Virus record (IMG/VR): IMGVR_UViG_2778261641_000002
Location: 1-7,271 of that record
Direction: 5' to 3' (one strand)
Length of the DNA stretch: 7,271 bases
DNA from: a virus
Lineage: Duplodnaviria > Heunggongvirae > Uroviricota > Caudoviricetes
Shown here: positions 1-7,271 of the stretch, piece after piece
How the letters are laid out: the number at the start of each line of letters is the position of its first letter
How positions within the stretch are numbered: the first letter of the stretch is position 1
The notes under the pieces: model-generated
What the model was told of the DNA's origin: nothing
The model's database searches: none
The model's input: only the letters and a program-made list of their open reading frames with translations
Translations under genes and position numbers: made by a program

Positions 1-125
1 TTCTCGCTACCAGTGGCGCGAGCAGTTTTCTCGCTGTAACCCGCCCTGATAGCTGCCTGAGTGGCGTTTAAATCTTTCAGGTACTCACGGGCAAACAGCT
101 CTTGTTTGTCGGTGAGCTTTGCCAT
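1..125 (-). CDS. Terminase small subunit (P27/Terminase_2-like), N-terminal 41 codons only; gene continues beyond the window start
   Basis: Minus-strand translation from the ATG at 125-123 gives MAKLTDKQELFAREYLKDLNATQAAIRAGYSEKTARATGSE with no stop before the window edge. The NATQAAIRAGYS motif matches what I recall of this small-terminase family. GGAG lies about 6 nt upstream of the ATG. Confidence 0.7.
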   Translation of the reverse strand, partial: MAKLTDKQELFAREYLKDLNATQAAIRAGYSEKTARATGSE

Positions 126-350
126 TGTTGGCTCCGTTTATCCGTTAAAAGGGATATCAGTTAAGTTATCCCGTGTAGGGTATAAGCCATTGTCGAGACC
201 ATTCATTGAATGGCCTCTGCAATAACCGATGTCTTCATCAGTCCGCCACCACAAAGAATCTTTTTTGCCATAAGGCAAGAGATTCATCTTTCAGTGGCTG
301 CCAGTGTTATTTCCCCACTTACTGGCTTGGGTTGTTTCGCTGTACTGCCG

Positions 351-893
351 TTAATTAGTGAGTCCGGGGATTACGGTTTGCCCGTGCTGTTCAAGGCGTT
401 CAATTCTCGCCATTAGCTGAGGCTTCTTAATTTTTCCCCAGCGATTAAGCAGGCGACCTGACATGCTGGCAACATCCTTCTCTTTCATGTACTCCAGCAT
501 TACGGCATTTCTCTCTTCTTCAAATTGACGATGACCAACCTGAAGCATGGCGTACATCCAGTTAAATGCGTTGATGTAAGCAATTTTGATACGCATTGCT
601 TCTTTTTTGGTGTAGGACATAACCAAAAGCATCAACCCATCCTTGCGGAGACGGTAGAATTTTTGCGGCTTACCATTCTGTAACTCATTGTTTTTATAGC
701 AAAGCTCAAAGTTGAGCTTTGTATCAAACTCAGGAGGGCAAGCTTCTATGGTTCGTTCAATGTCACGAACTACGTTCTTCGGCAGCTTTCCAAATGCTTT
801 TGCCACCATAAAAGAATCTGTAACCGGATCGTTGTTTGCTACAAAAATTAGGTCTCTGAAATCTATATCGTTAACAACGGTTGGGTAGTTCAT
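351..893 (-). CDS. Rha-family phage regulatory protein (180 aa)
   Basis: ORF-track protein MNYPTVVNDIDFRDLIFVANNDPVTDSFMVAKAFGKLPKNVVRDIERTIEACPPEFDTKLNFELCY...YRLRKDGLMLLVMSYTKKEAMRIKIAYINAFNWM. This follows the pattern I recall for the Rha (Phage_pRha) domain: PVTTS..IA..FGK.H.NVLRDI ... NFE ... Y.LTKDGF.LL.M.F ... YI.AFN.ME. Start ATG at 893; the upstream AGG is spaced rather far (about 11 nt). Confidence 0.6.
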   Translation of the reverse strand: MNYPTVVNDIDFRDLIFVANNDPVTDSFMVAKAFGKLPKNVVRDIERTIEACPPEFDTKLNFELCYKNNELQNGKPQKFYRLRKDGLMLLVMSYTKKEAMRIKIAYINAFNWMYAMLQVGHRQFEEERNAVMLEYMKEKDVASMSGRLLNRWGKIKKPQLMARIERLEQHGQTVIPGLTN

Positions 894-1041
894 TGCGTCT
901 TTACCTTTTAGAAAGATGAGCCTGTTCGCACAGAAAAGCCGTCCCCGAGATGGTCGCCACCATATACGGCAATTCTCAGGCTCAGCTTTCTGAAAGACTC
1001 GGGATTGTTACGCGCTGCGATGCGCGGTTTACTGCAGATGT

Positions 1042-1065
1042 AAAAAAGCCCCGCGAATGCGAGGC
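1042..1065 (-). terminator. Candidate intrinsic terminator for minus-strand transcription, downstream of Rz/Rz1
   Basis: On the minus strand, a 7-bp stem GCCUCGC / GCGGGGC (one G-U pair) with a 4-nt loop is followed directly by UUUUUU (plus-strand A-run 1042-1047). On the plus strand the same hairpin is not followed by a T-run, so the signal is orientation-specific. Confidence 0.4.
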
Positions 1066-1239
1066 TAAATCCTGGTATTTGTAATGACTGGCTCTTATCT
1101 CAACGCAGCCCCTTACCGCGCGCAAGATGCTCAATATCAAGCATCAGCAATGAGATGTTTAATCTGGATTCACTCCAGAAGTGATCACCACCCTGTCTAC
1201 AGAGCCAGATGTGAAGGATGATGAGTAAAATTATCGCTA

Positions 1240-1707
1240 TCATCGAAGGCATTGCGTCCTGATGTATTCCTGAAGCGTTCTCAGTGCTGTTTGGTCGCGG
1301 ATAATTCCGTCCCGGATATCGAGAACGTTTCGTCCAGCAACTGGAGAGAGTTCGACGGTGGCATCATTGCCCATGCCGGAGGCGCTGGAGGTTTTGGCTG
1401 AGGATGGCACAGGGCATTTTCCTTTGACGAGCACCCTGCCACCATTATCAAGCTTGCGCCGAAGAGCATCATTTTCAGCTTTCGCATCAGCTAACTCCTT
1501 CGTGTATTTAGCATCGAGTGCATCAGCATCACGCTGGCGCTGTTGCATGTCAGTAATGGTGGCGTTCGCCAGCTTCAGCTCACTGACTTTTTTATCGCGC
1601 TGCTCTTTGTAGGTAATGGCGTTATCACGGTAATGATTAACAGCCCATGACAGGCAGACGATGATGCAGATAACCAAAGCGGAGATAATCGCGGTTAACC
1701 GACTCAT
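1240..1707 (-). CDS. Rz: Rz-like i-spanin (inner-membrane spanin), 155 aa from the ATG at 1707
   Basis: The ORF-track reading frame 1240..1836, taken from the internal Met at 1707, begins [23 protein letters not shown] (an N-terminal transmembrane segment) followed by a charged, coiled-coil-like region ([53 protein letters not shown]). It sits just downstream of the endolysin and contains an embedded out-of-frame Rz1. The upstream extension to 1836 would overlap the endolysin and is probably not translated. Confidence 0.7.
1281..1487 (-). CDS. Rz1: Rz1-like o-spanin (outer-membrane lipoprotein) embedded in the +1 frame of Rz
   Basis: Protein [44 protein letters not shown]... has a lipobox (VAGC) and a proline-rich mature region. 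It closely resembles lambda Rz1 as I recall it (MLKLKMMLCVMMLPLVVVGC...PPPPPAW). It lies entirely inside Rz in another frame, the standard spanin architecture. Confidence 0.8.
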
Positions 1708-1795
1708 GACATCAACACTCCAACGGCCAGAAACCACGGCCACGCATCGTTGCCATTGAATGCGAGCAACGCTGCCATGAAAAAGCAAATCATGC

Positions 1796-2299
1796 TCATT
1801 GTTGCCCCCACAAACAGACTTCACGCTCAATCTCACGACGAGTCATCAGACCTTTCCATTGCTTACCGCCAGCGTATATCCAGCGACGTAGCTGGTCACA
1901 TGCGCCTTTGATATCGCCCTGGTTTATTTTGCGAAGAAGCGTCGATGTTCTGAAATTGCCAGCACCCACGTTGTAGACGAACGAGTAAAGAGCGCCGCGC
2001 GCTGTTTCCGGTATATCGACTTTGATGTACGGGTTAATTTGTCTGGCAACCGTGGCAAGGTCTTTATTCAGGAGGGCTTTGCATTCTGCTTCGGTATACG
2101 TTTTACCGAGCATGATGTCTTTTCCGGTATGTCCGTGACATACAGTCCATACACCAACAATATCTTTGTATGGTATGTAGCTGACACCTTCCAGACCATC
2201 GTTACCACTTGGTCCAGTGATTAACACAGATGCTATAGCAATAGCCCCGCCACTTATCGCCGCTATTACGCTATTTCGTAGTGCCGGTGACATTGCCAT
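1796..2299 (-). CDS. SAR endolysin (T4-lysozyme-like muramidase with N-terminal signal-arrest-release domain), 167 aa
   Basis: Protein [59 protein letters not shown]... has a Gly/Ala-rich weakly hydrophobic N-terminal segment typical of SAR domains, then the E...D...T catalytic arrangement (LEG..Y.D..G.WT.C.GHT) of phage lysozymes. GAGGA lies 8 nt upstream of the ATG at 2299. The start overlaps the holin 3' end by 29 nt. Confidence 0.85.
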
Positions 2300-2474
2300 T
2301 CAATCTGTCCTCGCGCTCTTTGCGCTTGTAGTACCAGTTGATGCCAAATGTGCCGACAGTACAAAGAATACCAATGATGACAGCCCAGTCATTCAGGGAG
2401 AGAATGCCACCCATCGCAGTCAGTCCTCCGAAGCTGTAACTGAACCATTCTCTGATTTTGTCCATACGGTACAT
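2271..2474 (-). CDS. Class II holin, possibly pinholin-like, with dual start (Met1-Tyr-Arg-Met4), 67 aa
   Basis: Protein [58 protein letters not shown] has two predicted transmembrane segments (the first glycine-rich) and a charged C-terminus. The two in-frame ATGs at 2474 and 2465 are separated by a basic residue, as in holin/antiholin dual starts. It is the first gene of the lysis cassette, directly upstream of the SAR endolysin. Confidence 0.75.
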
Positions 2475-2480
2475 GCTCTA

Positions 2481-2496
2481 CCCCTTCATTGAGGGG
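2481..2496 (-). promoter_or_regulatory. Stem-loop overlapping the holin ribosome-binding site (possible sdi-like translational control element)
   Basis: Plus-strand CCCCT-tcattg-AGGGG gives, in the mRNA, CCCCU-caauga-AGGGG immediately 5' of UAGAGC-AUG-UACCGU-AUG. The 3' arm (AGGGG) is the only purine-rich Shine-Dalgarno-like sequence for the first start. Confidence 0.3.
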
Positions 2497-2595
2497 ATTT
2501 GCTCTATTTAATTAGGAATAAGGTCGATTACTGATAGAACAAATCCAGGCTACTGTGTTTAGTAATCAGATTTGTTCGTGACCGATATGCACGGG

Positions 2596-2631
2596 CAAAA
2601 CGGCAGGAGGTTGTTAGCGCAACCTCTTGCC
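2596..2631 (-). terminator. Candidate tR'-like intrinsic terminator in the leader of the late (lysis) operon
   Basis: A 12-bp stem (GGCAGGAGGTTG 2602-2613 / CAACCTCTTGCC 2620-2631, one G-U pair) with a 6-nt loop. On the minus-strand transcript it is followed by GUUUUG (plus 2596-2601 CAAAAC). It lies about 245 nt downstream of the candidate -10 element. Confidence 0.35.
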
Positions 2632-2845
2632 ACCCGCTTTCACGAAGGTCATGCGTAGAATGCCGCAGCGTAACTATCACTGATGAATTCAGGATAGCCA
2701 GAGGCTACGGCTCAGTTTGGGTTGTGCTGTTGCTGGGCGGCGATGACGCCTGTACGCATTTGGTGATCCGGTTCTGCTTCCGGTATTCGCTTAATTCAGC
2801 ACAACGGAAAGAGCACTGGCTAACCAGGCGCGCCTACTCTTCACG

Positions 2846-2878
2846 ATTATAGACTCAATGCTCTTACCTGTTGTGCAA
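2846..2878 (-). promoter_or_regulatory. Candidate late promoter (pR'-like) just downstream of the Q-like gene
   Basis: A perfect TATAAT on the minus strand (plus 2846-2851 attata). Possible -35 elements are poor or badly spaced: TTGCAC (plus 2873-2878) has a 21-bp spacer. The call rests on position between a Q-like gene and the lysis cassette plus the consensus -10. Confidence 0.25.
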
Positions 2879-2939
2879 ATAAAAAAAGCCACCGTTGCAA
2901 CTTAAGAGTCACTAACGGCAGCTTACCTTCTAATTATGG

Positions 2940-3302
2940 CTAAATGGCTAATTGCATGTCAAGGCTTTTAACAGCAACATGCTTAACTTTCTCAACACGT
3001 TTACGCATTTTGAAAGCATTTTGCATCGGCTGGTATAAAACAAATAATGACGCTTTCAGGATGTCGTCAATTTCGTTTCTACAGGTTGCCAGTGAAGGTT
3101 TTCTCCATCCCTCGCCACCACGTCCACACATCTTGCGTGGCTTTGCAGTCGCGTGATAGTAGGATGCAATTGCTCGCTTAGATGAACCATGAGCGTAGTA
3201 GCTGAGGAGGATGCCAAAGGCTTTCTTGTCAATGTACATGACGGAATCGACGACCTGAGAAATCAACATTCCATCATCATCATTACACATTGGCCTTGTC
3301 AT
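2940..3302 (-). CDS. Q-like late antiterminator (phage-21/QuuD-type), probably N-terminally truncated; 120 aa from the ATG at 3302
   Basis: Protein [46 protein letters not shown]... aligns, from memory, with the middle of the 127-aa DLP12 QuuD-type Q protein (…[41 protein letters not shown]…), whose first ~40 residues have no counterpart here. The in-frame upstream region hits a stop 14 codons above the ATG. The position, immediately upstream of the late promoter and lysis cassette, is where Q sits in lambdoid phages. Confidence 0.4.
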
Positions 3303-4477
3303 AACTCTTCCCGATAGAGCATGATGATTGAGTCTGCGTCCTGTTCAATGCTTCCTGAATCACGCAAATCTGCGTTTGTCGGGCGTTTGTTTGGTCGCTT
3401 TTCAACATCGCGCGAAAGCTGACTCAGGGAGATAACCGGTGTTTTCAGGTCTTTCGCCATCGCCTTCAGGCTTCCGGAGATGTGGGCAATTGCGAGGTCG
3501 TTGCGGTCTGCTTTCGGCTTCTCAATCAGGCCAAGATAATCCGCCATGATGAGTGAGAGGTTTGGATTTTCCTGTTTGTGCCGTTCTGCGATTGAGCGTA
3601 TTTCTTCGACCGATAATCGCGAGGCATCGACTACCCATACATCCAAATCTGCAAGCTGACTCATGCCGTTAGCAACGCGCGCCCAGCCTTCGTCATCCAT
3701 CGCTGCAGGATTTCGCAGCACACTAACCGACATCCTCCCGGCGTTGGCAATGCTTCGCTCTGCAATCTGCAATGCGCTCATTTCCATTGAGAAAATCAAT
3801 ACCCCGCGCCGGACGTCAGAACCAGGAATAACGCGGCTTGCAACGCCTTCGGCAATCTTCAGCGCCAGTTCGGTTTTCCCCATACCAGGACGAGCAGCGA
3901 TTATCACCAGGTCTTCCGCGTTCATCCCTCCGGTGATGGCATCAAGTTCTTCAATTCCGGTCTTCAGGGTATCGGACTCTTCTCCGTTCCTCAGACGCCT
4001 GTCAAGCGTGTCAGTGTAGTCAGTAATGATTTCCCCTAACCGTACAGGTTTAACCTCGTCACGGGGCTTTCTGATGGCTGAAAGACGCTTTACAAGCTCA
4101 TCCATCGCCTGACTCGATGCGTCGATGGTTCCGCTCTGAATTGGTTCACGCATTTCATCCATGATTTCCAGCACCAGACGGCGGTGATAGTTATCCGCGA
4201 CCATTCCGGCATATCCCTTCAGGTTTGCGGCACTCGGGCAGTTTTTGCTGGTCATCAGGATTGAGGTGAAATGCTCCTCTCCGCACGCCTCGGCAACCAT
4301 CAGCGCGTCGATTAGGTTTCTGTTTCTCGCCTGCTTGCGGATAACCTCGAAGGCTCTCCGGTAGAGCGGAATTGAAAACGCTTCCGGCTCCAGCGTTGCC
4401 AGAACGTCGCTGGCGGTTGGTGTTAATCCACCAATCAGCAGGCCACCGATAACGCTCGCTTCGATATCCTGTCTCAT
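3299..4477 (-). CDS. DnaB-type replicative helicase (P22 gene 12-like), 392 aa; appears to lack about 45-50 C-terminal residues
   Basis: N-terminus [13 protein letters not shown] resembles E. coli DnaB IEAEQSVLGGLML. Walker [12 protein letters not shown] is present. The C-terminal region [46 protein letters not shown] aligns with Dna[50 protein letters not shown]..., but the ORF stops right after YREEL, whereas DnaB continues for about 49 residues including the GKQRNGP motif. The start ATG overlaps the O stop codon (ATGA). Confidence 0.85.
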
Positions 4478-5421
4478 GCAATCCCCCTGTCTGCAAACTT
4501 CCCTTCCCGTACTCCAGTTAACGAATCTTCCCTCAGCAGGTAATCAAAATCTGCCGTCCAGCCAGTGTCGTTGTCTCCGAAGTAAAACGGCTTGGCCTGA
4601 TGTACAAACGCCCTGACATACGCTCTGAAACCGTCCACGCTTGGCGTTTTCAGTTGCGGGATGATTTTCTTCAGGCGGCGTTTGCGTTTCTCGTTGACCG
4701 CAACAGCGTGTGGCAGTCTGTCACCGACTTCGGTGTTGTAGGCGTTCAGGAAGGATTCGTAGTCGATTCGTTCTGCCTTGCGACGTTCAGGTTTAACCTG
4801 CCCATCGCCGCCCCCATTGGGGGGTAGGGGGGTATTATTTATATTCTTGTTAATACCTTCTTGTTCATGATGTGCGGTTGTTTGTGCGGCTTCATGTGCG
4901 CTTTCATGTGCGGCATGTACGCTGAAAGCCGCGCCATTACTGGCTTCATCATGTGCGGCATCATGTGCGGTTGTTTGTGCGGCTTCATGTGCGGGTGAAT
5001 TGTCCATTTTTTGAGCGTATTCATGGTAATTTGTGATGGTGATCACACGACCTTTTTGCTTCTCTCCATCAATGGAGATCATCCCCTCTTTCACAAAAAC
5101 CTGAAGCATCCGCTCAACCTGATCACGGCTTGCCGGCTTGCCATGCCTGTCGCATAACTGAAGACCTAAATCAGCTGCTGTCACAACCAGTTGACCGGGT
5201 TGCAGATGCCATTCATGACCTTTGAAATTCGCTTTGTATGGCTTTCTGGCGGCATTCAGGAGAAGGTTTTCCCACAGGGTGCGAAGATAAACATCTTTCG
5301 CCCATGACTGTTTCAGAATGCTCCGGTACAACGGAATGTAACCAGTTTTCTGGTTCTCCATCCTGTTGCTCCTGCGCTCGTGTGCGGCGCTGAAATCGTA
5401 GATTTTTGCTGTATTGCTCAT
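4474..5421 (-). CDS. O: Replication initiator, lambda O-like N-terminus, 315 aa
   Basis: N-terminus [10 protein letters not shown] resembles lambda O MTNTAKILNF. The middle of the gene encodes a His/Ala-rich repeat ([41 protein letters not shown]) that coincides with a DNA iteron array, as for ori-lambda inside O. The C-terminal domain (…[29 protein letters not shown]) does not resemble lambda O, consistent with partnering a DnaB-type helicase rather than lambda P. Confidence 0.85.
4819..4860. other. AT-rich tract plus G6-TA-G6 element adjacent to the iterons (putative origin unwinding region)
   Basis: TATTATTTATATTCTTGTTAATA (4833-4855) lies directly downstream of the iterons in the O-gene sense, matching the iterons-then-AT-rich layout of ori-lambda. 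It is flanked by GGGGGGTAGGGGGG (4819-4832) and the near-palindrome CCCCCATTGGGGG (4811-4823). Confidence 0.5.
4866..4994. repeat. Iteron array of the replication origin inside the O gene: eight TGTGCGG cores at exact 12-bp spacing in two clusters of four
   Basis: Plus-strand TGTGCGG (or TGTGCGC) begins at 4871, 4883, 4895, 4907 and at 4952, 4964, 4976, 4988, with one degenerate copy TGTACGC at 4917. A 31-bp perfect direct repeat ATGTGCGGTTGTTTGTGCGGCTTCATGTGCG occurs at 4869-4899 and 4961-4991. Confidence 0.7.
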
Positions 5422-5423
5422 AA

Positions 5424-5696
5424 CTACCTGCCTTGACGAAAGACCTTAAGAACATCGTTAAACTGACTTACGGATATGTCTTCTTTGAGAAGCTTTTTCA
5501 GAAATGCGTTTGGAATTAACGTATATCCCTCCTCTTTTGGTAGAGACTGGAGCAACGCCCTCGCCTCAGCCTTCAGAAGCTCAGTTCTGGCAACTTTCAC
5601 AAAAGAGATTTGAGTTCTTTCATCAATGGAACGAAGGAAGCGCAAACGCTTAGCTTCTTTGTGTGTATCAGGTGGATTAAAGCCTTTGTTTCGCAT
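5424..5696 (-). CDS. Hypothetical protein, 90 aa, between cII and O
   Basis: The ORF-track frame 5424..5864, started at the internal ATG at 5696, gives MRNKGFNPPDTHKEAKRLRFLRSIDERTQISFVKVARTELLKAEARALLQSLPKEEGYTLIPNAFLKKLLKEDISVSQFNDVLKVFRQGR. A strong ribosome-binding site (GAGGTAA) lies 5-10 nt upstream. The gene is tightly packed: 22 nt after the cII stop, and its stop is 2 nt before the O start. I do not recognise the family. Confidence 0.5.
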   Translation of the reverse strand: MRNKGFNPPDTHKEAKRLRFLRSIDERTQISFVKVARTELLKAEARALLQSLPKEEGYTLIPNAFLKKLLKEDISVSQFNDVLKVFRQGR

Positions 5697-5718
5697 ATAA
5701 TTACCTCGTTGGATGTTG

Positions 5719-6018
5719 TTAAAAATCCATCTGGATTTGTTCAGAACGCTCGGTCTTGCACACCGGGCGTTTTTTATTGGTGATTTCATCAAGCGCATAC
5801 TTAAAAGCCCTGCTAATCGGACTGATGTCTGATGCCATTCCGAAAGCACACAAGACCGAAGCAATAAATCTCCAGTCCGTTCTGCTTATCTTCGATTCAT
5901 GACAGCCAATCATCTTTGCCAGACCGCGCTGGGTAAGCGTTGACAGGTTGATGAGTAAATCTGTTTCTGCGCGATCAACGTCGCGCTGTGATAGTTTGCT
6001 GTAACTTGTTTGTTCCAT
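5719..6018 (-). CDS. cII: cII-like transcriptional activator (lysogeny establishment), 99 aa
   Basis: The C-terminal region ...DEITNKKRPVCKTERSEQIQMDF matches lambda cII ...ILTNKKRPAATERSEQIQMEF as I recall it. A helix-turn-helix-like segment LTQRGLAKMIGCHESKISRTDWRF is present. The gene is immediately downstream of cro, as in lambda. Confidence 0.85.
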   Translation of the reverse strand: MEQTSYSKLSQRDVDRAETDLLINLSTLTQRGLAKMIGCHESKISRTDWRFIASVLCAFGMASDISPISRAFKYALDEITNKKRPVCKTERSEQIQMDF

Positions 6019-6103
6019 TTCTTAAGATTTCCAGTAGTGAATGGTTAGTTGAAAGGTATGCGTGGAAACGCATATGGCCTTAGTTGGTCAGATATCTTGG
6101 GAC

Positions 6104-6149
6104 TCGCTTTGTCAGCGACGTAGGACGAATGTCCATTGTGAAAATAGCG
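6104..6149 (-). promoter_or_regulatory. Candidate nutR-like site (boxA-like plus boxB-like hairpin) between cro and cII
   Basis: The minus-strand transcript reads CCGCUAUUUUCACAAUGGACAUUCGUCCUACG-UCGCU-GACAA-AGCGA. CGCUAUUUU resembles boxA (CGCUCUUA); UCGCU-GACAA-AGCGA is a 5-bp stem with a purine-rich pentaloop like lambda boxB (GCCCU-GAAAA-AGGGC). The position, directly 3' of cro, matches lambda nutR. The boxA-boxB spacing (about 22 nt) is longer than in lambda. Confidence 0.25.
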
Positions 6150-6156
6150 GTGTTAC

Positions 6157-6384
6157 TTATGCAGCCAGAAGGTTCTTTTTGCTTATTTCAAGCATTTCGC
6201 TTGCTTGATATTTGCCACCAGAAATCTCTTCGATTTTTGATGCGTATTTCGTTTTCCCAAAAAACTCAGTCTTAGGGAGGAAGCCGTTTTTGAGCCACTT
6301 ATAGACAGCCCTTTCGCTAACTCCACAAGCCTTCGCAACTTCAGGGATGCCGACACCTTTAATCGGCTCATCAAGATTTTGCAT
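6157..6384 (-). CDS. cro: Cro-like helix-turn-helix repressor, 75 aa from the ATG at 6384
   Basis: Protein MQNLDEPIKGVGIPEVAKACGVSERAVYKWLKNGFLPK... has a clear helix-turn-helix (IPEVAKACGVSERAVYKWLKNG). It is transcribed divergently from cI across a 78-bp operator region. AAGGA lies 7-8 nt upstream of the 6384 ATG; the ORF-track start at 6417 has no ribosome-binding site. Confidence 0.7.
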   Translation of the reverse strand: MQNLDEPIKGVGIPEVAKACGVSERAVYKWLKNGFLPKTEFFGKTKYASKIEEISGGKYQASEMLEISKKNLLAA

Positions 6385-6399
6385 AGGGATATCCTTTTT

Positions 6400-6461
6400 C
6401 GTACTTTCAGTACGCATTATGATTGAACTGAAAGTTTTTGCAAGTGCTTTAGTATCGTACT
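6400..6461. promoter_or_regulatory. Divergent immunity-region control region: three candidate operators plus pR (for cro) and pRM-like (for cI) promoter elements
   Basis: Inverted-repeat sites: CGTACtttcaGTACG (6400-6414), AACTGAAAGTT (6426-6436, which shares ACTTTCAGT in opposite orientation with the first), and AGTAtcgTACT (6451-6461, which shares CGTACT). Minus-strand pR candidate: -35 TTGCAA (6438-6443), 16-bp spacer, -10 CATAAT (6416-6421). Plus-strand TAGTAT (6450-6455) ends 7 nt before the cI ATG, and there is no Shine-Dalgarno sequence. Confidence 0.4.
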
Positions 6462-6462
6462 C

Positions 6463-7170
6463 ATGGTTCAGAATGAAAAAGTGCGCAAAGAATTCGCCCA
6501 GCGGCTAGCGCAAGCCTGTAAAGAAGCTGGTCTTGATGAACATGGTAGGGGAATGGCTATAGCCCGTGCCCTTTCTCTTTCGTCCAAAGGCGTTAGCAAA
6601 TGGTTTAATGCTGAGTCTTTACCGCGTCAGGAAAAAATGAATGCGCTTGCGAAATTTCTAAACGTTGATGTTGTTTGGCTTCAGCACGGCACTTCGTTAA
6701 ATGGAGCGAATGATGAAGATACTCTTTCATTTGTTGGCAAATTAAAAAAAGGGTTAGTGCGCGTGGTTGGTGAGGCAATTCTTGGTGTTGATGGTGCCAT
6801 CGAGATGACCGAAGAGCGCGATGGGTGGCTCAAGATTTATAGCGATGATCCAGATGCCTTTGGTCTTCGTGTGAAAGGAGACAGCATGTGGCCTAGAATA
6901 AAATCAGGAGAATATGTACTCATTGAGCCTAACACCAAAGTATTCCCGGGTGATGAGGTGTTTGTCAGAACCGTTGAAGGACACAACATGATCAAAGTTC
7001 TTGGCTATGACAGAGACGGAGAATACCAGTTTACAAGCATCAACCAGGACCATAGGCCAATAACGTTGCCTTATCATCAAGTAGCAAAGGTGGAGTATGT
7101 GGCTGGTATTCTGAAGCAATCTCGCCATCTGGATGACATCGAGGCAAGGGAGTGGCTGAAAAGTTCGTGA
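6463..7170 (+). CDS. cI: cI-type prophage repressor (N-terminal helix-turn-helix plus C-terminal LexA/S24-like autopeptidase domain), 235 aa
   Basis: The N-terminus (…RALSLSSKGVSKWFNAESLPRQEKMNALAKFLNV…) looks like a helix-turn-helix DNA-binding domain. The C-terminal domain has GDSMWP (catalytic Ser) and MIKVLG with the Lys exactly 37 residues after the Ser, the same spacing as LexA Ser119/Lys156. The gene is divergent from cro. Confidence 0.9.
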   Translation: MVQNEKVRKEFAQRLAQACKEAGLDEHGRGMAIARALSLSSKGVSKWFNAESLPRQEKMNALAKFLNVDVVWLQHGTSLNGANDEDTLSFVGKLKKGLVRVVGEAILGVDGAIEMTEERDGWLKIYSDDPDAFGLRVKGDSMWPRIKSGEYVLIEPNTKVFPGDEVFVRTVEGHNMIKVLGYDRDGEYQFTSINQDHRPITLPYHQVAKVEYVAGILKQSRHLDDIEAREWLKSS

Positions 7171-7271
7171 CTTCATCGTCACATAGCTGATAGCCAGTGG
7201 CCTGAAGAGACGTTTGGGTGATAGGAAGTAAGTTTTATGTTGACGGCACAGTCAACTTGGCATAGATTAAT

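Follow-up and report, generated by a model that had tools for sequence, protein, structure and literature searches.

The window analysed here is a stretch of 7,271 nucleotides (positions 1 to 7,271 of IMG/VR virus record IMGVR_UViG_2778261641_000002) from a virus of the Caudoviricetes. Its minus strand carries a lysis cassette together with a late promoter, a terminator, a leader and the remnant of a Q antiterminator gene. Listed from the upstream end of that strand, the features are:

2940..3302, minus strand: remnant of a Q antiterminator, 120 aa, without about 50 N-terminal residues
2933..2962, minus strand: late promoter of the pR' type (TTGACA, 18-nt spacer, CATAAT; 11/12 in the promoter scan)
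2879..2924, minus strand: intrinsic terminator of the tR' type (17-bp stem plus U7; -21.2 kcal/mol, z = -2.9)
2479..2887, minus strand: lambda-type late-operon leader (95.4% identity over 409 nt to lambda 44775-45181)
2481..2496, minus strand: sdi-type stem-loop CCCCU/CAAUGA/AGGGG (fold -7.5 kcal/mol; assigned by homology to lambda)
2480..2487, minus strand: Shine-Dalgarno (SD) sequence GAAGGGGU (duplex with the 16S rRNA 3′ end -8.0 kcal/mol)
2271..2474, minus strand: holin gene, 67 codons, 204 nt (PF16080, phrog_20)
1796..2299, minus strand: SAR endolysin of the R21/RrrD type, a GH24 lysozyme (PF00959, 154 bits)
1704..1799, minus strand: 31-codon hydrophobic ORF between the endolysin and Rz genes, overlapping at both ends through ATGA
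1240..1707, minus strand: Rz i-spanin, 155 aa (PF03245, 103 bits; phrog_13, full length)
1281..1487, minus strand: Rz1 o-spanin lipoprotein, inside Rz in another frame (PF06085, 72 bits)

Reading both strands at the holin gene, we found that the minus strand carries all of these features. The reading frame opens with AUG-UAC-CGU-AUG, encoding Met-Tyr-Arg-Met, with the first start codon (AUG1) at 2474-2472, the second (AUG4) nine nucleotides further on at 2465-2463, and Arg3 between them. Translation from AUG1 gives a product of 67 aa and translation from AUG4 one of 64 aa; by analogy with known dual-start holins the longer form is a putative antiholin and the shorter a putative holin. The two in-frame starts with an arginine between them that the earlier note had reported are therefore present on this strand, and the codon for the basic residue varies synonymously across homologues. 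Existing annotation is split between the two starts, as phage records use Met1 and PGAP uses Met4 (64 aa, WP_001360173.1). The plus-strand ORF at 2217..2492 is antisense to this gene and is a mechanical ORF opposite a conserved coding sequence.

The holin matches PF16080 (Phage_holin_2_3; the HP1 holin family, TCDB 1.E.7) with 75.1 bits (E = 4e-21; gathering cut-off 28.8) over profile positions 1-49 of 56, and PHROGs classes the protein as a holin (phrog_20); no NCBIfam model matches it. BLASTP aligns it to HP1 Hol with 41% identity over 41 aa (E = 5e-6), and PF16080 is found in all 42 full or partial relatives that have a precomputed domain. Membership of the S21 family (PF04971) was considered and rejected on a score of 19.5 bits against a cut-off of 26 and a BLASTP E of 0.27 against S21-71. 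With tblastn the holin is 100% identical in Salmonella phage PS119 (gene 13, AJ011581), SE1, SPN9CC, BTP1, SEN22, Emek and others, and in P22-like phages identical holins are frequently annotated as "class II holin". Judged by this identity the lysis cassette is already catalogued, and GenBank has the same protein and leader under PS119 gene 13. The SPN9CC cassette, with its identical holin, was reportedly the subject of an experimental study by Shin and co-workers in 2014.

Hydropathy divides the holin into a weak first segment at about residues 10-27, a strong second segment at 30-49 and a charged, net-basic C-terminal tail, KRKEREDR. The first segment contains four glycines, and Gly, Ala, Ser or Thr make up 9 of the 17 residues from 11 to 27 (53%; KD about 1.1), in agreement with its earlier description as glycine-rich. 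An AF2 model built with 25 sequences also has two helices (3-22 and 30-58), though its confidence is low (pLDDT 63). Three segments had been set beforehand as a possible refutation, and both hydropathy and the low-confidence model give two. By these two predictions the protein is a class II holin: small, with two hydrophobic segments and a charged, net-basic tail.

Immediately upstream of the gene, CCCCU (2496-2492) pairs with AGGGG (2485-2481) across the loop CAAUGA (2491-2486), followed by UAGAGC and then AUG1. Using ViennaRNA, we found that this 5-bp hairpin is both the MFE and the centroid structure in contexts of 26, 56 and 111 nt (-7.5 kcal/mol), and 4 of the 5 pairs remain in a context of 146 nt. 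The sequence GAAGGGGU spans the entire 3′ arm of the hairpin and is the sole strong complement to the anti-SD. No other site near either start is stronger than -3 kcal/mol, and the UAGAG downstream of the stem reaches only -2.1 kcal/mol, compared with -8.0 kcal/mol for the 3′ arm. These energies bear out the claim that the hairpin holds the only strong SD purines. The end of the SD's GGGG core lies 6 nt from AUG1 and 15 nt from AUG4, the second being a long spacing. A reading of the palindrome as a plus-strand terminator was also tried and rejected; the scan calls it terminator-like on the plus strand, and no plus-strand family-matched gene ends there.

Taken alone the hairpin is statistically weak, with a z-score of -1.6 to -2.1. 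When the 5′ flank is shuffled with dinucleotides preserved, 23 of 200 shuffles sequester the SD no less strongly than the real sequence, indicating that much of the effect is the C-run itself, and SD pairing probability gives no discrimination from shuffles, since any C-rich flank will pair with a G-rich SD. Compared with real ORFs, the signal is clear. The cost of opening the SD at the holin gene is 8.8 kcal/mol, higher than at any of the 167 background ORFs that have a good SD, drawn from related loci and the window (median 2.6, maximum 8.4 kcal/mol), and the corresponding costs are 9.0 kcal/mol for lambda S and 8.5 kcal/mol for S21. The dual start, for its part, is clearly beyond chance.

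The region upstream of the hairpin is assembled from parts of known late operons. Between the hexamers of the late promoter lies a direct repeat, ATTAGCCA/TTTAGCCA, where phage 21 has its Q-binding element in an alignment to the annotated pR' region. The terminator, of the phage 21/CUS-3 type, is identical in sequence to one annotated in the phage 21 record OL657228, and Q must override this tR'-type terminator for the lysis genes to be transcribed. The leader that follows is of the lambda type, and its match to lambda stops 5 nt before the S start in lambda and 5 nt before AUG1 in the window; CUS-3 labels the same stretch bsq3, a "boundary sequence". Across the junction lambda reads aaauCCCCUUAUUGGGGGUAAGAC-AUG-AAG-AUG and the window aaauCCCCUCAAUGAAGGGGUAGAGC-AUG-UAC-CGU-AUG, with an identical 5′ hairpin arm and with a loop and 3′ arm that differ while retaining the pairing. 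The leader homology and the boundary label together indicate that the joint between the leader and holin modules lies in or at the hairpin. The earlier note had called the hairpin analogous to the lambda sdi structure; the resemblance stands, and "analogous" is too weak a word for a structure that lies within a lambda-type late leader and, on the alignment, is homologous to sdi. A search of the whole window against Rfam at E up to 1 gave no match and no tRNA genes were found in the window, leaving the Q-S spacer without a catalogued RNA.

Downstream, the endolysin start overlaps the 3′ end of the holin gene by 29 nt. The endolysin is approximately 95% identical to PDB 4ZPU (RrrD) and 3HDE over 165 residues (E = 1e-105), and we take the 3HDE lysozyme to be R21, which is the paradigm SAR endolysin. 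Its N-terminal segment (residues 11-27) has a KD of 2.43 and is 53% Gly, Ala, Ser or Thr, and the motif E-x8-D-x5-T is legible in the translation. The SAR domain that had been attributed to the holin's partner is supported by this near-identity and by the Gly/Ala/Ser/Thr-rich N-terminal segment, and the near-identity to R21 suggests that the enzyme would be tethered to the membrane and released on depolarisation. The further proposal of an S21/R21 pair holds for the endolysin, which is R21-type, but not for the holin, which belongs to the HP1 family and not to that of S21. The 31-codon ORF corresponds to the hypothetical orf30 in phage Emek, is absent from PS119, CUS-3 and LSC52, and has no family match in NCBIfam or PHROGs.

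To place the locus among its relatives we surveyed homologous loci from 80 species, each represented once. In 56 of the 80, two AUGs lie within four codons of each other and enclose an Arg or Lys, in the motifs MRM, MTRM, MQRM, MYRM, MKM and others. Across these 56 loci the basic residue is encoded by five synonymous or conservative codons (AGA, CGA, CGC, CGT or AAA), and codon 2 varies, with synonymous changes. The varied codons for a kept basic residue point to a translated residue ahead of the second Met that is under purifying selection, and to selection on that Met as well: M4 is nearly invariant among closer relatives, in the motif M-Y/Q/H-R-M. Single starts were found in 16 of the 80 loci, and the distant Serratia and Rahnella homologues have either a single start or M-T-M.

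The median cost of opening the SD is 6.4 kcal/mol for dual-start homologues, 3.9 kcal/mol for single-start homologues and 2.6 kcal/mol for background ORFs (Mann-Whitney p about 1e-20, uncorrected for relatedness). RNAalifold, run on two MAFFT alignments of upstream regions (48 and 29 sequences), found no consensus structure, since the 5′ arms do not line up. Counting one predefined 9-bp SD stem across 29 relatives whose leaders are unrelated gave 85% pairing, compared with 44-53% in slid controls; the count is biased towards pairing because the stem was derived from one member. Four of its pairs change on both sides. Additionally, the downstream gene is a homologue of the window lysozyme in all 74 readable loci (phmmer E 1e-16 to 1e-99); every one of these lysozymes has an N-terminal hydrophobic segment, and 67 of the 74 have an E-x8-D/C-x5-T motif.

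Altogether, the survey suggests that enterobacterial HP1-type holins in general have the dual-start/antiholin device and a sequestered SD. A broader proposal, to which we give roughly even weight, is that the HP1-family holins of the Enterobacterales are a lineage apart from S21 that would run the full S21/lambda programme. In this proposal the programme would combine a dual start with an extra basic residue, an SD stem-loop rebuilt in unrelated leaders, and an obligatory SAR lysozyme. The same evenly balanced proposal would further have the joint through the hairpin let recombination swap holins while control is kept. A literature search found no paper describing such a family-wide pattern in HP1-type holins.

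We think it probable that the gene opens a lysis cassette of the usual lambdoid type, that of a lambda/P22-like prophage (holin, SAR endolysin, Rz/Rz1), and encodes a dual-start, HP1-family class II holin behind an sdi-type hairpin, most likely a pinholin. Transcription would start at a late promoter of the phage-21/CUS-3 type and pass a Q-dependent terminator, then a lambda-type leader, before entering the cassette. A single SD, locked in the 3′ arm of the hairpin, would then serve two start codons. Initiation at AUG4 would give the 64-aa lethal holin, by analogy with lambda S107/S105 and S21-71/S21-68, and initiation at AUG1 the 67-aa form, in which Arg3 adds an N-terminal positive charge. 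This extra charge could hold the weak first segment in the membrane and retard its exit or reorientation, making the long form an antiholin until depolarisation. The hairpin would limit total initiation and set how much of one product is made relative to the other, which in turn would time lysis. Meanwhile the R21-type endolysin would export itself by means of its SAR domain, and depolarisation alone would release the lysozyme: small holes would depolarise the membrane, the tethered lysozyme would be freed and the spanins would complete lysis. The use of both starts is inferred by analogy with lambda and phage 21. Pinholin activity is the most likely property given the pairing with an R21-type endolysin, since an endolysin of this kind needs only depolarisation, and pinholin activity has been reported for HP1 Hol.

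The reading that competes best with this one, although an unlikely one in our estimate, is that a dual-start class II holin makes large, non-specific holes and that its SAR partner reflects module shuffling and not a functional need. SAR endolysins also occur with non-pinholin holins, and the pairing alone is therefore no proof of pinholes. The cassette is indeed a mosaic, with a 21-type promoter and terminator, a lambda leader, an HP1-type holin and a 21-type endolysin, pinholin status is illegible from sequence, and membership of the S21 family fails. Against shuffling, however, stands the constancy of the partner, a lysozyme with an N-terminal hydrophobic segment at all 74 readable loci. 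The weakly hydrophobic first segment, with its 53% Gly, Ala, Ser or Thr, is compatible with a SAR-type TMD1 though not diagnostic of one, and HP1 Hol killed cells without lysis or release of beta-galactosidase (PMC7312051).

Somewhat less likely again is that a single start is used and the second AUG is incidental, with the hairpin merely keeping translation of the holin low and no antiholin being made. Low translation would suit a holin because its dose sets the time of lysis, and the annotators have each chosen one form, PGAP that from Met4 and the phage records that from Met1. HP1 Hol and the 16 single-start loci manage with one start, and the 15 nt between the SD core and AUG4 also lean this way. 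These points are outweighed by M-(x)-R/K-M in 56 of 80 species, by the five codons used for its basic residue and by the near invariance of M4, and lambda and phage 21 have functional versions of this architecture (PMC3369941; PMC9636201). Finally, we consider it very improbable that the hairpin is an inherited piece of lambda-type leader without a role here, or a plus-strand terminator or RNA-stability element: the palindrome scores as terminator-like on the plus strand, its 5′ arm is part of the shared leader and shuffles often sequester the SD too, but the family-matched ORFs between 351 and 5421 are all on the minus strand, the palindrome has a poor T-run, an SD-sequestering stem with compensatory changes persists in relatives whose leaders are unrelated, and the window's 3′ arm differs from lambda's with the pairing kept.

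The state of the Q gene bears on whether the cassette could be expressed in the window. The Q remnant matches Pfam Phage_antitermQ only at profile positions 41-92 of 118 and phrog_943 at positions 53-164 of 165. Compared with CUS-3 by BLAST, about 3.3 kb is missing, and the breakpoints are joined at a 13-nt microhomology (3313-3301). The nin region was lost in this deletion, along with 66 codons from the end of the P helicase gene and about 48 from the beginning of Q; the junction was found in none of 5,426 complete E. coli genomes. With a truncated Q, transcripts from pR' should stop at 2879, and the cassette in the window is probably silent unless a related phage supplies Q. The truncation thus implies a silent, orphaned lysis cassette in this element.

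The locus itself has little discovery value, as the gene, protein, leader and endolysin are all in public records and the proposed mechanism is a textbook lambda/phage 21 lysis clock. For annotation, both the Met1 and the Met4 products should probably be recorded, following the practice for lambda and phage 21. That HP1-type holins conserve the dual start, the SD hairpin and the SAR partner across the family adds modestly to what is known, and the enterobacterial members would make an easy second system for models of pinholin/antiholin topology.

Four known systems can be compared with the window. Lambda S107/S105 shares the leader (95%, 409 nt), the 5′ hairpin arm, an SD in the 3′ arm and two AUGs flanking a basic residue. 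In lambda, however, S is annotated as 324 nt compared with 204 nt in the window, the starts are Met1 and Met3, and the hairpin is AUCCCC/UUAUU/GGGGGU, so that the loop and 3′ arm UUAUU/GGGGGU correspond to CAAUGA/AGGGG here. Lambda S is a three-segment class I holin and lambda R a cytoplasmic transglycosylase. The lambda stem-loop, which includes the RBS, sets the ratio of S105 to S107 (PMC3369941; PMC3359269), and the antiholins S107 and S21-71 have one extra N-terminal positive charge (PMC9636201).

Hol of Haemophilus phage HP1, the prototype of PF16080, belongs to the same holin family, and the gene after it, Lys, encodes a SAR endolysin and begins inside the holin gene. Unlike the window holin, HP1 Hol has 78 aa, no dual start and no known antiholin. 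It has been reported as a pinholin working with a SAR endolysin and as having an unusual C-out topology (PMC7312051).

The holin of phage 21, S21-71/S21-68, has two segments and, as in the window, a basic residue separating its starts at Met1 and Met4. From the second start onwards, 12 nt (ATGGACAAAATC, M-D-K-I) match exactly, the SD is likewise covered by a stem-loop (opening cost 8.5 compared with 8.8 kcal/mol), the endolysin is approximately 95% identical and tR' is identical. Phage 21 differs in its holin family (PF04971) and in its leader, which has two tRNA genes in place of the lambda leader.

In PS119 (AJ011581, genes 13/19/15), the 45 nt upstream of the holin gene, including the hairpin and SD, and the first 30 nt of the gene, including both starts, are identical to the window. 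Nucleotide identity is 94%, falling to 89% across Rz, and the endolysin and holin genes overlap in the same way. The window, like Emek and PS34, has the 31-codon ORF between endolysin and Rz that PS119 is without, and its cassette, unlike that of PS119, is set in an early region of CUS-3 type in which Q is truncated.

In the leader of the holin gene, the minus strand can form a second stem next to the sdi hairpin that holds the holin Shine-Dalgarno (SD) sequence. Positions 2534-2545 (GAUUUGUUCUAU) pair with 2497-2508 (AUAGAGCAAAUC) to give 12 bp, including one G-U pair, closed by a loop of 25 nt, and this stem adjoins the sdi hairpin with zero nucleotides between them. The 74-nt fold has a predicted energy of -19.3 kcal/mol (z = -2.2). 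Covariation is unavailable for the 12-bp stem because lambda and CUS-3 have exactly the window's sequence there.

At the other end of the holin gene, the C-terminal residues K-E-R-E-D-R-(L)-N-G-N are invariant (2271-2320, minus strand), and their codons overlie, in another frame, the endolysin SD (GAGGA) and its start AUG-GCA-AUG. The invariance of these residues may result from dual coding with the endolysin SD and start. With its M-A-M start, the endolysin adds another pair of closely spaced starts to that of the holin; here PGAP chose the second Met. Downstream, the cassette contains a short reading frame:

1704-1799, minus strand: hydrophobic 31-codon ORF, placed between the stop of the endolysin gene and the start of Rz.

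This ORF has ATGA overlaps at both its 5′ and 3′ ends, and its sole annotation is as hypothetical orf30 of phage Emek. Family searches with it gave zero matches. The stretch that bears it was found in PS34, SEN22, 2B8, and 60 E. coli genomes; PS119, CUS-3, and LSC52 do not have it. The product could be an additional membrane peptide of the lysis cassette.

Upstream of the cassette, the window carries a deletion of ~3.3 kb relative to CUS-3, by which a P helicase gene truncated at its C-terminus (3299-4477; 392 aa vs 458) is joined to a Q gene truncated at its N-terminus (2940-3302; 120 aa vs 172). The two genes meet at a microhomology of 13 nt (3301-3313), with an ATGA stop/start overlap, and all 5,426 complete E. 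coli genomes searched lack this junction. Lambdoid O genes carry origin-iteron arrays, and the replication O gene of the window contains a periodic 12-nt repeat (CATGTGCGG; 4864-5006) that looks as such an array would. Read in a different frame, this repeat also yields a shadow ORF rich in His and Met.

Among the surveyed holin loci, holins of 84-92 aa with an M-T-R-M-S-T start occur in Kluyvera, Citrobacter, Klebsiella, Phytobacter, and other genera (loci L014, L016, L020-L022, L024-L026, L028, L029, L033, L035, L037, L040, L042, L043, L050, and L056-L058). These have an additional Gly/Ser/Thr-rich N-terminal segment followed by an HP1-type transmembrane segment, and one of them matches PF16080 and also PF04971. 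The SD hairpins predicted for these loci, typically of 9 bp, rank among the strongest of the survey, with SD-opening costs reaching 10.5 kcal/mol.

The 12 nt that begin at the second holin start of the window (ATGGACAAAATC, encoding M-D-K-I; 2454-2465, minus strand) are identical to those of the phage 21 holin S21 (910-921 of comparison locus L084), whereas outside M-D-K-I the protein similarity is not significant. At the late promoter, the -35/-10 interval contains the direct repeat ATTAGCCA/TTTAGCCA (2937-2952, minus strand), which is presumably the Q-binding element for the CUS-3-type Q; in phage 21, two Q-binding elements (ATTGAGCA/AATGAGCA) occupy exactly the equivalent place.

Follow-up and report, generated by a model that had tools for sequence, protein, structure and literature searches.

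The closest described systems are the phages CUS-3 and HK446 and the UTI89 prophage, in which the genes follow the order cI, cro, cII, O-like, DnaB-type helicase, Q and lysis genes. In the UTI89 prophage, a helicase of 458 aa is separated by a nin region of about 2.7 kb from a Q protein of 172 aa. Such helicases fall in the class of E. coli DnaB and P22 gp12, with an N-terminal DnaB domain, a RecA-like domain and a Walker A motif. In E. coli DnaB, the RecA-like C-terminal domain covers residues 207-471 (PMC1950529) and the arginine finger is R442 (PMC4705694). The 172-aa UTI89 Q matches the solved Q21 protein (162 aa; PDB 6JNX, 6P18) over residues 1-162 (E = 1e-91). The antitermination part of Q21 has been assigned to H1, H2 and the exit-channel ring (10.1101/651190, PMC6606751), and a helix-turn-helix has also been assigned (PMC6606751). 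The terminator that Q must override is tR'.

The window analyzed here is the entire 7,271-bp contig of a short-read draft assembly, with the rest of the prophage lying beyond its ends, and it has the same gene order. In its helicase and O genes, nucleotide identity to those of CUS-3, HK446 and the UTI89 prophage is 97-98%. Its Q gene is shared with CUS-3 and UTI89 at 97.5-98.5% and is of the Q21 type, whereas HK446 has a lambda-type Q. The lysis genes set the window apart from all three relatives, as its holin is of the HP1 family and its endolysin is a 167-aa lysozyme, both of another type. Moreover, when compared with UTI89, the window is without 3.3 kb that run from helicase codon 390 to Q codon 50. 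We propose, with a probability of roughly 0.88, that a single deletion of ~3.3 kb in a P22-like/lambdoid E. coli prophage of the CUS-3/UTI89-prophage type fused the helicase gene to Q. The features at this fusion are as follows.

3299-4477, minus strand: 3'-truncated gene for a DnaB-family replicative helicase (P22 gp12 / HK97 gp55 type), 392 aa; from Pfam and the DnaB alignment
2940-3302, minus strand: 5'-truncated Q21-type antiterminator gene, 120 aa; from Pfam, the Q21 match and the UTI89 Q alignment
3307-3313, minus strand: deletion junction with 7-bp microhomology, CTTCCCG on the plus strand and CGGGAAG on the coding strand
3299-3302, minus strand: ATGA overlap, with the helicase stop TGA (3301-3299) over the ATG of Q Met53 (3302-3300)

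The 392-aa helicase retains the N-terminal DnaB domain (PF00772; residues 3-95, E = 3.6e-13) and a Walker A P-loop (ARPGMGKT against ARPSMGKT of E. coli DnaB). Pfam DnaB_C is matched only at positions 2-215 of 255, and the RecA-like C-terminal domain is incomplete. An earlier note had read this gene as ending in EEL-stop after a DnaB-like region, and indeed its alignment with E. coli DnaB covers residues 33-422 of 471, where the protein ends (...SIIMLYREE(L)). The same note expected DnaB proteins to continue for another 45-50 residues. That figure holds for E. coli DnaB, which runs on for 49 residues past the end of the alignment, but not for the protein's own near-identical full-length relatives, which are 458 aa long and show that the last 68 residues (391-458) are missing. 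In these relatives the alignment with E. coli DnaB extends to residue 458, with KNRFGSLG against KQRNGPIG, and the missing segment corresponds to E. coli DnaB 423-458. As had been suspected, the GKQRNGP motif falls in the missing part: TKNR411FGS of the full-length relatives aligns with GKQR442NGP, so that the window protein lacks R411, the equivalent of the arginine finger, along with the last C-terminal part. Its 392 residues are 390 native ones followed by Glu-Leu-stop from out-of-frame Q DNA.

The Q fragment is shortened at its other end. Its 120-aa ORF starts at internal Met53 of the 172-aa protein, lacks residues 1-52, and differs from residues 53-172 of UTI89 Q by two substitutions. The 5' truncation described in the earlier note was thus borne out, as was a stop in the Q frame 14 codons upstream of the ATG. 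The place it gave for the start, about residue 41, is a position in the Pfam model (Phage_antitermQ, PF06530, matched at positions 41-92 of 118), the real one being residue 53 of the 172-aa relatives and of Q21. Against Q21 and HK75 Q, the ORF therefore begins after the part that confers antitermination. It is without H1 and without L1, H2 and most of L2 of the exit-channel ring (the 'Q torus'), and the residues lost include W26/V27 (H1 dock contact), Ser29 (ring) and V39/K42 (H2 contacts). H3-H6 are kept, including the H5/H6 helix-turn-helix for QBE binding. We found no functional phage with the same short ends; the helicase has 458 aa in phage HK446 and Q has 172 aa in HK75.

Protein alignments with full-length relatives and nucleotide alignments with intact ones stop at one and the same 7-bp stretch, 3307-3313, which lies inside the interval 3290-3350 where a scar had been suspected. 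Coming from the right, helicase-side identity (UTI89, HK446, E143) stops at 3307; coming from the left, Q-side identity (UTI89, A30, HK75) stops at 3313. Nucleotide identity is 97-98% to HK446, CUS-3 and the UTI89 prophage on the helicase side and 98-99% to UTI89, A30 and HK75 on the Q side, and the match to CUS-3 and Kapi1 DNA continues beyond the junction, to 3295-3298. The sequence CGGGAAG is present as a single copy at the window junction and as two copies, 3,310 bp apart, in the UTI89 prophage. Read in the helicase frame it gives R389, E390 and the first base of codon 391, and in the Q frame the last two bases of P49, G50 and the first two bases of R51. The pattern is that of a microhomology deletion: each reference breakpoint has the short direct repeat, of which the junction keeps one copy. 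The sequence common to both breakpoints is 7 bp if perfect, or ~19 bp if imperfect, and when breakpoint pairs were drawn at random from Q and the helicase gene of the UTI89 reference, only 0.05% (5e-4) of them shared at least 7 bases at the junction.

Collinear references show what is absent. In the UTI89 reference (L004), window 2855-3313 corresponds to 5355-5812 and window 3295-5783 to 9102-11589; order and orientation are kept, the offset between the two flank alignments is 3,310 bp, and the DNA between them is absent. This prophage thus carries the same helicase (97.7% nucleotide identity) and the same Q (98.5%), collinear with the window and 3,310 bp further apart, and phage CUS-3 (CP000711) carries both in the same order and orientation. 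Relative to UTI89, the window lacks helicase residues 391-458, eight nin-region genes (ninB, ninE, ninX, ninF, a KilAC antirepressor gene, a DUF1364 gene, rusA and ninH) and Q residues 1-52, in agreement with the earlier observation that no nin gene lies between helicase and Q in the window. Since lambdoid phages are mosaic, the deleted segment, modelled here on UTI89, may have differed in size and content in the true ancestor. The joint break of the alignments and the shared layout of the intact relatives support the earlier proposal that one deletion took the end of the helicase gene, the nin region and the start of Q. Such a deletion between the CGGGAAG copies at helicase codons 389-391 and Q21-type Q codons 49-51 would remove 68 codons from the end of the helicase gene, 48-52 from the start of Q and the entire nin region in between, and it could have arisen by short-homology-dependent illegitimate recombination or by replication slippage.

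Illegitimate recombination between two elements, be they two lambdoid prophages of one cell or a prophage and an incoming phage, would make the window a hybrid with the same product and the same functional consequences. In keeping with such an origin, the top nucleotide matches come from different genomes on the two sides, E143 and HK446 for the helicase (E143 best, at 98.5%) and A30 and HK75 for Q (A30 best, at 98.8%). Likewise, the lysis cassette, with its HP1-type holin and P21-like lysozyme, is unlike that of UTI89, A30 or HK75 and marks a mosaic element, and the contig ends match very many E. coli genomes. However, all genes stand in the order and orientation of one prophage, and this helicase and this Q occur together in a single element in UTI89, NU14, SF-173, other complete genomes and phage CUS-3. 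Deletion inside one element is also the simplest event, and we regard a two-element origin as unlikely.

A deletion would also explain why the two genes look coupled. The helicase frame would enter Q DNA out of frame for two codons (Glu-Leu) and then meet a TGA, which by chance would overlap the internal Met53 codon of Q and so produce an apparently 'ATGA-coupled' ORF of 120 aa. This ORF does begin in an ATGA overlap, as the earlier note had it. The same note considered a naturally compact and functional arrangement, with a short helicase, a short Q, translational coupling and no nin region. The overlap resembles coupling, the ATG of the 120-aa ORF is closely preceded by a purine-rich stretch (GGGAAGAG), and gene callers pick the same ORF elsewhere. 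Against this, the ATGA lies inside intact Q genes (...GGAAGA(A/G)TTATGACAAGG) and the purine-rich stretch is likewise internal Q sequence there. Judging from these intact genes, the overlap is a product of the deletion and no evolved coupling site; the Glu-Leu-stop tail and the overlap are by-products of Q DNA read out of frame. Furthermore, each flank matches full-length genes at 97-99% identity as far as the 7-bp junction and is unrelated to them beyond it, the arginine finger and the Q ring are among the missing parts, and the ORF occurs elsewhere as contig-edge calls or through a frameshift, a nonsense codon, an IS insertion or another deletion. A naturally compact arrangement is thus effectively refuted.

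The junction itself is rare. Megablast of 2800-4600 gave no junction-spanning match in 5,426 complete E. coli genomes, and no record spanned the junction among 50,697 phage records. An exact 45-mer and a 24-mer of the junction had no match in genome_contigs, nor did a 30-mer in metagenome_contigs. Because the junction is missing from all collections scanned, the scar appears private to the source lineage. This rarity, together with the short-read draft source and a contig of just 7,271 bp, would also be expected if the assembler had wrongly joined helicase reads to Q reads, whether these came from a single intact prophage or from two. However, the shared sequence (7 bp perfect, ~19 bp imperfect) is far under assembler k-mer sizes, so graph collapse at the junction is not expected. 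In addition, the Logan assembly of SRR3957065 reproduces the junction with 100% identity over 1,001 bp, although SRR3957065 may be the same isolate and the independence of this second assembly is then limited to the assembler, and the window contig is recorded for two samples. Microhomology of such length is reportedly typical of deletions in vivo. An assembly artefact therefore seems very improbable.

The features in the rest of the window are as follows.

2933-2962, minus strand: late promoter pR' (TTGACA, 18-base spacer, CATAAT), overlapping the Q stop codon
2882-2924, minus strand: intrinsic terminator tR', a hairpin followed by seven U
1240-2474, minus strand: lysis cassette of holin, lysozyme and Rz, downstream of pR'/tR'
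2271-2474, minus strand: holin (Pfam Phage_holin_2_3)
1796-2299, minus strand: lysozyme, 167 aa (Pfam Phage_lysozyme)
Inside ORF 1240-1836, minus strand: Rz, called gene of 155 aa (Pfam Phage_lysis)
1281-1487: Rz1-like ORF embedded in Rz, with a lipobox-like LIMVAGC and a Pro-rich tail
4474-5361, minus strand: O-like replication initiator, 295 aa (Pfam Phage_rep_O; gene call in the source record)
5719-7170: immunity region of cII, cro-like gene and cI/LexA-family repressor, with gene lengths as in the TL20 prophage
5719-6018, minus strand: cII (Pfam Phage_CII)
ORF 6157-6417, minus strand: cro-like HTH protein, called gene of 75 aa (Pfam HTH families)
6463-7170, plus strand: cI/LexA-family repressor (Pfam Peptidase_S24 with HTH_3)

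The late promoter scored 11 of 12 matches in a promoter scan, and the predicted tR' RNA fold has an energy of -21.2 kcal/mol (z = -3.9) with the U run 3' of the stem. Both signals sit at the annotated pR' and Tr' features of HK75, where they are placed as in the window, and the 444 bp around them are 98.4% identical. By these measures, both pR' and tR' appear intact. The Q fragment is without H1 and the H2 ring, the plug of the RNA-exit channel, so transcripts from pR' should stop at tR', which would leave lysis and virion genes silent. Similarly, with neither the arginine finger nor the terminal part of its RecA-like domain, the helicase should not hydrolyze ATP within a hexamer or power phage replication. 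These losses of function are predicted by comparison with the homologues E. coli DnaB and Q21.

Outside the fusion, the window looks complete. The O-like replication initiator is apparently intact; it equals the UTI89 and TL20 genes in length, contains a block of 12-nt periodic repeats (4864-5006), and lies in a stretch (3295-5783) with 97.7% nucleotide identity to UTI89. Outside the helicase and Q, all window genes with a counterpart in UTI89 or TL20 (cI, cro, cII, a 90-aa ORF, O, a 50-aa ORF and Rha) have the length found there, and no further lesion was seen in the lysis genes of the window, which fits a single recent lesion. One visible lesion among kept genes that look intact suggests that the defect is of recent origin and that the prophage is not an old remnant worn down by erosion.

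Homology, read over the 7.3 kb of prophage visible here, thus points to the cryptic prophage defective in replication and late expression that the earlier note envisaged. The prophage very probably can neither replicate nor express its late genes, and is most likely trapped as an immune element that cannot be induced to produce phage; a second prophage in the cell could supply both functions in trans. E. coli carries several cryptic prophages decayed by deletion (DLP12, Rac, Qin and e14). These have likewise lost replication and late-regulation functions by internal deletion while keeping immunity and some cargo, reportedly a pattern of 'domestication of defective prophages', but they differ from the window, which shows one lesion only and kept genes that look intact. 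In the window, a clean 7-bp microhomology deletion, resolved to the base, would have cost the prophage both replication and late-gene control at one stroke. In annotation, pseudogene fragment is the proper label for both the 392-aa 'replicative DNA helicase' and the 120-aa 'DUF1133 / antiterminator Q family protein', and prophage-calling tools should score this prophage as defective.

The exact 120-aa protein is found on about 20 contigs, and we considered whether a naturally short Q starts at MTRPMC. The other occurrences inspected were contig-edge calls (L010, L013, L015) or separate lesions. Q carries a +1 frameshift in L011 and a nonsense codon (Y28 to stop) in L012; an IS21-family element (IS100-like) ends at about Q codon 33 in L009 and L014; and a deletion in L008 fuses ninI to Q. 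At least five independent lesions, including the window deletion, therefore leave the same 120-aa ORF, and together they mark Q as a gene often hit in prophage decay. The Q-side endpoint of the ninI-Q fusion lies ~5 nt from that of the window; a hotspot was considered and is not significant, with three rearrangement endpoints within a 156-nt ascertainment window.

Recurrence of the ORF could hint that the deletion made a selectable function. After derepression, translational coupling with the truncated helicase gene would yield the 120-aa Q body, and this ring-less body, with its helix-turn-helix, could occupy the QBE sites of superinfecting or co-resident Q21-type phages and block late transcription, while a helicase without its arginine finger could poison mixed hexamers. 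We consider this highly doubtful, because an exact-sequence look-up finds only lesions upstream of Met53 and the recurrent ORF is explained without selection. The case is one of ordinary prophage decay. Scars of the same kind are present in other prophages, for example that of E143, where a Q fragment is joined to a fragment of a capsid gene.

Sequence comparison argues that the junction between the helicase and Q genes is a genuine deletion scar, resolved to the base. The window is one entire 7,271-bp contig (NLVW01000070.1 of GCA_002513175.1, reverse orientation) and holds the early-right arm of a lambdoid/P22-like E. coli prophage, with all genes on the minus strand except the repressor:

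6463-7170, plus: cI/LexA-type repressor
within 6157-6417, minus: cro-like HTH
5719-6018, minus: cII
minus: 90-aa ORF
4474-5361, minus: O-like initiator
3299-4477, minus: DnaB-type helicase, 392 aa
2940-3302, minus: Q-type ORF, 120 aa
2271-2474, minus: holin
1796-2299, minus: lysozyme
1240-1836, minus: Rz ORF, with an embedded Rz1-like ORF
351-893, minus: Rha-type regulator
minus: small terminase subunit, first 41 codons only

The contig ends (window 1-125 and 7171-7271) lie inside the small-terminase gene and just past cI, respectively, and presumably both are repeat boundaries common to other prophages of the same genome.

An earlier note had described the helicase as truncated, and we found that it has a Pfam DnaB (N-terminal domain) match and a DnaB_C match that stops at HMM position 215 of 255, and that it aligns with E. 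coli DnaB over residues 33-422 of 471. DnaB-type proteins do continue past the break; the suggested 45-50 missing residues were too few, as the helicase's own full-length relatives run 68 residues further. The start of the 120-aa ORF overlaps the helicase stop in ATGA, a stop lies in its frame 14 codons upstream of the ATG, and no nin genes separate the two ORFs, all as noted previously. This ORF is likewise 5'-truncated (Pfam Phage_antitermQ from HMM position 41), with its start at residue 53 of 172 rather than at residue 41.

A megablast search with 2800-4600 as the query, run on 5,426 complete E. coli genomes and 50,697 phage records, returned no junction-spanning match. Matches at 97-98% identity were numerous, including isolated phages HK446, CUS-3, and Kapi1, and all began at window 3295-3299; on the Q side (2500-3310) hundreds of genomes matched at 98-99%, continuing through 3310. 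The UTI89 prophage, which carries both genes, was compared base by base. Helicase-side identity to it ends at 3307 and Q-side identity at 3313, and the two stretches overlap in CTTCCCG (coding strand CGGGAAG). UTI89 has two CGGGAAG copies, 3,310 bp apart, between which lie, in order, helicase codons 391-458, ninB, ninE, ninX, ninF, a KilAC antirepressor, DUF1364, rusA, ninH, and Q codons 1-48. For random breakpoint pairs in the two UTI89 genes, the probability of at least 7 bases of junctional identity is 5e-4. Beyond the 7-mer, the parental sites (UTI89 prophage 9071-9100 versus 5790-5812; window 3295-3313) share weaker gapped similarity, GTCATA(T)AC(CG)CTTCCCG versus GTCATAA(T)TCTTCCCG, which accounts for a BLAST overlap of 19 nt and may have helped misalignment.

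With both identity stretches breaking at 3307-3313 and the intact UTI89 segment between them, these data bear out the proposal that a single deletion removed the helicase 3' end, the nin region, and the Q 5' end. The alternative of a naturally compact arrangement is effectively excluded, since isolated phages whose DNA is 97-98% identical carry the genes at full length (the helicase in HK446, Q in HK75); CUS-3 DNA also matches the helicase side past the junction.

The junction also explains the odd ORF ends. The intact helicase reads TAT CGG GAA GCG GTA (Y R E A V) at this site, and intact Q reads GAG CCG GGA AGA (A/G)TT ATG ACA (E P G R I/V M T). After a crossover in CGGGAAG, the helicase frame becomes CGG GAA GAG TTA TGA: two codons are foreign, and the TGA stop that follows them overlaps the internal Met53 codon of Q. 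The EL-stop tail, the overlap at ATGA, and the purine-rich bases preceding the ATG are therefore not evolved features but pieces of internal Q sequence that the deletion exposed.

That the junction is an assembly artefact is unlikely, because 7 identical bases are far too few for k-mer collapse and because a contig that the Logan pipeline assembled independently from SRR3957065 shows 100% identity to the window in a 1,001-bp comparison spanning the junction. Two samples are on record for the NCBI contig, and the SRR3957065 and NCBI data may derive from a single isolate. Searches of representative-genome and metagenome contig collections did not recover the junction, and the scar appears private to one lineage.

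The same crossover may have occurred between two related elements, such phages being mosaic, and its product would be identical to that of a deletion within one prophage. The best explanation is a single event inside one prophage, which would have been short-homology-dependent illegitimate recombination or replication slippage; short-homology deletions of this class have reportedly long been known in E. coli, from work by Albertini et al. in 1982. Every other gene in the window looks intact, and the lesion is therefore probably young. The scar is ordinary prophage decay and not surprising. For annotation, it translates into two pseudogene fragments and a defective prophage, the latter predicted from the 7.3 kb of the element seen.

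Full-length helicase relatives have 458 aa (HK446, UTI89, E143, and most of the 90% cluster), with E. coli DnaB aligned through residue 458 and AEIIVTKNRFGSLGTV opposite AEIIIGKQRNGPIGTV. R442 in the AEIIIGKQRNGPIGTV motif is the arginine finger of E. coli DnaB (PMC4705694), whose RecA-like C-terminal domain reaches residue 471 (PMC1950529). The window helicase ends at the equivalent of residue 422 and therefore lacks both the arginine finger, which is R411 in the phage protein, and the last part of the fold. Such a protein would be unable to support intersubunit ATP hydrolysis and hence phage replication.

The 172-aa Q relatives match phage 21 Q (PDB 6JNX, 6P18) over residues 1-162 (E = 1e-91). 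The RNA-exit channel is narrowed in Q21 by a ring or "torus" built from H2 and its two flanking linkers (H1-H2 and H2-H3), most tightly at Ser29 and Thr54 (10.1101/651190). W26 and V27 of H1 touch the β' dock, V39 and K42 of H2 touch the zipper, lid, and zinc-binding domain, and the QBE is read by a helix-turn-helix made of H5 and H6 (PMC6606751). Starting at Met53, the window fragment retains the DNA-binding body, with H1 and nearly all of the ring gone. The late control region itself appears intact, with two elements that coincide with annotated HK75 features:

2933-2962: pR'
about 2882-2924: tR' hairpin and run of U

HK75 shares 98.4% identity with the window over the surrounding 444 bp, and the tR' RNA folds at -21.2 kcal/mol (z = -3.9). 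Transcripts from pR' would be expected to stop at tR', leaving the lysis and virion genes silent.

Other exact occurrences of the 120-aa ORF were considered as a natural short Q and proved on inspection to be contig-edge calls or different lesions. The same Q21-type allele is broken by at least four further independent lesions in unrelated samples:

L011 (contig) 1653-1829: +1 G frameshift near codon 27
L012 (contig) 3068-3219: Tyr28 nonsense, TAT-to-TAG
L009 (contig) 1-180, also contig L014: IS21-family element end (IS100-like) abutting Q at about codon 33
L008 (contig) 9880-10012: deletion fusing 36 codons of ninI to Q, with its endpoint in Q about 5 nt away from that of the window

All four leave this 120-aa ORF behind, which gene callers annotate as "DUF1133 family protein". 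A second deletion scar occurs in the E. coli E143 prophage (L003 2974-3407), where Q without its C-terminus is joined directly to a capsid gene without its N-terminus; both fragments are pseudogenes in RefSeq, and ninB of this prophage has an internal stop.

Inside the O-like gene, direct repeats with a 12-nt period (...CATGTGCGG...) form a block at window 4864-5006 that codes for a His/Ala-rich segment. Similar repeats occur in the O genes of the UTI89 and TL20 prophages, and by analogy with the lambda ori iterons within gene O the block may be the replication origin. Within Rz, an out-of-frame 68-aa ORF (1281-1487, minus) with a lipobox-like LIMVAGC and a proline-rich tail looks like the usual nested Rz1 (o-spanin) and is missing from the source record's gene list. 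The closest relatives carry lambda-family holins, and the lysis cassette here (1796-2474, minus) differs from theirs. Its holin (67 aa) is of the HP1 family and weakly matches that of P21, and the N-terminus of its 167-aa lysozyme resembles a signal-anchor-release segment, which would make the two a predicted phage-21-like pinholin/SAR-endolysin pair. Homology to UTI89, A30, and HK446 resumes at a mosaic boundary near 2472-2475.

Follow-up and report, generated by a model that had tools for sequence, protein, structure and literature searches.

An array of 12-bp direct repeats within an O-type initiator gene as the probable iteron part of a prophage replication origin

The O-type replication initiator gene of a lambdoid prophage carries, in the linker between the two domains of its product, eight direct 12-bp units arranged as two blocks of four, with an AT-rich tract directly after the last unit. 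On comparative sequence grounds, we consider this array to be the initiator-binding iteron part of a phage replication origin, with a probability of about 0.8. This reading is supported by a layout that matches that of ori-lambda (N-domain, repeats, AT-rich tract, and C-domain), by the constraint that acts on the DNA, with a core that covaries with residue 100 of O and a geometry that is kept, and by the joint inheritance of the N-domain and the repeats, the palindromic iterons of HK97 being positionally equivalent to the array. An earlier note on the same DNA had proposed an O-binding iteron array with an adjacent unwinding tract in the O gene, and every comparative test that was run supports this proposal.

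Genomic context

The 7,271-nt stretch of DNA analysed here (the window) is the early-right region of a lambdoid prophage, located on the minus strand (Table 1). After cII, the gene order is a small ORF, the O-type initiator gene, and a DnaB-type helicase gene; lysis genes are also present. The O gene is 98-99% identical to the O or replication protein genes of CUS-3, JEP4, Kapi1, Gally, HF4s, and TL-2011a, and dozens of Stx2a-converting phages also carry an O gene at this level of identity. An origin is annotated at the O gene in none of the CUS-3-, JEP4-, Kapi1-, and Stx2a-type phage records examined. Many database entries for O are labelled 'partial', which may be due to assemblies breaking inside the repeats. 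Two protein-database searches returned mostly such short entries, and these were used for the model alignment and for the Pantoea-type relative.

The helicase gene comprises 392 codons, compared with 458 in CUS-3 (where the P gene measures 1377 bp), and it covers the Pfam helicase profile only up to position 215 of 255. The homology of intact helicase genes to the copy in the window ends at 3295-3298, and the reading frame enters the Q remnant at approximately 3296. This junction was found in no complete E. coli genome of the collection. The prophage is probably replication-defective and, as its helicase gene is truncated, its origin sequence is probably intact yet idle. An Rfam scan of the whole window gave no match, and a sigma-70 promoter scan of positions 4400-5800 found none.

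Table 1 Features of the window and of the O gene
Feature	Position	Strand	Basis or remark
Q remnant	2940-3302		
DnaB-type replicative helicase gene, 3'-truncated	3299-4477	-	Pfam DnaB and DnaB_C
O-type replication initiator gene, 315 aa, holding the entire array	4474-5421	-	ORF list, Pfam PF04492
O C-terminal domain, HK97/ST104 (P22 gp18) type, presumed partner-recruiting	4474-4810	-	
C/G-run element, CCCCC-ATT-GGGGGG-TA-GGGGGG on the + strand	4811-4832		Short inverted repeat; encodes PLPPNGGG
G6-TA-G6	4819-4832	+	Read from the sequence
AT-rich tract, presumed DNA-unwinding element, GAACAAGAAGGTATTAACAAGAATATAAATAATA, A-rich on the O-sense strand	4833-4866		
Iteron cluster B, four 12-bp units; + strand cores at 4907, 4895 (GCGCACA variant), 4883, 4871	4867-4914	-	
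33-bp spacer between clusters A and B	4915-4947		Parsed PAH-type loci
Conserved central element CCAGTAATGGCGCGG (O sense)	4929-4943	+	Inside the 33-bp spacer
Iteron cluster A, four 12-bp units, first in the O sense; + strand cores at 4988, 4976, 4964, 4952	4948-4995	-	
N-terminal winged-helix domain, aa 20-132, presumed origin-binding	5026-5364	-	Pfam, AlphaFold2
Predicted recognition helix, aa 99-111	5089-5127	-	AlphaFold2 model
Asp100 codon	5122-5124	-	First part of the predicted recognition helix
cII	5719-6018		
cro	6157-6417		
cI repressor gene	6463-7170	+	

Layout of the repeat array

The heptamer TGTGCGG is found on the + strand at seven of the core positions listed in Table 1 and as a stray copy at 5381; these eight matches compare with 0.99 expected, and eight or more were reached in none of 200 shuffles. 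Eight 7-bp cores at a strict 12-bp period had been described in the earlier note. The period is indeed exact and seven of the eight cores are too, but the site at 4895 reads TGTGCGC (GCGCACA in the O sense), with a single mismatch at the edge of the heptamer. On the O-sense strand, the full CCGCACA is present in seven of the eight units and the hexamer CGCACA in all of them. The division into two clusters of four, 45 bp apart, was described correctly: the units follow each other at exactly 12 bp inside each block, and the step from 4907 to 4952 is 45 bp.

The array occupies nucleotides 427-555 of the 948-nt O gene, after the Pfam domain and before the HK97-type C-domain. The in-frame reading of each unit, nCC GCA CAw nnn, gives (Pro/Ala/Thr/Ser)-Ala-(His/Gln)-x, and the His/Ala-rich linker repeat that had been noticed earlier is thus real. 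All eight units are direct and in one orientation; no inverted copy of the core was found and the units are devoid of dyad symmetry, which bears out the earlier suggestion of a build different from that of ori-lambda.

Domains and predicted fold of the O protein

Residues 20-132 of O match the Pfam family PF04492 (Phage_rep_O) with an E-value of 3.4e-15 and 56.8 bits, the cut-off being 28.7, and the N-domain is therefore homologous to that of lambda O. The AlphaFold2 model of this domain, built on a 42-sequence alignment (pLDDT 80, pTM 0.70), is a winged helix with the order helix-strand-helix-helix-hairpin. The single-sequence model of full-length O had a pLDDT of 39.6, with low confidence in the repeat linker, and the alignment-based model of the N-domain was used instead. 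In the latter, helix 99-111 is directly followed by a beta-hairpin wing (residues 115-129), and this topology suggests that the helix is the recognition helix. A Foldseek search against the PDB gave only weak and generic winged-helix matches (CRP, MarR, CodY, and TubR, with E-values of 8e-3 or above and about 0.07 for TubR), so we claim no specific structural family. A sequence search of the PDB with the N-domain profile found nothing significant and no solved homologue.

The C-terminal domain has no Pfam match. The C-terminal halves of HK97 Gp54 and ST104 gp18 are near-identical to it, and this type of C-domain is always encoded upstream of a DnaB-type helicase.

Selection on the DNA of the repeats

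Relatives of the N-domain were collected from GTDB genomes, from two IMG/VR scans that gave 546 and 137 relatives, and from annotated phages, and approximately 120 related prophages were compared, among them a locus (L095) with 91% identity to the window by BLAST. For the analysis of the core, we retained 14 lineages that share the CGCACA core and whose N-domain DNA is less than 95% identical, comprising 96 units. Positions 3-8 of the unit (CGCACA) carry 1.85-2.0 bits, whereas positions 1 and 10-12 carry less than 0.45 bits. The alanine codon of the repeat is GCA in 94 of the 96 units, compared with 20 of the 129 alanine codons of the same N-domains. The codon that precedes it ends in C in every unit, while the residue itself varies (Ala, Pro, Thr, Ser, or Gly). 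Among the 14 lineages, those four-fold codons of the N-domain that are invariant approach saturation at their third position, where the major base has a mean frequency of 0.53.

The same pattern is observed at the population level, with 76 near-identical alleles from the first IMG/VR scan, which returned only alleles of this kind. Nucleotide diversity is lowest in the cores, at 0.008, and amounts to 0.025 at the third positions of the N-domain, 0.052 in the spacer, and 0.053 in the flanks of the units. The bases of the core stay fixed and the residues do not, so selection acts on a DNA core of 6-8 bp and leaves the linker peptide otherwise free; the target of purifying selection is the DNA and not the encoded peptide. 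Within a locus, a unit of cluster A and its counterpart in cluster B often have similar flanks (L010, L012, Yen, and L170), which points to some concerted evolution; this can mimic conservation within one genome but not across lineages. No fixed pairing of variant units between the two clusters, mirrored or parallel, was consistent across the parsed loci.

Residue 100 and the type of core

A second specificity class is characterised by CG(C/A)GCA in all the units of its loci. The switch between classes includes a synonymous change from GCA to GCG, which is concerted over all units of a locus. Residue 100, at the start of helix 99-111 in the AlphaFold2 model (pLDDT 80), is an aspartate in the loci with CGCACA and a histidine in those with CG(C/A)GCA in 40 of 40 loci, a correlation that would reflect few events (at least two) and that may partly be a linkage by co-inheritance. 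The locus L020 is of the His/CG(C/A)GCA type, but the nearest relatives of its N-domain are all of the Asp/CGCACA type, so at least two separate switches or fine-scale exchanges have taken place. An aspartate opposite an A-T pair and a histidine opposite a G-C pair are chemically sensible. Conceivably, and no more than tentatively, origin specificity would be set by a code that can be read and swapped, in which Asp100 or His100 pairs with A or G.

Conserved geometry in distant subfamilies

N-domains that are 40-50% identical to that of the window are associated with unrelated cores, such as TGTCCAA, GARGTAACA, CGATRAACC, and GCCGGAGG, and the sequences of their recognition helices differ too. 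The layout 12, 12, (12), 45, 12, 12, (12) is nevertheless kept, the 12-bp period and the 45-bp gap being found in the window and in every other subfamily examined, phage L apart. The blocks comprise 3+3 or 4+4 units and are never unequal in the 40 PAH-type loci that were parsed; extra tandem copies of the repeat occur in some loci. The peptides encoded by these repeats are unrelated: Val-Gln (VQ), Glu-Val-Thr (EVT), or Asp-Lys-Pro-Ser (DKPS).

These observations bear on the possibility that the repeats are a low-complexity His/Ala-rich linker, generated by replication slippage and with no function as DNA. Their period is a multiple of three, they lie between two folded domains in a region modelled with low confidence, and their number varies between 3+3 and 4+4, with additional copies in some loci, all of which speaks in its favour. 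Nevertheless, fixed core bases with varying residues are the opposite of what selection on the protein would produce, and the subfamilies keep the geometry while they encode chemically unrelated peptides. With its period of 11 bp, phage L has repeats that fall into all three reading frames, and a period divisible by three is therefore not forced by the coding context. The synonymous switch from GCA to GCG in all units of a locus, moreover, tracks a residue of the DNA-binding domain. We consequently regard slippage as a very improbable explanation and retain the reading of the array as initiator-binding DNA.

The spacer between the blocks is 33 bp long in 40 of 40 parsed PAH-type loci. Its centre is conserved across lineages as CCAGYnnYGRYGCGG and does not depend on the type of iteron, as it is also found in PDEP/DKPS loci, in some EVT loci, and in phage L; the form CCAGTAAT-G(G/A)C-GCGG is common to the window and phage L. 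An inverted repeat around this element (GAAGCC...GGCTTC) exists in many lineages and is broken in others, and no convincing compensatory pattern was seen for it among the lineages compared.

The core and the N-domain are inherited together across hosts, from Escherichia to Yersinia, Brenneria, and Sodalis. This constant association is difficult to reconcile with the array being bound by a host factor or by a partition or centromere-type protein instead of O. Split blocks of direct repeats and a small winged-helix protein are typical of centromeres, as in TubR-tubC (PMC6009700), and TubR is among the weak Foldseek matches. On the other hand, the core covaries with the N-domain of O, the ORF list of the window contains no partition genes, and there is no copy of the DnaA box (TTWTNCACA) anywhere in the window. 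Binding by a protein other than O thus appears highly unlikely, and the N-domain of O is the favoured partner of the repeats.

AT-rich tract, C/G-run element, and exchange of modules

On the C-terminal side, the last repeat is followed immediately by the AT-rich tract, and the 23-bp tract previously noted downstream in the O sense corresponds to its AT run at 4833-4855. The segment 4833-4862 is the least stable 30-mer of the window (-29.5 kcal/mol, compared with a mean of -40.5 and a standard deviation of 3.0), the least stable 40-mer also falls within the tract, and the GC profile of the window has its minimum there. A similar tract adjoins cluster B in 23 of 23 lineages, with 67-79% AT and A far commoner than T; in every lineage, the second block is followed by GAACAAGAAGG and then by the A-rich tract.

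A single inherited block comprises the N-domain together with the repeats and most (the proximal part) of the AT-rich tract, while the C-domain changes with the replication partner. In the window, the C-domain is of the HK97 type and is accompanied by a DnaB-type helicase. Klebsiella phage 2b LV-2017 and Yersinia phage vB_YenM_29.18 have the same N-domain and repeats with another C-domain, approximately 51% identical to that of lambda O, followed by a loader of the lambda P family (PF06992). Conversely, HK97 and ST104 have the distal AT-rich tract, the C-run, and the C-domain in common with the window, their homology starting inside the AT-rich tract, at or below position 4848. Where the window has the array, these two phages have four iterons of about 20 bp with dyad symmetry, 20-24 bp apart, so the 12-bp array stands at the exact place of classical iterons. 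The earlier note had suggested a comparison with the origins of lambdoid phages that carry DnaB-type helicases; it was made with HK97, ST104, and L and yielded this positional equivalence with the HK97 iterons.

The G6-TA-G6 element had been described as flanking the origin, and it is present next to the AT-rich tract. However, its distribution follows the C-domain. HK97 O and ST104 gene 18 combine different iterons with a C/G-run that is 87% identical, and the run is also present in a locus with PDEP-type iterons (L129), but it is missing from the Klebsiella and Yersinia relatives that have the same iterons and a lambda-O-type C-domain. From this sequence distribution, we assign G6-TA-G6 to the C-domain module and not to the iteron module.

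The position of the array also helps to decide whether the O-bound repeats are mainly regulatory, by titration or handcuffing, as a block to transcription of the helicase gene, or for the exclusion of related phages, with initiation taking place elsewhere. Iterons of lambda and of plasmids also serve in inhibition and copy control. However, the window's least stable duplex is immediately adjacent to the array, the array stands where HK97 has its classical iterons relative to the shared module of AT-rich tract and C-domain, and no second repeat cluster or comparably AT-rich tract was found within the O gene. Regulatory and origin roles are, in addition, mutually compatible. We therefore consider a mainly regulatory array unlikely, and we favour its role in initiation.

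Model for initiation and significance

Binding, stoichiometry, melting, and helicase recruitment are the steps that we infer from this anatomy. Each 12-bp unit is probably read by the recognition helix of O's winged-helix N-domain, with residue 100 placed near position 6 of the core. Since the units are direct repeats without dyad symmetry, a single domain would be bound to each unit, head to tail. The 33-bp spacer, with its conserved central element, would lie between the two blocks covered by protein. The rotated faces proposed in the earlier note are a matter of arithmetic on B-DNA: at 10.5 bp per turn, each unit would be turned by approximately 51 degrees relative to the one before it, and the 45-bp step adds approximately 103 degrees. 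With a 12-bp step on such a helix, a bound block would not remain on one helix face unless the DNA were untwisted. Untwisting, or a helical path of the protein, could store strain beside the A-rich tract, and the initiator complex would then melt the tract. The C-terminal domain of O would subsequently bring in the phage's own DnaB-type helicase. It is conceivable, though we would put it forward only tentatively, that these loci form a large, undescribed class of Enterobacterales prophage origins, in which a winged-helix initiator polymerises head to tail on two equal blocks of 12-bp repeats, either untwists the DNA towards 12 bp per turn or winds around it, and uses a separate conserved element that recruits or positions a further factor, together with a swappable code.

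The N-domain and the iterons, along with the AT-rich tract, are present together in 283 of 5426 complete E. coli genomes, and the same replication module is carried by CUS-3 and Kapi1 and, among the Stx2a-converting phages of E. coli O157, by at least 48. Toxin output correlates with the Stx2a phage subtypes that are distinguished by replication protein (PMC4645166), so knowledge of the cis-acting origin of each type would be useful. The family also provides natural experiments, in which the same module of C-domain and AT-rich tract occurs with palindromic iterons in some cases and with 12-bp direct arrays in others, and the same array is combined with a helicase-type or a loader-type partner. 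With a specificity switch of one residue and one base available for study, initiator-origin recognition and origin melting become directly testable.

Comparison with known systems

An origin within gene O, composed of iterons followed by an AT-rich tract, is already classical for lambda, 933W, and P27. The array shares with the origins of these phages its place midway through the initiator gene, flanked by the N-domain (PF04492) on one side and by the partner-binding C-domain on the other; as in ori-lambda, the repeats also code for part of the linker and are followed, on the C-terminal side, by an easily melted A-rich tract. The iterons themselves are different. Those of lambda are dyad-symmetric, measure approximately 18-19 bp, are spaced by roughly 20-24 bp, and are bound by O dimers; there are four of them in ori-lambda and six in the Stx phages 933W and P27. 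In place of such four to six palindromic sites, the window has eight direct 12-bp units with a core of 6-8 bp and no dyad, in two equal blocks on either side of a fixed 33-bp spacer, which has its own conserved element. Because lambda O dimers use dyad sites and the units described here are devoid of dyad symmetry, the mode of binding must differ from that of lambda O.

HK97 O, ST104 gene 18, and P22 gene 18 are near-identical to the window in the distal AT-rich tract, the C-run, and the C-domain, and they also have a DnaB-type helicase as partner. In contrast, their N-domain is of another type, and their lambda-like iterons are palindromes (ATTAGCCGACTTGGCTAAT). In plasmid iteron origins of the Rep_3/RepA type, the iterons measure 17-22 bp and recur about every 22 bp, usually accompanied by DnaA boxes, whereas the period in the window is 12 bp and the DnaA box motif is lacking there. 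The papers searched contained no experiment on the O type of the window, and none of them described the origin of the CUS-3/Stx2a O type or a family-wide 12/45 geometry.

TubR is a small winged-helix protein that binds split blocks of direct repeats, spreads cooperatively, and bends and unwinds DNA (PMC6009700). The analogy with the array is functional only, and TubR is not a relative; its Foldseek E-value is about 0.07. In addition, tubC is a centromere and operator located upstream of the tubR-tubZ operon, whereas the repeats of the window lie inside the O gene, in a region free of partition genes.

Among published cases, the predicted origin of Salmonella phage L comes closest. Its depositors considered gene 18 to hold the likely origin, at six imprecise 11-bp repeats (TGTCCAACGGA), and this prediction is annotated in GenBank MW013502 as rep_origin 31649-31725 (PMC8022706). 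The product of this gene, gp18, is a distant homologue of O over its full length (BLASTP E-value of 3e-10, 22% identity), with PF04492 undetected in it by Pfam. Phage L differs from the window by its period of 11 bp, its gap of 44 bp (12 and 45 bp in the window), and its core, which is TGTCCAAC in place of CGCACA. Apart from this, the two loci are alike in having short direct repeats without dyad symmetry in two equal blocks (3+3 in phage L and 4+4 in the window), a central element between the blocks (CCAGTAATGACGCGG), an N/I-rich AT tract after the repeats, and a DnaB-type helicase gene downstream.

Conserved elements of the putative origin

The 33-bp spacer between the two iteron blocks of the O gene contains a conserved central element (see table), in which third-codon positions are likewise conserved. 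This element is found in 19 of the 23 PAH loci, 16 of the 23 PDEP/DKPS loci and 4 of the 17 EVT loci, despite the unrelated iterons of these O subfamilies, each of which is named after the peptide encoded by its iterons. It is also present in phage L, a distant relative with a predicted origin of 11-bp repeats. As it is common to phage L and to subfamilies with unrelated iterons, the spacer element does not covary with the specificity of the initiator.

The number of units is always equal in the two iteron blocks, either 3+3 or 4+4 (40 loci; L007-L020 and L157-L182). Furthermore, in many lineages, including L010, L012, L170 and a Yersinia phage, the variable flanks of each unit of block A match those of the unit at the same position in block B. 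This pattern suggests either conversion between the blocks or selection favouring matched blocks. Some IMG/VR relatives (L126, L154) exhibit the whole block-plus-spacer unit in at least three tandem copies; in L126, SPDEPCDKPSDNNKPSNGAALKH is present three times in tandem. Such copies are as expected from unequal crossing-over between blocks. Among the initiator database entries (P0001-P0124), a large share are "partial" proteins of 100-210 residues, and assemblies commonly breaking in repeats may account for this.

In the O sense, an additional full core is located upstream of the array, at a distance of about 390 bp. Since approximately one copy is expected in the window, its presence may be due to chance.

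Features in and around the O gene
Feature	Position	Strand	Sequence or remark
C/G-run	4811-4832		CCCCC-ATT ahead of G6-TA-G6; short inverted repeat CCCCC/GGGGG
Central element of the inter-block spacer	4929-4943	+	CCGCGCCATTACTGG; O sense CCAGTAATGGCGCGG
Additional full core	5381-5387	+	TGTGCGG, in the orientation of the array; 5' part of the O gene
Terminator-like hairpin	5743-5773	+	strong; 12 pairs, then a T-run; antisense to cII, at its 3' end

Helicase gene and nin region

In the window, the DnaB-type helicase gene is truncated (3295-3302), encoding 392 aa vs 458 aa in CUS-3, and its product matches the Pfam DnaB_C profile only up to position 215 of 255. The truncated gene is directly joined to a fragment of the antiterminator Q gene, and the nin region is wholly absent. 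Among 5426 complete E. coli genomes, not one has this helicase-Q junction. The prophage looks replication-defective. Downstream of a near-identical O gene, the Stx2a phage 981509 (LC487996; L002, 1611-4004) carries a gene of 2394 bp annotated as "DNA helicase". Its length exceeds that of the CUS-3 helicase gene (1377 bp) by about 1 kb, so an insertion or a fusion may be present in it.

Comparison with other phages

The C/G-run, located just past the AT tract, is kept with small changes in the phages HK97 and ST104 (O sense ACCCCCTTACCCCCTAACGGGGG). At the corresponding position, lambda exhibits a palindrome of unknown role. The hairpin antisense to cII gave no match in Rfam at the gathering threshold; in lambda, the terminator of the oop RNA is found at the same place.

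Follow-up and report, generated by a model that had tools for sequence, protein, structure and literature searches.

A conserved small gene between cII and the O-type initiator of lambdoid prophages encodes a candidate replication-module accessory protein whose core resembles the initiator N-terminus

The arrangement of cII, oop, a small orf and O has been set out for lambdoid phages, with orf48 of P22 and gp53 of HK97 as the small orf (Hayes et al. 2012, PMC3349717). In lambda, the oop RNA down-regulates cII (PMC5869508), and the oop promoter, p_o, overlaps the start of O (PMC6022878; PMC3349717). Small genes between oop and O have been noted for decades with no function assigned, and our literature search found no functional study of a small ORF between cII and O, or upstream of O. 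The name 'orf48' also appears in Silas et al. (PMC12373910), where it is the library index of gnarl1 and has nothing to do with the P22 gene.

An earlier note on the DNA studied here had drawn attention to a 90-aa ORF occupying this slot, on the grounds that O directly follows cII in lambda. The lambda sequence bears this out; it is lambda, however, that proves to be the exception, since P22, HK97/mEp213, SI5 and Stx2a_F451 all have a small ORF at this position. The P22 record places orf48 between c1 and gene 18, with the oop promoter annotated over the orf48 start (locus L019, 1912-2058). gp53 sits between oop and the initiator gene in both mEp213 and HK97, and a 47-aa orf48-type gene fills the slot in Salmonella phage SI5 (L015, 2580-2723) and in Stx2a_F451 (L014, 2636-2778), where it is unannotated. 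Klebsiella phage 2b LV-2017 carries a 265-aa protein between cII and O (L017, 1704-2501), annotated as a 'putative transcriptional regulator' and ParB-like in appearance when inspected by eye; the slot therefore accommodates large insertions too. The O N-domain of the Klebsiella phages carrying the ParB-like gene is 80% identical to that of the O-like protein described below. The orf48 family (phrog_1913) precedes dissimilar initiators, either P22 gp18 or an HTH protein with a primase-helicase. The PHROGs label for this family, 'tail protein', looks mistaken, given that the gene belongs to the early replication operon.

The stretch of DNA analysed in full here (7,271 nucleotides; hereafter the window) belongs to a lambdoid or P22-like prophage, of which it is the early-right region seen from the opposite strand (Table 1). 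Downstream of the helicase gene lie Q, holin, lysozyme, Rz/Rz1 and a Rha-family gene. The iteron-like repeats within the O-like gene, which encode a His/Ala-rich repeat in its product, are the probable replication origin. Compared with the prophage of E. coli LZYWN_4, approximately 3.57 kb is absent from the window (L001, 3625-7190). This deletion removed the whole nin region; its junction lies at 3295-3313, where the two alignment blocks overlap by 19 bases, and the helicase, at 392 aa, compares with 455-458 aa elsewhere. The window's prophage looks defective. The helicase gene also varies in the other direction: after the ORF-O pair of Stx2a phage 981509 (L009, 4720-7113) it measures 2394 nt against 1377 nt elsewhere, a difference in length that suggests an insertion or fusion in the helicase of Stx2a phages.

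Table 1 Features of the window, with positions numbered along the 7,271-nucleotide stretch.
Feature	Position	Strand	Remarks
Q remnant	2940-3302	-	5'-truncated, joined to helicase gene
DnaB-type helicase	3299-4477	-	392 aa, shortened by deletion
O-like initiator	4474-5421	-	Phage_rep_O, E 3e-15; phrog_345, E 1.5e-99
Iteron-like repeats, CATGTGCGG at 12-nt spacing	4864-5006		inside O-like gene; at least 6 copies
90-aa ORF, phrog_2519	5424-5696	-	runs from 5696 down to 5424; stop TAG 5424-5426
Core, residues 32-90	5427-5603	-	proposed truncated copy of an O-type initiator (first ~60 residues)
N-terminal 31 residues	5604-5696	-	Enterobacteriaceae 90-aa form only
TATAAT, predicted -10 of leftward p_o-like promoter	5696-5701	+	overlaps ORF start codon; read directly in the sequence
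Ribosome-binding site GAGGTAA of 90-aa ORF	5701-5707	-	GAGGT six bases before ATG
Predicted oop-like antisense RNA	5708-5776	+	overlaps last ~58 nt of cII
cII homologue	5719-6018	-	Pfam Phage_CII, E 6e-34; upstream gene, same rightward operon as ORF
cro-like gene	6157-6417	-	
cI-like repressor	6463-7170	+	

Within this region the ORF lies between oop and O: an oop-like terminator (5747-5775) precedes it, the predicted leftward -10 lies at its start, and the O-like gene follows. The protein gave no match at E ≤ 1 to the HMMs of phrog_1913 (orf48) or phrog_1331 (gp53), and is a third family in the cII-O slot beside those two. Translation of 5424-5696 on the minus strand yields exactly the 90 residues quoted in the earlier note. 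The ATG occupies 5696-5694 with GAGGT six bases upstream, and the O-like ATG follows the TAG by 2 nt, in keeping with the description of a tightly packed gene with a strong ribosome-binding site. The protein had also been called basic and helical, and both properties stand: the 10.5-kDa product has a predicted pI of 10.2 (19 K+R against 11 D+E), and its AlphaFold2 model, built on an alignment of 12 sequences, has helices at 10-28, 32-51, 63-71 and 76-87 with a mean pLDDT of 80.7. Fold searches with this model returned nothing specific. An identical protein, WP_063101521.1, is encoded by the LZYWN_4 prophage.

We next consider whether the ORF is a gene at all. Its conservation might conceivably reflect signals in the DNA or RNA, such as the oop promoter or a replication signal comparable to lambda 'ice', or a gene on the opposite strand; indeed, its first ~15 nt show constraint on the DNA itself, and mechanical plus-strand ORFs exist at 5476-5613, 5504-5653 and 5610-5783. 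Substitutions among relatives, however, pile up at the third positions of the minus-strand frame (for example 16/14/49 and 29/24/56 at codon positions 1/2/3), a pattern that contradicts this explanation. Frame, length and stop are moreover kept in JEP4, Scandinavium, Pseudescherichia and two distant contigs (51-77% protein identity), where the DNA is saturated at synonymous sites. For the 90-aa form, compared across six loci reaching down to 51% protein identity, dN/dS was 0.08-0.19 wherever dS could be estimated; values of 0.09-0.10 among the shorter relatives of 59-62 aa, described below, indicate purifying selection there too. Because third-position changes dominate and dN/dS is low with dS saturated, we conclude that the ORF is a genuine gene with selection acting on its protein sequence, and regard a purely nucleic-acid or opposite-strand origin of its conservation as barely credible.

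The length and C-terminus of the ORF are conserved. Of 5426 complete E. coli genomes, 279 contain a match to its 273 bases, which spans at least 80% of that length in 278 of them, and 11 of 12 sampled E. coli genome rows were full-length, carrying the RefSeq label 'hypothetical protein'. The same DNA occurs in phages CUS-3, JEP4, Kapi1 and Gally and in approximately 50 Stx2a phage records; the gene is missing from the annotation of CUS-3 and of the Stx2a phage records sampled, and annotators should call it. A lack of conservation, seen for example as frame-disrupting variants, had been proposed as grounds for rejecting the ORF. Degraded copies do exist (one frameshifted, P0022, and two fusions, P0024 and P0030), but they are a minority and the frame is kept across relatives.

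The start of the ORF is embedded in a control element resembling that of lambda. The predicted antisense RNA, whose +1 is placed near 5708 by analogy with lambda, matches the 3' half of lambda oop nearly base for base. A terminator scan located a stem (5747-5753/5763-5769) followed by T6 (5770-5775), and five stem pairs are preserved through two-sided changes across ten lambdoid loci; oopRNA is annotated in the phage 21 record. When the whole window was compared with Rfam at E ≤ 1 nothing matched, so oop has no usable model there. A consensus promoter scan did not call the predicted p_o-like promoter, probably owing to a poor -35. CATATAAT or CATAAT is conserved at this position in 10 lambdoid loci. 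The stretch AATTATATGCGAAA, which runs from inside the GAGGTAA into the ORF, shows no variation among the seven aligned family loci even where synonymous sites elsewhere are saturated, and is also common to orf48-type loci. Given this invariance and the overlapping promoter, the first codons of the ORF are doubly constrained. The junction between cII/oop and the ORF is a mosaic boundary.

This setting bears upon one of the three roles that had been suggested from the early-operon position of the ORF, namely an influence on the lysis-lysogeny decision. A modulator acting via cII (for instance by altering how stable or active CII is), or by an interplay with oop, would suit a gene that immediately follows cII on the same transcript and whose start is embedded in the p_o/oop element. 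The gene is found, however, without cII upstream in three relatives (L020, L023 and L024), and the ORF is missing from many phages whose oop and cII 3' ends are near-identical. We therefore consider a cII-directed role very unlikely; of the suggested roles it is replication control that we favour, for the reasons developed below.

The earlier note had been unable to assign the protein to a family. This holds for Pfam and NCBIfam, to no family of which the protein belongs, but not for PHROGs: residues 1-90 of the protein cover positions 1-90 of 90 in the HMM of phrog_2519 (E 1.1e-55), a family listed with no known function. A sequence search of the PDB with the family profile gave nothing at E ≤ 10. 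The family is small. A word-indexed search of 5.8 billion proteins produced 33 matches, the full-length ones all at least 67% identical, while an exhaustive HMM search of 1.84 billion cluster representatives recovered 14 proteins, including relatives of ~90 aa at ~50% identity, and no full-length O or other long protein containing the ORF sequence. A scan of genome contigs added just two further species. Searching with the C-terminal 41 residues uncovered a second branch of 59-62 aa in prophages of Providencia, Proteus and Xenorhabdus. These shorter relatives align to residues 32-90 of the window protein and consist of this part alone, so the conserved unit is residues 32-90, referred to here as the core. 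Within it K42, I61-P62-N63, L83 and F86 are invariant, and F65 and F79 nearly so.

The constant companion of this family is the O-type initiator. An O-like or Phage_rep_O initiator gene lies directly downstream in 16/16 loci inspected (the window included), and the spacing from stop to start is +2, -4 or -8 nt in 9 of 11 loci, a later ATG having been called in the other two. Since the O-like ATG in the window is only 2 nt past the ORF stop, this arrangement implies, as judged from the sequence, that the two genes are translationally coupled. Other neighbours change around the pair. The adjacent helicase is mostly DnaB-type, L020 having a Toprim/AAA_25 primase-helicase instead, and the N-domains of the initiators downstream of ORF relatives diverge to ~15-25% identity, leaving the O-type initiator itself as the invariant neighbour. 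Fusion of the two products by a -1 frameshift was considered and discarded, as in several loci the reading frame of O closes within 0-8 codons upstream of the ATG. The converse dependence does not hold: mEp213, ST104, P22, BTP1 and others have the same O C-domain and a DnaB helicase without the ORF, and Klebsiella phages with the 80%-identical O N-domain lack it as well. The ORF is therefore tied to O-type initiators and is not required by them. The steady adjacency could also stem from common descent of a linked block rather than from joint function.

That replication modules sharing either the O N-domain or the C-domain work without the ORF is also what would be expected of an accessory, moron-like gene for counter-defence or host takeover, lodged in a permissive slot and perhaps using its likeness to O as a decoy. 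The variability of the slot among related phages (empty in lambda, elsewhere orf48, gp53, the ORF or the ParB-like gene, which are unrelated to one another) is typical of accessory genes and fits such a reading, as does a small basic protein of no known fold. Against this, PADLOC-DB offered no credible match; its sole hit (12.6 bits, E 0.0086, to a 653-position methyltransferase model) was taken as noise. Furthermore, accessory genes usually move, whereas this ORF is found only at the start of O-type genes, across two bacterial families and at ~46% protein identity, and its conserved stop-start overlap suggests co-expression with O. On balance an accessory role of this kind is unlikely.

We sought the relationship between the core and the initiator by profile comparison. 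With hhalign, the core aligned to a profile of 35 O N-termini with a probability of 81% (P 1.2e-5, 64 columns). The match strengthened as the O profile deepened: six O N-termini gave no significant result (E 0.1) and 12 gave 55% (P 1.2e-4). The register was the same in all runs, with ORF residues 32-88 on O residues 1-59 and G57 on the invariant glycine of the O 'DGY' turn. A profile match of 81% does not settle the matter, but it is accompanied by further points of likeness. In this register the core would take in the N-terminal helix of O, the G-[YF]-x-x-IPN motif and then two helices, the first of the winged-helix domain. The 59-62 aa relatives begin MSNV..., like O proteins (MSNTA..., MSNLA...). 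A sub-threshold match to Phage_rep_O, at positions ~6-39, is present in 18 of 29 family members with a best E of 5e-5. For the window protein, residues 55-88 align to positions 6-39 of Pfam PF04492 (Phage_rep_O) at 14.8 bits and E 0.043, below the 28.7-bit gathering cut-off of this 95-position domain. The core falls short of membership because it is without the recognition helix and wing, and the protein appears to be related to the first third of the PF04492 domain without being a member.

Comparison of predicted structures is in agreement. The AlphaFold2 model of the O N-domain from the window (pLDDT 80.7) has helices at 10-23, 28-36 and 44-56, followed by a beta-hairpin (strands 62-80), two helices (82-87 and 99-111) and a wing (115-129); the solved structures closest to it in fold are DNA-binding domains of the winged-helix type, among them DnaD-NTD, ORC2 and a plasmid initiator. 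The elements occur in the same order in both models, as helix 32-51, G57, helix 63-71 and helix 76-87 in the ORF protein and as helix 10-23, G27, helix 28-36 and helix 44-56 in O. The ORF model ends at the second helix beyond the G-Y turn and so does not form a complete winged helix. Taken together, we think it probable that the core derives from the start of an O-type initiator, as an old copy cut down to its first ~60 residues.

The N-terminal 31 residues have a different affinity. Residues 9-32 show a weak likeness to three orf48-type proteins (hhalign P 2.7e-4, probability 42%, 24 columns), with an orf48-like pattern of PD-x-HK-x3-R-x-RFL-x-S, and in the Proteus prophage L021 an orf48-like gene of 58 aa and a core gene of 59 aa are separate and adjacent. 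Because of the orf48-like N-terminus and these separate neighbours, the 90-aa form may be a fusion of an orf48-like gene to the core, an origin for which the comparison is suggestive only.

A likeness to the start of O could simply mean that the ORF is a leftover 5' piece of O, from an old duplication or out-of-register recombination, now serving as an inactive translated leader that feeds ribosomes to O and carries p_o. The resemblance of the core to the O N-terminus would be explained in this way, as would the presence of the ORF at the position of lambda O's ribosome-binding site while O's own site is weak; the nucleotide invariance of AATTATATGCGAAA fits a constraint on DNA or on translation initiation. 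A mere leader would not keep its amino acids, however, and here dN/dS is ~0.1-0.2 with dS saturated. The most conserved residues (IPN, F65, F79, L83 and F86) lie far from either end, and the length and C-terminus are conserved besides. A passive leader is accordingly improbable.

We propose instead that the product is an accessory protein of the replication module that acts with O, a reading to which we assign a probability of roughly 45%; any particular molecular detail of its action is far less certain than this. The gene would be transcribed from pR after cII and would take the ribosome-binding site that O uses in lambda. Ribosomes terminating 2 nt before the O ATG, or overlapping it, would then start O, such that O output would depend on translation of the ORF. 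The protein, retaining the part of the O N-terminus that does not read DNA, might associate with O or with a partner of the O N-terminus, and might thereby tune how the initiator complex assembles at the origin or how stable it is there. Action on O or on such a partner is proposed because the core keeps the part of O that precedes its DNA-reading elements.

A more specific version can be framed, in which the protein would be a regulator in the form of an initiator stub: a free copy of the O N-terminus, either pairing with full-length O or competing for a protein that binds the O N-terminus, such as ClpX. The N-terminus of lambda O is a recognition signal for ClpX. O-like proteins keep a lambda-like start (MTNTAKILNF...) in their first ~25 residues even where the rest of the N-domain has been swapped, as seen on comparing window positions 5409-5421 with their equivalents in L004, L005 and L007. 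We hold this version to be rather unlikely. Were it true, the protein would set the timing or stability of origin complexes and would represent an undescribed class of small initiator mimics in Enterobacterales prophages, Stx2a phages among them.

As far as our searches show, three points are new here: the connection with the N-terminus of O, the Morganellaceae branch of short proteins, and the strict association of the family with O-type initiators. Already known were the gene, as a hypothetical protein and a PHROG without a function, and the slot, as a lambdoid feature. An O-like core and a position kept despite changes of cII and helicase offer a concrete, testable handle on the genes between oop and O. 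If an accessory protein acting with O tunes initiator assembly or turnover, lambdoid replication would have an extra layer of regulation, including in Stx2a phages, in which the level of replication affects toxin output. If it has no such role, it is one more conserved hypothetical protein.

Comparison with the described systems places the ORF as follows. Relative to the cII-oop-p_o-O junction of lambda, the 3' half of oop and its terminator are kept, the -10 again lies over the start codon of the first gene (as TATAAT in the window and CATAAT in lambda), and the predicted 5' end of oop likewise abuts that gene's ribosome-binding site; the first gene, however, is the ORF and not O, which puts p_o ~275 bp farther from the origin iterons. 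With orf48 and gp53 the ORF shares its slot, a start codon within the -10 of the leftward oop promoter and a stop that overlaps or abuts the initiator start, but it is about twice as long and its core is like the O N-terminus, which is not obviously so for either of them. Finally, when set against the N-terminal origin-binding domain of lambda O (PF04492), the ORF protein appears to share the G-[YF] turn and the next two helices, whereas it stops before the beta-hairpin, recognition helix and wing and is encoded by a separate, independently selected gene.

Follow-up and report, generated by a model that had tools for sequence, protein, structure and literature searches.

The minus-strand element at positions 6104-6149 is, with a probability of about 0.9, nutR, the rightward N-utilisation site, of a lambdoid prophage of the H-19B/933W/HK97 type. 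The window, i.e., the whole stretch of 7,271 nt that was analyzed, belongs to a lambdoid prophage, of which it covers the early-right and lysis region, and is read mostly on the minus strand (Table 1). The identification draws on identity to a characterized site, position, hairpin structure, conservation and co-variation with N, all of which are presented here; the action of N and Rho on this sequence is taken from the literature.

All 46 nt of the site are identical in H-19B (AF034975), 933W and phi24B. In 933W (NC_000924), exactly the equivalent of 6104-6149 is annotated as "nutR; putative N-utilization rightward", and the feature annotated as "nutR; putative N-utilization site" in phi24B (HM208303) maps exactly onto the same positions. 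The proposal of the initial annotation, that a possible nutR lies directly downstream of cro, is thereby supported. HK97 differs from the 46-nt site in a single base within boxA (CGCUCUUUU), and the boxB sequence (UCGCUGACAAAGCGA) is identical in H-19B, 933W, phi24B and HK97. The surrounding intergenic region (∼142 nt) is 97.2% identical to that of H-19B and 97% identical to that of HK97, while the immunity region is ∼97.8% identical to those of Min27, phi24B and other 933W-like Stx phages. A 65-mer spanning the site was present in 435 of 5426 complete E. coli genomes, and the site was also found in many phages.

The location of the site in the cro-cII gap is shared by H-19B, 933W, phi24B and HK97, and the window encodes the same Cro and CI proteins as 933W. 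The long spacer with a dyad that characterizes the H-19B/933W/HK97 nut subclass was likewise found (22 nt, containing GGAC-AUUC-GUCC), together with sequence identity to the type sites. In contrast to these phages, the window carries four substitutions in the part of the 142-nt intergenic region outside the site, constitutes another mosaic with CUS-3/P22-like replication and lysis genes, lacks stx and has undergone deletion of the nin region.

The H-19B nutR/tR1 region is an experimentally used cassette for N-dependent, Rho-dependent antitermination, in which overlapping binding sites for N (nut) and Rho (rut) precede the Rho-dependent terminator tR1 (PMC3526286). N-dependent read-through has been published for an H-19B sequence identical to the site in the window, and the H-19B nutR contains two hairpins (PMC3526286). 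N together with NusA protects the spacer and boxB of H-19B nutR, with no protection at boxA, and the R15C, R15P and R18P mutants of the arginine-rich motif (ARM) of H-19B N (12-RSRRRER-18) lose antitermination (PMC3526286). The nutR element of the window is therefore already known, and its novelty is low because it has been both annotated and experimentally studied as nutR.

Table 1. Features of the early-right region of the window, in order along the pR transcript after the divergent cI gene.
Feature	Position	Strand	Basis or remark
cI repressor, 933W type	6463..7170	+	Pfam HTH_3 and Peptidase_S24
pR promoter, TTGCAA-16-CATAAT	6416..6443	-	Promoter scan; transcribes cro and nutR
cro, 75 aa	6157..6384	-	ORF; directly upstream of the site on the pR transcript
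cro stop codon, TAA	6159-6157	-	Sequence read
boxA-like element, CGCUAUUUU (RNA) / CGCTATTTT (DNA)	6149-6141	-	7 nt past the cro stop codon
Spacer, CACAATGGACATTCGTCCTACG, 22 nt	6140-6119	-	Between the boxA-like element and boxB
Spacer hairpin, GGAC-AUUC-GUCC	6134-6123	-	In the MFE and centroid folds
boxB hairpin, UCGCU-GACAA-AGCGA, N-binding element	6118-6104	-	Five Watson-Crick pairs and a pentaloop
tR1 zone, between boxB and the cII start codon	6019..6103	-	Rho-dependent termination, by homology to H-19B
Hairpin, UAUGCGU-UUCC-ACGCAUA	6074-6057	-	Centroid fold; inside the tR1 zone
cII	5719..6018	-	Pfam Phage_CII, E = 6e-34
Remaining genes past cII: O-like, DnaB-type helicase, Q fragment, holin/lysozyme/Rz, Rha-like			

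The order of the elements, pR, cro, the site and cII, all on the minus strand, is that of a nut site. The coordinates of cro, whose product gave helix-turn-helix matches in Pfam, agree with the annotated cro genes of 933W, phi24B and a relative (L004) whose sequence matches window positions 5000-7217 at 100% identity, and the predicted pR coincides with the promoter annotated in phi24B and 933W. The first gene that relies on read-through of tR1 for its expression is cII. On the minus strand, the gap between cro and cII (138-142 nt) begins with TAA-GTAACAC-CGCTATTTT-CACAATGGACATTCGTCCTACG-TCGCTGACAAAGCGA, so that the boxA-like string, the interval of ∼22 nt and the 5-bp stem with a GACAA pentaloop that had been described initially are all present. 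The last of these, UCGCU-GACAA-AGCGA, has the short G+C-rich stem and the GNRA-like, purine-rich loop of a boxB, and a conserved CUACG in the spacer abuts it on the 5' side. The hexamer ACAUUC, which had been likened to the lambda nutR spacer, is indeed contained in that spacer (CACATTCCA in DNA, CACAUUCCA in RNA); in the window, ACATTC is part of the spacer hairpin GGAC-AUUC-GUCC, a structure unremarked in the initial annotation.

Two further features of the neighboring genes were observed. On the plus strand at 5743-5773, opposite cII and within its 3' end, lies a strong intrinsic-terminator-like hairpin with a T run, in the position and orientation of the terminator of the lambda oop antisense RNA. 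The O-like gene contains two 35-bp direct repeats (4866-4900 and 4959-4993), which correspond to a HEAAQTTAH segment that recurs in the encoded peptide; they are candidates for origin iterons, as in lambda O.

If the site is nutR, a gene for N should lie beyond the cI end of the window, as the initial annotation had argued, and a matching nutL should accompany it. Both were sought in related genomes and were found in every locus bearing this nutR that extended far enough: past cI and pL, each of these relatives carries a nutL ending in CUACG-GCGCUGACAAAGCGC, in which CUACG precedes the boxB GCGCUGACAAAGCGC as it does in nutR, followed by a 127-aa ORF starting MTRRTQFKGNSRSRRRERLKAKALANG, which is the H-19B-type N (Pfam N_peptide). 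A protein identical to the CI of the window is encoded by many prophages, most of which have a 127-aa N_peptide gene downstream. The nutL boxB GCGCUGACAAAGCGC and an intact 127-aa N are present in L004, and also in two relatives (L015 and L016) that share the unusual cI-distal junction of the window. The predicted direction of N was thus correct, in that nutL and N lie 0.9-3.3 kb past cI in the relatives; N does not follow directly at the end of the window, being separated from it by accessory (moron) DNA and OL/pL. From these arrangements we infer that an H-19B-type N gene is encoded in this genome, outside the window; nutL, and then an ORF beginning MTRRTQFKGNSRSRRRERLKAKA, would be expected beyond position 7271. 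A phmmer search with H-19B N against PDB sequences gave no real relative.

A promoter-like sequence just after cI (TTGACG-17-TAGATT, 7240-7268, plus strand) was considered as pL and rejected, since in the relatives OL/pL lie 0.6-1.1 kb further on and since the sequence is followed in relatives with the same junction (L003, L015 and L016) by a terminator-like hairpin (AGCCCAG..CTGGGCT and a T run) and then by an NYN-domain accessory gene, either intact or decayed. The stretch at 7218-7271 (plus strand) lacks the DUF3024 gene that succeeds cI in 933W and phi24B.

In three complete E. coli genomes the intact 127-aa ORF was left unannotated by PGAP (L004, 8507-8890; L015, 5112-5495; L016, 5103-5486). 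For L015 and L016, annotation is confined to a 69-nt fragment immediately after the N stop codon; this partial protein resembles the tail of a P22-type N and is labeled "regulator" in the former and "antitermination protein" in the latter. In L004, the 69-nt partial "antitermination protein" spans only the last codons of N itself.

Conservation of the hairpin was examined across relatives, including 120 further viral contigs recovered by an exact scan for the spacer hairpin. The hairpin is kept, as the nutR reading had implied, and its loop co-varies with the ARM of N. Among these nutR copies the UCGCU/AGCGA stem does not change, whereas three loops occur (GACAA, GAAA and GCAA) and the boxA region is variable. 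The type of loop matched the ARM class of N in 110 of 110 loci, representing at least 13 cro types. All 58 loci with a GACAA loop, which cover at least 6 cro types, encode an N with an ARM of the RRRERLKAKAL type; all 51 loci with a GAAA loop, which cover at least 7 cro types, encode one with RRRARRANLQ or RRRERRAALQ; and the sole GCAA locus that includes N (1 cro type) has RRRERRAHMQ.

The stem was also compared across nutL and nutR variants, in an alignment with the letter N as placeholder in the unpaired loop column (pentaloop versus tetraloop). It was 100% paired throughout, with U-A, A-U, C-G and G-C at the outer pair and C-G and G-C at the second pair. The covariation score of the stem was reached by no shuffle, and controls slid along the alignment were near zero; as the stem is invariant within the nutR copies, this covariation derives solely from the comparison of nutL with nutR, in a set whose nutL hairpins were selected because they pair and in which many loci are close relatives.

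The correspondence with N extends to sites of other types. Two loci with the same cro and cI (L003 and L012) have a P22-type nutR (CGCTCTTTA-9 nt-ACCGCCGACAACGCGGT), and P22-type N and P22-type nutL occur in exactly these two, where nutR is P22-type. Loci with identical cII (L024-L033) carry a GAAA or P22-type cassette upstream, again matching their N.

Several observations concern the mobility and variety of these sites. In the cro-cII gaps of L003 (5518-5623), L012 (9589-9694), L021 and L024-L033, nutR appears as an exchangeable cassette: one and the same cro or cII is joined to H-19B-, VT2-Sakai- or P22-type nutR, always matching the N on the far side of the immunity region. Where boxB naturally has a true GNRA tetraloop (GAAA or GCAA), the accompanying ARM sequence is a distinct one. 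Salmonella phage 118970_sal4 (L022) combines an H-19B-like ARM with a nutR boxB that has a U·G closing pair (UCGCU-GACAA-GGCGA); its nutL position, ∼175 nt upstream of N, is occupied by GCUCC-GUCAA-CGAGC, in which two C residues face each other beside the loop (C·C), reminiscent of the C-GACAA-C of P22 nutR.

The likelihood of a fortuitous arrangement was estimated from 3000 dinucleotide-preserving shuffles of the window. The 5-bp-stem/GACAA hairpin occurs once in the window, both strands included, against an expectation of 0.022 per shuffled window, and for a GANAA hairpin preceded by the motif CGCTNTTT at a distance of no more than 45 nt the expectation was 0.0003 per shuffled window. The combination of boxA-like element and boxB is not due to chance. 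In the ViennaRNA centroid structure, the RNA between cro and cII forms three hairpins, namely the spacer hairpin, boxB and UAUGCGU-UUCC-ACGCAUA. The folding z-score of this RNA (-1.42) is by itself not significant, and is uninformative because the stems are so short. A scan of the whole window against Rfam at E <= 1 yielded no match, and Rfam holds no curated nut family. The shortness of the 5-bp stem and the non-significant z-score are what could be said for a functionless hairpin that happens to lie beside a chance boxA-like string. Set against the expectation of 0.0003 composites per window, the base-for-base conservation in the 435 E. coli genomes and many phages and the co-variation of the hairpin with N, this explanation has a negligible probability; it is effectively refuted by the shuffles, the N co-variation and the stem covariation taken together.

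A role of the hairpin region mainly in Rho loading at tR1 (rut), rather than in antitermination, would accord with the finding that Rho alone also protects the spacer of H-19B nutR, where rut overlaps nut (PMC3526286), and with the annotation of lambda, in which rutA and rutB flank boxB. Such a role would, however, be a second, overlapping one rather than an alternative, and would leave unexplained why the loop type tracks the ARM class of N and why a hairpin with an identical loop stands downstream of pL. As a replacement for the nutR reading it is very unlikely.

As nutR, the site would act by the classical mechanism, for which the support is best. RNA polymerase starting from pR would transcribe cro and then nutR, whereupon the boxB UCGCU-GACAA-AGCGA would be bound by the N-terminal ARM (..NSRSRRRERLKAKALA..) of the 127-aa N produced from the pL operon, and NusA would bind the adjoining spacer. 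The N-NusA-RNA complex would remain tethered to the polymerase and hinder Rho, whose loading site overlaps nutR. The polymerase would thus become resistant to tR1 and downstream terminators, allowing cII, O, P and later genes to be expressed. The small spacer hairpin would cut the effective distance between the boxA-like element and boxB.

The boxA-like element stands in the canonical position, as initially described, but its match to the consensus is poor and variable and it is probably not needed. In the window, CGCUAUUUU agrees with the P22 nutR boxA consensus CGCUCUUUA at 7 of 9 positions and with the lambda boxA CGCUCUUA at 6 of 8. At the same position, relatives have CGCTCTTTT, CGCTCTTTGTAACAA or no boxA (CACTTCCAACAA). 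H-19B N reportedly requires NusA and neither NusB nor S10, and the H-19B boxA is said to be dispensable, whereas lambda N is said to require NusB/S10 and boxA. The boxA-like element is probably dispensable in the H-19B subclass. The spacer dyad has reportedly been regarded as a "reducer" that draws its flanks together. In the nutL spacers of the same phages the stems are kept (GAUUC/GAAUC and UCACC/GGUGA), while the loops are variable.

The VT2-Sakai/epsilon34-type nutR has the spacer hairpin, the CUACG and the UCGCU/AGCGA stem in common with the window, as well as the tR1 region that follows. In contrast, its loop is GAAA (or GCAA), its boxA is CGCUCUUUGUAACAA or absent, and the N of this type is shorter, with the ARM RRRARRANLQ or RRRERRAALQ.

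The lambda nutR (CGCUCUUA-CACAUUCCA-GCCCUGAAAAAGGGC) resembles the window in the order boxA-spacer-boxB, in its location right after cro and ahead of the Rho-dependent tR1, in the ACAUUC of its spacer and in a 5-bp stem with a purine-rich pentaloop. It differs in its GAAAA loop, its stem GCCCU/AGGGC and a 9-nt spacer without a hairpin, and lambda N has an ARM of a class other than the H-19B type. A lambda-type boxB, GCCCUGAAAAAGGGC with its GAAAA loop, was not found at the site in the window.

P22 shares with the window the GACAA pentaloop and the inner stem CGCU/AGCG, and both types of N belong to Pfam N_peptide. Moreover, the P22-type nutL boxB GCGCUGACAAAGCGC is identical to the H-19B-type nutL boxB; the N of P22 is the gene 24 protein. 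The P22 nutR is, however, unlike that of the window, with the consensus boxA CGCUCUUUA, a 9-nt spacer without a hairpin and the boxB ACCGCCGACAACGCGGU, and the ARM of P22 N (GNAKTRRHERRRKLAIERD) is unlike that of the H-19B type. When compared with P22 nutR as such, the site in the window departs from it in boxA, spacer length and stem, and only the GACAA loop is common to both.

Equivalents of the 6057-6074 hairpin with changed stems occupy the corresponding position in epsilon34 (UAUGCGC/GCGCAUA, annotated as a putative tR1), P22 (GCGCAU/AUGCGC) and lambda (GUAUGCA/UGCAUAC), which suggests that the hairpin is a structural element conserved within the tR1 region.

The prophage itself is defective, because the nin region, the end of the helicase gene and the start of Q have been lost. 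Relative to CUS-3, ∼3.3 kb are missing, including the whole nin region (ninA-ninH, rus and roi). The helicase ORF (3299-4477, minus strand) lacks ∼64 C-terminal codons, the Q ORF (2940-3302, minus strand) lacks ∼48 N-terminal codons, and the Pfam matches to both are shortened accordingly. At the helicase-Q junction (3295-3313) the breakpoints share 19 bp.

These losses bear on whether the site, although nutR by descent, is a non-functional relic in this defective prophage, with N absent, disrupted or supplied in trans. The deletion of ∼3.3 kb, encompassing the nin region, the N-terminus of Q and the C-terminus of the helicase, speaks for such decay, as does the disruption of the N region by an IS element in some relatives (L005). 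Against this, the 46-nt site does not differ from its functional H-19B counterpart, no damage is seen in cro, cI, cII, pR or the operators, and N is intact in the relatives that have the same cI-distal junction as the window. On balance a non-functional relic is unlikely, though of the alternatives weighed here it is the one with appreciable probability. The nutR of this prophage may have survived as a well-preserved relic, or its use may depend on N from elsewhere. Given the missing nin region and the incomplete helicase gene and Q, a role in productive lytic growth has possibly been lost. The deletion leaves the identity of the element as nutR unchanged.

A further scenario, which we regard as improbable, starts from the retention of an intact 933W-type immunity region and an H-19B-type nutR in a prophage without its nin terminator region and part of Q. 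An Stx phage of the same type, resident in the same cell, might then supply in trans both the N that drives this prophage and the repressor that silences it. N-modified transcription from pR would in that case cross the truncated P/Q junction directly and reach the lysis genes, and a toxin phage and a cryptic prophage would be linked by regulatory cross-talk.

Beyond correct annotation, the significance of the element is slight: the early right operon would be placed under antitermination by an H-19B-class N, with a partner N of the 127-aa type. The prediction of the partner is useful because PGAP leaves the 127-aa N unannotated in several complete genomes. As the same nutR-N pair governs early transcription in Shiga-toxin phages, any prophage that carries it shares its regulatory specificity with them.

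What the first reader, a model, noticed from the sequence alone, without database searches (positions are those of the whole stretch)
6400..6465. Immunity switch: three operator-like inverted repeats, a self-complementary -35 (TTGCAA), and an apparently leaderless cI
Three related imperfect palindromes (CGTACtttcaGTACG, AACTGAAAGTT, AGTAtcgTACT) are spaced about 25 bp apart, like OR1-OR2-OR3. One overlaps the pR -10/start region, one lies in the pR spacer, and one overlaps the candidate pRM -10 and the cI ATG. The cI ATG has no Shine-Dalgarno sequence and lies about 7 nt after TAGTAT, suggesting a leaderless cI mRNA as in lambda pRM.
Basis: partly seen in the sequence, partly recalled or inferred. 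Interest (0 to 1): 0.4.

Follow-up and report, generated by a model that had tools for sequence, protein, structure and literature searches.

The report
Phage 933W right operator, rediscovered

Summary
Window 6100-7200 is 98.5% identical to phage 933W's immunity region, and the cI protein is 100% identical to the 933W repressor. GenBank records for 933W and phage 22deltatox annotate three 15-bp operators, which map to window OR1 6400-6414, OR2 6424-6438 and OR3 6456-6470. All three fit the published consensus CGAACTGnCAGTTCG (PMC3317979). Palindrome 3 (AGTAtcgTACT, 6451-6461) is not an operator. True OR3, CGTACTCATGGTTCA, is centred on the A of the cI ATG, so the spacing is 24 and 32 bp, not about 25 and 25. 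TTGCAA is the pR -35; its self-complementarity is lost in relatives. Leaderless cI is not shown in any paper I could read, but 38 related loci support it. In these loci a TAnnAT hexamer sits 7 nt before an SD-less ATG at the OR3 centre. Pasteurellaceae relatives keep the same -10/OR3 layout but place the ATG about 19-24 nt downstream, behind an SD. Unlike lambda, OR2 is centred near -32 and contains the candidate pRM -35. Verdict: already known, low interest.

The parts
6400..6414 (.). OR1, CGTACTTTCAGTACG. It is the highest-affinity repressor site. It lies just downstream of the pR -10 and covers the predicted pR start.
   Evidence: Annotated as oR1 in 933W (AF125520) and as the OR1 repressor binding site in GQ499365, mapped to the window. 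Exact match to GWACYNNNRGTWC. Positions 2, 4, 5, 11 and 14 are invariant in 29 distinct relatives. Affinity data are in PMC3317979 and PMC5977221.
6424..6438 (.). OR2, TGAACTGAAAGTTTT. It lies in the pR spacer and contains the candidate pRM -35.
   Evidence: Annotated oR2/OR2. One mismatch to the pattern, at position 2', as PMC3317979 describes for one OR2 half-site. The centre TGA.A is invariant in relatives, whereas the centres of OR1 and OR3 vary.
6456..6470 (.). OR3, CGTACTCATGGTTCA. It abuts the pRM -10. Its centre is the A of the cI ATG, and its right half-site encodes Met-Val-Gln.
   Evidence: Annotated oR3/OR3. Exact pattern match. Conserved in SI5, the Providencia phage and 30 of 40 distinct related sequences (31 counting L046 with its start shifted 9 nt upstream), with the ATG at positions 8-10.
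6416..6443 (-). pR: -35 TTGCAA (6443..6438), 16-bp spacer, -10 CATAAT (6421..6416). The predicted start is about 6407-6409.
   Evidence: Consensus scan, 9 of 12 matches. Same coordinates as the 933W pR annotation. CTTGnn and ATTATG are conserved in relatives. The start site is inferred.
6428..6455 (+). pRM (pM): candidate -35 CTGAAA (6428-6433, inside OR2), 16-bp spacer, -10 TAGTAT (6450-6455). The predicted start is at or 1 nt before the ATG at 6463.
   Evidence: 933W GenBank 'pM; putative maintenance promoter' maps here. A TAnnAT hexamer lies 7 nt before the ATG in most enterobacterial relatives, with the middle bases varying. CTGAnA is invariant, and reads CTGACA in some relatives. The consensus scan did not detect it, as expected for a weak, activator-dependent promoter.
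6463..7170 (+). cI repressor, 235 aa: an HTH N-terminal domain plus an S24 (LexA-like) autocleavage domain.
   Evidence: ORF listing. Pfam HTH_3 and Peptidase_S24. 100% protein identity to 933W cI. S41, K42, K46 and E51 of the published recognition helix fall at those numbers when counted from this ATG (PMC3317979).
6157..6384 (-). cro, 75 aa, starting MQNLDEPIKG. Its SD AAGGA is at 6396..6392, 7 nt before the ATG.
   Evidence: ORF listing. HTH hits, including a weak P22_Cro match. The 933W cro annotation maps here. The SD was read from the sequence.
6104..6149 (-). nutR (putative), between cro and cII.
   Evidence: Mapped from the 933W annotation. Not tested further.
5719..6018 (-). cII activator gene.
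   Evidence: Pfam Phage_CII, E = 6e-34.
5996..6009 (+). Candidate cII-binding repeat of pRE, TTGCTGTAACTTGT (TTGC-N6-TTGT), pointing towards cI. It would give a long-leadered cI transcript during establishment of lysogeny.
   Evidence: Pattern search: 3 matches in the window against 1.2 expected. The position at the 5' end of cII matches lambda pRE (my own knowledge). Inferred only.

Best explanation
The region is the right operator (OR) of a lambdoid prophage that carries phage 933W immunity.

Three 15-bp, two-fold symmetric operators (half-site xG(A/T)AC) lie between divergent cro and cI: OR1 at 6400-6414, OR2 at 6424-6438 and OR3 at 6456-6470.

pR (TTGCAA, 16 bp, CATAAT, minus strand) starts at about the centre of OR1. 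Repressor bound at OR1 and OR2 therefore shuts off cro and the lytic genes.

pRM (CTGAAA, 16 bp, TAGTAT, plus strand) starts at about the centre of OR3, which is the A of the cI ATG. The maintenance cI mRNA is therefore most likely leaderless or has a 1-nt leader, and repressor bound at OR3 blocks its own promoter.

Published work on the identical protein and operators shows the following:
- The repressor binds non-cooperatively, with relative KD for OR1:OR2:OR3 of about 1:14:26 in intact OR.
- OR2 occupancy accompanies pRM activation and OR3 occupancy represses it.
- Because the OR2 and OR3 affinities are close, pRM is never fully active. Lysogens hold only about 34 repressors per cell, which gives 'hair-trigger' induction.

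Shown here: identity with 933W, the operator positions and their conservation. Taken from the literature: affinities, activation, repression and non-cooperativity. Inferred: both start sites, the leaderless status, and the placement of the pRM -35 inside OR2.
For: - The DNA is 98.5% identical to 933W and many Stx phages over 6100-7200. The OR region differs from 933W only at 6388, 6415 and 6422, all outside the operators. The cI protein is 100% identical to 933W cI.
- GenBank features of AF125520 and GQ499365 map to OR1 6400-6414, OR2 6424-6438, OR3 6456-6470, pR 6416-6443 and pM 6428-6455.
- The pattern GWACYNNNRGTWC picks out exactly these three sites in the intergenic region. In 933W it also finds two OL sites. 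Together the ten half-sites reproduce the counts given in PMC3317979: G at position 2 in all but one OR2 half-site, A4 and C5 invariant, position 6 T in 7 and C in 3. OR1 differs from the consensus at positions 3, 7' and 3'.
- In 38 related loci the triple-operator layout is kept, with spacing 24 and 32-33 bp.
- For leaderless cI: 30 of 40 distinct sequences (31 counting L046 after a 9-nt shift of its start) have the ATG at OR3 positions 8-10. Most enterobacterial relatives have a hexamer matching TATAAT at 4 or more of 6 positions exactly 7 nt upstream. The only SD-like runs are 4-5 nt long and lie 8 or more nt from the ATG. Six distinct Pasteurellaceae layouts keep TATAAT abutting OR3 but place the ATG 19-24 nt downstream, behind AAGGTGA or TAAGGA.
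- Binding and regulation data come from PMC3317979, PMC5977221 and PMC4848623.
Against: - No transcript 5' end for 933W pRM could be read. The primary papers (Koudelka 2004, Tyler 2004, Bullwinkle 2011, Plunkett 1999) are not in the library. No paper in the library says that 933W cI is leaderless.
- The pRM -35 is poor and was not called by the consensus scan.
- If pRM starts at 6463, OR2 is centred at about -32, directly over the -35. That is an unusual place for an activator and differs from lambda's -42.
- Conservation of the ATG and of its spacing to the -10 is confounded by the overlapping OR3.
Confidence: 0.9

Rival explanations
1. One reading: three evenly spaced operators about 25 bp apart, with the third at AGTAtcgTACT (6451-6461) over the pRM -10.
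For: The palindrome exists, and it overlaps the left half-site of the true OR3 (CGTAC, 6456-6460).
Against: Its polarity is opposite to the operator half-sites. It is not annotated in either curated record. It is broken in SI5, the Providencia phage and most relatives, while CGWAC-N5-GTWCA is kept. 4+3+4 inverted repeats occur at chance frequency. With it, the half-site statistics of PMC3317979 could not be reproduced.
Confidence: 0.02
2. A lambda-like pRM geometry. TTGCAA (6438-6443, + strand) would be the pRM -35, sharing its first base (6438) with the end of OR2, much as lambda's pRM -35 overlaps OR2 at its edge. The -10 would be CATGGT (6462-6467) and the start would be near 6474, so that ATG 6463 is not on the maintenance mRNA and cI starts further downstream (for example at GTG 6481).
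For: It would put OR2 at about -42/-43, the classical activating position. TATGGT occurs at that place in many relatives.
Against: The + strand reading of the hexamer is not conserved (ACGCAA, AGTCAA, TTTCAA), while the pR-strand reading is. CATGGT matches TATAAT at only 3 of 6 positions. GTG 6481 is not conserved; relatives have GCG there. MVQ and the reading frame from ATG 6463 are conserved. Published residue numbers count from this ATG (PMC3317979). The TAnnAT hexamer varies at its middle positions in the way a real -10 does.
Confidence: 0.05
3. The cI ATG is used only on leadered transcripts, from pRE or from an upstream start of pRM, with SD-independent internal initiation. There would be no leaderless mRNA.
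For: A pRE-like TTGC-N6-TTGT repeat exists at 5996-6009, so leadered cI transcripts must exist during establishment. No start-site data were available.
Against: Maintenance expression requires a promoter regulated by OR2 and OR3 (literature). The only conserved -10-like element between OR2 and OR3 puts the start at the ATG. Relatives with a real leader carry an SD, and the SD-less ones do not.
Confidence: 0.1

Closest known systems
Bacteriophage 933W OR/cI/cro immunity region (also phi24B, Min27, Stx2 phage 86, phage 22deltatox and others)
   Same: The cI protein is identical. OR1, OR2, OR3, the pR hexamers and the pRM -10 are identical. cro, nutR and cII are in the same arrangement.
   Different: There are three point differences in non-operator bases of OR: 6388, 6415 (one base downstream of the pR -10) and 6422 (one base upstream of it). 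The same allele is found in phages PhiR12_1 and PhiR12_4. The surrounding modules differ. Here the replication module is O plus a DnaB-type helicase, not O plus P. The sequence downstream of cI diverges from 933W after about 7220. The prophage carries a roughly 4-kb deletion.
Phage lambda OR / pRM (leaderless cI mRNA)
   Same: Divergent pR and pRM with three operators. Repressor bound at OR1 and OR2 represses pR. OR2 is linked to pRM activation and OR3 to autorepression. The cI ATG has no SD and lies at the predicted start.
   Different: The operators are 15 bp, not 17 bp, and are spaced 24 and 32 bp apart rather than 24 and 23 bp. OR1 and OR3 sit on the start sites instead of over the spacer and -10. 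OR2 is centred near -32 of pRM, over the -35, instead of at -42. Binding is non-cooperative and OL has only two sites (PMC3317979, PMC5977221). The lambda coordinates are from my own knowledge.
PaaR2 of cryptic prophage CP-933P (E. coli O157:H7)
   Same: It is a cI-like regulator divergent from a cro-like gene. Its pRM-type transcript was shown by 5' RACE and N-terminal sequencing to be leaderless (PMC8630535). This is a precedent for leaderless cI-type genes in O157 prophages.
   Different: It is a different protein family (N-terminus MQKKE) with different operators. It was not compared here beyond the paper.
Lambda CII at pRE (an activator whose repeats straddle the -35)
   Same: If the pRM -35 is CTGAAA inside OR2, the repressor half-sites flank the -35 hexamer much as the CII TTGC repeats flank the pRE -35.
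   Different: This is an analogy of geometry only, recalled from my own knowledge and not tested here. The 933W repressor is an unrelated HTH/S24 protein.

Membership tests
933W-immunity (imm933W) lambdoid right operator | Repressor with the 933W cI sequence and recognition helix | tested here: met
   tblastn shows 100% identity over 235 aa to AF125520 cI. S41, K42, K46 and E51 are at the published positions.
933W-immunity (imm933W) lambdoid right operator | Three 15-bp operators fitting CGAACTGnCAGTTCG at the annotated OR1, OR2 and OR3 positions | tested here: met
   The operator sequences are identical to those of 933W.
933W-immunity (imm933W) lambdoid right operator | Divergent cro with pR overlapped by OR1 and OR2 | tested here: met
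933W-immunity (imm933W) lambdoid right operator | Left operator with only two sites (OL1, OL2) | not testable with these tools
   The window ends 100 bp after cI. In 933W (L001 5907-5943) and Stx2_EH0505 (L004 9475-9511) exactly two sites are found.
933W-immunity (imm933W) lambdoid right operator | Non-cooperative binding with affinity order OR1 >> OR2 > OR3 | not testable with these tools
   Literature only (PMC3317979, PMC5977221). It should apply here because the protein and the sites are identical.
Leaderless cI mRNA of the lambda pRM type | No Shine-Dalgarno sequence before the start codon | tested here: met
   No run of 4 or more nt from TAAGGAGGTGA occurs in the 20 nt upstream. The cro gene has AAGGA.
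Leaderless cI mRNA of the lambda pRM type | A -10 hexamer 6-8 nt upstream of the A of the AUG | tested here: met
   TAGTAT at 6450-6455, then 7 nt, then the ATG. A TAnnAT hexamer is conserved in relatives.
Leaderless cI mRNA of the lambda pRM type | The mapped transcript 5' end coincides with the AUG | not testable with these tools
   This needs 5' RACE or dRNA-seq. Koudelka 2004, cited for the 933W pRM start in PMC4848623 Fig. 6b, is not held.
Lambda-type OR geometry | The activating operator OR2 is centred near -42, next to the pRM -35 | tested here: not met
   The OR2 centre at 6431 is 32 bp from the ATG at 6463. The candidate -35 lies inside OR2.
LexA/S24 autocleaving repressors | Peptidase_S24 domain with the catalytic Ser and Lys | tested here: met
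   Pfam PF00717, E = 4e-16. GDSMWP (Ser141) and Lys178 were read from the sequence. Their catalytic role and Leu-Gly cleavage are from my own knowledge of Koudelka 2004 and Tyler 2004.

The most novel reading that the evidence does not exclude
The cI family to which 933W belongs uses a conserved switch layout that differs from lambda's. The maintenance promoter's -35 (CTGAnA) is embedded in the non-contacted centre of OR2, so the activating repressor straddles the -35, centred near -32, possibly on the opposite DNA face from sigma region 4, as lambda CII does at pRE. The cI start codon doubles as the centre of OR3 and as the transcription start, so the N-terminal Met-Val-Gln is dictated by an operator half-site. 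Pasteurellaceae relatives show the leadered, SD-bearing form of the same promoter-operator unit. This may already be implicit in the primary 933W papers that I could not read.
Probability: 0.3. Interest if true: 0.35.

Novelty: already known. Interest (0 to 1): 0.1.

Why it matters
The 933W switch controls Shiga toxin 2 production in E. coli O157:H7 and has been dissected biochemically since 2004, so finding it again adds nothing new about the system. There are three practical points:
- The operator map for this window needs correcting: OR3 lies on the cI ATG.
- The window appears to come from a deleted, probably defective prophage that still carries imm933W. That prophage would be expected to make its host immune to 933W-type Stx phages.
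- The comparative set gives inexpensive support for a leaderless cI mRNA and for an OR2-over-the-(-35) geometry. Both could be settled by a single 5' end mapping experiment.

Tried and rejected
- I tried to read the primary papers: Tyler 2004 (PMC524894), Koudelka 2004 (PMC524892 and by DOI), Bullwinkle and Koudelka 2011 (PMC3133280) and Plunkett 1999 (PMC93574). None is held.
- A full-text search for the OR1 string found nothing.
- Searches for '933W' with 'leaderless', and for leaderless, Stx, prophage and cI repressor together, found no statement that 933W cI is leaderless.
- I searched for the whole window in complete E. coli genomes and in phages. There is no contiguous match: the best covers 75%, in pieces.
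- I considered TTGCAA as a shared, bidirectional -35. I rejected it because its + strand reading is not conserved.
- I considered a downstream start (GTG 6481) and Met31. I rejected both: GTG 6481 is not conserved, and a start at Met31 would remove the N-terminal 30 residues ahead of the HTH_3 match, which begins at residue 33.
- During the work I first mis-indexed OR2 by one base (6425-6439). and a recount show that TGAACTGAAAGTTTT is at 6424-6438, exactly as annotated.
- The promoter scan does not call pRM. That is expected for a weak promoter and I do not treat it as evidence against it.

Full report
**What is there**

The window encodes a lambdoid early region on the minus strand, with cI on the plus strand.
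- An Rha-type regulator lies at 893-351.
- Lysis genes lie at 2474-1240.
- A Q antiterminator fragment lies at 3302-2940.
- A DnaB-type helicase lies at 4477-3299.
- An O-type initiator lies at 5421-4474.
- cII lies at 6018-5719.
- cro lies at 6384-6157.
- cI lies at 6463-7170 on the plus strand. It is 235 aa, with HTH_3 and Peptidase_S24 domains.

The finding concerns the 78-bp cro-cI intergenic region.

**Identity**

Window 6100-7200 is 98.5% identical to phage 933W and to more than 100 Stx-converting phages. The cI protein is 100% identical to 933W cI. Over 6340-6500 the window differs from 933W at only three bases: 6388, 6415 and 6422. Phages PhiR12_1 and PhiR12_4 are 100% identical over 6330-6660.

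The 933W GenBank record (AF125520) and the phage 22deltatox record (GQ499365) both annotate three 15-bp operators. Mapped to the window, these are OR1 6400-6414, OR2 6424-6438 and OR3 6456-6470. The 933W record also gives pR at 6416-6443 and 'pM' at 6428-6455.

**Check against the published operator description**

Bullwinkle et al. 2012 (PMC3317979) describe the 933W repressor site as follows.
- It is 15 bp long and two-fold symmetric about a central base pair.
- Positions 2-5 and 2'-5' are conserved.
- G is at position 2 in every half-site except one in OR2.
- A4 and C5 are invariant.
- Position 6 is T in 7 of the 10 natural half-sites and C in 3.
- OR1 differs from the consensus at positions 3, 7' and 3'.

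From this the consensus is CGAACTGnCAGTTCG. The derived pattern GWACYNNNRGTWC (up to 1 mismatch) hits the window's intergenic region at exactly 6401-6413, 6425-6437 (one mismatch, at 2') and 6457-6469. In 933W it additionally hits two sites next to nutL, which are OL2 and OL1. The ten half-sites so defined reproduce every count in the paper.

Palindromes 1 (CGTACtttcaGTACG, 6400-6414) and 2 (AACTGAAAGTT, 6426-6436) are real. They are OR1 and the core of OR2.

Palindrome 3 (AGTAtcgTACT, 6451-6461) is made of the pRM -10 (TAGTAT) plus the left half-site of OR3 (CGTAC). I reject it as an operator for three reasons.
- Its arms have the opposite polarity to operator half-sites.
- It is destroyed in Salmonella phage SI5 and in Providencia phage PSTNGR2lys, whereas CG(A/T)ACTCATGGT(T/A)CA is kept.
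- Perfect 4+3+4 inverted repeats occur 33 times in the window, against about 28 expected.

True OR3 is centred on 6463, the A of the cI ATG. The operator centres are therefore 6407, 6431 and 6463, spaced 24 and 32 bp apart.

**Promoters**

The consensus scan finds pR on the minus strand: TTGCAA (6443..6438), 16 bp, CATAAT (6421..6416). The predicted start is at about 6407-6409, which is the centre of OR1. OR2 fills the pR spacer. cro has a normal SD, AAGGA at 6396..6392, 7 nt before its ATG.

For pRM, the 933W annotation implies CTGAAA (6428-6433), 16 bp, TAGTAT (6450-6455). Seven more nucleotides then lead to the ATG. The A at 6463, preceded by C, is the eighth base after the hexamer. From my own knowledge of E. 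coli start-site selection, that is a favoured pyrimidine-purine start position.

**Comparative test**

A scan of one genome per species with an alignment of the cI N-terminal domain returned 38 loci. They come from Escherichia, Pectobacterium, Xenorhabdus, Serratia, Proteus, Providencia, Enterobacter, Klebsiella, Kluyvera, Pantoea, Pseudomonas, Haemophilus and others, at 42-100% identity. Anchoring on the start codon shows five things.

(a) The OR1-OR2-OR3 layout is conserved, with spacing 24 and 32-33 bp.

(b) In 30 of 40 distinct sequences (31 counting L046 once its start is shifted 9 nt upstream), the ATG occupies positions 8-10 of a site that fits xGWAC-N5-GTWCx. The conserved N-terminus Met-Val-Gln is therefore encoded by ATG plus the right half-site, GT(T/A)CA.

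(c) Exactly 7 nt upstream of the ATG, most enterobacterial relatives carry a hexamer matching TATAAT at 4 or more of 6 positions. Examples are TAGTAT, TACTAT, TAATAT, TATTAT, TATCAT, TATGAT, TATAGT and TATAAT. T1, A2 and T6 are kept and the middle bases vary, which is the signature of a functional -10. Two loci have the hexamer shifted by one base. The only SD-like runs in these relatives are 4-5 nt long and lie 8 or more nt from the ATG.

(d) Six distinct Pasteurellaceae layouts keep TATAAT abutting OR3, but their ATG lies 19-24 nt past the OR3 centre and is preceded by AAGGTGA or TAAGGA. In these loci the centre of OR3 is not ATG. The SD therefore appears exactly where a leader exists. This is the best available support for a start inside OR3 and for a leaderless enterobacterial cI mRNA.

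(e) The + strand TTGCAA is not conserved (ACGCAA, AGTCAA, TTTCAA), while CTTGnn on the pR strand is. The self-complementarity is incidental.

**How it works**

The following comes from the literature on the identical protein and sites.
- The 933W repressor binds its sites non-cooperatively. Relative dissociation constants in intact OR are OR1 1, OR2 13.6 and OR3 26.4 (PMC5977221).
- Binding at OR1 and OR2 represses pR. OR2 occupancy goes with pRM activation and OR3 occupancy with pRM repression.
- OL has only two sites, and the long-range loop is reported not to affect pRM.
- Because OR2 and OR3 fill at similar concentrations, pRM is partly auto-repressed. cI mRNA is 10-30-fold lower than in lambda or 434 lysogens, and there are about 34 repressor molecules per cell. 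This explains the easy induction (PMC4848623, PMC5977221).

What the sequence adds is this. OR1 and OR3 sit on the two start sites, and the two promoters interdigitate. Each -35 lies in the other promoter's spacer, and the predicted starts are about 54-56 bp apart, so RNA polymerase probably cannot occupy both promoters at once (inference).

**Unexplained**

With the start at 6463, OR2 is centred at about -32 and contains the candidate -35. Across 29 distinct operator triples, the OR2 centre (T6, G7, A8 and A10) is invariant or nearly so (information content 1.8-2.0 bits). The centres of OR1 and OR3 are variable by comparison, with values as low as 0.03-0.8 bits at OR1 positions 8-9 and 0.15-0.56 bits at OR3 positions 6-7. 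This argues for a second constraint on OR2, most simply the pRM -35 (CTGAnA, which reads CTGACA in some relatives).

How a repressor that straddles the -35 activates transcription is not deducible here. Direct contact from the opposite DNA face (a CII-like geometry) and relief of competition from pR are both possible.

**Verdict**

The finding is a rediscovery of a well-characterised element. Novelty: already known. Interest: low.

Noticed in passing
window 3295-3313 (junction); helicase 4477-3299 and Q fragment 3302-2940: Compared with the intact prophage of E. coli TL20, the window lacks about 4 kb: the helicase C-terminus, the whole nin region and the Q N-terminus. The two flanks overlap by 19 bp at 3295-3313, which suggests a microhomology-mediated deletion. 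The element is probably a defective prophage that still carries imm933W. No complete E. coli genome or phage record contains the window contiguously.
   Followed up: partly
window 7220-7271, with a promoter-like site at 7240-7268 (+): Homology to 933W ends at about 7220. The sequence that follows contains TTGACG, 17 bp, TAGATT, overlapped by the inverted repeat GTTGACggcacaGTCAAC. In Stx2_EH0505 the same block precedes an NYN-domain gene and follows a DUF3024 gene that is absent here. In phage AU5Stx1, whose cI record is annotated with a different length (705 bp), the same block follows cI directly. It looks like a moron promoter and a module boundary.
   Followed up: partly
window 5996-6009 (+): TTGCTGTAACTTGT (TTGC-N6-TTGT) lies at the 5' end of cII and points towards cI. 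It is a candidate CII-binding site of pRE, which would give a long-leadered cI transcript whose SD-less ATG must then be used internally.
   Followed up: no
window 6388, 6415, 6422: These are the only differences from 933W in OR. 6388 lies between the cro SD and the cro ATG. 6415 is one base downstream of the pR -10 and one base outside OR1. 6422 is one base upstream of the pR -10. They might tune pR strength or cro translation. The same allele occurs in phages PhiR12_1 and PhiR12_4.
   Followed up: partly
window 4866-4900 and 4959-4993 (inside the O gene): A 35-bp direct repeat (97% cross-match) lies in the His/Ala-rich middle of the O-type initiator. It is probably part of the origin iterons or of a repetitive linker. 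The O gene here pairs with a DnaB-type helicase rather than the lambda P protein found in 933W.
   Followed up: no
window 5424-5699 (-): A 91-aa ORF between cII and O has no Pfam match. A 90-aa hypothetical protein is annotated at the same position in E. coli TL20.
   Followed up: no
loci L022, L027-L031, L034, L042 (Pasteurellaceae), about 100 bp upstream of position 1201: Haemophilus, Gallibacterium and Volucribacter prophages carry the same three-operator unit with GAACTGAAAGTAC as OR2. Their repressor gene, however, has a leader of about 19-24 nt with an SD. This is a natural leadered counterpart of the enterobacterial layout.
   Followed up: partly
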